Assembly (NCBI GenBank): GCA_016188045.1
Contig: JACPIM010000003.1
Span: forward strand, 181 to 64,180
Direction of reading: 5' to 3'
DNA length: 64,000 bases
DNA from: Candidatus Woesearchaeota archaeon
Lineage (GTDB): Archaea > Nanobdellota > Nanobdellia > SCGC-AAA011-G17 > JACPIM01
This document shows positions 1-64,000 of this stretch, piece after piece (the stretch's first letter is position 1; every line of letters starts with the position of its first letter). The notes below the pieces were generated by a model. That model did no database searches. It had not been told where the DNA came from and worked only from the letters and a program-made list of their open reading frames with translations. Made by a program: the position numbers and the translations under genes.

Positions 1-96
1 AATGATATATCTAAGATAATGGCAGTTTTAAGGAAAGTTGAAGATTATCTGTATTTTGAAGCTGGAAAAGAAGAAGAGGTGAGTGATGATGAGTAA
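1..96 (+). CDS. 3' end of an upstream CDS (partial, unknown product)
   Basis: Open frame from base 1 ([31 protein letters not shown]) ending TAA at 94-96, overlapping the radA start. Confidence 0.5.
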
Positions 97-1132
97 GAAC
101 GTTGGCGAAGAAAAAATAATAAAGAAAGAGGAAAAAAAGGAAGCTTCTAGTAAAGAGGTTACCGAACAAGTTGTTGTTAAGAAAAAAGAAGAAATTAAGA
201 TTGATGAATTGCCTGGGGTTGGTGCTGCAACTGCTGAAAAATTAAGAGAGGCAGGATATACTACTTTGATGAGCTTGGCTGTTGCTAGTCCTGGTGAATT
301 AGTTGAAGTTTGTGCTATTGGAGAGGCGGTTGCCAAAAAAATAATTAACAATGCCAGAAGCAAATTAGATATGGGTTTTGAATCTGGTGAAGACTTATTG
401 AGGAAAAGGCTTAGCGTTATAAAAATAACTACGGGTTCAAAAGCGTTGGATGGTTTGTTTGGTGGTGGTATTGAAACTGGGGCTGTAACTGAAGTGTATG
501 GAGCTTATGGATCAGGAAAAACTTCTTTGGCGCATCAATTGGCTGTTAGTGTGCAGTTGCCAAAAGAAAAAGGTGGTGCAGATGGAATGGCCTTGTGGAT
601 AGATTCAGAAGGAACTCTAAGACCAGAATTCATAGAGAGAATTGCAAAGGTAAATGGTTTTGATCCTACTATAGCTTTGAAAAATTTTAGAGGCGCGAGA
701 GCCTTTAACAGTGATCATCAAATGCTAATGATTGAGAAAATAGAGGAATTGATAAAAGATCAGGGATTGCCAATAAAATTAGTAATTGTAGATTCGTTAA
801 TGAGCCATTTTCGCAGCGAATTCTCAGGGCGTTCGATGTTGGCAGACCGACAACAGAAATTAAATAGACATATTCACGAATTACTTAGATTAGCGCATAC
901 TTATGATATAGCGGTTTATGTTACTAATCAGGTTATGTCAAAGCCAGATACTTTTTTTGGTGACCCAACTGAAGCGATTGGAGGGCATGTATTGCATCAT
1001 GCTTCAACGTATAGGTGTTATTTGCGTAGAGGAAAAAAAGGAAGCAGGGTCGCTAAACTAGTTGATGCTCCTGCTATGCCTGAGGGTGAATGTATTTTTA
1101 TAGTTACTGATGGTGGTATAAAGGATGTATAG
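83..1132 (+). CDS. radA: DNA repair and recombination protein RadA
   Basis: N-terminal HhH ([15 protein letters not shown]), Walker [44 protein letters not shown]. Confidence 0.97.
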
Positions 1133-2141
1133 AACCCATACTTTGGAAGAGTATGAAGAGGTTATGAAGTTAAGTAAACAGGGACTGCGTCCTATTAAGA
1201 TTTTTTCTCTTTTATCAGAAATGGGATTTAGTGTAAGCTATGGTGCCTTATATGATTGGATCCATACAAATAAAAAACCGTTTCAGGATAAGGTACTAAG
1301 CAAAATTTCACAACAAAGTAATTTTTTAACAGAAGAAAAGGCTTATATTTTAGGTGTTTTATGTGGGGATGGTTACATAAGAATTCATAATTCAGGTAAT
1401 GGGTTTTTAGTGGGATTAGACGTATGTGATGAGGATTTTGCGGATGAATTTCGTAGATGTTTAAAGGAAGTTTATGGTCTTCTACCAAGTAAGAAAAAAA
1501 GAGAACTAGAATTTACAAATTTTTCTTTAAATCCAAAACCAAGATATGTTATAAATCTTACATCCAAATTGGTAGTGAAAGATTTATTGCAGTATTCTAA
1601 ATCCTTTAAGACTAAAGAATGGGAAGTCCCTGAAAAAATTTTAAGATCTAGTTCTAAAGTAAAATCTGCTTTTCTGAGGGGATTTTTTGATTCTGAAGGA
1701 AGTATTAGTTTAAAAAAACCATACGGAGTCTATCTATCTGTTTGTTCTGGAAATGAAACCCCATTACTTAAAATTAAGGAAGTATTAAAAAACGATTTTA
1801 ATATTGATCTATCGGTTGTTTATTCTAAATCTGTTACAAGATTAAAATCTTCCGGGTACAAAAATGTTAAGACTTTTTATGAAAATATTAATTTTACTAT
1901 CAAAAGAAAGCGAGATAAATTGGGAACTGGTTTGTTGACCTATAAGAGGAAAGGCGTAAGAAGGTATTCTCCTGAGTTTAAGATGAAAGCACTGGAACTA
2001 TTAGATAAACATAAGGATCCTCATATTGTTGCGAGTTTATTGGGCATTAATAGTGCAAATATATATGATTGGAAAAATGGTCGATATATCGGCAATATAA
2101 GAGTTGAGATATGTGGCAGAAGCAATATTTATGATAACTGA
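1125..2141 (+). CDS. Free-standing LAGLIDADG (intein/DOD-type) homing endonuclease with HTH-like termini
   Basis: Two LAGLIDADG motifs ([26 protein letters not shown]); HTH-like N-terminus; C-terminal [13 protein letters not shown]...[16 protein letters not shown]; no intein splicing motifs. Confidence 0.88.
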
Positions 2142-2166
2142 TAAGGGAATTAGAGATTTAGAATAA
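2116..2166 (+). pseudogene. Second, displaced copy of the radA 3' end
   Basis: Reads [16 protein letters not shown], aligning with the radA end [15 protein letters not shown]; no start codon upstream of the aligned segment. Confidence 0.8.
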
Positions 2167-2238
2167 TTTTTTTCTTTTTTAATCCTTAGAATTAACTTAA
2201 TGATCTTTTCTTAAGAATGAAATTCCTTTTTTTATTTC

Positions 2239-3156
2239 TTATAAATCATTGTCTTCCAATCTTTTAATCTTTTCTTGTAAGTCTATAACTAACCAAATCG
2301 CTGACGATATCAAAGTTCGTGCCCTTTCATTATCAACGTTTCCTAACTCTGGATGGCCTCCCTTATCCCTATCAAAAGAAAAAGACTTTAGTTTTGAAAA
2401 CTCTTCTTCATTGATAAATCTGTTTTTTAAGAATCCTATTTTATTGTTATAGCTATTATTTATAAATTCATCAAATTCTTCTTTGTTTATTTTATTATTT
2501 TTATTTAACTTTCTCAAACAATTATTAATTACTTTCTCAATGGTCCTACCAGCGCATAATACTGAAGTTTTTCCGAAACCAAACGAACTTATGTTTATTG
2601 CTTCTTTAATGTCTTTATGATAGTCTTTATTAATTTGATCTATCCCATCATAATTTTCTAATGAATTGAAATAATCAAGCAATACTTTCAAAGAGTCTGA
2701 GACCTTGCGACATTCAAAAGATAATTTTAATTTCAAATTCTCATTAGATAATTTTATAGATTGATCGCTTTCGGTAACGTTCTTAATTCTTTTTGTCATC
2801 AAAGAGCAAATATACTTTTCGTTAATCTTATCTATTCTTTTTGGAATTCCTAACTCGGCTAATATTTCAGTATTAATCTCTGATATGTTCTTGTTTATGG
2901 CGCAGATCTTTTTTTGTAGATCATTAACAAATCCTTTTTGTTTCTTAGTCGTTAAGTATTTTGATCTAAGTTCTTTTGATTCTCCGATTATACACTCTTG
3001 AAGACTCCTCATCATAACAAATTTGTTAACTCTCTCTAGCATATCACGAATTTCTAATCCTATACCTGATAATACCATTCCCAAAAGTACTGATGTATGT
3101 ATACTTACACCCCTTCTTTCTTTCTCTAATTTTTTGTTCATTTTACTACCTACCAT
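2239..3156 (-). CDS. Hypothetical protein with a C-terminal HEPN/DUF4145-like domain
   Basis: 305-aa ORF; C-terminal CAGRTIEKVI...DRDKGGH gives an Rx4H pattern in a helical context. Confidence 0.5.
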   Translation of the reverse strand: MVGSKMNKKLEKERRGVSIHTSVLLGMVLSGIGLEIRDMLERVNKFVMMRSLQECIIGESKELRSKYLTTKKQKGFVNDLQKKICAINKNISEINTEILAELGIPKRIDKINEKYICSLMTKRIKNVTESDQSIKLSNENLKLKLSFECRKVSDSLKVLLDYFNSLENYDGIDQINKDYHKDIKEAINISSFGFGKTSVLCAGRTIEKVINNCLRKLNKNNKINKEEFDEFINNSYNNKIGFLKNRFINEEEFSKLKSFSFDRDKGGHPELGNVDNERARTLISSAIWLVIDLQEKIKRLEDNDL

Positions 3157-3318
3157 AAAATTCTTCTTGAATTACCTTCATTATGGTCTCCAAGTTTAAG
3201 GGCTTTTTGGGGATCTGTGTTTAGGTACCCAACCATTTAGTTCAACTTCCTCCTCGTTCCTTGAACCATAAACTTCGTAATATTTGGTTTGTCTAGGAGA
3301 TTTAATCCTAAGGATAAA

Positions 3319-3439
3319 CGCCCCCACGAGGATTTGAACCTCGGTCTCAACCTTTTTGCTAAAAAGCCGCAAGGTCGAATTCTTACTGGTAATTAACCAT
3401 CAATTTAGGGTTAATAAATCCAGGCTAAACTATGGGGGC
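3319..3439 (-). tRNA. tRNA-Arg(GCG) with two BHB introns (left att copy)
   Basis: Acceptor GCCCCCA/TGGGGGC, T arm CGAGG-TTCAAAT-CCTCG; 34-nt D-loop intron (3384-3417, central helix CTGG/CCAG); 13-nt 37/38 intron (3354-3366, helix TTGC/GCAA); spliced loop TTGCGGA. Confidence 0.92.
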
Positions 3440-3458
3440 AATAAGAAACTATGTTTCT
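3320..3458. repeat. 139-bp direct repeat, left att site
   Basis: Identical by eye to 14712-14850. Confidence 0.95.
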
Positions 3459-3476
3459 ATTTTCTATGGCCTTATT

Positions 3477-3632
3477 ATGGTTAAAGTTCAAAGACATAAG
3501 AACGGATATTTTATATCAATACCAAAATCTAAAGCGAGGCTTATGGGATTAAACGGTGGAGAAGAATTTGATGTTGAATATGACAGGATAAATAAGAACT
3601 TGGTATTCATTTTGATTAATAATAAGGTGTGA
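3477..3632 (+). CDS. AbrB/MazE-like antitoxin
   Basis: MVKVQRHKNGYFISIPKSKARLMGLNGGEEFDV pattern; overlaps the PIN gene start. The track's upstream ATG lies inside the tRNA. Confidence 0.75.
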   Translation: MVKVQRHKNGYFISIPKSKARLMGLNGGEEFDVEYDRINKNLVFILINNKV

Positions 3633-4054
3633 TTAGTTTGGTAGAAAAATATTACGTCGATACTTCAATATGGATTGACCTTTATGAAGATAGGAAAGGC
3701 TATAATCAAGAGCCATTGGGAGATTTTGCCTTAGGATTATTTGCTTTGATAAGAGCAAAGAACAATAAATTAATTATTACGGATATTTTGATTAAAGAAT
3801 TAGAAATGAATTATTCTTTGGAAGAGATAAATGGAATGATCAAACCTTTTGAAGATATTATTGAAAAAATTATTAGTACAGGAAAACAACGTGAAGAAGC
3901 AAGAAATATTGCTAATAACAGGAATATACCTGCTGGAGATGTTTTACCTGCTATTATAGCAAGAGACCATAAACTGATTCTTATAACAAGAGACAATCAT
4001 TTTAAACAATTAGTGGATATTTCTGGATATTATAAACCAGAAGATATCATTTGA
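3629..4054 (+). CDS. PIN-domain (VapC-like) toxin
   Basis: YYVDTSIWID, IPAGDVL, LITRDNHF. Confidence 0.85.
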   Translation: MISLVEKYYVDTSIWIDLYEDRKGYNQEPLGDFALGLFALIRAKNNKLIITDILIKELEMNYSLEEINGMIKPFEDIIEKIISTGKQREEARNIANNRNIPAGDVLPAIIARDHKLILITRDNHFKQLVDISGYYKPEDII

Positions 4055-4307
4055 GTTTCTTTGAGATTTCTTCAAAAGCTTTTTTTCTAATTTCTTCATA
4101 TTCTTTCTCTGTTGTTTTCTTTTTTGATGCTCCTTTTAGATGAGATATACTAATCATTGCTTCTTTTAACTTTGTTTCTTCTACCTTTTCCCTTAAAGCA
4201 TTTCTAATGAATTCTGTTCTATTCTGATAGCCTTCTTTCTTGACAATACTGTCTATATCTACTAGAAATTTATCTTCTAATTTAACCGTTATCATTTCAG
4301 TTACCAT
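4047..4307 (-). CDS. Ribbon-helix-helix (CopG/NikR-like) protein
   Basis: ITVKLEDKFLVDIDSIVKKEGYQNRTEFIRNALRE. Confidence 0.85.
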   Translation of the reverse strand: MVTEMITVKLEDKFLVDIDSIVKKEGYQNRTEFIRNALREKVEETKLKEAMISISHLKGASKKKTTEKEYEEIRKKAFEEISKKLK

Positions 4308-4397
4308 ATAGTTATTGTATATACTATAGATATATAAAGATTTCTATTTTATTTTGGGTATATTTTAAATATTCGCAATACTTTCTGTTTAAACACA

Positions 4398-4682
4398 ATG
4401 TATATATCCTCAAGAGTATTCAGTAGTTCAAGAAATTTTGGATTAGTTATTATGGCCGTTATACTTTTTTCTAGTGGATATTTATATTTCTTTGAAAATA
4501 AGAGGGAATGGCTAATAGGTTTAATGTTTATTGCTTCTGCTCTTGGTATTGCAAAAGATCTTTATGGGTGGCATAAAGAAGATGAAGAATTAAAGAAAAG
4601 AAGAGATACGTTCCATATTGCTGGTGGTTCATCAAAAAAAGAAGAACCTTACAAACATATCAAAGAGTTATTAAAAAAATGA
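4398..4682 (+). CDS. Small membrane protein
   Basis: Two hydrophobic segments and a charged C-terminal tail. Confidence 0.6.
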   Translation: MYISSRVFSSSRNFGLVIMAVILFSSGYLYFFENKREWLIGLMFIASALGIAKDLYGWHKEDEELKKRRDTFHIAGGSSKKEEPYKHIKELLKK

Positions 4683-4816
4683 GACTAACAAAAAACAATG
4701 AATCTTTTATGGTGATATTGCCTAAACAGATAGCCCTAGCTAAAGGATGGGAACATGGGCAACCCTTGGAATGTAAAATAACAGAAAGAGGAGATTTATT
4801 GATAAAAGAGAAATAA
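4679..4816 (+). CDS. Small AbrB/SpoVT-like protein (not in ORF track)
   Basis: Manual translation MRLTKNNESFMVILPKQIALAKGWEHGQPLECKITERGDLLIKEK*; ATGA overlap with the upstream gene. Confidence 0.75.
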   Translation: MRLTKNNESFMVILPKQIALAKGWEHGQPLECKITERGDLLIKEK

Positions 4817-4874
4817 TAAAAATACTAATCGTGATACGGAATATTTAAAAATATAGGGGTTTATGTCTTAGATA

Positions 4875-5054
4875 ATGAGTAAAGAAAAATTTATAAAAAT
4901 ATATTCTAACCTTCCACTAAATCTTCGTAGAGAGATAATTACTATTATTGATAAGGAACCTATAACATGGAATGTTGCTTATTTAGAGATTAGAAATAAT
5001 ACCGAATTAGGTAAAAAAGTTTTAAAAAATCTGGAGGATTTAAAGATAATCTAA
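4875..5054 (+). CDS. 59-aa hypothetical protein (not in ORF track), first gene of the protease module
   Basis: MSKEKFIKIYSNLPLNLRREIITIIDKEPITWNVAYLEIRNNTELGKKVLKNLEDLKII*; TAATG coupling to the next gene. Confidence 0.8.
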   Translation: MSKEKFIKIYSNLPLNLRREIITIIDKEPITWNVAYLEIRNNTELGKKVLKNLEDLKII

Positions 5055-5263
5055 TGGTTAGTCAAGAAGAAATTAAAAACCTTGTAATAGCTAGGCTAGA
5101 GACTCTCCCTAGCAATAAAAAGATATCTATAGGTTCTAAGGGAGAGTTTACAAAAGAAGAAATTATTGAACATGTAAAAAAAGGAGATTCTATAGGTAAA
5201 ATGATGGAAGATATTGAATTGGGATTCTTGAGGGCTATGAAAGGTGGTTTATTGAATGAATAG
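5054..5263 (+). CDS. 69-aa hypothetical protein, second gene of the protease module
   Basis: Translationally coupled on both sides; weak similarity to 4875-5054. Confidence 0.8.
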   Translation: MVSQEEIKNLVIARLETLPSNKKISIGSKGEFTKEEIIEHVKKGDSIGKMMEDIELGFLRAMKGGLLNE

Positions 5264-5897
5264 TCTTCTTTTAACTAGACCAGACCACGATGATACTACA
5301 CATTATTTGTATCATTGGAGTATTGAATTTATTGAATTGGCGCAGAAGAAAAATATTAGGGTATTTGACCTAAAGGGTGAAAAAGCAACTAGAAAACAAG
5401 TGGAAGGTCATTTATCAAAAAAAGAGCCCAATTTGGTTATCTTCAATGGGCATGGCGATGTTAATATTATTGCAGGATATAAAGATGAGCCTTTGATCAT
5501 TTTGGGTGAAAATGATAGTTACCTAAACTCAAAAATAGTCTATTCTCGGTCTTGTAAATCTGCTAAGGGACTAGGTAGAAATTCTAATGCTAAGGCATAT
5601 ATTGGTTATAAAGAGGATTTTATCTTTTTTTATGAACCAGATAAACTTTCAAGACCACTTATAGATAAGACGGCACAACTATTTTTGGAGCCCACTAATA
5701 AGTTTGTGACTTCTTTAATCAAAGGTAATAGCATAGCTGAATCTCAGGATAAATCTAGTCAAGAATACCAGAATAATATACAAAGATTATTAGTTAATGA
5801 TATTAATAAGGAAGATACCCATATGGCTAAATATCTTTGGTGGAATTGGAAAAGTCAGACTATTACTGGAGATACTGATGCAAGAATTGAAACCTAA
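5256..5897 (+). CDS. Putative caspase/gingipain-like (clan CD) cysteine protease
   Basis: VIFNGHG and IVYSRSC motifs (His-Gly ... Ser-Cys) about 33 aa apart, followed by AYIGY. Confidence 0.6.
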   Translation: MNSLLLTRPDHDDTTHYLYHWSIEFIELAQKKNIRVFDLKGEKATRKQVEGHLSKKEPNLVIFNGHGDVNIIAGYKDEPLIILGENDSYLNSKIVYSRSCKSAKGLGRNSNAKAYIGYKEDFIFFYEPDKLSRPLIDKTAQLFLEPTNKFVTSLIKGNSIAESQDKSSQEYQNNIQRLLVNDINKEDTHMAKYLWWNWKSQTITGDTDARIET

Positions 5898-5922
5898 TTT
5901 TTGATATTAATTTTAATAACTA

Positions 5923-6126
5923 CTATTTCTTTTTCCAAAAAAATCCAGCCTTAGCTTTTAGTCTTTCTATTTTGCCTTCTTTTTCTAGGTCTGCTAAAAC
6001 CCTATATAGTAAATGCCAATTTATTATTTTCTTAGCTTTTTTCTGCAAATCATTGAGAACTTCATTTGTAGACTTTATTGAATCTTTCTCTAAAACCTTT
6101 AAAACCGAATCCTTGTACTTTGACAT
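5923..6126 (-). CDS. Small winged-helix DNA-binding protein
   Basis: STNEVLNDLQ...NWHLLYRVLADLEKEGKIER...FFW. Confidence 0.7.
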   Translation of the reverse strand: MSKYKDSVLKVLEKDSIKSTNEVLNDLQKKAKKIINWHLLYRVLADLEKEGKIERLKAKAGFFWKKK

Positions 6127-6256
6127 ACAAAGAGTTGTATCAAATGTTTAAATAAGCTGATATCCAAATGTTTGTATCAAATATTTTATCTATTTTTGTT
6201 ACTATAAGTAGTCAAATAAGTTTATAAATAAATGATTAAACCAAATTAATGTAAAA

Positions 6257-8362
6257 ATGTCAACTAAATTATATAAACCAAGTTTTTTAAAAAAATTAGC
6301 TATCAACGGATTAGCTTCTATTGTTGGTTTAAGTAATGTGGCCTGTTCACCAGACAGCATTCTTTCTGGATTAATTGGTTTTGGATTTGGGCATATTACT
6401 CAGCAACAAGTACAACAAACATCTACGCCAACACTTGAAGGAATTATAAAACCTACTATGACTCCTCAATTTACTGAAGAGCCAAAGCCAACAGCCACGC
6501 AAACAAATACTCCTGTTCTTCCTACTTATACGCCAACATTTATGTCTACATCAACAGGAATAAGTACCCCGATCAATACGCTTGTACCTACATATACACC
6601 ATCACCTGTTCCAATAAATACATTTACAATAACTCCTACACCAACTAAAACTACAGCTTATACACCGATGCCAACATCATCCTATACTCCTACAAGTATA
6701 CCTACAATAATATTCACAAATACTCCTGAAAGTACCATAACACCAATTCAAACTTCAACATTTACCCCTACACAAATAGAAACATCTATTCCAACTGAAA
6801 TTCCTACTGCAACTTATACTTTTACTCCGACAGCAATAAATACCATTACATCCACTAACACACCACCATCAACGTCAACACCTACTGAAACAAAAACTCC
6901 AACTTTAGAAGCAACTTTAACAGAAACTCCAATTGATACTCCTACTATAATTCCAACAATTGAATCTACATTAACTCCAACATTTACTAATACTCCTTAT
7001 GATACAAATACACCAACTAAAACACCCACATTAACAGATACACCTACTGCTACGGTTACACATACATTTACACCAACTATAACTCCAACAGAAACACCAT
7101 TGCCAACATCAACTCCCATACCAAGTGCAACACCAATACCAACTAATACTTATACACTTACGCCTACTGAAACATTTACTAGTACGATTACTCCTACTTT
7201 AACATTTACGCCAACAGCTACATCTACTTATACTGAAACTGCTACAGATACTCCAACTGTAACTAACACCCCTACTATAACTTCAACAAGCACTAGTACT
7301 TTCACAGTAACACCAACGAATACTAACACACCTACAGCAACTCCTACGTTTACTTCAACTCCAACTGATACAGCTACACCTACAAGTACGCCAACTCTTG
7401 AATATATAACTGGAACAGAATGGGAAGAAATTGCTTCATTAAATATTGCTAGGGAAAGTCATGGAGCAGCCATAGGTAATGATGGTAAAATATATGTTGT
7501 AGGCGGTGTTGTTTTGAATGAAGAACAAGGAAGATTTGTATCTCTAGATACAATAGAGAGATATGACTTTGATCAAAATAGTTGGGAAATATTAAATTCT
7601 AAACTAAACGTATCAAGACATGATTTAGCAGTTGCTTCAGATAATAACGGAAGAATATATGCTATTGGCGGGATACATAATGATTTGAGCAATATACTTA
7701 AAACTGTTGAAAGATTTGACCCATCTAAACCAGAAGATGGTTGGATTTTTGTTGCTGATTTACCTGAAATAACATATGGGTTAAAAACAATACTTGCTCA
7801 AAATAAGATATATGCTATAGGTGGTGCACATCAAGGACTTACCATAGATTATATTCCAGATAAAAAAGTTATAAAATATAATCCTGATAGTAATGCTTGG
7901 GAGTTTGGTAATGAATTAAATATTCCTCGGCTAAATTTTGGAGTAGCAAAAGATAATGAAGATAAGTTATATGTATTTGGTGGCCAAACCCTTGTTTATG
8001 GACCAGATGGACCACTTTATACATATACACTTACAACCGAAAGATTTGACTTAAATGCACCTGATTATGGTTGGAGATTTGTTGCTCCCATATTAATTTT
8101 TGGTGCTGGTGGTGGCGGTATAAGTGTTTCAAGTGCAATGGGTGACTCTGGTAGCATATTCCATATTGGAATAGATAGTGTTGGTACCGTTCAAGTATAT
8201 AAACCACAAAATGGGTTTTGGGAAATTCACTCTAATTTAAATCTCGGTAGATTCAATGCTGTTGCAGTAACGGACGACAAAAACCGTATTTATGTTATAG
8301 GTGGAAGTGCTCCCTTTCAACGTTTATCCTCTGTCCAAAGAACCGTTCTTACAACAAAATAA
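6257..8362 (+). CDS. Surface protein with Thr/Pro-rich stalk and C-terminal Kelch beta-propeller
   Basis: Lipobox-like SNVAC; about 330 aa of TPT repeats; Kelch repeats (KIYVVGG, RIYAIGG, KIYAIGG, KLYVFGG, RIYVIGG). Confidence 0.85.
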   Translation: MSTKLYKPSFLKKLAINGLASIVGLSNVACSPDSILSGLIGFGFGHITQQQVQQTSTPTLEGIIKPTMTPQFTEEPKPTATQTNTPVLPTYTPTFMSTSTGISTPINTLVPTYTPSPVPINTFTITPTPTKTTAYTPMPTSSYTPTSIPTIIFTNTPESTITPIQTSTFTPTQIETSIPTEIPTATYTFTPTAINTITSTNTPPSTSTPTETKTPTLEATLTETPIDTPTIIPTIESTLTPTFTNTPYDTNTPTKTPTLTDTPTATVTHTFTPTITPTETPLPTSTPIPSATPIPTNTYTLTPTETFTSTITPTLTFTPTATSTYTETATDTPTVTNTPTITSTSTSTFTVTPTNTNTPTATPTFTSTPTDTATPTSTPTLEYITGTEWEEIASLNIARESHGAAIGNDGKIYVVGGVVLNEEQGRFVSLDTIERYDFDQNSWEILNSKLNVSRHDLAVASDNNGRIYAIGGIHNDLSNILKTVERFDPSKPEDGWIFVADLPEITYGLKTILAQNKIYAIGGAHQGLTIDYIPDKKVIKYNPDSNAWEFGNELNIPRLNFGVAKDNEDKLYVFGGQTLVYGPDGPLYTYTLTTERFDLNAPDYGWRFVAPILIFGAGGGGISVSSAMGDSGSIFHIGIDSVGTVQVYKPQNGFWEIHSNLNLGRFNAVAVTDDKNRIYVIGGSAPFQRLSSVQRTVLTTK

Positions 8363-8431
8363 ACTCATACTTTACTCGTTATAATACTCAATTCAATAAT
8401 AAAGAAATATTTAGGAGATACTGAAATACTA

Positions 8432-9271
8432 ATGAAGAAAGTATATGAATGTGGGAAATGTGGAATAAATATTAAACCACCGATTCCAGACACTTGTCCT
8501 AATTGCGGTAAAACATTTAACAAAGAATTAATTCCCTTTTCAGCTTCTAAAAAAAGAAACAAGGTTCTAGGTTGGGTCGGGGTTTCAGTTAGTGTTTTAA
8601 CTTTAATCTCTTTAGTGGTTTTATTTGTAATCCCTGTTTCATATCCTATCACTGTAGGTTATACAATAAAAGAACCATATGATGCTCAAGAGGCTTATAC
8701 TGTTGATGTTCCATATGAAGTAACTGTTCCTTATCAAGAAAGTCTTCCTTATACTGATGTAGAAGAGATTAAAGGTGAAGAATTAAAATATGATATTATT
8801 GGTGAAAAAAATCCACAGCCAACAAGCGAGTATCAGTGCTTTTTAGTGGTATTTTGTAATTATTTTTATGAGATTACAATAAAATTAAAGAATACCGATA
8901 GTATTGCAGGAGAGTTTACCATTAATGGTGAATGGAGAGATGGTCAAGACAAAGTTTTTTCAGATGGAAAAAGAAAAGAAACTAGGAGACTAGAACCCGG
9001 AGAAACTTACAAGTTTGATTTTAAATATGACCAAGCAAAAACACAAGATGTAAAGTTCCAATATACTGTTTCTGCTAGTGAAACAACTTATCAACAAGTA
9101 ACTAAGTATAAAACTGAAACGAAGTCTAAGACTGAGACGAGATATAGAACTGAAACAAGATACAGGACAGTAATAAGATATAGAGATGTACCTAAAGAAA
9201 GAATAGAATATGGAAAGGCCAATTTATGGAGAATATGGACTAATAAAGTTAGTTATTACAGGAGAGAATAA
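8432..9271 (+). CDS. Zn-ribbon, TM and repeat-stalk membrane protein
   Basis: CGKC/CPNC, one TM helix, (E/V)PY repeats and RYRTET repeats flanking a beta-rich domain. Confidence 0.7.
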   Translation: MKKVYECGKCGINIKPPIPDTCPNCGKTFNKELIPFSASKKRNKVLGWVGVSVSVLTLISLVVLFVIPVSYPITVGYTIKEPYDAQEAYTVDVPYEVTVPYQESLPYTDVEEIKGEELKYDIIGEKNPQPTSEYQCFLVVFCNYFYEITIKLKNTDSIAGEFTINGEWRDGQDKVFSDGKRKETRRLEPGETYKFDFKYDQAKTQDVKFQYTVSASETTYQQVTKYKTETKSKTETRYRTETRYRTVIRYRDVPKERIEYGKANLWRIWTNKVSYYRRE

Positions 9272-9693
9272 TGGCAAGATGTGCAGATTGTGATAGAAAA
9301 GTGGGTGGGTTATTTGGTAGAGCTGGATATACTTGTGATAGGTGTGGTTGTGACATTTGTGGTAATTGTGTTAATCGAGAAGATGGGGAAGATTATTGTA
9401 AGAGGTGTTGGGCAAATAAATCTGGTCGTGGTTGTTTTATAGCTACTGCTGCTTATGGAACTCCTTTTTCTGAAGAGATTAATGTTTTACGTGATTGGAG
9501 AGATAAATCTTTGATAACTAATAATTTTGGCAGGTTATTTGTTAAAACCTATTATAGATTTAGTCCACCCATTGCTCAGTTTATTGAAAATAAAGAAGGG
9601 TTAAAAAAGGCTGTAAGGGTAGTATTAAATCCTTATATCAAATTTTTAAAAAATAAGGGGTATAATAAAAGAGATAAATACACTACTAAATAG
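9271..9693 (+). CDS. Zn-finger plus CFI-box-CTERM domain protein
   Basis: Four CxxC pairs, then GCFIATAAYG...LRDWRD...FVKTYYRFSPPIA. Confidence 0.8.
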   Translation: MARCADCDRKVGGLFGRAGYTCDRCGCDICGNCVNREDGEDYCKRCWANKSGRGCFIATAAYGTPFSEEINVLRDWRDKSLITNNFGRLFVKTYYRFSPPIAQFIENKEGLKKAVRVVLNPYIKFLKNKGYNKRDKYTTK

Positions 9694-9878
9694 TATATTA
9701 TGATTTAGCTTTTTTATAATGCTTTTAAATAAAATTTTCTCTATTGTAACTAACCTGTTTTACAATAAATAACTTCGTTTATACTTGGTTCTTTACTAAA
9801 ATCAATCATTTAAAACTGAGCAGAATTACTTTATTGATTCAACTTAATGAAATTCTTTGTTTATAACATCTAATTTTA

Positions 9879-10100
9879 TTAAAAATGCCTAGCTCTAACC
9901 CAAAAACCTTTTTTATATGCTCTCAACTCGTGTTCCTTTTCTGCTCTCTTGGTAGCATCCTCAATAATCTTATTTATTTTTTCATAGATTATTGGGTAGC
10001 ATTCTTTAGTTAATGTTGCATTTTGATTTATGCTTTTTACTAAAAATCTTAAATATTTTTTAATTAAAATTCTTTCTTTGTAATATGGAGTATAAACCAT
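9879..10100 (-). CDS. Putative minimal histone-fold protein
   Basis: Helix1 (IKKYLRFLVKS), loop (ATLTKE), long helix2 (…KINKIIEDATKRAEKE), terminal VRARHF. Confidence 0.55.
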   Translation of the reverse strand: MVYTPYYKERILIKKYLRFLVKSINQNATLTKECYPIIYEKINKIIEDATKRAEKEHELRAYKKGFWVRARHF

Positions 10101-10101
10101 C

Positions 10102-10590
10102 TTACTTAAAAGAATTTCTCCATGTAGTTGATAGTGAGTCTAGTAGGTTATGCCCTAATAAGCCTATTGCACTTGCAATTCCAATTATGGGCGGGAAAGC
10201 AATAAATAATATAGCTAAAACTATCAAGATAAAACTTTTTTTATGTAACCATAATGATTGGAGTCTATGAAATGGGCCAATATTACTCATGGATTTAATT
10301 GCTAAAAGTGTAAGCAGGATAATAAGAGAAATGGCTTTTTTATCTAGAACAATAAAATAAATGGCTAGTATTAGTCCTATGATTGTAAAATATCTATGAG
10401 CTAAACTTGTTTCATTATCTAAATCTGGTAACAACGTAAAAAATAAACCAATAAGTAAAAAAACTGAGTAAGGATTCATATTAAAAGTGTTCTCTTGAGA
10501 AAAATTAATCCAGTGATACTGAGAATTTAAAGCTATAAATCCAATTAATAAAACTAATCCAAAGATTACGTGGCTCTTTAGGTCTGACAT
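10102..10590 (-). CDS. Membrane-bound metal-dependent hydrolase (YdjM/DUF457-like)
   Basis: SHVIFG, LLPDLD, FHR...WLH, GHNLLD motifs within TM segments. Confidence 0.75.
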   Translation of the reverse strand: MSDLKSHVIFGLVLLIGFIALNSQYHWINFSQENTFNMNPYSVFLLIGLFFTLLPDLDNETSLAHRYFTIIGLILAIYFIVLDKKAISLIILLTLLAIKSMSNIGPFHRLQSLWLHKKSFILIVLAILFIAFPPIIGIASAIGLLGHNLLDSLSTTWRNSFK

Positions 10591-10591
10591 T

Positions 10592-10774
10592 TTATAGCTC
10601 GTTAGATATTATTTCTTGTTTCTTTGGTTTTGGTTCATTCTTGAAGAGGTTGGCGGAATTCCCTATCCTCAAAGAAATATATTTTTTACCATTTTTATCT
10701 ATATTAATCCATCCTGCGACATCTAAATTGCCCTTATAATCTGGTTTCCTTCCATTTGATTTTTTATTTTCCAT
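10592..10774 (-). CDS. Small DUF736-like (putative ssDNA-binding) protein
   Basis: KPDYKG...AGWINIDKNGKKYISL. Confidence 0.5.
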   Translation of the reverse strand: MENKKSNGRKPDYKGNLDVAGWINIDKNGKKYISLRIGNSANLFKNEPKPKKQEIISNEL

Positions 10775-10786
10775 GTTTTATACCTC

Positions 10787-12226
10787 CTAAGATATTATTT
10801 CTAAGGTGTCAATTTTTTTCGGAAGTACTGTAGAAGACTTCCTTACTATGACAGTATATGGGAATAAATTCTTGACATCCTGCTCTTTATTCTGTCTCTC
10901 TAGGTCAAATATTAAGTCTAGAGAGAATTCTGGATGGTTTATTGGGGTGTAAATAGGAGTATATTCCTTGATAGCTTCAATTATATTAAAATGACTTAAA
11001 TGCTCAAATAAGTCATCAAAGGGCATATTGATTAACCCACTTTGACTCCCTCCTTGACATCTTCTATAGAAGACGGAGTTGCCTTCTTTATGTGAAAATT
11101 CAATTAGGTTCTTATCCTCTAGTTCCCTAATCCTTTTCTTTATGGTATTTTTTGATTTTATACTTAAACTCCTTTGTATTATCTCCCTAGGTATTGGTTT
11201 AGTAAAATCTCCTTTAGTGTATTCTTCAACAAAGTCTAAAATTGTTTGTAACCTTTCATCAAAACCCTTATATGATTGGTTAAAGAATCTGCCACATATT
11301 TTGACGGCGTTTAGAAAATCTTGTGGCTCTGAAACAACAAACATAATTCCATTAATTTCTATGGTGTATCTTTGTAATTGAAAAAGCCAAGATATAGCAC
11401 AAGTGAAGGCTAGAAGTTTTTTTAAGTCTCTTTGGGATCGAGGATTATCATAATTTATAATTTCCTTTCCTTCTTCATCCTCTAATAAATAATTCCAATA
11501 TGGTATTAATACATAATCTACTTTCAATGATTCAAATCCTTTTTTTATCCATGAATTATTATTTCCTTGAGACTCAATAAGGGTTAAGGGGTCACCATGT
11601 TTAATAATCGTGTCTTCATTCACTGCCCTTGTTTTATTAGGATTTCCTCTTAAGGCTATATCTATAAAACGAGTTGCCGATTCTTCATCATTCGAAATTT
11701 CTGTTGTAGAATACAATACCGTCTTTTGTTCTTGCTTGCTTGTTCTTGTTGTTTTATAACCAGTTAAAACATCTTTTTTTAATGAAATAGTTCCACCTTC
11801 ACTCATTTGTTTTATGGTTTCTTTTAAATGGTAGTTTGCACCATCAATTTGTTCTTTGTTAACTTCCGAATAACAGATTATATCATATTTAGCTATATCA
11901 TCTTCCATCACGCTTCTAGTTGCGTTAGTTAAGAAAATATAAGAGTCATCTGGAAAGTGTTTCAAGATTGATCTCATTAAATTATCTTTTCCTACTGAAG
12001 TATCCCCAGAAAATTTTATTGATTTTCTTAAACTAGAAGGTTTTAATTTAGAGGTACATGTGCCTATGAATCCGGTCATCTTTTCGTTATCATCATTGAT
12101 GTGGTCTTTGGATAGTTCTTCATGAATATAATACAAAAGTTTAGGGCTTCTAAATTTTGTTTTGGCCTCCGTAAATAAACCAATTTCTTGTTCTGAAACT
12201 TCTTTAGTAGTTTTTATTAGAGTCAT
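10787..12226 (-). CDS. P-loop NTPase with C-terminal wHTH, putative replication helicase of the element
   Basis: Walker A GDTSVGKD, Walker B-like IICYSE, wHTH (NTIKKRIRELEDKNLIE). Confidence 0.65.
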   Translation of the reverse strand: MTLIKTTKEVSEQEIGLFTEAKTKFRSPKLLYYIHEELSKDHINDDNEKMTGFIGTCTSKLKPSSLRKSIKFSGDTSVGKDNLMRSILKHFPDDSYIFLTNATRSVMEDDIAKYDIICYSEVNKEQIDGANYHLKETIKQMSEGGTISLKKDVLTGYKTTRTSKQEQKTVLYSTTEISNDEESATRFIDIALRGNPNKTRAVNEDTIIKHGDPLTLIESQGNNNSWIKKGFESLKVDYVLIPYWNYLLEDEEGKEIINYDNPRSQRDLKKLLAFTCAISWLFQLQRYTIEINGIMFVVSEPQDFLNAVKICGRFFNQSYKGFDERLQTILDFVEEYTKGDFTKPIPREIIQRSLSIKSKNTIKKRIRELEDKNLIEFSHKEGNSVFYRRCQGGSQSGLINMPFDDLFEHLSHFNIIEAIKEYTPIYTPINHPEFSLDLIFDLERQNKEQDVKNLFPYTVIVRKSSTVLPKKIDTLEIIS

Positions 12227-12437
12227 CTGTTTTCCTCCAAAAACTTAAGAATAATTTTTCCCGAACTATTTGGCTAGGCGTAATCTTTTTATTTTCGAGA
12301 ATTTGTCTTGCAGTTCTTTCACGTTCGATAAGCTCTAAAATTTCTTCGTTAAGAAAAAAGGTGCTCTTCTTATAGATGCTCTTTGGTCGAGCAAAATTTA
12401 AATATAAGTTTTCTTTTAAATTATCTGTATTCGTCAT
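12204..12437 (-). CDS. Small RHH-like DNA-binding protein
   Basis: KKSTFFLNEEILELIER...TPSQIVREKL. Confidence 0.55.
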   Translation of the reverse strand: MTNTDNLKENLYLNFARPKSIYKKSTFFLNEEILELIERERTARQILENKKITPSQIVREKLFLSFWRKTDDSNKNY

Positions 12438-12534
12438 AATACCTTCTTGAGGGAAAAATTTCCTCTATTATTTTTCTTCTTCTTTTATCGTATCAATTAA
12501 ACATTGAAGCCAGTCATCTTTTTTGTTTTCCATT

Positions 12535-12599
12535 TTACTTACTTGATAAAGTAAGTAACTTTATAAATCTTTTGGTTACTTACTTTAGAGAGTAACTAA
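12535..12599. promoter_or_regulatory. Paired palindromic operators flanking a TATA box in the divergent promoter
   Basis: TTACTTAC-N8-GTAAGTAA (12535-12558) and TTACTTAC-N8-GTAACTAA (12576-12599) around TTTATAAA (12560-12567). Confidence 0.7.
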
Positions 12600-12631
12600 A
12601 TTTTATAAAGGATTAAATTAGTAAATTATTT

Positions 12632-13372
12632 ATGGAACATTACAAACAAAAGAAATTTTATAGCATTATTAATAGTGCCCCACTATCACACATAATCTTT
12701 CTTGTAATCGGTGGCATAAAAACTACTACAGATTTAATAAAAACTACCAAGTTAAGGGATAGTTTATTATCAAAAAGATTAAGGATTCTAGAAGATAATG
12801 GTTTTATAATTAAGAAGAGGGAAGGTAAAACAAGATATCTTTATATTAACAATGAACCCCTGATTGAAACTTTTATTATTGCAGCTCTTTCTTACAGATT
12901 TAGTATAACTAATAATAAAATAAATAGGTGGGTGGAATCAAAAGAAATTAAAAATATTTTTAAAAAAGTAAAGAAAAATAAACTCTTGTTTGGTCTGATT
13001 GATTCTATTATCGAGTCTTATTTTAAATCTATTAAAATTAGGCGTTCTATGATTCATGAAACTTGTCCATTATGTAAACATCCTTTATCTATAGAAACTC
13101 ATGGTACATCTTGCACTAATCCAGAATGCGATTTTATTTATATTATAAAAGAAATTTTTACCTTATATGAAGTTATGTATGATTTGGTCGATCTTATAGT
13201 AATATCTCTTGAAGATACACGTGGTTTTTGGCCATATTTAACTAAGAAGGAAAAAAAAGAGTTAAAAGACTTAGATATAATTTTTGGTCTTGGTAAGATT
13301 AAATTAATTGATTTTAGTATGAATATCTATCATAATTATTTTAGTAGTATAAATAAAAAAAAGGAAAAATAA
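12632..13372 (+). CDS. wHTH (ArsR/MarR-like) regulator with Zn ribbon
   Basis: LLSKRLRILEDNGFIIKKREGKTRYLY; CPLC...CTNPEC. Confidence 0.7.
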   Translation: MEHYKQKKFYSIINSAPLSHIIFLVIGGIKTTTDLIKTTKLRDSLLSKRLRILEDNGFIIKKREGKTRYLYINNEPLIETFIIAALSYRFSITNNKINRWVESKEIKNIFKKVKKNKLLFGLIDSIIESYFKSIKIRRSMIHETCPLCKHPLSIETHGTSCTNPECDFIYIIKEIFTLYEVMYDLVDLIVISLEDTRGFWPYLTKKEKKELKDLDIIFGLGKIKLIDFSMNIYHNYFSSINKKKEK

Positions 13373-14659
13373 CTATTTTAATTTATTTATTATCTCTATT
13401 AATCTAGGATTTTCCTTTATTTTTTCAGCTAAGGCTTCTTTCATTGAAGGTATTAGAGCATTTAGCAACTCTTCTTTTAGTTGTTCTCTTTCTATTGCCT
13501 TTTTTCTATCTAATAACCTTTTACAGAATGGACAAACCTTTTCAGCAAAACCAACACTTCGACCGCAGATACATGTTTTAGTCTTTGGCAAAAATTGTTT
13601 ATATTTTGGGTCATCGATTAATCCTCTTTTAGCTAATTCTTTCCTATATGAGTCTAAATTATTACTTAGATCATAAGTAGATAATTGTCTTGTAGAAGTC
13701 CAACCTGCTCTATGTTGTATTTCAACATCACTGTCTCCTCTTAGTCTGCTAAACGTAACACCATTCCTTTTTAACGAATAAGCTGTAATTCTTTTATTTA
13801 ATCCTATTTTTTTACATGCTTTCCTTAATTTCTTATTTATATTATAAGGAGTTAATTGTTTATCTTTTCTTCCATTTGCTATAAATAAAAATGAATCTTT
13901 ATCTTGTTTAAACTTGTGTTGGTCATAAAATTTTAGTAAATAAGGATAACTGTCAATACATTGTAGAAATTTAGTTCCTTCTTTACCATGGGAACTAATA
14001 AAAATTCTCGCATGATTTTCATTTATTTCTAAATCACTTATTCTAGTGTAGCATATTTCTTGTGGTCTCCCAAGCGATTCAACAGATAAATTAAGGTAAA
14101 ATTGCATTTGTGGATCATTACTAAAATAATTCACTAATTTTTCAAATTCTTCCCATGTTAATCTATCATCTTTCAGTTTTTGTTTGCTTTTATCAATTCT
14201 TTTAGATAGGTGTCTTACAACAAAAGGAGTTAATGTATCATCTGTTCTGCCTTTTTCGTCTTTTTCTGGGAATAGGTCTTTCCATATGAATTTTAGATTT
14301 TTAATAAAGTCGGCTTTAGATTGAGAACTTTTGTTTACTTCATGAGCTAAGGCTACTATTTCATTAATATCATCCCTATCACATTCTGTTAAGTTTTTTT
14401 TGGTTGTGTTTACTATAAATAATAATGTACAAAATACTCTTAATCTTCTTACATAACTAGTATCCCTACTTTCAAAGATTTTAGCTAATTTCTTAAAATA
14501 GGTTAAATTGGATGGATTTTTACAATAATATTTCCTAGTAGCTCCTTTTTTTGATTTTGCTTTGGGCAATTCTTTTAACTGCTCTAAATTAGCTATAAAT
14601 CTTTCATACCTTGCTTTATTTCCATATATGTCATCCTCAGCCATTTTAAACTCCTGCAT
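13373..14659 (-). CDS. int: Tyrosine recombinase/integrase with C-terminal Zn ribbon
   Basis: LGRPQEI (R), HGKEG (K), YSLKRNG, HRAGW, STYD (Y); CICG...CPFC; 52 bp from the att repeat. Confidence 0.92.
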   Translation of the reverse strand: MQEFKMAEDDIYGNKARYERFIANLEQLKELPKAKSKKGATRKYYCKNPSNLTYFKKLAKIFESRDTSYVRRLRVFCTLLFIVNTTKKNLTECDRDDINEIVALAHEVNKSSQSKADFIKNLKFIWKDLFPEKDEKGRTDDTLTPFVVRHLSKRIDKSKQKLKDDRLTWEEFEKLVNYFSNDPQMQFYLNLSVESLGRPQEICYTRISDLEINENHARIFISSHGKEGTKFLQCIDSYPYLLKFYDQHKFKQDKDSFLFIANGRKDKQLTPYNINKKLRKACKKIGLNKRITAYSLKRNGVTFSRLRGDSDVEIQHRAGWTSTRQLSTYDLSNNLDSYRKELAKRGLIDDPKYKQFLPKTKTCICGRSVGFAEKVCPFCKRLLDRKKAIEREQLKEELLNALIPSMKEALAEKIKENPRLIEIINKLK

Positions 14660-14710
14660 CGTTACTAGTTTATATTATTTAGTCGACTGAGCATTGGAAA
14701 ATAGAAATCT

Positions 14711-14831
14711 TGCCCCCACGAGGATTTGAACCTCGGTCTCAACCTTTTTGCTAAAAAGCCGCAAGGTCGAATTCTTACTGGTAATTAACCATCAATTTAG
14801 GGTTAATAAATCCAGGCTAAACTATGGGGGC
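14711..14831 (-). tRNA. tRNA-Arg(GCG) with two BHB introns (right copy, native upstream flank)
   Basis: Same sequence as the left copy; introns 14746-14758 and 14776-14809; discriminator A versus G in the left copy. Confidence 0.92.
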
Positions 14832-14850
14832 AATAAGAAACTATGTTTCT
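14712..14850. repeat. 139-bp direct repeat, right att site
   Basis: Identical by eye to 3320-3458. Confidence 0.95.
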
Positions 14851-14904
14851 TATCAACTTCCTTGTAATCACTCGTTTCTTATCAACTTCTTTAAAAACAA
14901 GGGG

Positions 14905-14918
14905 GAAAGGTTTATAAA
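14905..14918 (+). promoter_or_regulatory. BRE/TATA promoter of the Zn-finger/ef1b operon
   Basis: GAAAGG-TTTATAAA ending 22 nt before the ATG at 14941. Confidence 0.6.
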
Positions 14919-14940
14919 TATTTATTGGGGCGGTTTAAGG

Positions 14941-15204
14941 ATGGTTAAAAAAGAAAAAGTTGTTGAGGAAGTTGTATTAGATAAGCCTGTTTTAGAAGAA
15001 GTTAAAGCAGAAAGTAAATTAGAACTTAAAGAAGAAAATCTAATAGATATTAGTAAAGAGCAAGAAATTAGGCTTATACCTGTGGGTTCTGTAATTTTTC
15101 CTTGTCCTAATTGCGGTAAAACTACAGTTAGTAGGACTTTTAGTGAAAGAAGGTTAGCTACACCTTATAAATGTGAAAACTGTAGTTTTGTAGGTCCTAA
15201 TTAG
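14941..15204 (+). CDS. HVO_2753/DUF1610-family Zn-finger protein
   Basis: FPCPNCG...YKCENCSFVGPN; canonical position upstream of aEF-1beta. Confidence 0.85.
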   Translation: MVKKEKVVEEVVLDKPVLEEVKAESKLELKEENLIDISKEQEIRLIPVGSVIFPCPNCGKTTVSRTFSERRLATPYKCENCSFVGPN

Positions 15205-15207
15205 AAA

Positions 15208-15483
15208 ATGGGATTTGTTTTAATAACTTACAGATTAATGCCTGAATCGGTTGAAACTGATTTGGATAAGATGAAAGAAGAAGTTGAGCTTATTATTAAT
15301 AAATTTGGTGGCAAGATAGAGAAAGTTGATAAAGAACCTGTTGCTTTTGGTTTGGTTTCTTTAATTATTGTTATAAGTTTAAATGAAAGCATAACTAATC
15401 TAGATCCTTTAGAGGACTTATTAAGAAATGTTGTTGGTGTTGAGAGCGCTGAATCTATAGATGTTAGAAGAATGGTAGGCTAA
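15208..15483 (+). CDS. ef1b: Translation elongation factor aEF-1beta
   Basis: RLMPESVETDL...EPVAFGLVSL...VESAESIDVRR. Confidence 0.93.
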   Translation: MGFVLITYRLMPESVETDLDKMKEEVELIINKFGGKIEKVDKEPVAFGLVSLIIVISLNESITNLDPLEDLLRNVVGVESAESIDVRRMVG

Positions 15484-15642
15484 ATAAGAAACTACGTTTT
15501 TTATCATCTTCCTTTTTAAAAATTACATAACTTCCATCATATCCTTAACTTGTTGTTTCTAATAAGTAGTAAAAATAGTAAGATTTATATATTAGTTCTA
15601 CTACTATTATTACTATCAATTAATAATAAAAATGAGGTTAAA

Positions 15643-16014
15643 ATGTTAAATTTAGAAAATATGGTTAGAACTGCTCCTAAAGTTGGAGAAATTGGTGGCG
15701 GATTAGCTACTGCTACAGCTGGTGCTGTAACTGGTCCTGGTTTACTAGGGCAGTATATTACCGGAGCTACTGTTGGTTATTCAAATGCGGCTATAGCAGG
15801 TAGTGTTATTGGAACTCCTGTAGGAATGGTTTTAGGTTATGCTGGCGTAAATACGGCTTTGAAAGGAATATATGACTTGTATTATACTATGAGACATCCC
15901 ATTAAACAAACTAAAAGAATCTTGTCTACATTAGGAAATATTATAAAAAGACCTTATAGAATTTTAACTAAGCCATTAGAATATGTATTTAAACCTGTTA
16001 GACTGATAAGATGA
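15643..16014 (+). CDS. Gly/Ala-rich hypothetical membrane protein
   Basis: ORF with a hydrophobic Gly-rich stretch; ATG at 15643 preferred. Confidence 0.55.
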   Translation: MLNLENMVRTAPKVGEIGGGLATATAGAVTGPGLLGQYITGATVGYSNAAIAGSVIGTPVGMVLGYAGVNTALKGIYDLYYTMRHPIKQTKRILSTLGNIIKRPYRILTKPLEYVFKPVRLIR

Positions 16015-16232
16015 AGGAGGGATGTAAAATGCCCGAATATGAAGAAGTTTCACTTATAAAAGGAGGTCATCTTTACATAATTAGGTTTAGGCCTCTAGAA
16101 GAAAATAGAGCTTTTGAAGAATTATTGAGGTTAGTTGATGACCCCGACCATAATTTTGATGGTTTAGATGCTAAAGTTATGTTAGAAAAGATAAATGAAA
16201 GAGCAAAAAATAGGGAGAATGCAAATGAGTAA
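16011..16232 (+). CDS. Hypothetical protein
   Basis: ORF in a coupled operon. Confidence 0.6.
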   Translation: MKEGCKMPEYEEVSLIKGGHLYIIRFRPLEENRAFEELLRLVDDPDHNFDGLDAKVMLEKINERAKNRENANE

Positions 16233-16662
16233 TGAATTTTGTTGGAGATACACTATGGGCAAGCAGAACCTTGCATTATTTGTAGCTGGTTCTGATGAAA
16301 GAGTTGGAACTCTTAGTGTTCAACGCGATCAAGATGGAAGAATTGTTGCTGGAAAAGTTTTTACATATAATCCTAGATTAATTAATTATGTTGATTTTTT
16401 TGATAAAGTTAGTTCTGTTCCTGGTTTAGATAAAAGAGATATATCAGATGTATTTAAGATAAAAGATGGTTTCTTTAGACTAGAAGGTTATGTTAGAGAT
16501 AGAGAAAGTTTTTGTATTTATGCTTATGAACCAGATCCTAAAAAAAGATCTGAATTGCTTAGGAAGGCAACATTAGCTAGAATCGATCTTGGAATGAGAT
16601 TTGGAGATTTTGTGGATGGTTTTGTAGAAAAAGCGATCAGTGGAGAAATAAAAGGAGAATAA
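16195..16662 (+). CDS. Hypothetical protein
   Basis: ORF in a coupled operon. Confidence 0.6.
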   Translation: MKEQKIGRMQMSNEFCWRYTMGKQNLALFVAGSDERVGTLSVQRDQDGRIVAGKVFTYNPRLINYVDFFDKVSSVPGLDKRDISDVFKIKDGFFRLEGYVRDRESFCIYAYEPDPKKRSELLRKATLARIDLGMRFGDFVDGFVEKAISGEIKGE

Positions 16663-16917
16663 ATGGGATATGATCAAAACATACCAGAGGTAAATTGGAG
16701 CAAACTCGATAATATAGCTTGTGCTTCTGTATATTGCTCAAAAGTATTAAGAAAACGTATTAGATTATGGTCGCGTGTTAATTATTGGTTTACTAAAGAG
16801 TTTATGGATTTTGTAGGAAAGAGGCTTCAAAGTGAACAAGGAGAATACGAAAGACTAAAAAGTGTTTTTGATAGAAGGGATATTGATTATTTGGATGAAA
16901 GATTGAGGCAATTTTAA
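16663..16917 (+). CDS. Hypothetical protein
   Basis: ORF abutting the previous stop. Confidence 0.55.
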   Translation: MGYDQNIPEVNWSKLDNIACASVYCSKVLRKRIRLWSRVNYWFTKEFMDFVGKRLQSEQGEYERLKSVFDRRDIDYLDERLRQF

Positions 16918-16921
16918 GAAA

Positions 16922-17554
16922 ATGGAAAGTCCGTTAACAAAAGAACAAATAGATGAATTAAATAGTATAGTTAAATTACCTGTGGAAGAGCAAAGGAAAG
17001 CTTTAGCAGAATTTACTAAAAAATTAAGTCCTGAACAATTAGAGTTTTTAAAAAAAGGACAAGGTTGTGTTTTTTGTAGTATTGCAGAAGGAAAAATTGA
17101 AAGCAAGAAAGTTTATGAGGATGAAAAATTTTTAGCTGTTTTAGACATTAATCCTGCTAATAAGGGTCATGTTTTATTATTTCCTAAAAAACATTATGAA
17201 GTTTTAGCTCAAATGGAAGATGTTTCTGAATTATTTAATCTAGCAAATAATATTGCTAAAAGCGTTTTTGAAATTGTAAAAGCAGAGGGGACGAATATTG
17301 TTGTGAATAATGGAACTGTTGCTGGCCAAATGGTACCTCATGTAGTTGTGAATATTATTCCTAGATTTAAAGATGATAAAGTCAGAATTGGCTGGGAAAA
17401 AACGGATGTCAATGAAGAAGAGATGAGTGAACTTGCAGATGAAATTTTTAAAAATTTAAAAAATAAAGTAGTTAAGAAAGAAGAAAAAATAGAAGAAAAG
17501 AAAATTAAAGTTGTTAAAGTAAGTAATGTTGGTTATTTAGAAAGGGTGCCTTAG
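16922..17554 (+). CDS. HIT-family protein with degenerate triad
   Basis: CVFCSIAEG, LDINPANKGHVL, GQMVPHVVVNIIPRF. Confidence 0.85.
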   Translation: MESPLTKEQIDELNSIVKLPVEEQRKALAEFTKKLSPEQLEFLKKGQGCVFCSIAEGKIESKKVYEDEKFLAVLDINPANKGHVLLFPKKHYEVLAQMEDVSELFNLANNIAKSVFEIVKAEGTNIVVNNGTVAGQMVPHVVVNIIPRFKDDKVRIGWEKTDVNEEEMSELADEIFKNLKNKVVKKEEKIEEKKIKVVKVSNVGYLERVP

Positions 17555-17786
17555 AAGGGTATGTTATAAGACAGTAATCTTTTTATATTTGTGTTTTAAA
17601 TAAAATATTATGTTAAATTTGTCAGTTGGAGAATCTTCTCCTTTAAATACCTTGGAATCAAAGCAAAGATTAGAAGTTGTGTTAGCCAGAATGTGTGCTG
17701 ATACTGAAGCCGAAATTAAAAGAAGAGATGAACAAAGACGTAGAGCAGAATTGACTGTATACAAATTGAGGCCCAATTATTCTTAA

Positions 17787-18635
17787 TCAAATAAAAGGAT
17801 TGCCAAAAATTAAGGCTATTATTGTTCCTATTAAAAAAGGCGGAACAAATGGGATGCCTTCCTTTACTAAAACCTTTTTAACTCCCAATTTTATTAAATG
17901 GTCTATATCTTTTTTTTCTATACCTAATTCTTTTTTATGAAAAACAATTTCGTTTTTGAGTTTAATGTCTTTAGCTATCCAATCCCCTTCAACCAGTTTT
18001 TCAGTTTCCTTATACATATAAAAATGAATATTTTCCAGTGCTTTAATTGCTATGAATAAATAAGGATAAATCAATAACAAAAGAGCTAATATTATTGAAG
18101 CAAGTTTAAAATTGCCTAAATAAAACGAAAATAAGACTAAAGAAATACTTAAAATTAAAGTTAATATTTTTATTATCTTATAATTTTGAGAATTTAGTTT
18201 TGAGAATTCTTCCTTAAAACTTTTAGGATTTTTAAATATTAAGATTATTGACCAGATGAAGCCATACAGAGAACCGATTATAAAGATTAGAACTATTAAA
18301 GTTAGTAAAAAAGGTAGATATGAGTTTTCTAAATAAAATGGTTTAGTTGCCAATGTTGCGCCTAGGCCCATTGCTAGTTTTGCATCTCCACCGCCCCATT
18401 GTTTTAGATGATATAAAATATTGCCTAGTAAAAACATAGAGCCAAAACCTATTAAACCATAGATAAAATAGTAAAAATCTGAGAAAATTAATGAATAGAT
18501 TAACCTCACTGATAAGCCTGAAAAAATTAAAGCATAGCTTATCCAATCTGGAACTTCTTTTGCTTTAATATCTGTTATTGTAGAAGAGATTAAAGCTGCC
18601 ATTGTTGCTGCAATTAAAAAAATATCACCAATCAT
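17787..18635 (-). CDS. Prepilin peptidase (A24 family)
   Basis: TDIKAKEVPD, WGGGDAKL, multiple TM segments, GIPFVPPF. Confidence 0.9.
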   Translation of the reverse strand: MIGDIFLIAATMAALISSTITDIKAKEVPDWISYALIFSGLSVRLIYSLIFSDFYYFIYGLIGFGSMFLLGNILYHLKQWGGGDAKLAMGLGATLATKPFYLENSYLPFLLTLIVLIFIIGSLYGFIWSIILIFKNPKSFKEEFSKLNSQNYKIIKILTLILSISLVLFSFYLGNFKLASIILALLLLIYPYLFIAIKALENIHFYMYKETEKLVEGDWIAKDIKLKNEIVFHKKELGIEKKDIDHLIKLGVKKVLVKEGIPFVPPFLIGTIIALIFGNPFI

Positions 18636-18691
18636 TATGTCTTTTTACTTATTAGGTAGATTTATAAATTTTTTTGAGATGTAGGATAGAA

Positions 18692-19777
18692 ATGATATCT
18701 ATTATTGGGGCTGGACCAAGCGGAAGTTATTTAGCCTATTTGCTGGCTAAGAAAGGAGAGAAAGTTAGGTTATTTGAAGAGCACAAAGTAATCGGAAAAC
18801 CAGTTCAATGCACTGGAATAATAACTAGTTCTGTTGAAGATTTAATCAAAATTAAAAAAGACATACTAGTTAATAAATTTTATCTTGTTAGGGTTTATAG
18901 TCCTGATGGAGAATTTGTTGATGTGAAACTTAAGGGAGACAATATATTTGACAGGGCTAAATTTGATCAGTATTTAGCTGAAATGGCTGTTGATAAGGGA
19001 GCCGAGATTTGTTTAGGTGAAAAGTATTTAGATTTTAAAAATAATGAAATAATAACCAATAAAAGAAAAAGTAAAACTGATTTTTTAGTTGGAGCTGATG
19101 GGCCTTTGAGTGCTGTTGCCAAGACTAATGGATTGTTCATTAATAGAAAATTTGTTACAGGATTACAGGCAAGGATTAAAGCTAAAGTTAGTGATGATCA
19201 TTATGAAGTTTATTTAGGCAAGGGTTATTTTGGGTGGAGTGTTCCTGAAGATTCTAATGTTACTAGGCTGGGATTTATAGCTAATTTTAATCCTAAAAGC
19301 TTATTCGAGAGTTATTTGAAAAAAATGAATGGAGCAATAGTGGAATATCAATCTGGGATAATTCCTGTTTATGATAATAAAGTTATAACTAGTAAAGAAA
19401 GAGCCTTTCTTGGAAAGAAACCTTTAGGAAAGAAAAACGTGTTTTTAACTGGAGATGCAGCGACGTTTGTTAAAGCCACGACTTATGGCGGGATACTGCA
19501 GGGAATGTTAGCAAGTGAAGAATTATGCAAGGCTATACTAGAAGATGAAAATTATGATAAATTATGGAGAAAAAGAATTGGAAAAGATTTATGGTTGCAT
19601 TTGAAATTAAGAAATAAATTAGATAAAATGGATGATGAAAAATATAATGAATTAATCAAATTAGTAAAAAAAGAAAAAATAAGAAAAATATTAAATGAAT
19701 ATGATAGGGACTTTGTTTCTAAGATGGTAATTAGTCTTATCTTAAAAGAACCTAGATTTTTGAAGTTTGTTTTGTAA
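18692..19777 (+). CDS. Geranylgeranyl reductase-family FAD oxidoreductase
   Basis: IIGAGPSGS, QCTG, DRAKFD, VGADG, LTGDAA; contains a 12-aa repeat-derived segment. Confidence 0.88.
   Translation: MISIIGAGPSGSYLAYLLAKKGEKVRLFEEHKVIGKPVQCTGIITSSVEDLIKIKKDILVNKFYLVRVYSPDGEFVDVKLKGDNIFDRAKFDQYLAEMAVDKGAEICLGEKYLDFKNNEIITNKRKSKTDFLVGADGPLSAVAKTNGLFINRKFVTGLQARIKAKVSDDHYEVYLGKGYFGWSVPEDSNVTRLGFIANFNPKSLFESYLKKMNGAIVEYQSGIIPVYDNKVITSKERAFLGKKPLGKKNVFLTGDAATFVKATTYGGILQGMLASEELCKAILEDENYDKLWRKRIGKDLWLHLKLRNKLDKMDDEKYNELIKLVKKEKIRKILNEYDRDFVSKMVISLILKEPRFLKFVL
19400..19435 (+). repeat. Dispersed repeat family B (other copies 21555-21591, 22757-22792, 41903-41940, 63800-63832)
   Basis: Approximate consensus GCYTTTCTT-n-AAGAAA-n-TT(n)GGAAAGAAA. 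Confidence 0.6.
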
Positions 19778-19845
19778 CTATTTTATGGTAGTTAAACATA
19801 GAAAGATTTATAAACAAGTTATTTTTGTTACTGGACGTGATAAAA

Positions 19846-20307
19846 ATGGCATCTATTGATGATAAAGTGATTGATGGAGAAAGCATAGCTTATACAGCTG
19901 GTGGTGCTGCTGTTGGTGTTGGTTTAGATCTAGTTGGTATTGTAGATAAGCTTGCAGAGAGATTTTACGATGCTACTAATTTAGTTGTTACACAATATGA
20001 TGCTTTAGCTCCAAGTTTTTATAATAGCGCTAATTATTTTGGATTTGATTTAGGTTTTTTCGGTGCCGCTTTCTCAGCTATGGCTAATAAACCTAAAGGA
20101 ATTTTATATTCTTGGTTAGCTTCTGGTGCTTATTTGTTAGGTAGTGCTGCACTAGATTATGGTGCTGGTTATTCTGTTGGAAGTTTAGGTAGTGTTCTTG
20201 CTGCTAGTGTGGTGGCTAGTGGTGGTTATGTTGGATTAGGTTTAGCTGCCGGTTATCTATTAAGGGCAGCATGGAAAGGATTAAAGAGCATATTCAAGAG
20301 AGGGTAA
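19846..20307 (+). CDS. Hypothetical membrane protein
   Basis: Several Gly/Ala-rich hydrophobic helices. Confidence 0.6.
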   Translation: MASIDDKVIDGESIAYTAGGAAVGVGLDLVGIVDKLAERFYDATNLVVTQYDALAPSFYNSANYFGFDLGFFGAAFSAMANKPKGILYSWLASGAYLLGSAALDYGAGYSVGSLGSVLAASVVASGGYVGLGLAAGYLLRAAWKGLKSIFKRG

Positions 20308-20328
20308 TCTTTATATATAAATAAAAAG

Positions 20329-21555
20329 ATGTTATTATTTATGAAATCGAAAAGAGGGGCAGCTCCTGAAAGTGCTACAGCATCTGTTGCAACATTAATT
20401 CTTTTAATATTGTTATTCTTATTAGCTTATTTGGTTTTATTGCCTAAAGAGGCAAGAGAAGATGTTTTAGAAGGAAGGAATATTAGTTTTGATGATTTCA
20501 ATGGTAATGGAGATGACAACGGAGATAATGGTGATGTAGACAAAGAAGTGTTATTGTTAAGAGAGCCGGGGGTTGTATTGCCTCCAGGAAAAAATGAAGT
20601 TAAAAAAGATTTTGCTTCTATAAACTTGATGGAGAGTTCTCAAAGAAGCGCCAGAAAATTAGCTGACAGAATAACTGTTACAAGGACGCTATTTAATAAT
20701 AATTATAAGGATGTTGATTTTGAAATTAAAGATGATAATTTAGAAGATTTGAACTTATTTTTTAATGTTGTTGAACAAAAAGGTGGTTTAATAATAGAAT
20801 TAAATGGAAGAGTTATTTTTGAAGGAGTTTTCGATATTAATGATTTACCTATCAAACTGCCTGTCGATGATTTAAGCAGAGTAAATAAATTAAGGTTTAT
20901 GGCTGAGAATCCTGGCTGGGCGTTGTTAAGTACTAATAAATATGTAATCAGGGACATAGATTTGATTAAGGAGTCTAGCGTTGTGAATAAACAGGAGTTA
21001 AGAAAATTTGAAATTGCGAGAGCTGAGGCCATAAGTGATGCTAAACTTGAATTTTTTGTAAACTGCATTGAAATTAACAGAGATCAAGGTATTTTGAAAG
21101 TGTTTATGAATAGGAGAAATGTGTTCTTAAGTAAAGTTGTTTGTGATGCTTCTCAGATGAGTTTTGACGTACCAGATGATTATTTTAACGATGGAACTAA
21201 TTATTTGACTTTTGAAATTGATAAAGGAAATTATGTAATTGAACAAATAAGATTAAAATATAAATTTGATGAAGGGTTTAATCCACAGTATTTTTTCACT
21301 ATTGATGAAGATCAATTTGATGATATAAAAAAAGAAGATGCTAAAGTTAAATTGAAACTGAGATTTGATAATGATGAAGACAGGAAAAGAGCTGAAATCA
21401 GAGTTAATTCTGGGACTGTTTTTTTAGACCAAAATGATGATAAGTTTGAGAAAGATATTAGCAAGCATATAGAAGAAGGAGAGAATTTCATTAAAATCTT
21501 TGCTAAAGATGAGTTTAATATTGTTTTATTAGAAGTTGATTTTATTAAGGAATAG
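20329..21555 (+). CDS. Secreted protein with class III (pilin-like) signal
   Basis: KSKRG followed by a hydrophobic helix; beta-rich body. Confidence 0.65.
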   Translation: MLLFMKSKRGAAPESATASVATLILLILLFLLAYLVLLPKEAREDVLEGRNISFDDFNGNGDDNGDNGDVDKEVLLLREPGVVLPPGKNEVKKDFASINLMESSQRSARKLADRITVTRTLFNNNYKDVDFEIKDDNLEDLNLFFNVVEQKGGLIIELNGRVIFEGVFDINDLPIKLPVDDLSRVNKLRFMAENPGWALLSTNKYVIRDIDLIKESSVVNKQELRKFEIARAEAISDAKLEFFVNCIEINRDQGILKVFMNRRNVFLSKVVCDASQMSFDVPDDYFNDGTNYLTFEIDKGNYVIEQIRLKYKFDEGFNPQYFFTIDEDQFDDIKKEDAKVKLKLRFDNDEDRKRAEIRVNSGTVFLDQNDDKFEKDISKHIEEGENFIKIFAKDEFNIVLLEVDFIKE

Positions 21556-21631
21556 GGTTTTTTCTTAAAATAAAAACTTTGGAAAAAGAAATTTCGAAAA
21601 GTTTTTAAATAGTACGTACTTAATACGTATT

Positions 21632-22399
21632 ATGAGATTTATTCATAAGGTTTCTAAAGGTAGCAAATTTAATCAGATTTACATACCAAAGGAAATGGAA
21701 AATGTATTTGGGATTGGAGATATAGTTGAAGTAAGACTTTTAGAGAAAAGTTTGAAGTTATGTTATTCTAAGAACTTATTGAAGCTTACAGAATTTAAAG
21801 AGAAGCTGATTAGGGAAATATTTTCATTTTTGAGTAAATTTAAAGAAATAGAACAAATATTTGTGGTAGGTTCTTTTTTAATCCGGAAAATAGAGTATAA
21901 TGATATTGATATAGTAGTAATAACTGATAATAAAAAACTTGAAGAAACAGTTTATAATAAATTAGTTGACAGATTTAATCTGAAGTTTCATATAATTTCT
22001 ATTTCGAAAAAGAATTTGAGTAGTTTAGAACAGATTTGTCCTTTAACTAGAAGTATGTTTCATTATAATATTTCTAATAAAGAGTTTAATCTTTCTTTAG
22101 ATAAAAAAATAGATAAAAAACATATTGAATTTCTTTTAATGATGCCAGAAGATATATTAGAAATAAATGTTAATAGTAGAGTTTTTTATGATAATATGAG
22201 AAGGTTAATAACTATTGAGGGGTTTTTAGAAGGGAAAGATGAAGACCCTATCAAAGTAGATAGCGAATTGAAAGTATTAATTGGTGAACTTTTGTTTAAT
22301 TATGTTAAAAATAATGAAGGCTTAGATATAAAAGAGCTAAAAAAAGTAAGAGAAGTAATAAAAATGAAATTGGATAAAATAAAGAGATTATTAAAATGA
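21632..22399 (+). CDS. AbrB-like domain fused to a minimal nucleotidyltransferase
   Basis: KVSKGSKFNQIYIPK...GDIVEV; VGSF...NDIDIVV. Confidence 0.7.
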   Translation: MRFIHKVSKGSKFNQIYIPKEMENVFGIGDIVEVRLLEKSLKLCYSKNLLKLTEFKEKLIREIFSFLSKFKEIEQIFVVGSFLIRKIEYNDIDIVVITDNKKLEETVYNKLVDRFNLKFHIISISKKNLSSLEQICPLTRSMFHYNISNKEFNLSLDKKIDKKHIEFLLMMPEDILEINVNSRVFYDNMRRLITIEGFLEGKDEDPIKVDSELKVLIGELLFNYVKNNEGLDIKELKKVREVIKMKLDKIKRLLK

Positions 22400-22710
22400 A
22401 TAAAACAAAGATTATCCACGAGTTAACTAATTTGTTAGCTAGGGCTTTAAGGCATAAAATTGGTTTTATTGTTAATCCTAATGAAATTTATGCTCAGAAA
22501 TATGTCAAAGATTCTGAGATATTAATGAAAGAAGCTCAGAAAATTGCTATAAAGGAGAATTGGAATAGTTATGACAAGGTTAAGATTAAAGAAGAACTTA
22601 ACAGAAAATTGAAATTGGAACTAGAGAAAAAAGACTTTTTAGATAATAGAAAATTTGAGATTATGGATGATGAGGTTGGGAAGGCATTAAGTTTTTTGAG
22701 TTTGAAATGA
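22396..22710 (+). CDS. Helical hypothetical protein, partner of the nucleotidyltransferase
   Basis: ATGA overlap with the upstream gene. Confidence 0.65.
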   Translation: MNKTKIIHELTNLLARALRHKIGFIVNPNEIYAQKYVKDSEILMKEAQKIAIKENWNSYDKVKIKEELNRKLKLELEKKDFLDNRKFEIMDDEVGKALSFLSLK

Positions 22711-22831
22711 TTGTGAAAGTTTAAATATTAATTAATCAGTAATTTATAATTAAAATGCTCTTTCCTTGGAGAAGAAAGCCTTGGGAAAGAAAAGAGGAAG
22801 AAAATGAGATTAAAAGAAGAGGCGGAGTTTT

Positions 22832-25618
22832 ATGCTTGAAGACGATTCGGTATACTTGCCGCCTGAGTCATCTGAAAAAACAGAAGAAAAATCAATAAAA
22901 CCAGTTGGTGGTAAAAGTGGTCTTTCAAGTGTTACTAAGCAAGCGGCAAGAGTGCTTAGGACTAGAGAAAAGGCAGCAAAGCAGCAAATTATAGCACAAA
23001 GAGGTGCTGGTGGGGGGCCACCCAGCGCTCCATCACCACCATCTATGGGTGGGTCTAGAAATTGGAGATCTTCGTTGCCAGGAATTATATTGAGTATTAT
23101 TTTTTTAATTGGGGGATTTCTTTTAATGTGGTCTGGCATTATACGTTATTTAATAGGATCTGGTAATATACCACTTTCTGGTTATATTCTTGGGTTCATA
23201 GGTTTAATGGTAATTGTTGCTGTTTTATTGGCTTTAAGGAAAATTGGTCCAAGTAGATTGTTTGGTGCTGCTAGTGCTGGTTATAATAGAGTAGCACCTA
23301 AACGTAAAGGATTTTCATTGTTAATACTTGGGCTTTTTGTTGTTATAATCCTTATTGTATTCTTTTTTTTAGGTCCACTTAGTGGTCTCGGTGCAACTGG
23401 GTTGGTTATTCTTTTTTCACTATTAGGATTACTAATTCTTTCTTATGTAATCTTTTATGGAAGAAAAAGTAAACTCTTGACTAAAGAATTACATTTACCA
23501 AAATTTGGTCTTGGATGGATATTAGTTGGTGCAATAATCTTACTGCTTGGAATTTTAATATGGAAAAGTGGATTTTCATCAATATACATATACGGTGGTA
23601 TAGCACTAGTTTTGCTTTTTACTGGTTTATACTTTCTTTCTAGAAAAGATAAGAAATTTTTGGGCTGGAGTTTTATTATTATTTCAATTCTGGTCGTGTT
23701 TATAACATTTGCTCCTGCTTCTATCCTTAAAATACTACCATATAATCAATTAAAAACTTGGTTATTGTTAGGGTCATTATTTTTAACAATAGTCTTTTTG
23801 TTTAGTAAAAAATATAAGTTATTAGGGTTACTTTTTCTTTTAATAACAATAGGGATTTGGTATTTTGGAAGTGAAGGAGGTTCATTATTTTTAGAGAGTT
23901 TAGGAACCAAAGCACAAGTTGCCGGGGGGGAAAGTTTTTCGGCAAAATTAGGTAAATATTTGAATTATATAAAAAACCCAGAACAGTTTTTTGCAAGATA
24001 TGGTGAGTTTGGAAATCCAAATATTGAGAATAAAGCTCCTGTTGGATTAAAAATTGATAAATTTGAGCCTTTAATAAAGGAGTTTAGAAGTAATCAAGAT
24101 TTAAGGTTTACAGCAGAGGTAAAACATTATGCTCTACCAAAATTTAAAGAGGATGATAAGGTAAAATCACAGCTTGGTTTTCTTTGTTATATTCCTGAAG
24201 AGAAACATCAAACTGAAAAAGGCAGAACAATAGAACCAACTTTAGTGTCATATTTTGGCAATATAGATGTCAAACCTGGAAAAATCGCTAAAGTTCCATT
24301 TATCGAGGGAGGCATAGATAAAGGTACTCTCCAGGGGGCAATTTATGAGGAAAAAGGTCCTTCAACAGTATATAAAATCATATTAGAGAATGAGGATTTA
24401 TTTAAAAATTTCACTAAGTTTGTTACTTGTACTTTTAAAGCCGAAACTGTTCCTGCATTTTTAGATAAAGAAACTAGGAGAGCTTATTTAAATATAAGTT
24501 ATGAAAATTTTATAACAAGATCTGATATTTATGTTTATTTATTAGGGAAAGAAGTTTATGATAAAATAGAAGGTGGTGTTTTACAGGCTGGAGGTGATTT
24601 GGACACGGAATTCTTGTATCAATTAAGAAGCGCTGCAAGTTATCCCGGTTTAATTGATAATGAGAGAAGAACTATATCTGAATTTAGCAGTGGGCCTGTG
24701 TGGCTGCAAACTAATATTTTAGATCAACAGCCATTAAAATCTGGAAGTAACGATCAGTATACTTTGAGAGTAAAATCAATGCCAAATTCTGTAGATTGGA
24801 CTAATGCAATTAATATTAAAAATATCTATTTAGAAGTTCCATCTTGGTTTAGTCCTGTTGATAATAGATGTGATTTTAGTAGTGGAAGTGTTGAACCTAC
24901 AGGAACAAGTTCTTCAAAAACTAAAAGATTAGTGTTAAAAGATAAAAAAGAGTTGTTGCTTGGATGTGGGGGAAGTGGTGCTGGTTGTGGGTTTACTTGT
25001 GATTTTACTGTCGGTAGCGGAAATGAGCAAAATGTTCAGGAATATAGAATAAGTGCTTATCAAGTGACTGATTATACCATAAGTCAAGGAACTAGTTTCG
25101 ATTATGTAAAAAGCAGGACTACTGGAGTTATAACTGAGAATGAAAAAGCCGAAAATTTCCCTCCTGAATTTATGGATGGGTTAGCTACTAGCAGTAAAAA
25201 AGAAGATCTTGAGAGGTATGTTAGCATATGTACGCAAGGTAAAGATACTACTAATCTTTTATATACGGAAACAATAACCCTTTTAAAAAAGTATTGTGCT
25301 AAAATAAAAGAAGTTAATGATAAATTAAATTTAATTAATACAGTTACAGGAGCAGATACTGGTTCAACGTCACCAACAACACAACCAGTAGGAACAGGAA
25401 GCGAAGAGTTTAAAGCAGGGCAATTATTAATATCAAAAGAGCAACTTGACAGATTGCCTATTGAGAGCATCGTTGATGATTCTACATACATATCTTATAA
25501 AAAGGGTAATGATGGTTGGTATGTTACGAATATAAAAGAGATATTAATAAGAAAAGTTAGTACAGATGATATATGGGCTAATAAACCAATTAAAATATAC
25601 AGAGTGGGAACAATGTAG
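22832..25618 (+). CDS. Large polytopic membrane protein with extracellular domain
   Basis: About 10 TM segments followed by a Cys-containing soluble domain. Confidence 0.7.
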   Translation: MLEDDSVYLPPESSEKTEEKSIKPVGGKSGLSSVTKQAARVLRTREKAAKQQIIAQRGAGGGPPSAPSPPSMGGSRNWRSSLPGIILSIIFLIGGFLLMWSGIIRYLIGSGNIPLSGYILGFIGLMVIVAVLLALRKIGPSRLFGAASAGYNRVAPKRKGFSLLILGLFVVIILIVFFFLGPLSGLGATGLVILFSLLGLLILSYVIFYGRKSKLLTKELHLPKFGLGWILVGAIILLLGILIWKSGFSSIYIYGGIALVLLFTGLYFLSRKDKKFLGWSFIIISILVVFITFAPASILKILPYNQLKTWLLLGSLFLTIVFLFSKKYKLLGLLFLLITIGIWYFGSEGGSLFLESLGTKAQVAGGESFSAKLGKYLNYIKNPEQFFARYGEFGNPNIENKAPVGLKIDKFEPLIKEFRSNQDLRFTAEVKHYALPKFKEDDKVKSQLGFLCYIPEEKHQTEKGRTIEPTLVSYFGNIDVKPGKIAKVPFIEGGIDKGTLQGAIYEEKGPSTVYKIILENEDLFKNFTKFVTCTFKAETVPAFLDKETRRAYLNISYENFITRSDIYVYLLGKEVYDKIEGGVLQAGGDLDTEFLYQLRSAASYPGLIDNERRTISEFSSGPVWLQTNILDQQPLKSGSNDQYTLRVKSMPNSVDWTNAINIKNIYLEVPSWFSPVDNRCDFSSGSVEPTGTSSSKTKRLVLKDKKELLLGCGGSGAGCGFTCDFTVGSGNEQNVQEYRISAYQVTDYTISQGTSFDYVKSRTTGVITENEKAENFPPEFMDGLATSSKKEDLERYVSICTQGKDTTNLLYTETITLLKKYCAKIKEVNDKLNLINTVTGADTGSTSPTTQPVGTGSEEFKAGQLLISKEQLDRLPIESIVDDSTYISYKKGNDGWYVTNIKEILIRKVSTDDIWANKPIKIYRVGTM

Positions 25619-25740
25619 AAGTTGCTGAAGCAATAACCTAATCAGAAAGAATGGTGGTTAGAGGATGTTACTGAGATACATATTTTAAAAAGATAACAAA
25701 ATAATTTAAATAACAAAATTATTAATAAAATAAAAAAGAG

Positions 25741-26784
25741 ATGAAAAAAATAAAAATTATACTGCTTTTAGTATTAATCTTAACTTTGTTAGTTGGATGT
25801 ACTAGTTTGCCTGGCTTGTCTTTTTTAGGTGGAAAACAGGATAAACCTGTAATAGGCAGAGGAATAAAAATGTATTTTATGCCTGGAGCTCCACCTACAG
25901 ATAAATTATTGATAGGTCAAGATTCAATTGCCTTAGTTAGAGTTGCAATTGAGAATTATGGGCCTGGTCTGAATGGAAATTTAAAATTTTGGGATAGTGT
26001 TCCTGGTGGTATAGAAGGGGATCGAGGAGTAGTTAGCGTTGGTGTAACTCTTAAAAATGGGGATACGATTCCAGATCAGAATACCGGTCAGATAATCAAG
26101 ATTGATCCTGATAGGGTTTTTTGTTCTCCTGATAGTGGAAGTTGTTCTTCAGATAATCCGAGTGGTACTGGAGAAGTTCAATATAATTTACAAAAGTTGA
26201 ACATTGTACCGGGTATGAAATTAAATGTTTTTGCTGAATTGGTTATAGATGATTACAACGTTGGAGGTGTTTGTGACCCTCGTGATGTAGGCAGTCAAAA
26301 TTCTGGGATACAAACTACTTTTTGTTTGAAAAGAGAAGCGGATACTAATGTTCCTTGTTCAAATCAAGAGATTATAACCTCAAGTAAATTAGGACAAGTT
26401 GCAAGTTATGTTCCTGTTACGGTTGATAGAATTGAAAAAACCGCAACACCAATAAGTAATGATCGTTTTTTTGTTACCTTGAAAATTGTTTTAAAAAATT
26501 TAGGTGGAGGTGAAATCGTTGATGATCTAACTGGTAAAAAGGATTTTTTAAAAAACTTTAAAATTTTAGTTGATGGTACTGATGCTGATAGGGTTTGTTC
26601 CCCAAATGCTGGTCAATTAGTATTTAATAATAACGAAGCAGTAATAAATTGTGCCATAAAAGATCTTACAGCTGGTCAAAGTTTTACTGATCATACTTTG
26701 AAGATATGTTATAGTTTTCCTTATAGACTTAGGATAAAAGCAGGACCAATACCTTTATCAGTGATAGAAAACAAGCAAGTTTAA
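25741..26784 (+). CDS. Lipoprotein (unknown function)
   Basis: Signal peptide with LLVGC lipobox. Confidence 0.75.
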   Translation: MKKIKIILLLVLILTLLVGCTSLPGLSFLGGKQDKPVIGRGIKMYFMPGAPPTDKLLIGQDSIALVRVAIENYGPGLNGNLKFWDSVPGGIEGDRGVVSVGVTLKNGDTIPDQNTGQIIKIDPDRVFCSPDSGSCSSDNPSGTGEVQYNLQKLNIVPGMKLNVFAELVIDDYNVGGVCDPRDVGSQNSGIQTTFCLKREADTNVPCSNQEIITSSKLGQVASYVPVTVDRIEKTATPISNDRFFVTLKIVLKNLGGGEIVDDLTGKKDFLKNFKILVDGTDADRVCSPNAGQLVFNNNEAVINCAIKDLTAGQSFTDHTLKICYSFPYRLRIKAGPIPLSVIENKQV

Positions 26785-26839
26785 AATAATTAACTTTAAA
26801 TATAAGAAAGTACTTGGATTTAATATTGAAAGGAGGGAT

Positions 26840-27790
26840 ATGTTGATGAAAAAGAGGATACTATTCATTTTTTTACTAGCTTTAATGCTTTTAATTGTTG
26901 GTTGTGCTCAAAAAGCAGAAACCCCTACTGGTCCGTTTGTTGGCGGAGAAAATGGGTTGGAAATTGGCTATGTAAGTGGTGAACCTCCTGAGAGTGTATT
27001 TGATAATAATCAAGAAGATTTTGACATTACTGTTAAAGTTGAAAACGTTGGTGAATTTGATATCCCTGCCAATAAAGTTATAGCTACTTTAAGCGGAATT
27101 AGTGCGCCAGATTTTAGTATTTCTAATCCAAATATAATTTTAAAAAATCCTTTAGAAGGAACACATAAAGTAAATAGTGAAATTATTAAAGGAGATGAGG
27201 ATGAATTAAGATTTGAGAATGCAAAGTATAAGCATGATTTGGTTGCTGATTTTAGTACTTCTGTTAGGACAGATATTTGCTATCTGTATGAAACAAAAAC
27301 AACAACTAAGGCTTGTTTGAAAAGAAAAGCTACTCAAAGAGATATAGATGATGCCTGTCAAGTTAATAATGATAATATAAGAGTTGACAATTCCGGAGCA
27401 CCAATACAAATAAGCGGTGTTAGAGAAAGAAGTGCAGGAACTAATGAAGTACAATTAACATTTACTGTAGAAAATAGAGGAAGCGGCATTACTTATCCAC
27501 CAGATACATTTACAAATACCTGTGTAAGAAAGAAAGATAAAGAGGACAGATTAAAAATAGAAGTTAGAACTGGATCTAACAGGCATACTGTTAAATGTGC
27601 TCAGTTAAATGATGGAGCTACTGGGGAGATTAAGTTAAGTGAGAACAAAAGACCATTAAGATGTACTATTAGTACTAATAATGCTCCTGAGGGTGGTGGC
27701 GCATTTGAAGAGCCGATTAATATTATAGCGAGTTATTTTTATAAAAATGCTATAACAACGCCTTTAGATGTACAAGATTCAGAAGAATAA
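26840..27790 (+). CDS. Lipoprotein (unknown function)
   Basis: Signal peptide with IVGC lipobox. Confidence 0.75.
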   Translation: MLMKKRILFIFLLALMLLIVGCAQKAETPTGPFVGGENGLEIGYVSGEPPESVFDNNQEDFDITVKVENVGEFDIPANKVIATLSGISAPDFSISNPNIILKNPLEGTHKVNSEIIKGDEDELRFENAKYKHDLVADFSTSVRTDICYLYETKTTTKACLKRKATQRDIDDACQVNNDNIRVDNSGAPIQISGVRERSAGTNEVQLTFTVENRGSGITYPPDTFTNTCVRKKDKEDRLKIEVRTGSNRHTVKCAQLNDGATGEIKLSENKRPLRCTISTNNAPEGGGAFEEPINIIASYFYKNAITTPLDVQDSEE

Positions 27791-27823
27791 TACTTTTAAA
27801 TTCTTTTTTATATCTTTTATTTA

Positions 27824-30286
27824 ATGGAGATAATTGGAGATTTACAAATACACTCGCGTTTTTCTAGAGCTTGCAGCAAAGATATAACTTTAGATAATTT
27901 AGAGAAATATGCAAGAATTAAAGGAATAGGTCTTTTAGGTTGTGCTGATTTTCAACATCCTAGGTGGAATAAAGAAATTAAAGATAACTTAAGTGAAGAT
28001 GAAAATGGTATATTATGGAGTAAAAATAAATTTCCTTTTTTATGGCAAACTGAAATTAGTTTAATGTATAAAGATGTTAAACGAAGAGCCGTTCATTTAT
28101 TGGTTTTTAGTCCGAATAAAGAAGTAGCTGGTCAAATAATAGATATTTTAGGTAAAAGAGGAAGATTAGATTATGATGGAAGACCTATTTTTGGTATTCC
28201 AAGTGTTGAATTTGTTGAAATGATGAAAGAAATTGATGATAAAGTTGAGGTTATTCCTGCACATTGTCTATTGCCGAATGAAAAAGTTATATGCAATCCT
28301 AACTCAAAGAAAATTTCAGATATTAAAGCTGGTGATAAAGTCCTAACTCATACGGGCTTATATAAAAAAGTTATAGAAACATATGTGCGGCCTTATAGCG
28401 GTATATCCTATAGAATACAACCATATTATTTTAGAGAAGGTGGAATAAATGTGACTAAAGAACATCCTTTTTTGGCTATAAAAACTGTTAAGGCTTGTTC
28501 TTTTATTGGTGGTTTATGTAAACCAAATAGTATATCTAAAGGAAAACATAAATGTGGTAAGAAACATTATGAAAAATATAAACCACAGTGGATTTCAGCC
28601 GATAATTTGGAGATAAATGATGTTTTATTATATCCTCGACAGAATAATATTATTGACATTGATAGTATTAAAATATCTGATATAATTGGTAATTATGATT
28701 ATAGGATTAGTGATGATTATATCAGACCAAATATTGGTAGGCAAGATAAAGGGATAATAAACACCATAAATATAACCCCCGATTTTTGTAGACTTATTGG
28801 GTATTATCTAGCTGAAGGCTATTTTAGTAGAAAAAATGTTCTATTATTTTCTTTTGCGGATTATGAGGCAGAATATATAAATGATGTAGAAAAGTTAATG
28901 AAAAATTGTTTTGGGGTTAATATTAGGAAAAGGAAAGTTGGGAATGCTTATGAGTTATACATATATTCAAAGGTTCTTGTTGAATTTTTTAAAAATCTTT
29001 TTTATGAAGGGATGCGATTTAGAGCCTTTTCAAAAAGACTGCCCAATTGGGCCTTATATTTGCCGAAGGATAAGCAAGTAGAATTTTTTTATGGGTGGTG
29101 GTGTGGTGATACTGGTGTTACAACTTCTGAAATATTAGCTATGCAAATGAAAATGATCTGCTTGAGATTAGGAATTATACCATCGATATATGTTAAAACA
29201 AAAGAAGAACATAACAAAAGGAGTCCAAAGATATTAAACAGAAAAATTGTTTCCAATTATGATTATTATGTATTTCAAAATCTTTCTTTTTATAACGATG
29301 ATTTTAGCTTATTAAATAGTAAGCCCTTTAGTAAGTTTAAAACAAAGATACTCAGAAAACATGGGTGGATAGATGAGAATTATGTTTATATTCCAATAAA
29401 AAAGATTGATGTCAATTATTATAGCGGGCAAGTTTATAATTTAGAAGTTGAAGATGATAATTCTTATGTCACTCCTGCTGCGACGGTTCATAACTGTATG
29501 ACCTCTTGGTTTGGTGTTTTTGGCAGCAAGTCTGGGTTTGATAGTTTGAAAGAATGTTTTAAAGATAAAGTGAATAAGATATATGCTATTGAAAGTGGAA
29601 TGTCAGCTGATCCTCAGATGCTGTGGAGATTAAAGGAAAATGTTAATATTGTAAGTTTTTCAGATGCACACTCATTTTGGCCTTATAGAATTGGAAGAGA
29701 AGCAACTATATTTGACTTAAAAGAACTAACTTATGATAATGTAATAAAAGCAATAAGAACAGGAGAAGGATTAAAAGGAACAGTGGAAGTTTTTCCTGAA
29801 TATGGAAAATATCACATAGATGGGCATAGGAATTGCGGGTTTAGTTGTGATTATATTGAAAGCAAAAAATTAAATAAAATGTGCCCTAAATGTGGAAAAG
29901 AAATGACTATTGGTGTTGAATATAGAATTGAGGAATTAGCTAAAGAAAAAAAAGGTTTTAAACCTACTAATTTTAAAGATGTTATTGAAGTTATACCATT
30001 ACAGGAAGTAATTGCTTCTGTTTTAGATGCCAAACAATTAAATTCTAAAAAAGTATTGGAGATTTATAATAAATTAATCAAGGAATTTAAAGATGAGTTT
30101 AATGTTTTATTGAATGTTAATTATGATGATTTAGTTAAAATTGTTCATGAAAAATTAGCTAAAATTATTATTAAAAATAGAAATGGCGAATTAAATATTC
30201 GTGCAGGTTTTGATGGGGTTTATGGAACGATAGTTTTAGATAAAGAAGAAAAAATAGAAGAACAGAAGTCTTTGGGAGAATTTTAA
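27824..30286 (+). CDS. endoQ: Endonuclease Q-family PHP nuclease, intein-containing
   Basis: DLQIHSRFSRA, EISLMY, IPAH|C...SGMSADP, SDAHS, GKYHIDGHRNC, CPKCGK, GFDGVYG. Confidence 0.85.
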   Translation: MEIIGDLQIHSRFSRACSKDITLDNLEKYARIKGIGLLGCADFQHPRWNKEIKDNLSEDENGILWSKNKFPFLWQTEISLMYKDVKRRAVHLLVFSPNKEVAGQIIDILGKRGRLDYDGRPIFGIPSVEFVEMMKEIDDKVEVIPAHCLLPNEKVICNPNSKKISDIKAGDKVLTHTGLYKKVIETYVRPYSGISYRIQPYYFREGGINVTKEHPFLAIKTVKACSFIGGLCKPNSISKGKHKCGKKHYEKYKPQWISADNLEINDVLLYPRQNNIIDIDSIKISDIIGNYDYRISDDYIRPNIGRQDKGIINTINITPDFCRLIGYYLAEGYFSRKNVLLFSFADYEAEYINDVEKLMKNCFGVNIRKRKVGNAYELYIYSKVLVEFFKNLFYEGMRFRAFSKRLPNWALYLPKDKQVEFFYGWWCGDTGVTTSEILAMQMKMICLRLGIIPSIYVKTKEEHNKRSPKILNRKIVSNYDYYVFQNLSFYNDDFSLLNSKPFSKFKTKILRKHGWIDENYVYIPIKKIDVNYYSGQVYNLEVEDDNSYVTPAATVHNCMTSWFGVFGSKSGFDSLKECFKDKVNKIYAIESGMSADPQMLWRLKENVNIVSFSDAHSFWPYRIGREATIFDLKELTYDNVIKAIRTGEGLKGTVEVFPEYGKYHIDGHRNCGFSCDYIESKKLNKMCPKCGKEMTIGVEYRIEELAKEKKGFKPTNFKDVIEVIPLQEVIASVLDAKQLNSKKVLEIYNKLIKEFKDEFNVLLNVNYDDLVKIVHEKLAKIIIKNRNGELNIRAGFDGVYGTIVLDKEEKIEEQKSLGEF
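28265..29494 (+). mobile_element. 410-aa intein with LAGLIDADG endonuclease
   Basis: Starts CLLPNEKV, block B TKEHPFL, RLIGYYLAEG, ends VYNLEV...TVHN followed by Cys+1. Confidence 0.93.
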
Positions 30287-30312
30287 AAAATAACAAAAAA
30301 TTTTGCGCGCGA

Positions 30313-30965
30313 CTACGGACGTACCCCGACAAGACGGCCACTGTCGCAGTCAAGATGATCCCTGTCAAAAGCAACAGACCCGCCCTCAAGCAAGTCAACA
30401 ACAAACAGATTCATTAAAACTAGTTGTTCTTGTGGAGAACTAACATAAATCCCCATGTTTTCATCATATCTAAATCTAGTTTTAGCTTGTGAAAAAACCG
30501 CATTAACATAATCATTTAATAAATCCTGATCATTTCCAGCAAAAGTCCTCCAAATTGGATTAGATTTTGCTTGTCTTTTTGTTAATGGCTCTCCTGTGTA
30601 TTTCTCTATATCTCTTTTTGATAATTCTAAATCCGCATCTAATGATTCATAAGCTCCATCTGGTAATACTAAAGCACCTAAGCTTAAAGGACTATCTGGA
30701 TTAATTTTTCTCAAGTCTTGGGAGCTACGAACAATTTTTGCTTTACCATCAGGATGATAAGCAAGACCATCTCCTGTATCAGAATGATAATCCCACCAAG
30801 CAGATTTAACTTCATCATAGGGAAGGCTAATACTTCTTGTTTTCTTTGCATTAATCCCTGAACTGATAATGGGCTTCTTCCACTTTTAATAAGCAAAGGC
30901 ATTTGATCTACGATTCTACCTGGAAATAGTTCATATTTTCCTGGTTCGTTTAATTGTGAAGACAT
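30313..30965 (-). pseudogene. Frameshifted hypothetical gene (two ORFs forming one protein)
   Basis: The -1 frame near 30825 continues as PYDEVKSAWWDYHSDTGDGLAYHPDGKAKIV directly into ORF 30313-30714. Confidence 0.7.
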
Positions 30966-31093
30966 TTTTATTCTCCTTTATTATGAATTAATCATAATTT
31001 ATACTATTATTACTTTCATATGTGGTATATAAATCTTTTGTTTTGTTATTACTTATTAGTTGCTATTATTTTAGTTAGAAAAGCTTATAAGCT

Positions 31094-31116
31094 ATAGCAA
31101 GTTATATAGTTGCTAT
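31094..31116. promoter_or_regulatory. Putative TA operator palindrome
   Basis: ATAGCAA-N9-TTGCTAT overlapping the antitoxin start. Confidence 0.5.
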
Positions 31117-31339
31117 GGAAACAACAATACAAGTTAGTCGGGATTTGCTTGAGACTTTAAAAAAAAGAAAAATGAGCGAAAAAGAAAGTTATGAAGAAGT
31201 AATCTGGGACTTAATAGAGGATACAATGGAATTATCTGAAGAAACTAAAAAAGATATTGAAGAAGCACGTAAGGAAGTTAAAGAAGGAAAAGTGCATAAG
31301 TGGGAAGATATAAAAAAGGAGCTAAAACTGAATGTATGA
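31115..31339 (+). CDS. Antitoxin of a RelE module
   Basis: METTIQVS...ESYEEVIWDL...EEARKEVKEGKVHKWEDIKKEL. Confidence 0.8.
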   Translation: METTIQVSRDLLETLKKRKMSEKESYEEVIWDLIEDTMELSEETKKDIEEARKEVKEGKVHKWEDIKKELKLNV

Positions 31340-31586
31340 GCTTATTTTTACTGATAAAGCAAAAAAACAATTTCTTAAACTTGAAAAACAAACTCAAGAA
31401 AGAATAGGCTCTGTTCTTGAGCGTATTAAGCTGAGACCAGAACATTTTGTTGAAAAACTTATTGGTGAACTGGGTTATAGATTAAGAGTTGGTGATTATA
31501 GAATAATCTTGGATATTGATAAAAATAGATTAATAATCCTTATTTTAAAAGTCGGACATCGAAAAAATGTTTATGATAATCTTTAA
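31332..31586 (+). CDS. RelE/ParE-family toxin
   Basis: YELIFTDKAKKQFLKL, YRLRVGDYRII, VGHRKNVY. Confidence 0.92.
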   Translation: MYELIFTDKAKKQFLKLEKQTQERIGSVLERIKLRPEHFVEKLIGELGYRLRVGDYRIILDIDKNRLIILILKVGHRKNVYDNL

Positions 31587-32353
31587 CCAATGTAATTAAT
31601 GTCTTTTCCAGGCATTGGCGGGAATTTTAGTTTCTTCATTCTTGTTTTTTGTCTTTCTGTTTCTTCTCTTTCAATATCTGTTATTTCACCGTCTAAATTT
31701 GATAAATTCAGGTTTAACTTCAATTTTTGATTTAATACTTTTAATATTTCACGGGCGGATTTTATGCCTAAGTGATTTGGATGCCCGTATGTTTCTGCCA
31801 ATAAAGAAATTGCTGGTATCTTTCTTTTTCCTGCCAAGCCAACTAATAAACCCGAAACTCCAACTATTGGGCCAACCATACCATAAATATTCTCTTGAAT
31901 TAGCCTATTTGCATATTTTTTTCTTATTTTATGATCATTAGCAGTGCAGTATACTTTTGGTTTTTTTGGATTTTTGTCTAGAGCTATGCCTCCTAGTGTT
32001 ATTATTTCTTTTGCTCCTGTGTGTTGTTCAATCATATCTAAAACACTATCGCAGAATTCATAGCAGGAAGTTTCATCTAAAGGCTGAATATCTCCTGCTA
32101 ATAATAATAAGGTATAGTCTTTGTAATTTTTATAATATATTTCAATAGAAGGCAATTCTACTAGATTATCTTCATTTACAAAAACACAATGTGGGAAGCT
32201 ATAAGAAGTAAGTTCATATAATTTTTTAGCATTAAGATTGTCTATTATGAAATCGGTTGCAATTTTTCCTACGTTACCTACGCCAGGAAGTCCCTCTATT
32301 AAAACAGGGTTCTTTATTTTTATATCTGATATTTTATTTATTTTCCAGGTCAT
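31583..32353 (-). CDS. PAC2-family proteasome assembly chaperone
   Basis: LIEGLPGVGNVGKIA, ITLGG, GPIVGVSGLL; conserved eif2a-nop10-PAC2 gene order. Confidence 0.9.
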   Translation of the reverse strand: MTWKINKISDIKIKNPVLIEGLPGVGNVGKIATDFIIDNLNAKKLYELTSYSFPHCVFVNEDNLVELPSIEIYYKNYKDYTLLLLAGDIQPLDETSCYEFCDSVLDMIEQHTGAKEIITLGGIALDKNPKKPKVYCTANDHKIRKKYANRLIQENIYGMVGPIVGVSGLLVGLAGKRKIPAISLLAETYGHPNHLGIKSAREILKVLNQKLKLNLNLSNLDGEITDIEREETERQKTRMKKLKFPPMPGKDINYIG

Positions 32354-32507
32354 TTTTTAATCTTAATTTTTCCTTTCTTCTGTAAATACCATATTTATCT
32401 TCTGGACTAAATTTTGCTGGTTTTATAGTTATTGTTTTTTCATTACAATGGATCTCTTTTAAGGTATATGTGTGGCATTTTTGGCACATTAAGATTTCTT
32501 TTGCCAT
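32334..32507 (-). CDS. nop10: H/ACA RNP protein Nop10 (not in ORF track)
   Basis: MAKEILMCQKCHTYTLKEIHC...PAKFSPEDKYGIYRR. Confidence 0.92.
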   Translation of the reverse strand: MAKEILMCQKCHTYTLKEIHCNEKTITIKPAKFSPEDKYGIYRRKEKLRLKNDLENK

Positions 32508-33280
32508 TCTGCTTCACATCCTTCTTTTTTTGCTTCAGTTACTAAATAATTTGAAACTTCAGTAAGGATTTTATCTGCATTTTTAAGGTTATCTGAGGTT
32601 ATCTCTATACTATATTTTGGGGCACTTACATACTTTATATCTGCTTTATATCTTTTATTATTAATAAATTCTTTTGTCTTGCTAAATAATTGTTTTATCT
32701 TAATTATTCCATTCTTTTCTTTATTTAATATGGAAATGTTAGCTTTTAATTTCACTTCTGGTAATTTTATTTTTTCTTTAATTTTTTTGATTAAACTATC
32801 TAATAATTTCTTTTCTACTTTAATGTCTTTATTTGTATCTTTATTCTCCAGTACCAAGAGATAGAAATTAGTTAAGGAACTAAATTTTTCATATATCTGG
32901 TTGCCTATTTTTTTGTAGACTTCTTCTATTGTTATTTTATTCTCTTTTGCTAATTGTTCTAATAGCTTTTCTGCCTTATTTTCTTGCTTAAATTCTTCCT
33001 CTTTTTTTCTTCTTAACGTTACAGGAACTCTTCGCAATGATAAGTCTATATGGCCCCTTTCTTTGTCTATCCTTAAGATTTTACAAACTATTGTCTTGCC
33101 TTCTATTACGAAATCGCGTAAATTTCTTATCCTTCCAGGTGCAATTTCTGAAATATGTATCATGCCCTCTTTGTTTTGATATTCATTTAGAATTACGAAA
33201 ACAGCGTTTGGTAGAATTTTTTTTACTGTGCAAATGACTAGATCATCAATTTCTGGAATTCCTTGCTTTTTGTAAAACAT
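32489..33280 (-). CDS. eif2a: Translation initiation factor aIF-2 alpha
   Basis: S1 domain EGMIHISEIAPGRIRN, GHIDLSLRRV, YVSAPKY. Confidence 0.95.
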   Translation of the reverse strand: MFYKKQGIPEIDDLVICTVKKILPNAVFVILNEYQNKEGMIHISEIAPGRIRNLRDFVIEGKTIVCKILRIDKERGHIDLSLRRVPVTLRRKKEEEFKQENKAEKLLEQLAKENKITIEEVYKKIGNQIYEKFSSLTNFYLLVLENKDTNKDIKVEKKLLDSLIKKIKEKIKLPEVKLKANISILNKEKNGIIKIKQLFSKTKEFINNKRYKADIKYVSAPKYSIEITSDNLKNADKILTEVSNYLVTEAKKEGCEAEWQKKS

Positions 33281-33460
33281 TTATTCTAGAACCTCCAAAA
33301 TCCTGGCCTTTACCCTTCCTTTTCCGCCAGATGGTTCCATTAAAAGTTTACTGCAAACTAAGCATTTTACTTCTGTTGATGGTTTTCCGAATACTATTTG
33401 CTCATTTTTACATTTTAAGCAACGTAGCTTTATGAATCTTGATGTTGGTTCTCTTCTCAT
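33281..33460 (-). CDS. rps27e: Ribosomal protein S27e (not in ORF track)
   Basis: SRFIKLRCLKCKNEQIVFGKPSTEVKCLVC...PSGGKG. Confidence 0.95.
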   Translation of the reverse strand: MRREPTSRFIKLRCLKCKNEQIVFGKPSTEVKCLVCSKLLMEPSGGKGRVKARILEVLE

Positions 33461-33768
33461 TTTATCTCAACCTTTTTTGCCCTTTTACCTTTTCCTTGAA
33501 CTGATATTTTTCCGCAGGTTTTGCATTTATATCTTAAATCCGGTTTCTTTGAAGATTTAGCACCTGACATTTTCCAAGCTGATTTAGCTTTTCTTGAATA
33601 TTTACCATGATTACCAAAGCCTTTTGTTCCTGAGCCGCGGTTTTCTAATCTTGGTAATGAGCCTTTTTTAAGACTACCTCTGTCTCTTTTTTTTGCTACT
33701 GAAACTTCGTGTTCTTGATGCTTCTTACAATATTTACAATATCTGTTAACTTTTTTTGGTTTTTTCAT
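33457..33768 (-). CDS. rpl44e: Ribosomal protein L44e
   Basis: RYCKYCKKHQEH, GFGNHGKYS, LRYKCKTCGK. Confidence 0.95.
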   Translation of the reverse strand: MKKPKKVNRYCKYCKKHQEHEVSVAKKRDRGSLKKGSLPRLENRGSGTKGFGNHGKYSRKAKSAWKMSGAKSSKKPDLRYKCKTCGKISVQGKGKRAKKVEIK

Positions 33769-34370
33769 TTGATTTCATAAGCTCTTTTTTTGGTGATAAG
33801 TATTTGAGCTGCCCTTGTTGGTATATTTGCAATGTCTTCTTCGCTAAATGGGCCATATATCTTAAGGTCTTCCCCAACAAATTTTGGAACTGGATGAATG
33901 AACCTTATTAATTTTGATGTTTCCTTATTTTCAGTTTTTATATCTTTCGGTAGTGATAATGTTGGCAATTTTAAGTCTAGTATGTTATCTAATATGCCTG
34001 TTCTGTAACTATCTAACAATCTAAGGATGGAATTAAAAAATTCTTGTTCTTCGGGCAACATATTTTTATATTCGTGACTTAGGTTTGTTCTAGATGAAAA
34101 TAGTGCTAATTGGATAATTTTGTTTTCTCTTTTTTCATAGAGTTCTTTCAGAATTCTTTTAACATTTTGAATCTGTTTTCCGGTTTTTTCTGATTCTTTT
34201 GAAAATATTGAATCTTGTGCTTTTTGTGATTCTAATATTGTTTGTTTTTCTGTTAAATATTCTATAACATTGTTAAAGAAGGTTTGTGGTAGTGGTTGTA
34301 ATTCTGTTTCATATTTCTCTTTTCTTAATAATTCATAAATAGTTTCGTAAGTTATATTAATATCTGACAA
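33765..34370 (-). CDS. GINS-family replication protein
   Basis: ELLRKEK...LQPLPQTFF, NMLPEE, VPKFVGEDLKIYGPF. Confidence 0.8.
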   Translation of the reverse strand: MSDINITYETIYELLRKEKYETELQPLPQTFFNNVIEYLTEKQTILESQKAQDSIFSKESEKTGKQIQNVKRILKELYEKRENKIIQLALFSSRTNLSHEYKNMLPEEQEFFNSILRLLDSYRTGILDNILDLKLPTLSLPKDIKTENKETSKLIRFIHPVPKFVGEDLKIYGPFSEEDIANIPTRAAQILITKKRAYEIK

Positions 34371-34536
34371 TTTTCCCCCTAAAAACTAATAAAAAGTAAA
34401 TTTAAGTTATAAATATTGTTGTCTTTTAATATTTATGCTTAAGAAATCTTAATAAGGTAATACTCTATAAAAAGTACTACTTAATAGTAAGTATTAATGC
34501 AAAGATTTATAAATGATTTTTTTCTTATTTTGTGTT

Positions 34537-35619
34537 ATGGCAGAACAACCAGATAATTCGAGAGAAAAACAAAAGTCCGATATTGAACAGAGAAGATATA
34601 ATATGACTTTGTCCGAGAAGGTTTATGAATTGTTTAAGCCGATGTTTCTTACTTTTTATGTCGGGTTGCCTTTTTTAGCGGTTTATTCTGTTAAACCCTT
34701 AAGTTCTTATCTTGGAATAGGTGAAATTCCTGAGGATGTTACTATTGGTGCCGGTGCAGCGGCTTCTGTTATGGCTGGTATAGATCTGACTGTTAGGTAT
34801 TTTAGGGGTAAATGGCCGTTTACTAGTATTGATAAAAATGTTTGGCAGCCCACTCTTTGGATTAATGAAAAACGTGGGCCAATATTGGAACAGGGTACTA
34901 GTTTATTAATATCTCCTTTAGTAAAAAAAGTCTTGGATGAAGAGGGGAAACCATTATCAATACCTGGAACTCAACAGGAATTGGATATGACCCTTCGTTT
35001 TACGACTGAAGCCGGATATCAGGGAAGTATAGCTGTACAAGCAATATATCAAATTCGTGATCCATATATTTTTCACTGGATCGCTGAGGGTAGGGTTGGA
35101 AAACTTGACGGTTTGATTTCTGGTAAATTATCTGAAAGAATAGGCGATATTGTTGCTAATAAAATAACGAAGTCAGATTATGTTGATGATGTAGTAAAAA
35201 AGCTTAATGGTAAAGGAAGTATGTTTGAGCTTACTGGTTGTGAGACTTTGAATATTTCAATATCAGATCCCACTTATGATCCTGAGTCTGAAAAGATACG
35301 TCTTATTCCTATAAAAGCTGAGAAGGACGCTGAGGCCACGGAGAGGATGGCGGAAGCTACGAAAAAGAATTATGCTACATATTTAGAGATTGCCCGTGAC
35401 ATATATAAACTAGATAAGAGTACTCCTCTTTCTAGTCTCTTTATGAAACTAATAACTATGGATAACACTCAACAAGTTGCTGAATCTGGTAAAGCAACAA
35501 TAGTTAGTATTGATACACCGATACCAATGTTTCAGGTTCAACCTAAGAATCCTACTTCAGATGATTCACCAGATGGTCCAAATTTAAAATATCATTCAGG
35601 AGAACCTGAAGAGGAATAA
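34537..35619 (+). CDS. SPFH/Band-7-like membrane protein
   Basis: Two TM segments, then YQIRDP...GCETLNISISD...AEKDAEA. Confidence 0.55.
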   Translation: MAEQPDNSREKQKSDIEQRRYNMTLSEKVYELFKPMFLTFYVGLPFLAVYSVKPLSSYLGIGEIPEDVTIGAGAAASVMAGIDLTVRYFRGKWPFTSIDKNVWQPTLWINEKRGPILEQGTSLLISPLVKKVLDEEGKPLSIPGTQQELDMTLRFTTEAGYQGSIAVQAIYQIRDPYIFHWIAEGRVGKLDGLISGKLSERIGDIVANKITKSDYVDDVVKKLNGKGSMFELTGCETLNISISDPTYDPESEKIRLIPIKAEKDAEATERMAEATKKNYATYLEIARDIYKLDKSTPLSSLFMKLITMDNTQQVAESGKATIVSIDTPIPMFQVQPKNPTSDDSPDGPNLKYHSGEPEEE

Positions 35620-35627
35620 GATAAAAC

Positions 35628-36215
35628 CTAGATCTTTATATTATATTCAAAATAATTATCATATGGGTTTTCTAATTGCAACATTTGTTTTATTGTTAAT
35701 TTTTCAAAATATCTACGAAAAGGACGCATGGAATTTCCATGGGCGGAGATTGCAACGTTAACTTTATTTTGTTTAATGAATCTAATTAGATCTTTAATAA
35801 ATAATAAAACTCGTTTTTCTACTTGTTTTATTGATTCTCCTTTAGGTGGCGGGATGTTGTAAGAGCGGTGATAAATATCATATGATTTTGGGCTGTTCTT
35901 TACAATAAAGTTATAGTGGCTTATTCCTGATAATTTACCGTATGAACGCTCAATCATTCTATCATCTGTAATTATTTTTTTACATTCTGGATGATATTTT
36001 AGTATATATCTTAAAGTGTCTTTTGATCTTGAAAGCCTAGTTTGAAATGCTACCTCTATTTTTTTATCTTTTAATCTTATAGCTATAATTTTTGCATCTT
36101 CTATGCCTTTTTTAGTAAGTTTTGTATCTAACCACCCAGAAAAAATACCATCCCGATTATGATAGGTTTGACCATGCCTGAACAAGTAGATTTTATATTC
36201 CTCCTCTTTAACCAT
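35628..36215 (-). CDS. gpmA: 2,3-bisphosphoglycerate-dependent phosphoglycerate mutase
   Basis: FRHGQT, ERSYG, PPKGES, AHGNSMR. Confidence 0.85.
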   Translation of the reverse strand: MVKEEEYKIYLFRHGQTYHNRDGIFSGWLDTKLTKKGIEDAKIIAIRLKDKKIEVAFQTRLSRSKDTLRYILKYHPECKKIITDDRMIERSYGKLSGISHYNFIVKNSPKSYDIYHRSYNIPPPKGESIKQVEKRVLLFIKDLIRFIKQNKVNVAISAHGNSMRPFRRYFEKLTIKQMLQLENPYDNYFEYNIKI

Positions 36216-36316
36216 ATAAAAAAATAGTATTATTATATATAAAAAACTATTGAAACTATTTTCATGGCTAAAAACCTTTATAAATAATGATAAACCCTTC
36301 TCAACTCTGAATAAAT

Positions 36317-37513
36317 ATGTTTAAATTTTTGAAAAATAAATTAAAGAATGCTATTTCTAATATTGGGAAAAAGGTTGAAAAGGAAGTTAAAGATGAAGAA
36401 ATTGAGATAAAAGATGTAAAAAATATTGAGCCCATTGAAGAGAAGCTCAAGGAAGAAAAGAAAGGATTTTTTGCACGATTTAAAAAAGAGGAGAAACATA
36501 AGGAAGATAAAGAAGAAATTAAAGAAAAAGAGACTAAGAAAAAAACCATTATTGAAGAGAAGCTTAAGGAAGAAGAAGTTATAGAGAAAAAAGAAAAAGC
36601 TGATGAAATAAAAGCGGGACCGGAAATAGAAATTAAAGAAATTATTACTGAGCCAAAAGAGGATGAAAAGAGAAGTTTTTTTAGTAAAATTAAAGAAAAA
36701 ATAATAACCAAGAAAATTTCTGAAGAAAAATTTGAAGAGTTATTTTTTGATTTAGAAGTTGCCTTGTTGGAAAATAATGTTGCTATTGAAGTTGTTGAGA
36801 AAATTAGAGACGATTTAAAGAAAGAAATTGTTGACAAGCCAATTTTAAGGGGCAAAGTTGAGGAAGTTATAAAAGAAGGATTAAAAAGCTCTATTGATGG
36901 ACTATTTTTAGATAAAAACTTTGATTTTATTAAAGAAATTAAGAAAAAGAAATTATATGTTATTCTATTTTTAGGTATAAATGGGAGTGGAAAAACTACT
37001 ACAATAGCTAAAGTTGCCTATATGTTGAAAGAGAATAAATTAAAAGTGGTTTTGGGTGCTGCAGATACCTTTAGGGCTGCAAGTATAGAGCAATTAAAGA
37101 GTTGGGGGGATAAATTAGGAATAAAGACAATAGCCCATAATTATGGAAGCGATCCTGCGGCTGTTGCTTTTGATGCTAAGAAATATGCTGAAGCACATGA
37201 TATTGATGTTGTTTTAATTGATACTGCTGGTAGATTACAGAGCAATAAAAATCTGATGGAGGAGATAAAAAAAATTGACCGGGTTGTTAAACCGGATATG
37301 AAAGTATTTGTAGGTGAAGCCATTACTGGAAATGATTGTATTGAACAGGCTAAAAGCTTTAATGACGCGGTTAATTTAGATGGAATAATATTAACTAAGA
37401 TGGATGTTGATGAGAAAGGCGGGGCTTTTATTTCTGCTACTTTTGTTACTAAAAAACCCATTTTATTAGTAGGAAACGGGCAAAATTTAAAGGATATTAA
37501 AGAATTACTCTAA
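36317..37513 (+). CDS. ftsY: Signal recognition particle receptor FtsY
   Basis: Charged N-terminus, GINGSGKTTT, DTFRAA, DTAGR, TKMD. Confidence 0.95.
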   Translation: MFKFLKNKLKNAISNIGKKVEKEVKDEEIEIKDVKNIEPIEEKLKEEKKGFFARFKKEEKHKEDKEEIKEKETKKKTIIEEKLKEEEVIEKKEKADEIKAGPEIEIKEIITEPKEDEKRSFFSKIKEKIITKKISEEKFEELFFDLEVALLENNVAIEVVEKIRDDLKKEIVDKPILRGKVEEVIKEGLKSSIDGLFLDKNFDFIKEIKKKKLYVILFLGINGSGKTTTIAKVAYMLKENKLKVVLGAADTFRAASIEQLKSWGDKLGIKTIAHNYGSDPAAVAFDAKKYAEAHDIDVVLIDTAGRLQSNKNLMEEIKKIDRVVKPDMKVFVGEAITGNDCIEQAKSFNDAVNLDGIILTKMDVDEKGGAFISATFVTKKPILLVGNGQNLKDIKELL

Positions 37514-37912
37514 GGGATCAATAACTTCGATGAAATCTATTTTTTTAAATGATTTATCATGTGTTAACAGTTTTTTTATATCTAACCTTTTCATTGTGGC
37601 CAATATTGTAGCATCCCTGCCGCCTATTCCTGTATGATTGTATTGTGCTAATAGATCTATTGAAGTGATAAGGAGATCATAATTAAAATCTTCTATTATA
37701 AACGGAAAAGCTAATAGTTTTTTTATCTTTTCTTGGCCCTTGATTGACCCTAAATTTTTTATTAAATAATGTGAAAGCTCTATGATTATTAAATTATTAA
37801 TTACGATTTCCTCTTTGTCTAATATTTTTTCTATATATTTAGAAACTACTATATGCTCTTTTGAAGATTCATCAAAATAGTAGCACCATATATTGCTATC
37901 TATAAATAGCAT
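37505..37912 (-). CDS. PIN-domain (VapC) toxin
   Basis: LFIDSNIW, GGRDATI, LTHDKSF. Confidence 0.88.
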   Translation of the reverse strand: MLFIDSNIWCYYFDESSKEHIVVSKYIEKILDKEEIVINNLIIIELSHYLIKNLGSIKGQEKIKKLLAFPFIIEDFNYDLLITSIDLLAQYNHTGIGGRDATILATMKRLDIKKLLTHDKSFKKIDFIEVIDPLE

Positions 37913-37915
37913 AAT

Positions 37916-38152
37916 TTATGTACTCCATATTTTTTTTAATTCCAACGGGTTTGTTTTACTTTCTTTTATACATCCTTTAAACTCTAAAGAAAAATCTGAA
38001 ATTGATTTTAGTGGTTTTAGTATTATTTCATCGTTTCTGACTTCAATAATCATATCTTCTCCTGTTCTTAGTTTTAGATTATTTCTAATACTTTTAGGAA
38101 TGAGTATTCTACCTTGTTTTTCTAACATTATTTTTTCCATTTTTTTCTCCAT
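37916..38152 (-). CDS. AbrB/MazE antitoxin
   Basis: EKQGRILIPKSIRNNLKLRTGEDM. Confidence 0.88.
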   Translation of the reverse strand: MEKKMEKIMLEKQGRILIPKSIRNNLKLRTGEDMIIEVRNDEIILKPLKSISDFSLEFKGCIKESKTNPLELKKIWST

Positions 38153-38257
38153 TCCAGATTAGTTTCCTTAATTTAAATAGTTGTTGGTTTTATTTTAATT
38201 ACTTATAAGTAGTTATAAATAGTAAGGTTTAAATATTAGTTCTTACATAAAAATTAT

Positions 38258-38848
38258 ATGGAACTTGACGAATTATTATTAAAAACCGCTGGATTTGATC
38301 TTTATTCTGTACATCCTGATAGACCGCATGATGGTTATGAAAGTTTGGGAAGAAAGGGTTTTAAAGACGGGTTTAGATTTAGTCCGTCTGCAGAAGTTGG
38401 TTCTAGATATGTAGAGCAATTGCAAGGATTTCCTTCATACGATACAAATGTATTAATAAGTACACCTTTAGTTATTAATTCTCGTAAAAGAGAACTTGTC
38501 AAACAAGGAAGAAAAGGTTTTCTTGGATTTTTCAAGAGAGATCCGGTTTATAGAGAAGTTAGAGTTGAGTTAAGACCTAAAGCAAATGAAGTTCTAGCTA
38601 ATGGAAATGAAGAGCCAGCATTTGTTATGATGAACAGAACTTATTCACTCGCCACTAAAACCGGAAGAGTTGCGGATTGTCATTTTGCAATTACAAGTCC
38701 AGAATCTATTCATAGAGAACTTGTAAAAGCAGCTGAAGATAATTCTTTATTTCTTAAAAGACTATATGAAAGAGTTTTTCCTGAGATTGTTCATAAAAAT
38801 ATGTATGTTGTTTCTCCAGAAACGAGAGTAGTTAGGATGAATTTTTAA
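38258..38848 (+). CDS. Hypothetical protein
   Basis: 196-aa ORF preceded by a TATA-like sequence. Confidence 0.6.
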   Translation: MELDELLLKTAGFDLYSVHPDRPHDGYESLGRKGFKDGFRFSPSAEVGSRYVEQLQGFPSYDTNVLISTPLVINSRKRELVKQGRKGFLGFFKRDPVYREVRVELRPKANEVLANGNEEPAFVMMNRTYSLATKTGRVADCHFAITSPESIHRELVKAAEDNSLFLKRLYERVFPEIVHKNMYVVSPETRVVRMNF

Positions 38849-38915
38849 AATTTTAGAATCAAGACCATTTGGGAAAAATATAGTTTTTGTTTTGAAAAAC
38901 TAAGATTAATTTTTA

Positions 38916-40640
38916 TTAACCTAAATATGCGGGTGGAAGAACCCAAACCATATGACAATTTATCTCATTCCTAATATTCAAATCAGAACATACAATATTC
39001 TCACATTCATCACGCTTTTTTGAACATTTTTTATCAATCTTACCATCAATAAGAAAAGTGACATCTTGATTAGGACTATAGGGACTACCACTAGAAAGAT
39101 AAGATTTTACCTTAAGATCTTTATAATCAATAAGACCTATGTACTGCATAGCTACACAATTATCTAAATCTTGAATCTCCATATGGAGATAATCAATATT
39201 TTCTTCATGTTGTTGAAATAGGTCCATTAACTTATCAGAGGGATAACTATCTTGATTGCTTTTTTCATACCAATAGGTTGGCCAAATACTAGCGCTTTGA
39301 TCAATACTATCAATTATTTTAGTTCCACTTGAAGTCTGAGTACCTGTTTTGGCACACCCGTTCCATTGCCCATCGTTAGGACCAAAAAAAGAATCAGAAT
39401 GGTCATTACAGATCTTACTTATACCACCAACAATATCAACCCAACTATATGGTTGAGTATGACTAACATCTCCACATTTTAATAAACCACATTCAAATTG
39501 AGTTGGATTATTCATCTCTCTAACAGTTGTAAATGCCTTCCAATTACCCTGAACACAACTCCATTCAATATCAAGACAAACGGGTGGATTCTGATCCTTA
39601 CAAAATTTCATTCCTCCACAAAAAATATTTTCTTCTTTAGGTTGTCCTGTCATTTTGGTATTTGATTCGCAACTAAAAGTGATTATACTCTTTTTGTCGT
39701 CACTACATTTATTTGTATAAATATTTTGACTTCCGGTTGGTCTATAGGTTACTTCAACTACGCCTCTTTCCTTAACTTCCGTACATTCAAATAATTCTTG
39801 TGGTGGATTGAGAGGCGAAGTTTCAGTTGCTTGAGTATGCTGTGATATACAGCCTTTCATTCCTAAGATTGAATTAAATAGGTTTCTGATAGAGCTTGCT
39901 ATTACAGGTAAAGCATCATTTATTGCAGTTCCCAGACCTGATAAATCTGGCGTGCTTGGAGAACTTGGCGTACCAGAAGTATCTTGAGGATTAGTATTAG
40001 AAGTGGTTGTTGAAATTGGTATATCCCAGCTTTTTGGTCCTGGGCAAGGTCCATAAACTCGGCTAGTCATGAGAAAAGGAGATATTTCATTTAAATAAAT
40101 AGAGTTAGTCAAAATTCTTAGGTCATCAAGATTATTATCAACTGTGCAGCTACATTGACCCGCGCTAGGATCTCCAGCAATATTAGCTGATGCCCAAGTA
40201 CACCTTCCTTCAATATGTACAACTTCTTGTGCACTTTCTCTCTGTCCTACTTTATTATTTTGAATTGCGCTAATAATATTACCACAATCGGTATTAGGAT
40301 CTAAGCTTAAATAAATAACTTTATCGCCATTATTTTCAGTATGGACTAGAATTGCATTTTCATTTGGTATTTTTTCATAGCTTAATATATTAGATGTTCC
40401 TGTATATTGTTCTGTGATTTCTCCATAAACTAATAAATTTTCAAAATTGATTTCAGTATCTGCTGGAGAAGGACTATATCTTATAGAAGTAATTCCTGGT
40501 ATGTTATTAACTGATATTTGAACAGGACCGTTGCATTTATCTATCAAAATATTATTATCTTCTTGTGGAAAAACAATACTTGATTCTAAACAAATTAATA
40601 AAAGTAAACATACTAAAAATAGTAAAGTACCTCTTTTCAT
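38916..40640 (-). CDS. Secreted Cys-rich hypothetical protein
   Basis: Signal peptide, many Cys, Thr/Pro/Ser linker. Confidence 0.7.
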   Translation of the reverse strand: MKRGTLLFLVCLLLLICLESSIVFPQEDNNILIDKCNGPVQISVNNIPGITSIRYSPSPADTEINFENLLVYGEITEQYTGTSNILSYEKIPNENAILVHTENNGDKVIYLSLDPNTDCGNIISAIQNNKVGQRESAQEVVHIEGRCTWASANIAGDPSAGQCSCTVDNNLDDLRILTNSIYLNEISPFLMTSRVYGPCPGPKSWDIPISTTTSNTNPQDTSGTPSSPSTPDLSGLGTAINDALPVIASSIRNLFNSILGMKGCISQHTQATETSPLNPPQELFECTEVKERGVVEVTYRPTGSQNIYTNKCSDDKKSIITFSCESNTKMTGQPKEENIFCGGMKFCKDQNPPVCLDIEWSCVQGNWKAFTTVREMNNPTQFECGLLKCGDVSHTQPYSWVDIVGGISKICNDHSDSFFGPNDGQWNGCAKTGTQTSSGTKIIDSIDQSASIWPTYWYEKSNQDSYPSDKLMDLFQQHEENIDYLHMEIQDLDNCVAMQYIGLIDYKDLKVKSYLSSGSPYSPNQDVTFLIDGKIDKKCSKKRDECENIVCSDLNIRNEINCHMVWVLPPAYLG

Positions 40641-40740
40641 TAAGAAATATAAACCTTCTATTTATTTAAATAGTTTCTCCCGTTTGTTATAGTTGTTTAA
40701 TATAGAAAACATTTTAAATTAAATAAACAATTACTTTTCT

Positions 40741-41115
40741 ATGTCTAGAGTCCTTGAAGCCATAACAAGAGTTAGAAGTAATCCTATAAAAAGCAATTTA
40801 CCACCATTAGAGGAGTTTAAACCAAAAATTCAAGTCAAAGAAGAAGAGTTTATCGATGAAAATACTAAAAAACTATTACAAAAACTAGAAAATTTACTTA
40901 AGAGAATTGATGATGCTGAGAGAAAGTTAAAAACTAGTGAAAATTACTTAACTAACTATTCTGAACTACAGGAATTTGAAAAGAAGTTTTTAGAGATATA
41001 TGTTGAATTTGATAAAATAAAACAAGTCGATTTAGAAGAAATACCGGGTTCCTTAATAAACAGAATTAAATTCAGGAAAGAAATAATTGATAGGAAACTA
41101 GTGAAAAGGCGATAA
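40741..41115 (+). CDS. Hypothetical coiled-coil protein
   Basis: 124-aa helical ORF. Confidence 0.55.
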   Translation: MSRVLEAITRVRSNPIKSNLPPLEEFKPKIQVKEEEFIDENTKKLLQKLENLLKRIDDAERKLKTSENYLTNYSELQEFEKKFLEIYVEFDKIKQVDLEEIPGSLINRIKFRKEIIDRKLVKRR

Positions 41116-41164
41116 ATTCTCTTATAAATAAATTTATATTCTAACGGTTTCTTGATATTATTTA

Positions 41165-41902
41165 ATGAAAAAAGGGCAAACAACAATATATGTTGCATTA
41201 GGGTTAGTTTTGATTATGGTAATTGGTGGCTTAGTTTACTTCTTGTCTAGGCAGAATCAAACACCGCCAATTTCTAGTTTAAGGCAACAAAGTGAAGATG
41301 TTAAAAATTTAATAAAAACCTGTTTTGAGGAAAACTTGCTACAAGCCTTATATTTGGTGGGTGTACAAGGAGGGCATATAAAAGGAAATGAAAAAAGCGT
41401 TGCTATTAATAGTGAATTAAGCGTTGGTTATGGTTATTATGAAGGAGAAGATGTCTTAGTAACAAATAATGAAATTGTTAATGAAGTTACTAACTATCTG
41501 AACTTTGCCGTTTCTAGATGTGCTGATTTTTCAAGATTTAATAGTTTTGATATTAAAAAATTAGGAGAAGCAAGATCTAGAATTGATATATTTGATGATA
41601 AGGTAGTTGGAAGATTAAGCTATCCTGTTTCTGTAAGTAAAGGAGATGAGATAATTAATTATGATGAATTGTATATTGCTGAATATGGAATAAGGTTGGG
41701 AAAAATGCTAAAAACTGCTAAAGGTATAATTGAAAATGAGAAAATAAATCCTGATTTTATAGATATAGATTTTTTGAAAGAAGCTGATTTGAATATTAGG
41801 ATATATGATATTGATGTTAATACTAACTTATATATAATTACAGATGATCAATCTGTTGTAAATGGAGTTCAATATGTATTTGAATTTGCGAATAAGTTTT
41901 AG
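41165..41902 (+). CDS. Pilin-signal (class III) protein, paralog 1
   Basis: MKKGQ followed by a hydrophobic helix; ends YVFEFANKF. Confidence 0.75.
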   Translation: MKKGQTTIYVALGLVLIMVIGGLVYFLSRQNQTPPISSLRQQSEDVKNLIKTCFEENLLQALYLVGVQGGHIKGNEKSVAINSELSVGYGYYEGEDVLVTNNEIVNEVTNYLNFAVSRCADFSRFNSFDIKKLGEARSRIDIFDDKVVGRLSYPVSVSKGDEIINYDELYIAEYGIRLGKMLKTAKGIIENEKINPDFIDIDFLKEADLNIRIYDIDVNTNLYIITDDQSVVNGVQYVFEFANKF

Positions 41903-41956
41903 AGCCTTTCTTTTAGAAAAAGAAAGCTTCGGGAAAGAAAATAAAAAATAAGCAGA

Positions 41957-43225
41957 ATGATAAACAAGAAGATTATTTTGGCTTTTATCTTTGTTTTAAT
42001 TAGTCTGGTTTTTGCTAGTGCTGAAAATGATTTTTTTCAAATTAAAAATGGATTAAATGTAAATGGACTGGGAAGTTTTGAAAGCAATTTACCTGAAAGC
42101 AGCGTAATAAACGGAAATGTAACTAAAGTAGGAAATGAATATATTATTGAATTATTGGAAGGAGAGAAATTTGTTCCTGAAAAAAAATATGTGAACAATA
42201 TTTTTGGAATTATTAATTTTAGAACTTTAGTTAAAGTTAATTTATTAGAAAATGGAGAGAAAGCTGTTATTACTGGAGATGGAAGTTTAACCTTGCCGGC
42301 TATTAGAGGATATATAATCAAAGGAAGCAATATGAATCTGACTTTGAAAAATGGTGTCTTTTCTGAGATTAAAAGTTTAGAAATAAACGGAGATTCTAGT
42401 TTTGAGTTTAATGGAATAAATTTGTATATACCAGAAGGCGTTGTTTTTAATGATGTTAAAATCGTTGGTAATGTTGTTAAGAGCTTTACTTTAAGGAATA
42501 AGTTAGATAAAGATATTAGCAAAATTGATGTTGACAAAATAAAAGATATTAGGATTAAAGAAGGAAATGAGAATTATATTAAAATCAATTCTGATGGAAA
42601 AGTAGGATATGAATTAACTGGTGAAGGAGCTAGTATAGGAGAATTGTACGAATTAAAAGAAGAACAAAAGTTGACTGTTGATAGTTCTGGAAAAATTTCT
42701 GTTCCTGGTGTTGAGGAAAAAATCATTACTTTGAAAAGTGGAAACAGGGAAGTTTTGATAAATAAACTTGAAAGTGATGTTAGAGGAGTAAAAGAAGTTA
42801 AGCCTTTTGCCAGAGGTGATGTTAAAGTTGTTGATCCTGGACAAAGCATTAGAGACATTGAAGGCGCGGCTGTTCAATTTGGAGAAGACAAAGATGATAA
42901 ATTAAACTTGGTTTTTAAGGATTTTAGCGCTGCAGATATTATTGGATATGGAAAGATTGAAAATGGAAAACCCTATCCTTCGAGAATTAGTTTTGATGTT
43001 GGGACTACTTCTTTTGTTAATAGGGTTGTTTTTTATAATGGGAATAAAAAGATTGAACAAGTTTATGAAGGAAATGGCTGGAAAGAGATAAGTTCTGGTA
43101 AAATTGTCAAAACTAAATTAGATGATGGGGTTTCTAATGATGAAAATGTTGCTGATGTTCTAAGTTTATTGGGCGATATTAGGGGTATTGGAAGAGGGGC
43201 GTTTTTGGAATATCGAAAAATTTAA
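41957..43225 (+). CDS. Secreted beta-rich hypothetical protein
   Basis: Signal peptide MINKKIILAFIFVLISLVFASA. Confidence 0.7.
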   Translation: MINKKIILAFIFVLISLVFASAENDFFQIKNGLNVNGLGSFESNLPESSVINGNVTKVGNEYIIELLEGEKFVPEKKYVNNIFGIINFRTLVKVNLLENGEKAVITGDGSLTLPAIRGYIIKGSNMNLTLKNGVFSEIKSLEINGDSSFEFNGINLYIPEGVVFNDVKIVGNVVKSFTLRNKLDKDISKIDVDKIKDIRIKEGNENYIKINSDGKVGYELTGEGASIGELYELKEEQKLTVDSSGKISVPGVEEKIITLKSGNREVLINKLESDVRGVKEVKPFARGDVKVVDPGQSIRDIEGAAVQFGEDKDDKLNLVFKDFSAADIIGYGKIENGKPYPSRISFDVGTTSFVNRVVFYNGNKKIEQVYEGNGWKEISSGKIVKTKLDDGVSNDENVADVLSLLGDIRGIGRGAFLEYRKI

Positions 43226-43267
43226 ATATAACTTGATGTTATATTTTATATAACTAAAGGTGTAATA

Positions 43268-43465
43268 ATGGAAGCTTTAACAAAAACTAGGAAAATTGGG
43301 GGGTCTTTGGTAGTTACCATACCCAAAATTATAGTTGAAGGAGAAGGACTTATAGAAGATCAAATGGTTAAGATAGAAGTTGAAAAAATTAAGAAAAGTG
43401 GATTTGGATTACTTAGGGGTATGAGGTCCTTTACTAAAGAGGATGAGCTTGATGCCCATGAATAA
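43268..43465 (+). CDS. AbrB-like antitoxin
   Basis: KTRKIGGSLVVTIPK. Confidence 0.85.
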   Translation: MEALTKTRKIGGSLVVTIPKIIVEGEGLIEDQMVKIEVEKIKKSGFGLLRGMRSFTKEDELDAHE

Positions 43466-43844
43466 ATATGTTATTGATACATATGCTTGGGTTGAATATT
43501 TTATAGGTAGTGAAAAGGGGGAGAGAGTTAAACAATTTGTTGAGACATCTGAAAATGAAATCTTCACGTCTATTGTAACTATAGCAGAAATAACTAGTAT
43601 TACCAAAAGAGAAAATAGAGATGCTGAACAGATATATTTAAAGATTATTGATTTATCTACTGTTTATGGTTTAGATAAAGAATTCTCAAAAGAAGGCGGC
43701 TTATTACATGCAGAGATAAAGAAAAAAATAAAAGATTTTGGTTTAATAGATGCTTTTATCTTATTAACTGCTAGAAAATTAAATGCAAAAGTTATTACAG
43801 GAGATAAGCATTTTAAAGGTTTTAAAGAGGCAATTTTGATATAG
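43458..43844 (+). CDS. PIN-domain (VapC) toxin
   Basis: YVIDTYAWVEY, GLIDAFI, ITGDKHF. Confidence 0.88.
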   Translation: MNKYVIDTYAWVEYFIGSEKGERVKQFVETSENEIFTSIVTIAEITSITKRENRDAEQIYLKIIDLSTVYGLDKEFSKEGGLLHAEIKKKIKDFGLIDAFILLTARKLNAKVITGDKHFKGFKEAILI

Positions 43845-43902
43845 TTAAATTTATCATTACAAAAAAGAAAAATTTATAAATCTGTAATGGTAAAATAGTT
43901 TT

Positions 43903-44841
43903 ATGTTTTTTACAAATAAGACCATAAACGGTAAGAAGTACAAGTATGTTGTAGAATCAGTTAGATTACCAAATGGAAAAGTAAAAACTCTAGAAAAAAT
44001 ATATAAGAATGAAACTAAAGAAGAGTTAAATACCTTCTTTGAGGAAAAAGAAAAGCTAGAGAATATAAAATATGCTTTGGAGAAATTTAAAATTGATCAT
44101 ATCATTACAAAAGAACAATTAGAAAAAATAGAGAGAATAAGATTAGATTATAGAAAACTTTTAAGAAAACTATCAAAAGAAAATATTAAAGATTTATTAG
44201 ATAGATTTACCTGTAATTTCACTTATGAAAGCAACGCTTTAGAAGGAAATTCTTTAACTTTAAAAGATGTTGCTATTATACTGTTTGAAAAATTATCTAT
44301 TGAAGGAAAAGATTTAAGGGAGATATATGAAACAAGTAATTCAAGAAAGGTCGTTGATTTATTATTTAAAAATAGTTTTAATATTTCTCACAAAGATATA
44401 ATCAGGATGCATAAGATTCTTATGAATGATATTGATACTAGGGTCTCTTATAAAAAAATTCCAAACATTATTCTCGGCAGTAAAGTGAAAACTGTTGCGC
44501 CTGAAAAAGTCTATAGCGCAATGGATGATTTGATAAAATGGTATGATGGGAATAAGGAAAATGTTCATCCTATTAGGTTGGCTGCTTTGTTTCATGGAAA
44601 ATTTGAACAGATTCATCCTTTCGAAGATGGAAATGGAAGAGTTGGTAGGTTTTTGATTAATATCATATTACTAAAGAATAAATATCCCCCTTTGGTAATA
44701 AGAAAAAGCCAAAGAATAGCTTATTTAAAAACACTAAGTGATCTTGATAATGGTTATTATGATAATTTAGAGAGGTTTATTTTGGAGCGATTTAAAGAAA
44801 CATATAATAAATTCTTTGGAGTTTATGTAAAGTATGTCTAG
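43903..44841 (+). CDS. Fic-domain protein
   Basis: HPFEDGNGRVGR; inhibitory-helix-like SNALEGN. Confidence 0.92.
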   Translation: MFFTNKTINGKKYKYVVESVRLPNGKVKTLEKIYKNETKEELNTFFEEKEKLENIKYALEKFKIDHIITKEQLEKIERIRLDYRKLLRKLSKENIKDLLDRFTCNFTYESNALEGNSLTLKDVAIILFEKLSIEGKDLREIYETSNSRKVVDLLFKNSFNISHKDIIRMHKILMNDIDTRVSYKKIPNIILGSKVKTVAPEKVYSAMDDLIKWYDGNKENVHPIRLAALFHGKFEQIHPFEDGNGRVGRFLINIILLKNKYPPLVIRKSQRIAYLKTLSDLDNGYYDNLERFILERFKETYNKFFGVYVKYV

Positions 44842-44876
44842 AAAAGCTTATATTTTGTTGAAATATCAATATTTAT

Positions 44877-45653
44877 ATGTTTAAAAAAGGACAAGTAAGT
44901 ATTTCTGTAGTTATTGGTGTGGTGTTATTAATTTTAATTGGGATGTTGGTTGTTTTGTATCAACAAGGATATTTTTCTAGACTTTCGGAAGTTCCTAAAA
45001 GTACGGTATTAAAAGGTCAAGCTGAAGATGTTAAAGTTGTATTAGGACAATGTTTTAAAGATAAGTTCTTACAAGCGGTTTACATGGTTGGATTAACCGG
45101 AGGGCATTTAGCTACTCCTAATCCTAGATTAAACTTAGCTAGAGGGTTAGATGTTGGTTATGGCTATTTTTTAGGAGGAAACGAATTACCTAATAGGGAA
45201 GAAGTTGAGCTTGAGATTAGTGACTTTTTGAATTTTGCTGTTCCTGATTGTTTGAACTCTATTGAAATTAAAGAATTTACAATTGTTAATAGCTCTGTTC
45301 CTAGTACCAGGGTTAATATTTATGATAATAAAGTTGAAGCTAAATTAAGTTATAATCTAGTTGTAAGTAAAGAAGGGGTTAAATACACTTATGATAATAT
45401 ATATGATTCAAGTTATGATATAAGATTAGGAAGATTACATAAATTTGCTCTGGATATTACTAACAAAGAGATTGATGATCCCGATTTTATTCCTTTTGAT
45501 TTTATTGAGAACTTTATTGATGAAAATGGAGTTTTAGTTGATATTATTGATATTGATGGAAATACTGATTTGAATGTTTATGTAATTTATGATGAAAAAT
45601 CAAATATAAACGGGGTGCCTTATGTTTTTGAATTTGCGAATAAATTTAGTTAA
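44877..45653 (+). CDS. Pilin-signal (class III) protein, paralog 2
   Basis: FKKGQ followed by a hydrophobic helix; ends YVFEFANKFS. Confidence 0.75.
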   Translation: MFKKGQVSISVVIGVVLLILIGMLVVLYQQGYFSRLSEVPKSTVLKGQAEDVKVVLGQCFKDKFLQAVYMVGLTGGHLATPNPRLNLARGLDVGYGYFLGGNELPNREEVELEISDFLNFAVPDCLNSIEIKEFTIVNSSVPSTRVNIYDNKVEAKLSYNLVVSKEGVKYTYDNIYDSSYDIRLGRLHKFALDITNKEIDDPDFIPFDFIENFIDENGVLVDIIDIDGNTDLNVYVIYDEKSNINGVPYVFEFANKFS

Positions 45654-47515
45654 TGTGTAAAATGAAAAATAAGATTAGAGGAATAAGAGAAATTTCACTG
45701 TTTTTAATAATTGTTTTAGTTTTTTCTATCATTGGTTTTAGTTGGGATGTGAGTGCTGCGGTTAGTAAGTCTCCAAATAATCTGGTTGTTATAAATATGC
45801 AGCAAGGACAGAAATGCGGGATTGAGGTTGGTAAGGAAGAAGAGTTCGCAAAATATGAAGCAGATGTAGAAAACGGTGGCAATGGATTAGTAAATTCTTT
45901 TGATAAGGTTAAAGATAAAACTAAAGATATACATCTTGCAATGAATCCTGGTTTTAATGGTATAGATAAAGCGACCGAAGAGGCTATTAAAACAAGATGT
46001 CATGAGAATGTTTTTAATTTAGCTAAACAAGTAAGTAATAAGCCAGATAGTTTTAGTGGTAAAATTAATTTTGAAAAAGGAGAGTTAAAAGAGTTTAAAA
46101 ATTTCCAATTTGAAAAATTGGATAAGCCATTGAAGATAGGCGGATTTGGGGAAATAAAAGGCGATGGTGGGATAAATACCGCTGAAGATATAAATAATCT
46201 TGTTCTTGATAATGGTGGTAGTTTTAAGTTTGATGAAAACGCTTTTGGTAAAGTAAACACTAAATTAAATAAATTAGGTAAAGGTAATTGGTACCTTCAA
46301 AATGGGGATAATAGTATAAATATTGAAGGGGGAGGGTTAATTAATATTAAAGGGGCAAATGGTTGGGAGAATAATCCACTTAATGTTAAAAGTTTTAAAG
46401 CCACATTAGATAAGAATGGGAATTATGTTAATTATTTCAATGCAAAACTAGATGATAGCCTGTTTGATAATAAAAATCCATATAGGACAATAGATTTAAA
46501 CGGTAGATTTGCAGATTTAACAAAAAATACAAATTTAGGGGCTAATTTTAATGAGAAGGGTTTGCTTACTGAAATGAGAATAAATGCTGTCGGTGGCGAT
46601 GTTAATGGCTTTGGTTATGATGGCATTAAAGGAATTGATATTGATACAAATAGTTTTGTTAACTTAAAACCGGCAGCATATAATGATCAAGGTGGGCAAT
46701 ATAGACTTTTTGCTAGTAAGGAATATAGTACTTCTTGGCAATTTGATAAAAATAATGCGGATGTTAAATATCTGTTAAGTAATAATGAAGGAGATTTACT
46801 TGTTAATACTAATGGAAAGGAAGTAACTTCTGCTTCCTTGGATAACACACAGGGGCATAGTTTTTTGGTTAAAAAAGAACTAGTTGAAGTATCCAAATTA
46901 ACTAAAATGTCCGCTACTGCGCCAGCTACACGACCTGCAGTTAATACTCCTTTGGATATAGCAAAGGAGAGAATAAATCTTATCACTTCTGGTGATCCTA
47001 ATCATATTGGTAAAATTAGAAATCCAGCAATACAATTTGTAACAAAAAATGGTGAAACTGGTTTAATTATGAATGATAAGGTTACCAATATGAATATACT
47101 TGGGAATACTAAGTCCTTGGCTAATGTGCAGGATGGTGTCTTTGAGATAGGAAGAGACTTAAGAGGGTCTCCATTATCGCAGATTGCACATGTGGAAAAC
47201 AATGGTGTTCTCAGGACATATGATATTAATCCACAAACAGGACAAATTAGAGATTTAAAGGAGACTCTTGTTAAAACTGATGTTAGAAAAGAGGAAATCC
47301 GTAATTTGTTTACTGGCAAAAAAGAACTTATTGGTGATGTTTCTAGTAAGAGTGCTCCTAGTAAGATAGGTTCAGGTGCAACTGAAAAATCCGGTAATGG
47401 ATTAACTTGGCTACTAGTAATAGGTGGTGTTGGTGCTGTTGCTGCTTATGCATTTTCTAAATCAGGAGATAAAGACAAAGATAAAAACAAAGAAAAGGAT
47501 GTTAAGAATAAGTAA
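45653..47515 (+). CDS. Large surface protein with C-terminal membrane anchor
   Basis: Signal peptide; Asn/Gly-rich body; TM (LTWLLVIGGVGAVAAYAF) and charged tail. Confidence 0.7.
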   Translation: MCKMKNKIRGIREISLFLIIVLVFSIIGFSWDVSAAVSKSPNNLVVINMQQGQKCGIEVGKEEEFAKYEADVENGGNGLVNSFDKVKDKTKDIHLAMNPGFNGIDKATEEAIKTRCHENVFNLAKQVSNKPDSFSGKINFEKGELKEFKNFQFEKLDKPLKIGGFGEIKGDGGINTAEDINNLVLDNGGSFKFDENAFGKVNTKLNKLGKGNWYLQNGDNSINIEGGGLINIKGANGWENNPLNVKSFKATLDKNGNYVNYFNAKLDDSLFDNKNPYRTIDLNGRFADLTKNTNLGANFNEKGLLTEMRINAVGGDVNGFGYDGIKGIDIDTNSFVNLKPAAYNDQGGQYRLFASKEYSTSWQFDKNNADVKYLLSNNEGDLLVNTNGKEVTSASLDNTQGHSFLVKKELVEVSKLTKMSATAPATRPAVNTPLDIAKERINLITSGDPNHIGKIRNPAIQFVTKNGETGLIMNDKVTNMNILGNTKSLANVQDGVFEIGRDLRGSPLSQIAHVENNGVLRTYDINPQTGQIRDLKETLVKTDVRKEEIRNLFTGKKELIGDVSSKSAPSKIGSGATEKSGNGLTWLLVIGGVGAVAAYAFSKSGDKDKDKNKEKDVKNK

Positions 47516-47527
47516 ATTCATTTTTGG

Positions 47528-47704
47528 TTAATATTTATTCTTGGATGCCTCAATCATTTTTTGTGTTTCATCTTCAAAAGGAAATTCTTCATCACATTTG
47601 GTGCATCTTTCGCCCTTTACCACAAAAACGTAATTTTCTATTTCCATTATAACATTATCTACTTTAATTAATTCTCCTTTTTCACATGATGGACAGGTTT
47701 TCAT
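47528..47704 (-). CDS. YgiT/MqsA-type Zn-finger small protein (possibly truncated)
   Basis: Manual translation MKTCPSCEKGEL...VKGERCTKCDEEF. Confidence 0.6.
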   Translation of the reverse strand: MKTCPSCEKGELIKVDNVIMEIENYVFVVKGERCTKCDEEFPFEDETQKMIEASKNKY

Positions 47705-47762
47705 CTTTTCATAATTTTTAAATTTGTTAAGCTTTATAAATGTAGTTTTCTAGGATTTTATT

Positions 47763-49103
47763 ATGGTTTTAGACAAATTAGGAGATTCATTAAAAAGCAT
47801 ATTAAAAAAGATAGCTAGAGCCGGGTCGATTGATAAAAAATTAATAGACGAGCTAGTCAAAGAAATTCAAAAAGCCCTATTATATGCTGATGTTAATGTA
47901 AAATTAGTTTTTGAGTTAACAAATAAAATTAAAGAAAGAGCATTAAATGAAAAAGTTCCTAGTGCGGTAACACAAAAAGAATATTTGATTAACATTGTTT
48001 ATGAGGAATTGGTTAGATTCCTTGGTGAAGAGAAAAAAGAATTGAATTTAAAAAACAAACCCAGCAAAATAATGTTTGTTGGTTTATACGGTAGTGGTAA
48101 AACAACTACAATTTCAAAATTGGGGAAATACTATCAAAACAGAGGAAAAAAAGTTGCTTTTTTAGCTTTAGATGTTCATAGGCCCGCTGCGATAGATCAG
48201 TTAGAGCAATTAGGTAATAAATTAAAGATTAAGGTTTTTTCAGATAGAAAAGAAAAAGATCCTGTTAAAGTTTATAAGAAGTTTAAAGAAGAATTAAACA
48301 AATTTGATCTTGTTTTTATAGATACTGCTGGAAGAGATGCCTTAAGCAAGGAATTGATCAAGGAAATTGAAGATTTGAATAAAGAGATAAAGCCTGATGA
48401 AAGAATACTCGTGATAAGTGCAGATATAGGGCAAGCTGCTGAAAAACAAGCTAAACAGTTTCATGAGTCTGTGAATATTACGGGAGTAATTGCAAGCAAG
48501 ATGGATGGAACTGCTAAGGCTGGAGGGGCTTTAGTTGCATGTGCTGTTTCTAAAGCACCCATAAAGTTTATTGGTGTTGGTGAAAAAGTTGATGACTTAG
48601 AAGAATTTAATCCTAAAGGTTTTGTTGGAAGATTATTGGGACTGGGTGATTTAGAGGCTTTATTGGAAAAAGCCAAAGTTGCTATTGATGAAGAAAAAGC
48701 TGAAGATTTGGGAAAGAAATTATTGAAAGGGGAGTTTAACTTTTTAGATTTATATGAACAGATGCAGGCAATGAGTAAACTTGGACCGTTAAATAAAATT
48801 TTAGATATGATTCCTGGAATGGGCAATTTGAATATTCCAAAAGAAATGTTGGATGTACAGGAAGAAAAATTAGAGAAGTGGAAATATATTATGCAATCTA
48901 TGAACAAAAAAGAATTAGAAGATCCAGAAATAATTGATAGTGATAGAATTGAGAGGATTGCAAAGGGGTCTGGAACTACCGCTCATGATGTTAGGGAATT
49001 ATTAAAACAATATAGACAAGCTAAAAAATTAATGAAAGTTATGAAAGGAAAAGATCCTAGTAAATTAATGAAGAAATTTAAAGGAAAATTTCCTGGGCTC
49101 TAA
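47763..49103 (+). CDS. srp54: Signal recognition particle protein SRP54
   Basis: GLYGSGKTTT, DTAGR, SKMDG, GRLLGLGD, M domain. Confidence 0.96.
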   Translation: MVLDKLGDSLKSILKKIARAGSIDKKLIDELVKEIQKALLYADVNVKLVFELTNKIKERALNEKVPSAVTQKEYLINIVYEELVRFLGEEKKELNLKNKPSKIMFVGLYGSGKTTTISKLGKYYQNRGKKVAFLALDVHRPAAIDQLEQLGNKLKIKVFSDRKEKDPVKVYKKFKEELNKFDLVFIDTAGRDALSKELIKEIEDLNKEIKPDERILVISADIGQAAEKQAKQFHESVNITGVIASKMDGTAKAGGALVACAVSKAPIKFIGVGEKVDDLEEFNPKGFVGRLLGLGDLEALLEKAKVAIDEEKAEDLGKKLLKGEFNFLDLYEQMQAMSKLGPLNKILDMIPGMGNLNIPKEMLDVQEEKLEKWKYIMQSMNKKELEDPEIIDSDRIERIAKGSGTTAHDVRELLKQYRQAKKLMKVMKGKDPSKLMKKFKGKFPGL

Positions 49104-49115
49104 ATTGCATTTCTT

Positions 49116-49337
49116 TTATTTAGCGTGATATGGCGGTTTATCTTCTGTTCTTTTTTCTTTTTTTGCTTCAGTTAGAGATGTTATGTAGATTACTCTTCTC
49201 TGCCCCAAATCATATACTTGTCTAAGTGAAGATAATGTTTCTTCGGTTGTCGGAATTGCTGTTATTTTGAATTCCATCTTCCTTAATACATCTTCTATTC
49301 TTTCTGGTGGTTGATTTTCTTTTTCGCTTGTTGCCAT
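49116..49337 (-). CDS. Hypothetical protein
   Basis: 73-aa ORF filling the gap between genes. Confidence 0.45.
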   Translation of the reverse strand: MATSEKENQPPERIEDVLRKMEFKITAIPTTEETLSSLRQVYDLGQRRVIYITSLTEAKKEKRTEDKPPYHAK

Positions 49338-49404
49338 TTTTCAATAACACTGTTTGCTGTTTTACTTTGAATAGGTTTAAATACATTATCCTTTTCATTA
49401 AAAT

Positions 49405-50076
49405 ATGGAATTAGTACAAATCGGGGCTGAAGCGGTTTTAACTAAAGAAGATAATAAATTAATAAAATATCGGGTTTCTAAAGGATATAGATTAAAAGAA
49501 ATTGATGAAAAATTAAGAAAATTTAGGACCAGAAGAGAGAGTAAAATACTTGAAAAATTAAGTTTTGTTCCTAAGGTTTTTAGTTCTGATGATAAAGATA
49601 TGAAGATAATTATGGAATTTATTAATGGTAATTTAGTTAAGAATGTTTTAGATGAGTTAACTGAAAAAGAAAGAAGAGAAATTTGTGAAAAAATTGGTGA
49701 ACAAATTGGAGAAATGCATGATTTAGGAATTATACATGGTGATTTGACTACTAGCAATATGATTATAAGGCAACCTTCTTTAGAACAACCATTTAAAAAA
49801 GCGTTCGCGAAAAAAGTTGGTGGAGAAACAGATATTAAAGAAAAAGAAATTGTTTTTATTGATTTTGGTTTGGGATTTTTTTCTAAAAAAATTGAGGACA
49901 AGGCTACTGACTTAAGATTACTTAGGCAGGCTCTGGAGAGCAAGCATTATACTGTCTTTGAAAAAAGTTATAAGGCTGTTTTAAATGGATATAAAAAAAG
50001 TGAAAATAGCAAAGAAGTTTTAAAATGGCTTGAAGAAAAAGTTGAAAAAAGAGGAAGATATAAAAGGAAGGTTTAA
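49405..50076 (+). CDS. bud32: KEOPS kinase Bud32
   Basis: GAEA, RTRRESKIL, IHGDLTTSNM, FIDFGLG; extra segment of about 20 aa after NMII. Confidence 0.92.
   Translation: MELVQIGAEAVLTKEDNKLIKYRVSKGYRLKEIDEKLRKFRTRRESKILEKLSFVPKVFSSDDKDMKIIMEFINGNLVKNVLDELTEKERREICEKIGEQIGEMHDLGIIHGDLTTSNMIIRQPSLEQPFKKAFAKKVGGETDIKEKEIVFIDFGLGFFSKKIEDKATDLRLLRQALESKHYTVFEKSYKAVLNGYKKSENSKEVLKWLEEKVEKRGRYKRKV
49787..49815 (+). repeat. Dispersed repeat family A (other copies 51182-51214, 51261-51288, 53196-53223, 54914-54943)
   Basis: Approximate consensus AACCCTTT-n-AAAAAAG-CG-NNNN-CG-GAAAA. Confidence 0.7.
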
Positions 50077-50105
50077 AAATATTGTATTCTGTTCTATTTC
50101 TATAC

Positions 50106-50229
50106 AGCCCCGTGGTCCAGTGGCCAACGACACAGGCCTTTGGTTTACTAGTTAAGAAGTAAGCCTGTAACCCAGGTTCAAATATAAAGGCATCTTATTG
50201 GTACTTTACGGAAAGTCCTGGCGGGGCTA
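50106..50229 (+). tRNA. tRNA-Gln(TTG) with two introns
   Basis: AGCCCCG/CGGGGCT acceptor; 18-nt 37/38 intron 50144-50161; 33-nt T-loop intron about 50183-50215. Confidence 0.88.
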
Positions 50230-50292
50230 TGATTTTATTACTGACAGTAATAACAATAACTTTTTATACTGTTTTATGTTGATTTTTATCCC

Positions 50293-50823
50293 ATGTCAGA
50301 ATTAAGTTTGCCTGAAAGGTTGTATCAAGAAGATCCTAAAAAGTATCAAAGAATTTCTCGTGAATTATATAGTGAAATTCATAGACTAATGCCTCTAGTT
50401 TGTGTTGATGGATATGTTATGACTAAAAATGGTGTTTTATTAGTTAAAAGGAAAGAAGAACCTGCTAAAGATTTGTGGTGGCCTTTAGGTGGAAGAAGGC
50501 CAAGAGGTTCAAAGAGCGATGATGCTATAAAAGTGATCGCAAGAAGAGAGACTGGTTTAGATGTTGAGATAGTAGCAAAATTAGGTGTTGAAGACACTTT
50601 GTTCGATACTGAACCCGAATGGTTAAATCATGGTGAAGGCACTGATACGACTAACACGGTTTATGCTCTAAGGTTAGTTAATCCTACTTTAGAATTAGAT
50701 TTTGATAGAACTATTTCAGGAGCTAGGATTATTACGGTAGAAGAGTATTTCCAAAAAGAAAAAGGAACTTTTCATTCGTATGTTGATGAATACTTGCCAA
50801 AAGTGTTTGGGCTTCCATTATAA
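50293..50823 (+). CDS. NUDIX hydrolase
   Basis: LLVKRKEEP...WWPLGGR...ARRETGL. Confidence 0.85.
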   Translation: MSELSLPERLYQEDPKKYQRISRELYSEIHRLMPLVCVDGYVMTKNGVLLVKRKEEPAKDLWWPLGGRRPRGSKSDDAIKVIARRETGLDVEIVAKLGVEDTLFDTEPEWLNHGEGTDTTNTVYALRLVNPTLELDFDRTISGARIITVEEYFQKEKGTFHSYVDEYLPKVFGLPL

Positions 50824-50873
50824 TAATTTTTATATAGTTCTAAGTTTTAGTTTTTAAGGGGGTGTTCTGTAAA

Positions 50874-51128
50874 ATGGAACAAGAAAAGGAAATCGGGGAG
50901 GTTTTTTCGTATTATAATAATATAGGGGTAATAGCTGTAAAATTAAAAGATAAACTAAAGGCAGGTGATAAAATCAGAATAAAGGGAAGTACTACTGATT
51001 TTGAACAGATAGTTGAGAGTATGCAAGTAGAACATGAGGTAGTAAAGGAAGCTAAAAAAGGAACACAAGTCGGAATAAAAGTAATGGATAAAGCAAGAAA
51101 AAACGATAAAATTTACAAGGTGGCCTAG
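50874..51128 (+). CDS. Small EF-Tu domain II-like beta-barrel protein
   Basis: IGEVFSYY...LKAGDKIRIKGSTTDFEQIVESMQVEH...VGIKV. Confidence 0.7.
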   Translation: MEQEKEIGEVFSYYNNIGVIAVKLKDKLKAGDKIRIKGSTTDFEQIVESMQVEHEVVKEAKKGTQVGIKVMDKARKNDKIYKVA

Positions 51129-51317
51129 AAAAAGGTTTATAAAGGGAAAATTAAGGATAAACGAATAGGATAAGTTGGTACAACCCTTTTTGGAAAAAAA
51201 GCGTTGGCGGAAAATTCGGAAAACAAAACTTACTTATACCAGATAGCTTTCTTAAGAAGAGCCCTTTGAAAAAAGCGCTTGCGGAAAAAAAGAAAATTAT
51301 TCTGGTTAATTTCAAAA

Positions 51318-51773
51318 ATGGCAAAAATGCATAGTAGGAAGAAAGGAAAATCAGGTAGCAATAAGCCTAGTGCGAAGATTAAGAGATCATGGAATATTCA
51401 CTCTGCAAAAGAAGTAGAGCAATTAGTTATTAAACTAGCAAAAGCAGGAAATAATTCTTCAGGTATCGGCTTAACTTTAAGGGATAGCTATGGTATTCCA
51501 GATGTTAAACTTGTTACAAATAAAAAGATAACTCAGATATTAGAGGAAAACAAATTAAATAAAAAACTACCAGATGATTTAATTGCTTTGATTAAAAAAG
51601 ACATAAAATTAATGAAACATATTGAAAATAATAAAAAAGACATGACTGTTAAAAGGGGATTAATACTGACTGAAAGCAAAATTAACAGATTGGCAAAATA
51701 TTACAAAAGAAGTAATAAACTGCCGGTTGACTGGACTTATGATAGAAGTAAAGCTAAGTTATTGATAGAGTAA
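51318..51773 (+). CDS. rps15: Ribosomal protein S15 (uS15)
   Basis: MAKMHSRKKGKSGS, LRDSYGIP, ESKINRLAKYYK. Confidence 0.96.
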   Translation: MAKMHSRKKGKSGSNKPSAKIKRSWNIHSAKEVEQLVIKLAKAGNNSSGIGLTLRDSYGIPDVKLVTNKKITQILEENKLNKKLPDDLIALIKKDIKLMKHIENNKKDMTVKRGLILTESKINRLAKYYKRSNKLPVDWTYDRSKAKLLIE

Positions 51774-51774
51774 A

Positions 51775-53184
51775 ATGGAGTTTTTTCTTAATAAAATAAA
51801 AGAGGGGGTTAATAAATTAAAAAAACTAAGTGGTGTTGTAAAAATCATAACTCATATTGATGCTGATGGATTGAGCTCTGGTGCCATAATAATAAAAGCC
51901 TTGCAAAGAGAAGGAATAAATTTTTCTTTTTCTTCAGTTAGATTAATAGATGAGAACGTTATTGATGAGATGAGCAGGGAGAATTGTGATATTTTTTTAT
52001 TTTTGGATCTTGGAAGCGGTAGCTTAAGTAAGATTGATGAAAAATTAGGAGACAGAGAAGTTTTCATATTGGATCATCATAAACTTGAAGATTATGATTC
52101 TAAGAAAATATTCTTGATTAATCCACATAAGTTTAACTTAGATGGCGGTGTTGAAATATCAAGTTCGGGTATATGTTATTTTTTTGCTAAGTATCTAAAT
52201 TCAAAAAACCAGGATTTAGCGCACATTGCCTTACTTGGCGCTATAGGTGATATGCAGGAAAATAATGGCTTTAAGTCTGAACTTAATGATTATATTTTAC
52301 AGGATGCAATAAATGAAGGCAAGATAGAAGTTAAGGTTGGATTGAGAATGTTTGGGATGCAGACCAGACCGATAAATAAAGTACTTGAATACAGCATTGA
52401 TCCTTATATACCGGGTGTTACGGGAAATGAAGGTTTGGCTAATAGATTTATTGAAGAACTAGAAATAAATGCCACAATTGATGGAAGATATAAAAAATTA
52501 GTTCAACTTGATAAAGAAGATATGAAAAAATTAGTGGCTGGAATAATATTAAAAAGAATTGGTGTTGAGGAAAATCCTGATGATATTCTTGGTTCTATTT
52601 ATTTATTGACTGAAGAGGAAGACGAAAGTCCTATGAAAGATGCAAAAGAATTCAGTACATTATTAAATTCTTGCGGAAGAATGAACAAAGCCAGTTTAGG
52701 TATTGGTTGCTGCTTGGGTGATAAAAAAAGCAAGAATGAAGCACTTATGTTGCTGAATAATTATAAGAGGGAGATAATTAATGCACTGAACTGGTATAAC
52801 TTAAATAAAGATAAGTTTATTGAGGAAAACGGATATGTAATAATAGATGCTAGCAATAATATCAGGGATACTTTAATAGGGACTTTAGGCAGCATATTAT
52901 GCAGGAGCAATTTATACGGAGACGGAACTATTGTGATTACAATGGCGTATACTATAGACGGAAGCATAAAGATAAGCCTTAGATTAGTTGGAAAGAAAGA
53001 AATTGATTTAAGAGAGGTTATTAATAATATTATTAATAAAGTTGGCGGTGTTTGCGGGGGTCATAGGCAAGCTGCCGGAGCGTTAATAGACCAAGAGAAA
53101 GAGGAAGAATTCATTAAAATAACTAAACTTGAATTGAATAAGCTGGTGCTGGAAGAAAATGCAAACGGAAAGCTTTTAAAATGA
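51775..53184 (+). CDS. RecJ-like DHH/DHHA1 phosphoesterase
   Basis: HIDADG, FLDLG, LDHH, GGHRQAAG; canonical rps15-recJ-rps3ae order. Confidence 0.9.
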   Translation: MEFFLNKIKEGVNKLKKLSGVVKIITHIDADGLSSGAIIIKALQREGINFSFSSVRLIDENVIDEMSRENCDIFLFLDLGSGSLSKIDEKLGDREVFILDHHKLEDYDSKKIFLINPHKFNLDGGVEISSSGICYFFAKYLNSKNQDLAHIALLGAIGDMQENNGFKSELNDYILQDAINEGKIEVKVGLRMFGMQTRPINKVLEYSIDPYIPGVTGNEGLANRFIEELEINATIDGRYKKLVQLDKEDMKKLVAGIILKRIGVEENPDDILGSIYLLTEEEDESPMKDAKEFSTLLNSCGRMNKASLGIGCCLGDKKSKNEALMLLNNYKREIINALNWYNLNKDKFIEENGYVIIDASNNIRDTLIGTLGSILCRSNLYGDGTIVITMAYTIDGSIKISLRLVGKKEIDLREVINNIINKVGGVCGGHRQAAGALIDQEKEEEFIKITKLELNKLVLEENANGKLLK

Positions 53185-53263
53185 GCTTTTCTTTGAACCC
53201 TTTAAAAAGGCGTTCACGGAAAATAAATAAAACTTCGGAAAAGAAAATATGTGGTAACTAAAA

Positions 53264-53827
53264 ATGGCTGAAGAAGAAACAAAGAAAAAGAGAAAAGTCT
53301 GGGTTAGAATAGTTGGACCAAAAGAATTTAAAAATACTGAGCTTGGTGAAAGCTATGTTAATGATGCTAACTTTTTGATGGGCAAAAAACTAAAAATTGA
53401 TCTATCTCACTTAACAGGAGATTTTAGGAGACAGAGCGTTTCACTTGGTTTTTTAATCACAGAAGTTAGCGGGAATCAAGCCAAAGCTGAAGCAATTTTG
53501 TATGTTGTTTCAAATGCGCACATTAGGAGAATGATTCGGGCTGGGAAAGAGAAGTTTGAGTATTCATTTGTTTCTGCTATAAAAGATAATAAAAAAGTGA
53601 GGGTTAAGGTTTTAGTTTTAACTAAAACGAAAACTAAAAACTCTGTTTTAACTTCTATTAGGAAAGGAACAAATAATTATTTTGATGAATTAGGCAAAAT
53701 ATCTAATTTTTATGATATATTGAACAGGGCTATTGGTGGCGAGCTTGTTAGGAATTTGAAAGGACAGTTAAAAAAGATTTACCCTTTGAGTGTTTTTGAA
53801 ATTAAAAGCATTGAATTAATGAAATAG
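53264..53827 (+). CDS. rps3ae: Ribosomal protein S3Ae (eS1)
   Basis: KVWVRIVGPKEF, LSHLTGD, KKIYPL...EIK. Confidence 0.9.
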   Translation: MAEEETKKKRKVWVRIVGPKEFKNTELGESYVNDANFLMGKKLKIDLSHLTGDFRRQSVSLGFLITEVSGNQAKAEAILYVVSNAHIRRMIRAGKEKFEYSFVSAIKDNKKVRVKVLVLTKTKTKNSVLTSIRKGTNNYFDELGKISNFYDILNRAIGGELVRNLKGQLKKIYPLSVFEIKSIELMK

Positions 53828-53866
53828 TTAAATTTTTAAAGAATTCTTTTGTAATTCTTATTATAA

Positions 53867-53956
53867 GCCGCCGTAGCTCAATGGCAGAGCATATCTTTAT
53901 AAGAGCTTAGCTGCCTTGTAAGCAGAAGGTTATCGGTTCGAGTCCGATCGGTGGCT
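53867..53956 (+). tRNA. tRNA-Thr(TGT) with a non-canonical intron (about position 27/28)
   Basis: GCCGCCG/CGGTGGC; 18-nt intron 53893-53910 with BHB helix GAGC/GCTT; spliced arm TCTGC-CTTGTAA-GCAGA. Confidence 0.88.
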
Positions 53957-53957
53957 T

Positions 53958-54575
53958 TTATTTCTCCAATACAAAAACCAGATTTTTTCCAAATGGTTTT
54001 GCTTCTATAATTTTGAATTTAGTTTTTTTAATCAATCTTTTTAATTCAAAATAAGTGAATAAATGGTAGTATCTTTTGTATCTTTTATTATTTATCTTCC
54101 ATGAAACATAAGTATCTTTAGGTTTAAATAAAAACTTTAACTGTAATTTATTCCATACTGTTAATAAAACTAGGCCGTTTTGTTTTAAAACGCGATATGT
54201 TTCTTGCAATGATTTGAGTTGTTCTTCTTTTAGATTTAAATGATGTAAAGAAGCTATATGTAAACAATAATCAAATGAATTATTTGGATAAGGTATTTTT
54301 GTAATGTTTGCTAATTCTAAACTAATTTTTACTTTATTCTTATCAGCTAAGGTTTTTGCGTTTTTTAACATATTTTCTGAGAAATCTATGCCATAGCATT
54401 CAAAATTTAATTTTGCAAAGTGGATCAAGTTTCTTCCATTTCCGCAACCAATATCAAGGAGTTTTCCTTTGTTTTTGTAATACTTATTTAGAAACCAAAT
54501 TACTTCTTCTGTTGGCTTTTGCCTAAAATTGTGCCATTGAAATGCTAGTTTATCCCAGATTTGTTTTTGATTCAT
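53958..54575 (-). CDS. Class I SAM-dependent methyltransferase
   Basis: LLDIGCGNG, GIDFS, IASLHH; start moved to MNQKQIW to avoid overlap with the tRNA. Confidence 0.85.
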   Translation of the reverse strand: MNQKQIWDKLAFQWHNFRQKPTEEVIWFLNKYYKNKGKLLDIGCGNGRNLIHFAKLNFECYGIDFSENMLKNAKTLADKNKVKISLELANITKIPYPNNSFDYCLHIASLHHLNLKEEQLKSLQETYRVLKQNGLVLLTVWNKLQLKFLFKPKDTYVSWKINNKRYKRYYHLFTYFELKRLIKKTKFKIIEAKPFGKNLVFVLEK

Positions 54576-54583
54576 GTTTTTAA

Positions 54584-54672
54584 TGGGCCCAGCAGGAATT
54601 GCACCTGCGAATTCCACCAGTTTGAATATACTTTCGTCAAGGTGGCGTCATAGCTACTAGACCATGGGCCCC
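54584..54672 (-). tRNA. tRNA-Val(GAC) with 37/38 intron; atypical acceptor stem and T loop
   Basis: CCACC/GGTGG anticodon stem; 15-nt intron 54621-54635 (helix TTGA/TCAA); T loop TGCAATT; one extra G in the 3' acceptor strand. Confidence 0.75.
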
Positions 54673-54786
54673 TAAACTAAGAATTTTAGTTTACATTTTT
54701 TAATCCTTTTCTTAGTAATTAACTTACTTAGTAACTTAATAAGTAAAGTTTATATAGTATCAAATTTATTAAAAATTAAAAAAAGG

Positions 54787-54912
54787 ATGAAAAAATACTT
54801 GCTTCTTGTAGAGGATGAGAAACTCTGGAGTAGATTTAAATCTACTATTAAAAAAGATATTAATACTGAGATTATGGAGTTAATCAAGAAAAAAATAGAG
54901 GGAAAGCCATGA
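54787..54912 (+). CDS. 41-aa putative DNA-binding peptide (not in ORF track)
   Basis: MKKYLLLVEDEKLWSRFKSTIKKDINTEIMELIKKKIEGKP*; ATGA overlap with the next gene. Confidence 0.5.
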   Translation: MKKYLLLVEDEKLWSRFKSTIKKDINTEIMELIKKKIEGKP

Positions 54913-56858
54913 TAACCCTTTTAAAAAAAGCGTTAACGGAAAAACTATTTGGAAAAAGAGGGCAAGTAACTGTTTTTATATTATTAGGAATTTTAATAGT
55001 TGTAATAGCTGGTGGAATATACTATACTGTGTCAAGACAAAATCAGACTCTAGAACCGAAAGAAACAGAAGTTCCAAGCCAAGCTCAAACTGTTAATTTA
55101 TATATAAAACAGTGTGTAAATACAGTTTTAGAAAGCGGAGTTAATATAATTGGAAGACAAGGAGGTTATATTGAAATTCCTCAAGATCCAGTTGGCGTTG
55201 GAGAATTTAAGAACTATTTGCCTCTATCCATAAATAACAAAGTTGTTTATTGGTATTACAAAGCGGATAATAATGTTGATTTTATACAGAAACCAAGCAT
55301 AGAGAGTATGGAGCAAGAAGTTACTAATTATATTGATAATAATTTAATGAACTGCTTAGGGGGATTTAACGAATATCAAGGATTTAATGTTAGGAAAGGG
55401 AAAATAAGTGTCTTAGTTGATATACAGAAATCTAAAGTTGTTACAAGAGTTGATTTTCCGGTAAGAATTGAAAAAGGAGATTTTAGCTTTGATTTTGATA
55501 CTTTTTACGGGGAATATAATGCTCCTTTAGGCGAATTATTTGAAATTGCTGAGAAAGTTTACGATAAAGAGCAAGGAGATTATTTTTTAGAGAAAAAAAC
55601 ATTAGATATGATGAGTGTTTACGATGAAATACCCTATGTTGGTGAAGTTGACAGTTGTGTTGCTCCTGTATGGGTCAAATATACAGTGATTAAAGATTTC
55701 AAGAGAATAATAAGGGATAATACTTTATTTTATAAAATAAAAGGAACTGATTATGTCTTAAGCAGAGATAAAAATTCTTATTATGAAATTGATGCTGGTG
55801 TTGGAAATGCGAAAGATGTTCATGGTGGTTTCTTGTTTTCTGAAACATGGCCATTTACATTAGAAGTATTTCCAGAAGAAAATGGATTATTGAAAGGACA
55901 TAGCGTAACTGAAAATTTAGGAGAGGCGAGGGGATTAGCAGAGGCCTTTGTTTGTATGAGCACTTATGAGTTTATTTACAATGTGCAATATCCTGTTTTG
56001 ATAATATTAAATAAAAACGATTATACTTTCCAGTTCAGCAATATGGTTGTTATAGACAAGAATACCCCCAGAGTAAATAAAGATGAATTTTTCACAGTTG
56101 ATAAGGAATATGACCAAAGATTCTGCCAAAAACAAATTGATTTTAATGTAGATGTTGTTGATGAAAAATTCAATGTTATTGATAAGGCAGATGTTAAATA
56201 TAAATGTATAACGCACTCGTGCAAATTAGGACAAAGTGATAATGGTTTGTGGAAAGGACAAGTTCCTTTATGCATTAATGGGGAATTTGTTGGTGAAAAA
56301 GAAGGATATCATTTTGGTAGGGCACAGATTAGCACCAATGAGCCTGGAAGTGCTTTATTGGTATTAGAGAAATTGAAGAAAATCAAAGTTGATGTTATAG
56401 CAATAAGAGCTGGAAGCGGTGAAGTGAGAGAAGGTGAAAAAGTATTTATTGATTTAGAAGAAAAGAATAAGAAGTTTAGCAGATTTATAATTTATCCAGA
56501 GCAAAATGAAATTGAATTAATACCTGGAGTTTATACTGCTAAAATATTTATGACTAGTCCTGTTACTGGTGGATTAACTGTGCCTGAAAAAACAATTAAT
56601 AACTGTGCTACTGTTCCTAGGGGAGCGTTTGGGGCTTTATTTGGGATAAATGAAGAAAAATGCGAGGATGTAACAATACCAAGTACTACTGTAGATCAAA
56701 TGATGACTGGAACAAAAGACTTTACTTTTTTAGTAACTGAGAATGATCTTAAGAAAAACAAATTAATATTTTACGCTCCGTATTATGGTGTTGTGAAAGA
56801 CGTTACTGATATTGGAAAATTAATGGAGCAAGAGGGAAAAAATCCTACTTTCGAATGA
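54909..56858 (+). CDS. Large pilin-signal (class III) protein, paralog 3
   Basis: KRGQVTVFILLG; V...IKQC...G..IIGRQGGY resembles paralogs 1 and 2. Confidence 0.75.
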   Translation: MITLLKKALTEKLFGKRGQVTVFILLGILIVVIAGGIYYTVSRQNQTLEPKETEVPSQAQTVNLYIKQCVNTVLESGVNIIGRQGGYIEIPQDPVGVGEFKNYLPLSINNKVVYWYYKADNNVDFIQKPSIESMEQEVTNYIDNNLMNCLGGFNEYQGFNVRKGKISVLVDIQKSKVVTRVDFPVRIEKGDFSFDFDTFYGEYNAPLGELFEIAEKVYDKEQGDYFLEKKTLDMMSVYDEIPYVGEVDSCVAPVWVKYTVIKDFKRIIRDNTLFYKIKGTDYVLSRDKNSYYEIDAGVGNAKDVHGGFLFSETWPFTLEVFPEENGLLKGHSVTENLGEARGLAEAFVCMSTYEFIYNVQYPVLIILNKNDYTFQFSNMVVIDKNTPRVNKDEFFTVDKEYDQRFCQKQIDFNVDVVDEKFNVIDKADVKYKCITHSCKLGQSDNGLWKGQVPLCINGEFVGEKEGYHFGRAQISTNEPGSALLVLEKLKKIKVDVIAIRAGSGEVREGEKVFIDLEEKNKKFSRFIIYPEQNEIELIPGVYTAKIFMTSPVTGGLTVPEKTINNCATVPRGAFGALFGINEEKCEDVTIPSTTVDQMMTGTKDFTFLVTENDLKKNKLIFYAPYYGVVKDVTDIGKLMEQEGKNPTFE

Positions 56859-59800
56859 ACAAAATTAAATTAATCGGGATATTTTGTATTTTTTTGATAG
56901 TTAGTTTACCTATCGCTTTTGCACAGACTATTAGTTCTGGTAGCAATTTACCAAATATAGACCCTAGAAATTATGCTGGTGGTGTGAATGATCCCAACTA
57001 TGTAAGAGATTATTACTCAAGATATGGTAGTTATCCTCCCGGTTATTCTGCTGCTAGTCAACCAAATATTTATGCTGGTCAAGTTAATCCTTATATTGAT
57101 CAAAATGGGAATGTTCTTCCTCAATATTCTCAAGTATATTATAAAGATGCTAATGGAAATATAATAGATAAATCAACTGGTAGGCCAGTATATCAAGCAC
57201 AAGTCTATCCTTATTCAAGTTACCCTTATTCTGGACAGATTCCTTCTGGACAAGTGCAATTTAATACGGGGCCAAGTTTTATACCAAGTTATATGGATAG
57301 AGGTGGAAATTTATTGCCGGGCTATACAAGAGATTCTAATACAGGAGAGATAAGAGATCAAAATGGAAGAATTATTGCTACAAAAGACGAAGCTGATAGA
57401 ATCGGTGCTTCGCTTAGGGTTGGAGCGGGTGAAATTAACTTTAATTATATAGGGCCAACTAATGGCAGTGGATTAAGTTTAGGTACAAGTACTGGTAATT
57501 TATTATTGAATGTTAATAGATATGAACCAATGGTTTTAACTGCTAATTTAATTGAAGAGCAGAGTGTTCCTGTTTATGCTTTTTTATCTGGAAGCATTGC
57601 TACTGCTCCTGGAATTGCTCCTAAAATAAGTTATATGGATGTTAATGTTATAGGAGGAGATGTACAATATGTTGCTGGAAAGCCAAGATTTAATCCACCA
57701 ATAGCTTATACTTTGGAAGATTTGGGTTATGTTGAAACTTGGTTAAATAGAATTCCAAAAGAAACTCAAGTTCCAAATAAAATTGATTTGACCTTACAAG
57801 CAAGAGTTCAATTTGAAGGCGATAGTACTGTGCCAATATTTGGTGGGGAAGAGAGGAAAATTTTACAAGAAAACAGAAAAAGAGATATTTTCATTAGTGG
57901 CGGTTTTGCAAATCAAGATTTGAGAATTTTTGGAGGAAGAGCTTATTTGAGGGCCAAATATATTAGTGATAATAGGGCTTCTTTTGATGTTTATACTGGA
58001 GATGGAGTTTACATTGGGGAATTAAGTGCCAGTCCTGGACAAGAGACTTATCCAATTTCAATAGTTCCAGGAAGCAATTTTATAGGCGATCAATTAAGAG
58101 TTAGAGTTGAAAGAATATTTGGTGGAAATCAGGATAGTGTTAAATTTAATAATCTTAAAGGAAAAGATTATATTTTTAATAGAGGACAAGAAATTCAAGT
58201 TGAAAAAGAAGTTCCTGGAGAAGATAAAAGAATAAAACCAACTGGTTGGTTGGTGCAGGATATTTTTGTCCCTGGTTCTAGTACTGGACCAAATTTTCTC
58301 AATGCTAATCAACAAAATAGTGGTACTTCTCCTAGTTCTTCAAGTGGGTCTGGACAACCAGTAGCGATAACTGTGGGCGGACTAGTAACCTTAGATAATG
58401 AAAAACAACTTTCTGATGGTTCTGTAATTAAGGATAGTACTAACAATTTTTATAAAAGATATGGTGGGCAGTGGTATATTATTCAAGACGCAAATTCTGA
58501 TGTTATAGATCCAGATGCTAGAAGGATAATTGTCTTTTCTAACATTAACCAACCTACTTTAGTAAAGGTTGGTGGGCAACCAACCATCGGTCCTACTTCA
58601 GATCTAAACATAGATAATACAAGGCGTCCAGTTGTTCCGTCAGGTATGGTTGTACTAGAACCATCAAAACAAGGGAGTTATGGTTTTTTAGCTTTAAGAC
58701 AGGGGGCTTTATTGCCTAGTTATGGGAGTGCTAATTTTATTCCTAGTTTTGGGGGAGTTATACCTAATGTTGGTACTGGATATTCTAGCAGTAGTTATGG
58801 ACAAGGCGATGAGTTATTATTAGTTTATAATAGTCAACTAGGTGCGTCTCTTAACGGTCAGCAGCTTATTGATTGGTATAAAGGAATTATTTTAGACCAA
58901 GGTGTTTTGGATGAGCTAAAAAGTTGCACCTCTTTTAATCGGTTGGGTTCTTTAGGTATCAATGATGTAGCTGCTTGTAGGTTTGTTAGCCAAAAAATTT
59001 TGAGTAATCCTAATTTAGGAAAAAATAATGATGAAATAATAAGAAAAATAACAGAATTAGTTAGTACTATTAAAGTTGATTTTGATATAGGAGATTTACC
59101 TAGTTTTGTATTAGAAAAAGGTGCCGGTATTAAAGCTAGCTTAAGAGTTGGCGGAAGTGTAATACCCTTTGCTGAGGGAGATAAACTTCCTTCAAGTCAG
59201 ACTTGTAATGATGCAAATTCAAAAACGAATGACTATTCTTGTAAAGTTAAAACTATTCAAGATGATAAGGTTGTTATAACTCATTATGAACCAAGTACTT
59301 TAGGCGGTAATTGTGTTAGTGTAGATGAAACTTTATATTTAAATGCGAATACTTTAGGGCAAAGGTTCGATACATATACTAATCCTTTGGGTGGTTCTTT
59401 TAATATACCTCCAACTCCTGGAGTAAATTATCAAACTGGGACTAATAAGTGTGGTGGTTATATTGAACTAATGGAAATTTCTTCTGGTAGAAGTGTTGAA
59501 GTTACTGTTTTAGCTGGTCCTCCGAGAGGCTATGCTGAAGCGGTATTTAATTTACATATTCCAATTGAAAAAAGAGCAATTAACTTGAGTGTTGATAAGC
59601 TAGATGAGCAAATTAATTCTACTAAAAAAATGATTGAAAGTTTGAATAAAGTTATAGATAAGTTAGAGAAATTTGTAAGTGTTTGGATGAAAATTTGTTT
59701 AGCTATAAGTGCCTGGTTTACAATTGAAGCATTTTTAGTTGGGTTGCCTAAATATAATAAAGATACTTCTGCTGGACCACAAGCAGGGTATAGTACTGAG

Positions 59801-62800
59801 TTTAAATATGATAATAAAGATCCTAATGCTGGATTCTATGATTCTTATACTTCACAAACTATTCAAAAAGGTGCAACTACACAACCTTCTACAAGACCAA
59901 GTACACAACCACCAACTATGACTGGAAAGCCCGGCAATAAAATTGATGGCGTTGATGATGGAGGATTTTATTATTATGAAAGAGATAAGAGTGGAAACAT
60001 TGAAAAGGATAAAACTACGGGGTTGCCTAAAAAAATACCTTTGAAAGAGGTTGGTGTATTGTACGATGATAAAGGAAACCAATATGAATATGACTATTTC
60101 AAGAAACAGATGGTTCCTGTTACGGGGATAAGTGGCAAGGATAGAAATCAAGTGCAAGTATTTACAGGAGGAGATGGTAAAAAAAGATTAATAATAACTA
60201 CTGATAGCTTGGAAGATACTTCAAGTTGTTTAAGATACTATAGTGGTTCAAGGGCTGTTGATTTAAGTCAGTATAAACAAAAGTATGGCGATAAAGGGTA
60301 TTATATGGTTTTTGAAGAAGGAGACACTTTACAGTTATGGCATAAAAGTGGGAATAATATAGACTTTAATAATTTACAATTGGGGCAAAATGAGTTAAGA
60401 GATCAAGTTGTTACAGAATATCCAAAGACAGGTACTGGTGCATTACAAAGCATTGTTTACAGAGGAGCCGAACAAAATTTAGGAGTAATAAGGGAAGCAC
60501 AGATAAGAGGACAGTCAAGAGCAATGTTTTGCGGTAAGCCCTATCAAATAAATGATAGAGGTAGATTAGATAAGACTAAAGCTAAATGTGAGGATATTTT
60601 AGGAGAGAGTAAATGTAAACTATTGTTTAATGCTTGTGATCCTGTTGTTTGTCCAAGAAGCAGATGCAATTTAGGCGGGCAATATTATGCAACTGGTCCT
60701 GGTGGCGTTATTGGTAGTGGTTTAGTTGGCAGTTTATTGTTATGTCTGCCCAATATTAAAGATGGAGTTATAGTTCCAATTTGTTTATCTGGAATTTTAG
60801 CTTCTTTGAAAGGAATAAGAAGTCATTTGCAAAGCTATGTAAAATGCTTGGAAGCTGCAAGAACAGGACAAGTTTCTGTTGGTGTTTGTGATAAGGTAAA
60901 AAGTATATTTATTTGTGAGTTTATATGGAAAGAAGGATTAATGCTTTTGAATGCTAAGGCCGGATTAATAAATTTAGCAGGCGCTCAAGCTGGTGGTGGA
61001 GGAGAGTACTTTACTCAAGGTGTTGGTGGCAGTATACAGGAAGCCAATGAAGTTGTTAGTTTTATTGTAAATGATTATGCTGATGATGTTTTAGCTGCTT
61101 ATAAAGGAAAAGGACTTCCAGAAATTGGAGCTGAAATTTGTAAAGCTTCAATTGCACAGAGAATTCCATTTATGGATGCTTTATTGGGAGATGCGGCTAC
61201 ACCTCCTGATCCACCACAATTTACTGCTCATTTTGAAGAAACCCCCTATGCTCCTACTTTAGGGAAGTCTAAGTATCAAGTTTATTTCCATATTTATGCA
61301 GGAACTCCACAGAGAGAACAAGGCTTAAACTGGATGGTTTACTTGAAGAGTTTTGGAAGTAGTCCTATATTAAGAGTTGGAGCTGGAAGTTTGCCTCCTG
61401 GTGAAAGTGCGGATGAGACTATTGATGTTATTGGTGATAAAGGCTATCAGCAAGTATGTGTTGTATTGAATGGAGTAGAGCAATGTGGGTTTGGAAAGAT
61501 TGTAAGCAGTGATATGTTTTTGAATACTTTAAATGATTATATAACTAGTCAGGAATTAGGTGCTAATATTGAGACTGCCGTGCAATGCAAAGCCGATCCA
61601 ACTTCTGTTGTTAGTACTGTTGGAAATAGAGGAATATTACCTGGTGGACCTAGTGTAAGAAGAGGATGTTTTGCAAGTAATCCTGGAATTGGAATAGGTC
61701 AGGAAAAATTCTGGAGAAAAATTGGTGGTTGTGGTAGTGATAAACAAGGAGTAAGCTTGGGTGATTGTTATGAATATGCTGATTGGCAAAGATATCCGGG
61801 AATTGAAAATCAAGTTTTGGACTTGAGTTGCGATGGAAACATATGTGAAGCGAATCAACAATGCAATGGTCAAAGGACATTTATAACTAGCCAAGGAAAG
61901 ATGTGTTGTGAAAGAGGAAGTTGTGTTGATAAGGCCTATGTTGGTGAGATTAATAGTTTAACTGGGTTGTCTGGGGGATTAAGTGATGGTGATAAAGCAG
62001 CATTGGATGAAACAATAAGAAGAGATTGGCAGGGGGGTGGCGTAACTCAAGTTGGTCAAGTAGGTAGCGTGGGTAGGTCCTTCTTTGTAAATAATCCTAA
62101 AGAGGATGAGGCCAGATTTTATGTCGCTACTAGGATTTGTAGTGGTGAAGTAGTTCCTAGTTATGTTAATACTATGGTGGTTAGAACTAGCGAGTGTTTA
62201 GATACTGTAAATAAAATAAGTCCTGCTGGTCCGTATTATGCTCCAGCACATTATATGTTGGCTACAATTTATGATGATAAAAAAGAAGGTAATCTAAAAA
62301 AAGCCAAAGAAGAATATGAAAACTCCATTAAACAAGGAGTTAATACTGAATTGATTAGGGATAAAGTTGAGATTATTAAAAAGAGAATTGATGAAATTAA
62401 GAATGAATTAGAGAAAAGGCCACAAGAAGAAAGGAAGAAAGCTGAGGATGAAGCAAGAAAAAATAATGCTAATTTAATCAATCAAGAAATAAATCTTTTA
62501 ATCATTCAATATTCTGGGTTTGATAGTGTTGTTAAAAACTTAAATAATGCCAAAACACAATTTACGGAGATTATATTAAATCAAGCTGAAGCTGCTCAAA
62601 TTAGCCCTAACTACAATAGTGCTGTGGAAAATGCAGTAAAGTTTATTAATGAAATAAAAATAGCAAATGATAATAAATATAACGAAATAATTGGTAATCT
62701 CGAAATAGTAAAATCATTAATAGAACAAAACAAGTATGAAGAGGCAGCAAAAGGAATTGATGAAATTAAAAATAAAGTGGGTAGTTTTTCTGATATTCGA

Positions 62801-63022
62801 ACAAAATTAGAGGAGGTAGCTAGAAATCTTCGTAGCACTATAGATAAAGAAAAGGGTAAAACCTTTGTAAATAATCTAATATCAAATGAGATGTTAAATA
62901 TGTTACAAATTCCTCTTCAAAATTTAGGTGGTAAAATATCAAGTTTAAAAGTTTCTTCTTCCCAACAACCTCAGAATCCGTTAATAGTGGCTGCTCCGTC
63001 TCATAATCGTATTGGTGCCTAA
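56855..63022 (+). CDS. Giant 2055-aa secreted/surface protein
   Basis: Signal peptide, Y/P/Q-rich N-terminus, coiled coil with hydrophobic segments, Cys-rich region, TPR-like helix. Confidence 0.8.
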   Translation: MNKIKLIGIFCIFLIVSLPIAFAQTISSGSNLPNIDPRNYAGGVNDPNYVRDYYSRYGSYPPGYSAASQPNIYAGQVNPYIDQNGNVLPQYSQVYYKDANGNIIDKSTGRPVYQAQVYPYSSYPYSGQIPSGQVQFNTGPSFIPSYMDRGGNLLPGYTRDSNTGEIRDQNGRIIATKDEADRIGASLRVGAGEINFNYIGPTNGSGLSLGTSTGNLLLNVNRYEPMVLTANLIEEQSVPVYAFLSGSIATAPGIAPKISYMDVNVIGGDVQYVAGKPRFNPPIAYTLEDLGYVETWLNRIPKETQVPNKIDLTLQARVQFEGDSTVPIFGGEERKILQENRKRDIFISGGFANQDLRIFGGRAYLRAKYISDNRASFDVYTGDGVYIGELSASPGQETYPISIVPGSNFIGDQLRVRVERIFGGNQDSVKFNNLKGKDYIFNRGQEIQVEKEVPGEDKRIKPTGWLVQDIFVPGSSTGPNFLNANQQNSGTSPSSSSGSGQPVAITVGGLVTLDNEKQLSDGSVIKDSTNNFYKRYGGQWYIIQDANSDVIDPDARRIIVFSNINQPTLVKVGGQPTIGPTSDLNIDNTRRPVVPSGMVVLEPSKQGSYGFLALRQGALLPSYGSANFIPSFGGVIPNVGTGYSSSSYGQGDELLLVYNSQLGASLNGQQLIDWYKGIILDQGVLDELKSCTSFNRLGSLGINDVAACRFVSQKILSNPNLGKNNDEIIRKITELVSTIKVDFDIGDLPSFVLEKGAGIKASLRVGGSVIPFAEGDKLPSSQTCNDANSKTNDYSCKVKTIQDDKVVITHYEPSTLGGNCVSVDETLYLNANTLGQRFDTYTNPLGGSFNIPPTPGVNYQTGTNKCGGYIELMEISSGRSVEVTVLAGPPRGYAEAVFNLHIPIEKRAINLSVDKLDEQINSTKKMIESLNKVIDKLEKFVSVWMKICLAISAWFTIEAFLVGLPKYNKDTSAGPQAGYSTEFKYDNKDPNAGFYDSYTSQTIQKGATTQPSTRPSTQPPTMTGKPGNKIDGVDDGGFYYYERDKSGNIEKDKTTGLPKKIPLKEVGVLYDDKGNQYEYDYFKKQMVPVTGISGKDRNQVQVFTGGDGKKRLIITTDSLEDTSSCLRYYSGSRAVDLSQYKQKYGDKGYYMVFEEGDTLQLWHKSGNNIDFNNLQLGQNELRDQVVTEYPKTGTGALQSIVYRGAEQNLGVIREAQIRGQSRAMFCGKPYQINDRGRLDKTKAKCEDILGESKCKLLFNACDPVVCPRSRCNLGGQYYATGPGGVIGSGLVGSLLLCLPNIKDGVIVPICLSGILASLKGIRSHLQSYVKCLEAARTGQVSVGVCDKVKSIFICEFIWKEGLMLLNAKAGLINLAGAQAGGGGEYFTQGVGGSIQEANEVVSFIVNDYADDVLAAYKGKGLPEIGAEICKASIAQRIPFMDALLGDAATPPDPPQFTAHFEETPYAPTLGKSKYQVYFHIYAGTPQREQGLNWMVYLKSFGSSPILRVGAGSLPPGESADETIDVIGDKGYQQVCVVLNGVEQCGFGKIVSSDMFLNTLNDYITSQELGANIETAVQCKADPTSVVSTVGNRGILPGGPSVRRGCFASNPGIGIGQEKFWRKIGGCGSDKQGVSLGDCYEYADWQRYPGIENQVLDLSCDGNICEANQQCNGQRTFITSQGKMCCERGSCVDKAYVGEINSLTGLSGGLSDGDKAALDETIRRDWQGGGVTQVGQVGSVGRSFFVNNPKEDEARFYVATRICSGEVVPSYVNTMVVRTSECLDTVNKISPAGPYYAPAHYMLATIYDDKKEGNLKKAKEEYENSIKQGVNTELIRDKVEIIKKRIDEIKNELEKRPQEERKKAEDEARKNNANLINQEINLLIIQYSGFDSVVKNLNNAKTQFTEIILNQAEAAQISPNYNSAVENAVKFINEIKIANDNKYNEIIGNLEIVKSLIEQNKYEEAAKGIDEIKNKVGSFSDIRTKLEEVARNLRSTIDKEKGKTFVNNLISNEMLNMLQIPLQNLGGKISSLKVSSSQQPQNPLIVAAPSHNRIGA

Positions 63023-63799
63023 ATGAAAAAATTAAGCAAAGAAACAATATTGAAAGTAATTGTATTGGATTTATTAATTATATTTTTATTTTATTATATT
63101 TCTAAATTTTTTATTGATAAATCAAGAGGAATTTTATATGCTATGCAAGATTTAGGGTATCAATTTGGCGATATAAACAGCGTTTTAGAAACAAATCAAT
63201 CTAATTTTAATCCTATGGTTTTACAAAATTCTTTAGAAATATTAAATTCATATTTCTCTAAATTATTTATTTATGTTATAGTTTTAGTGATAATCTTATT
63301 TTTAATATATGTAGTTATTAAAAGCTTAATGTGGAATTTGATTTGCAATGATAAACTAAAAAATTATAAAAAATACTTTTTTAAGTTTTTAGGGTTGGCT
63401 TTTATTGCTTCTTTGTTGATATTGCCTCTAAGTTATTTTATTTTAGTAAACAGCAGAGAGTTTTTATTGGAATTTATGTTTGGAGAAAATTTCTTATGGA
63501 GTCAATTTATGTATTCCATATTTTACTTTTTACTATTAACTTTTATATTATATTTATTAGCTACAGGCTATGTGTATACTAATAATCTAAGTTTTATAAA
63601 CAGCCTAAAAGAAATATTTTCGTTTAATAAATTTTGGTTATTTTTGGTGTTTTTAGCGATGTTTTTAGCTAGTTTTTTAATAATTAGAATTGGGAATTTA
63701 ATTAGCCAATCAATTTATAGTTCTTTTTTACGGTTTTTTTTAATTTTAATCGTTTTTATTTGGTATAGGATATATTTAGCTAAGAAATTAGCCCCTTAA
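63023..63799 (+). CDS. Polytopic membrane protein
   Basis: About 6 TM segments. Confidence 0.7.
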   Translation: MKKLSKETILKVIVLDLLIIFLFYYISKFFIDKSRGILYAMQDLGYQFGDINSVLETNQSNFNPMVLQNSLEILNSYFSKLFIYVIVLVIILFLIYVVIKSLMWNLICNDKLKNYKKYFFKFLGLAFIASLLILPLSYFILVNSREFLLEFMFGENFLWSQFMYSIFYFLLLTFILYLLATGYVYTNNLSFINSLKEIFSFNKFWLFLVFLAMFLASFLIIRIGNLISQSIYSSFLRFFLILIVFIWYRIYLAKKLAP

Positions 63800-63849
63800 G
63801 CTTTTCTTAGTAAGAAAACATTGGAAAAGAAATGTGCTGAGACCTAAAA

Positions 63850-64000
63850 TTAAATCTTGTTTTTAAAATAATCTATTGTTTTTATAAGCCCGTCCTTAAG
63901 TGAAATTTCAGGTTTCCAATCTAGTTTCTTTAAAGCAAGAGAAATATCTGGTTTTCTTTTTTCAGGATCGTCTATAGGAAGCTCTTTGAAAATAAGTTTG
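63850..64000 (-). CDS. NAD-dependent epimerase/dehydratase, C-terminus (partial)
   Basis: ELPIDDPEKRKPDISLA...LDWKPEISLKDGLIKTIDYF*. Confidence 0.85.
   Translation of the reverse strand, partial: KLIFKELPIDDPEKRKPDISLALKKLDWKPEISLKDGLIKTIDYFKNKI

What the first reader, a model, noticed from the sequence alone, without database searches (positions are those of the whole stretch)
9879..10100. Candidate minimal histone encoded by the mobile element
Seen: ILIKKYLRFLVKS / NATLTKE / CYPIIYEKINKIIEDATKRAEKE / ...WVRARHF. From recall, this matches the layout of short alpha3-less histone folds (Bd0055-like and haloarchaeal short histones ending TV(M/Q)(A/P)RD(I/L)), with an extra basic insert (ELRAYKKGF) in loop 2. 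It is the last gene of the putative replication operon. Inference: an element-encoded histone that could package the excised circle or interfere with host chromatin.
Basis: partly seen in the sequence, partly recalled or inferred. Interest (0 to 1): 0.65.

Follow-up and report, generated by a model that had tools for sequence, protein, structure and literature searches.

The report
Divergent mini-histone on a DPANN mobile element
The 73-codon gene is real and is a very divergent relative of the small "face-to-face" archaeal histones, carried on an 11-kb integrated mobile element of a tiny DPANN archaeon. It keeps the histone scaffold but has lost most of the usual DNA-contact residues, so what it does is still open.

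Summary
The ORF at 9879..10100 (-) exists as described. It is the last of five tightly packed genes in an 11.4-kb integrated element bounded by perfect 139-nt repeats, with a tyrosine integrase.

It is almost an orphan. Among 1.8 billion representative proteins there is one relative, which sits in a syntenic sister element and carries an N-terminal zinc ribbon.

Homology to alpha3-truncated (FtF/DUF1931) histones is well supported:
- The best PDB sequence hit is HTkC (9F2C).
- hhalign against the HTkC family gives 95% probability, P = 3e-8 (score 41.6; 200 column shuffles reach at most 17.6).
- An HTkC-family HMM run on all 9,519 open frames of the host genome finds only the host's own 55-aa histone and this ORF.
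- The ORF's two-sequence profile picks resident histones out of other DPANN genomes.

HTkC's tetramer arginine, its Glu-Arg-His clamp and the C-terminal ...RH-hydrophobic end are conserved. The RxT loop-2 motif and the loop-1 arginine are lost, and loop 2 carries a 7-residue basic/aromatic insert.

The fold model that looks like a histone depends on histone sequences in its alignment. Dimerisation and DNA binding could not be tested.

Verdict: a new variant of a known kind. Haloarchaeal plasmids, phages and Borgs are already reported to encode histones.

The parts
9879..10100 (-). 73-aa gene for a divergent alpha3-truncated (FtF-like) histone-fold protein, net charge +9, pI 9.8
10029..10082 (-). 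Residues 7-24: predicted helix alpha1. K14, K15 and R18 align with HTkC DNA-contact residues K7, S8 and K11.
9927..10001 (-). Residues 34-58: predicted helix alpha2. It holds R52 (= HTkC R45, the tetramer arginine) and E56 (= HTkC E49).
9894..9926 (-). Residues 59-69: enlarged loop 2 with a 7-residue basic/aromatic insert (LRAYKKGFWVR). The canonical RKT motif is absent.
9882..9893 (-). Residues 70-73 (ARHF): truncated alpha3 and C-terminus, matching the ARHV end of HTkC. R71 and H72 correspond to R57 and H58.
10102..10590 (-). 162-aa polytopic membrane protein with a weak YdjM-like match, translationally coupled to the histone-like gene. It is 66% identical in the sister element.
10592..10774 (-). 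60-aa conserved small basic protein of unknown function, 50% identical in the sister element
10787..12226 (-). 479-aa protein with a C-terminal winged helix and an N-terminal P-loop-like motif (GDTSVGKD). Putative replication or initiator protein; this is an inference.
12204..12437 (-). 77-aa first gene of the operon, with a weak MetJ/ribbon-helix-helix-like match
13373..14659 (-). Tyrosine integrase of the element
3320..3458 (.). Left copy of the perfect 139-nt direct repeat (att) that bounds the element
14712..14850 (.). Right copy of the perfect 139-nt direct repeat (att)

Best explanation
The gene encodes a highly diverged member of the alpha3-truncated histone superfamily (the FtF/DUF1931 kind), carried as a conserved backbone gene of a small integrative element of a DPANN archaeon.

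Shown here:
- homology to FtF histones;
- conservation of the hydrophobic alpha1-L1-alpha2 pattern;
- conservation of the tetramer arginine (R52 = HTkC R45);
- conservation of the HTkC-specific Glu-Arg-His clamp (E56, R71, H72) and of a C-terminus that ends one residue after RH.

Inferred:
- It folds as a histone-fold handshake dimer and may close into an FtF-like tetramer through R52 and the C-terminal carboxylate.
- Being very basic (+9), it probably binds nucleic acid through the alpha1 N-terminal lysines and a remodelled, enlarged, basic/aromatic loop 2, not through the canonical RKT/L1-Arg site.
- It most likely acts as an architectural protein for the element's DNA (after excision or during replication), or on host chromatin, which is built from a single 55-aa FtF histone plus Alba.

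My odds: histone-fold homologue about 0.85; binds DNA on its own about 0.55.
For: Sequence searches against solved structures:
- The best match among 177,635 distinct PDB sequences is HTkC (9F2C), both for the single protein (E = 0.011) and for the two-sequence profile (E = 0.0086). The alignment is ungapped over alpha1-L1-alpha2.

Profile-profile comparisons:
- hhalign of the family (A2) against 25 HTkC-type histones: probability 95.1%, P = 3.1e-8, 52 columns.
- 200 column-shuffled controls: mean score 9.7, SD 2.3, maximum 17.6, against 41.6 for the real alignment. The reversed sequence scores 10.4.
- Against a second alpha3-histone type, the 64-aa DPANN proteins: probability 96%, P = 4e-9.

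Reciprocal searches:
- The HTkC-family HMM run on all 9,519 six-frame open frames of the host genome gives two hits only: the host histone (23.8 bits) and this ORF (22.0 bits, E = 6.5e-5). The next best is 9.0 bits.
- In the window alone, this ORF scores 22.0 bits and the next best 5.4 bits.
- The A2 profile searched over 400 genomes of the phylum returns resident histones ending RKTLMGRDV as 6 of the top 11 weak hits after the window's own ORF.

Conserved functional residues:
- The R45, E49, R57 and H58 equivalents and the C-terminal end are conserved in both family members. Their roles in HTkC come from bioRxiv 10.64898/2025.12.06.692711.

Structure:
- AlphaFold2 with a 21-sequence alignment gives pLDDT 86.6 and helix 7-24 / loop / helix 34-58 / loop / helix 70-72.
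- The Foldseek top hit is 9F2C (TM 0.79 normalised to the target, rmsd 2.0 A), followed by H2B chains.

Other:
- Net charge +9, pI 9.8.
- dN/dS about 0.24.
- The syntenic position is conserved in a second element, even though the large protein upstream is replaced.
Against: - No Pfam, NCBIfam or PHROG histone family is matched. HTkC itself also falls below Pfam's cut-off.
- The RxTxxxxD motif is not conserved. HTkC DNA contacts K9, R22, R51, K52 and T53 are replaced by Y, T and G/F/W or by H-E-L-R, depending on where the gap is placed.
- hhalign against the host's own 55-aa histone type gives only 28.6% probability.
- AlphaFold2 with only the two family sequences gave a plain two-helix hairpin (pLDDT 71) with no Foldseek match. 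The histone-like model therefore depends on histone sequences in its alignment and is not independent evidence.
- The family has only two known members, both from one sample series.
- No dimer, tetramer, DNA-binding or expression evidence could be obtained.
Confidence: 0.6

Rival explanations
1. Histone decoy or modulator. The protein keeps the histone-fold assembly surfaces but not the DNA-contact loops. It co-assembles with the host's single FtF histone, as a mixed dimer or a mixed dimer-of-dimers tetramer. This would loosen or re-pattern host chromatin, or prevent silencing of the element. The analogy is with plasmid- and phage-borne H-NS homologues and antagonists in bacteria.
For: - The tetramer arginine and the exact C-terminal end that it contacts in HTkC are conserved, while R22, R51, K52 and T53 are lost.
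- The host has exactly one histone gene, an FtF type with a canonical RKT...D motif, plus Alba.
Against: - The protein resembles the host's own histone type much less than it resembles HTkC-type or 64-aa DPANN-type histones. That does not favour a co-evolved interface.
- A net charge of +9 suggests direct nucleic-acid binding.
- No interaction evidence of any kind was obtained.
Confidence: 0.2
2. Histone fold used as a protein-protein or regulatory module of the element rather than as a chromatin protein. It could be a partner of the upstream membrane protein or of the replication protein, or a sequence-specific regulator, as with NF-Y, TAF or CENP-X-type histone-fold proteins.
For: - It is translationally coupled to a conserved membrane protein, and the trio 60 aa / 162 aa / histone-like is kept while the large protein is swapped.
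- The homologue has an N-terminal C4 zinc ribbon and an acidic linker.
- There is a weak CENP-X match for the homologue.
Against: - The CENP-X match is far below threshold (E = 0.12-0.17).
- The closest relatives are all chromatin histones.
- No partner has been identified.
Confidence: 0.12
3. Not a histone at all. It is a generic Lys/Glu-rich helical hairpin whose similarity to HTkC comes from amphipathic-helix composition.
For: - The AlphaFold2 model from the two-sequence alignment is a simple hairpin with no Foldseek match.
- Curated family libraries give no histone hit.
- There are weak competing hits: PoNi_C (E = 0.071) and phrog_5153 (E = 0.0065).
Against: - Column shuffles and the reversed sequence never approach the real hhalign score.
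- Reciprocal genome-wide searches single out only histones and this ORF.
- Position-specific matches cover R45, E49, R57, H58 and the chain end.
Confidence: 0.08

Closest known systems
HTkC (TK1040), face-to-face (FtF) alpha3-truncated histone of Thermococcus kodakarensis; PDB 9F2C, DNA complex 9T30; Schwab et al. 2024 (PMC11390915) and bioRxiv 10.64898/2025.12.06.692711
   Same: - Ungapped alignment over alpha1-L1-alpha2, with the same L1 length.
- Conserved tetramer arginine (R45/R52).
- Conserved Glu-Arg-His clamp (E49-R57-H58 / E56-R71-H72).
- The chain ends one residue after RH (ARHV / ARHF).
- Very short alpha3.
   Different: - A 7-residue insert in the loop-2 region.
- RKT is replaced; depending on gap placement the aligned residues are G-[FY]-W or H-E-L-R.
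- The loop-1 arginine that enters the minor groove (R22) is Thr.
- K9 is Tyr.
- About 10 extra N-terminal residues.
- Much more basic (+9 against +2).
- Encoded on a mobile element rather than as a highly expressed chromosomal gene.
Resident DPANN alpha3 histones (DUF1931): the host's own 55-aa protein (G000 C17:41958-42122) and the 64-aa type ending RKTLMGRDV
   Same: - Same superfamily.
- The 64-aa type shares the Pro at the start of alpha2 (YLPAL / CYPII) and gives hhalign probability 96%.
   Different: - The resident proteins keep RxTxxxxD and N45, and they are chromosomal, lying next to thermosome and aminoacyl-tRNA synthetase genes.
- The host type has a shorter L1 and aligns only over half of alpha2.
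'Phage histones' of Schwab et al. 2024 (for example A0A2E7QIQ9)
   Same: An alpha3-type histone fold encoded by a mobile genetic element and lacking the RxTxxxD motif.
   Different: - Phage histones carry a C-terminal helical tetramerisation domain and come from tailed-phage or bacterial metagenomes.
- This protein ends at the truncated alpha3 and sits on a capsid-less archaeal integrative element.
- No sequence comparison was made, because I did not hold those sequences.
ZZ histones (bacterial N-terminal ZZ zinc finger fused to an alpha3 histone), Schwab et al. 2024
   Same: The sister-element homologue (L004:3148-3495) has an N-terminal zinc-binding module in front of the alpha3-histone-like domain.
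   Different: - It has a single CxxC-x8-CxxC ribbon, not a two-site ZZ domain.
- It is archaeal and element-borne.
- The window's protein has no zinc module at all.
Extra FtF histones on haloarchaeal plasmids (Schwab 2024) and histones of Borg elements (PMC12660748)
   Same: They are precedents for histone genes carried by archaeal extrachromosomal elements.
   Different: - I did not see or compare the plasmid or Borg sequences; Schwab 2024 classes the plasmid copies as FtF histones, and neither paper, as far as I read them, describes a variant like this one.
- Here the DNA-contact motif is lost, and the carrier is an 11-kb integrative element in a 1-Mb DPANN genome.

Membership tests
alpha3-truncated histones (Schwab et al. 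2024) | Histone fold: alpha1-L1-alpha2-L2-alpha3 | tested here: met
   - Profile-profile probability is 95-96% against two alpha3-histone subfamilies, supported by shuffle controls and reciprocal HMM searches.
- The AlphaFold2 model with histones in the alignment shows the fold.
- The model built without histones in the alignment was uninformative.
alpha3-truncated histones (Schwab et al. 2024) | alpha3 reduced to 3-4 residues at the chain end, with alpha2 shorter than in nucleosomal histones | tested here: met
   - The model has helix 70-72 and the chain ends at residue 73. alpha2 is 34-58, 25 residues.
- The C-terminal ARHF aligns with ARHV of HTkC.
- The model depends on its alignment.
alpha3-truncated / FtF histones | Conserved RxTxxxxD motif in L2/alpha3 (RxTxxxxH in HTkC) | tested here: not met
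   R and T are replaced in every alignment tried: G..W, or E/L..R. Only the last position is kept, as His, as in HTkC.
FtF histones | Tetramerisation arginine (HTkC R45; R48 of the HMM logo) that contacts the C-terminal carboxylate of the opposing dimer | tested here: met
   R52 is the only invariant column across the 21-sequence alignment. The chain end is at the same distance as in HTkC.
FtF histones | Second tetramer residue, Asn (N52 of the logo; N45 in D4GZE0) | tested here: inconclusive
   The residue is Glu (E56), as in HTkC (E49), which is nevertheless a tetramer.
FtF histones | Handshake homodimer that closes into a toroidal tetramer | not testable with these tools
   Only single-chain prediction was available. 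No multimer model could be made.
FtF histones | Non-specific DNA binding or wrapping through the alpha1 N-terminus, L1 and L2 | not testable with these tools
   By alignment, K7, S8 and K11 are kept as K14, K15 and R18. K9, R22, R51, K52 and T53 are lost. Net charge is +9.
Pfam DUF1931 (PF09123) / CBFD_NFYB_HMF (PF00808) | Score above the curated gathering threshold | tested here: not met
   There is no hit even at E <= 10. As a control, HTkC itself scores 18.8 bits against a cut-off of 21.4.
Phage histones (Schwab 2024) | C-terminal alpha-helical tetramerisation domain after the alpha3 fold | tested here: not met
   The protein ends at the truncated alpha3, residue 73.
ZZ histones (Schwab 2024) | N-terminal ZZ zinc finger with two sites (C4 and C2H2) | tested here: not met
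   The window's protein has no Cys cluster. The homologue has a single C4 ribbon.

The most novel reading that the evidence does not exclude
The element's mini-histone is an 'anti-histone'. It keeps the FtF assembly surfaces (the tetramer arginine, the clamp and the C-terminal carboxylate position) but not the DNA-gripping loops. It would insert into the host's FtF histone tetramers as a dominant-negative or re-specifying subunit, letting a small integrative element escape or rewire chromatin in a DPANN archaeon. That would be an archaeal counterpart of the H-NS antagonists and 'stealth' homologues carried by bacterial mobile elements.
Probability: 0.12. Interest if true: 0.8.

Novelty: new variant of a known kind. 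Interest (0 to 1): 0.5.

Why it matters
FtF (alpha3-truncated) histones were recognised only in 2023-2025 as major chromatin proteins of many archaea and some bacteria. Very little is known about how mobile elements deal with that chromatin.

This protein is a natural variant that separates two parts of the family's design:
- the assembly scaffold is kept: the fold core, the tetramer arginine, the E-R-H clamp and the chain end;
- the canonical DNA-contact loops are lost and replaced by an enlarged basic/aromatic loop.

It sits in the conserved backbone of a small integrative element whose host has a single FtF histone. That gives a compact, testable system for two questions. Do archaeal mobile elements carry their own packaging or architectural histone? 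Do they tamper with the host's?

Three things limit the wider significance. The family has only two known members. The function is untested. Histone genes on archaeal plasmids, on phages and on Borgs are already reported.

Tried and rejected
- Curated family scans gave no histone family. This covered Pfam, NCBIfam and PHROGs, including E-values up to 10. The weak PoNi_C, phrog_5153 and E1_dh hits have no contextual support, and bona fide alpha3 histones do not share them.
- The word-indexed 5.8-billion protein search found only the protein itself.
- The exhaustive 1.8-billion representative search found one relative.
- Scans of viral, metagenome and genome contigs with the family alignment found nothing.
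- tblastn against plasmid records found nothing meaningful.
- AlphaFold2 with the two-sequence alignment gave a hairpin, and Foldseek found no PDB match. This was uninformative.
- Foldseek against viral models gave only negligible hits to giant-virus H4.
- The genome search 'own' with the HTkC alignment listed only the host histone. A local unfiltered hmmsearch shows that the ORF is a clear second hit, so that miss came from the tool's first-look filter.
- I looked for more family members downstream of homologues of the 162-aa membrane protein. The two weak relatives are chromosomal, with no histone-like neighbour.
- I looked for an empty integration site in the same-genus genome G317. Its contig ends inside the att-like sequence, so the result is inconclusive.
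- I tried to identify the 479-aa protein through PDB and plasmid searches, without result.

Full report
**Observation**

The minus-strand ORF at 9879..10100 encodes 73 residues: MVYTPYYKERILIKKYLRFLVKSINQNATLTKECYPIIYEKINKIIEDATKRAEKEHELRAYKKGFWVRARHF. It is the last of five co-directional, tightly packed genes: 12204-12437, 10787-12226, 10592-10774, 10102-10590 and 9879-10100. Its ATG follows the upstream stop codon by one base.

**Context**

- The window is about 30% G+C.
- It carries archaeal housekeeping genes: RadA, aEF-1beta and an HVO_2753-type zinc finger.
- The whole assembly is 1.02 Mb in 24 contigs and 92.6% complete.
- Close homologues of the host's histone are labelled Nanoarchaeota or Woesearchaeota. 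The host is therefore a DPANN archaeon.
- Perfect 139-nt direct repeats at 3320-3458 and 14712-14850 bracket an 11.4-kb island. A tyrosine integrase lies at 13373-14659 (Pfam E = 3.5e-11; PHROG integrase E = 2.5e-14).
- The island also carries a PIN toxin, a Pro/Thr-rich Kelch-type secreted protein and other cargo.
- The reading of the region as a mobile element is therefore sound.
- The word 'replication' for the operon is only inferred. The 479-aa protein shows a winged helix (LexA_DNA_bind E = 3.6e-4) and a P-loop-like GDTSVGKD motif with a faint VirB11 match. It has no PDB or plasmid relatives.

**Rarity and reality of the gene**

- The word-indexed search of 5.8 billion proteins found only the protein itself, on five contigs.
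- The exhaustive HMMER search of 1.84 billion representatives found one relative, P0002 (E = 1.2e-11, 48% identity).
- P0002 lies in a syntenic operon of a sister element from the same series of sequencing runs (L004): RHH, then 475 aa, 63 aa, 160 aa, then P0002.
- In L004 the likely true start is the ATG one base after the upstream stop (MECLYCG...). This gives 115 residues: a CxxC-x8-CxxC zinc ribbon, an acidic linker, then the shared domain.
- Over 61 ungapped codons the two genes give pN 0.30 and pS 0.66, so dN/dS is about 0.24. This is a real, constrained coding gene.
- The neighbouring 162/160-aa and 60/63-aa proteins are 66% and 50% identical.
- The large 479/475-aa proteins are not detectably related outside the winged helix.
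- The histone-like gene therefore belongs to a conserved backbone that outlasts replacement of the large protein.
- Scans of viral, metagenome and genome contigs found no further members.

**Is it a histone? Sequence evidence**

- Curated libraries say nothing. The solved FtF histone HTkC itself also stays under Pfam's cut-off (18.8 bits against 21.4), so this silence carries little weight.
- phmmer against all PDB sequences puts HTkC (9F2C) first, at E = 0.011. The alignment is ungapped: residues 11-62 of the query against 4-55 of HTkC.
- The two-sequence profile does the same, at E = 0.0086.
- 9F2C is the face-to-face, alpha3-truncated histone of Thermococcus kodakarensis (PMC11390915).
- hhalign of the family against 25 Thermococcales HTkC-type histones gives probability 95.1% and P = 3.1e-8 over 52 columns.
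- 200 column shuffles of the query alignment give a mean score of 9.7, SD 2.3 and a maximum of 17.6, against 41.6 for the real one. The reversed sequence scores 10.4.
- Reciprocally, an HMM of the HTkC family was run without filters on all 9,519 six-frame open frames of the host genome. It gave exactly two hits. One is the host's own histone (23.8 bits, E = 1.7e-5). The other is this ORF (22.0 bits, E = 6.5e-5). The next best frame scores 9.0 bits. The same holds within the window.
- Going outward, the two-sequence profile was searched in six frames over 400 genomes of the phylum. It returned weak hits at about 1e-3 per genome. Six of the top eleven after the window's own ORF are resident alpha3 histones ending [KR]xT[LV]MG[RK]D[VI].
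- Against an alignment of those histones, hhalign gives 96% and P = 4e-9. Because they were selected by this same profile, that number is somewhat circular.
- Against the host's own 55-aa type the match is weak: 28.6% probability, over half of alpha2 only.

**Residue-level reading**

The HTkC preprint (bioRxiv 10.64898/2025.12.06.692711) reports three things:
- R45 makes the tetramer by salt-bridging the C-terminal carboxylate of the opposing dimer. The R45A mutant is a dimer.
- HTkC has His instead of the Asp of RxTxxxxD, and holds L2/alpha3 through E49-R57-H58.
- DNA is contacted by K7, S8, K9, K11, R22, V23, R51, K52, T53 and Y55.

In the alignments made here:

| HTkC residue | Role in HTkC | P0001 | P0002 |
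|---|---|---|---|
| R45 | tetramer salt bridge | R52 (only invariant column of 21 sequences) | R |
| E49 | clamp | E56 | E |
| R57-H58 | clamp | R71-H72 | R-H |
| chain end after RH | contacted by R45 | one hydrophobic residue (F) | one hydrophobic residue (I) |
| K7, S8, K11 | DNA contact | K14, K15, R18 | R, N, K |
| K9 | DNA contact | Tyr | Tyr |
| R22 | DNA contact, enters minor groove | Thr | Thr |

- The RKT segment has no counterpart. Seven extra residues sit in the L2 region. Their exact placement differs between MAFFT and hhalign in global and local modes.
- The conserved features there are Y62, G65, [FY]66, W67 and [RK]69.
- The protein is much more basic than HTkC or the host histone: net charge +9 against +2 and +3.

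**Structure prediction**

- With only the two family sequences, AlphaFold2 gives a two-helix hairpin (pLDDT 71; helices 5-28 and 34-72), and Foldseek finds nothing.
- With 19 histone sequences added to the alignment, the model has pLDDT 86.6 and pTM 0.64. It shows helix 7-24, loop, helix 34-58, an 11-residue loop 59-69 and a short helix 70-72.
- Foldseek then ranks HTkC first (probability 1.0, TM 0.79 normalised to the target, rmsd 2.0 A), followed by H2B chains and HBb.
- Because the alignment was made of histones, this shows compatibility only. It is not independent proof.

**Host chromatin**

- The genome has one histone gene, a canonical 55-aa FtF/DUF1931 protein with R41, N45, R47, T49 and D54.
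- It also has one Alba gene.
- The 64-aa histone type that resembles the element protein more closely was not found in this host. In other DPANN lineages it is chromosomal, lying next to thermosome and tRNA-synthetase genes.

**Interpretation**

The homology claim is well supported; my estimate is 0.85. The family fails one defining feature of alpha3 histones, the RxTxxxxD motif. I therefore file it as a divergent variant of that superfamily, not as an ordinary FtF histone.

Mechanistically, the kept scaffold residues argue for a histone-type dimer and possibly an FtF-like tetramer. The high charge and the basic/aromatic loop argue for nucleic-acid binding through a remodelled surface. Its position at the end of the element's conserved backbone operon argues for a role on element DNA or on host chromatin.

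The more novel reading also fits the pattern of what is kept and what is lost: a subunit that joins host FtF histone assemblies and alters them. It has no direct support, and the protein's low similarity to the host's own histone weakens it.

**Comparison with the literature**

- Schwab et al. 2024 note extra FtF histones on haloarchaeal plasmids. They also define 'phage histones', which have an alpha3 fold without RxTxxxD but with a C-terminal tetramerisation helix, and bacterial ZZ-finger histones.
- Borg elements encode histones (PMC12660748).
- My literature searches found no description of a histone-fold gene on a small DPANN integrative element, or of this loop-2 variant. The library is not exhaustive.
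- Earlier notes of this scan had described the same island and listed a 'histone-like' gene in it, and had described ordinary FtF histones in other genomes.

**Limits**

- The family has two members from one sample series.
- There is no multimer model and no experiment.

Noticed in passing
G000 C17:41958-42122 (L001:1435-1602): This is the host's only detectable histone: a canonical 55-aa FtF/DUF1931 protein, MAELLVVRSKIKDATKCNVAGDVAEALSKKVEEIIKAAEKRCDSNGRKTIKAYDL. It lies just downstream of what looks, by eye, like a class II aminoacyl-tRNA synthetase gene (430 aa). One Alba gene lies at C8:33465-33659.
   Followed up: partly
L004:3148-3495: The only homologue of the 73-aa protein carries an N-terminal CxxC-x8-CxxC zinc ribbon and a strongly acidic linker in front of the histone-like domain. 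The called start (127 aa) overlaps the upstream gene. The ATG one base after that gene's stop (115 aa) mirrors the arrangement in the window.
   Followed up: partly
window 10787-12226 vs L004:1062-2489: The large central proteins of the two sister elements (479 aa and 475 aa) share no detectable similarity by BLASTP outside the C-terminal winged helix. Yet the flanking RHH, 60-aa, 162-aa and histone-like genes are 48-66% identical or more. This looks like a module swap inside a conserved backbone.
   Followed up: partly
window 3320-3458 and 14712-14850: These are the perfect 139-nt att repeats. The right copy overlaps the first 27 nt of the HVO_2753-type zinc-finger gene (14824-15204). In the same-genus genome G317 the homologous contig ends inside this sequence.
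   Followed up: partly
window 53866-53957: ARAGORN calls a 92-nt tRNA-Tyr with anticodon 'ata', and Rfam gives tRNA at 49 bits. The length and the odd anticodon suggest an intron-containing tRNA that has been mis-parsed.
   Followed up: no
window 6257-8362: Element cargo: a 701-aa secreted protein with a roughly 350-residue Pro/Thr-rich low-complexity region, followed by a Kelch-type beta-propeller.
   Followed up: no
G000 (method): the genome search 'own' with the HTkC-family alignment reported only the host histone. An unfiltered local hmmsearch on six-frame open frames gives the 73-aa ORF 22.0 bits. The tool's first-look filter can miss short divergent hits.
   Followed up: yes
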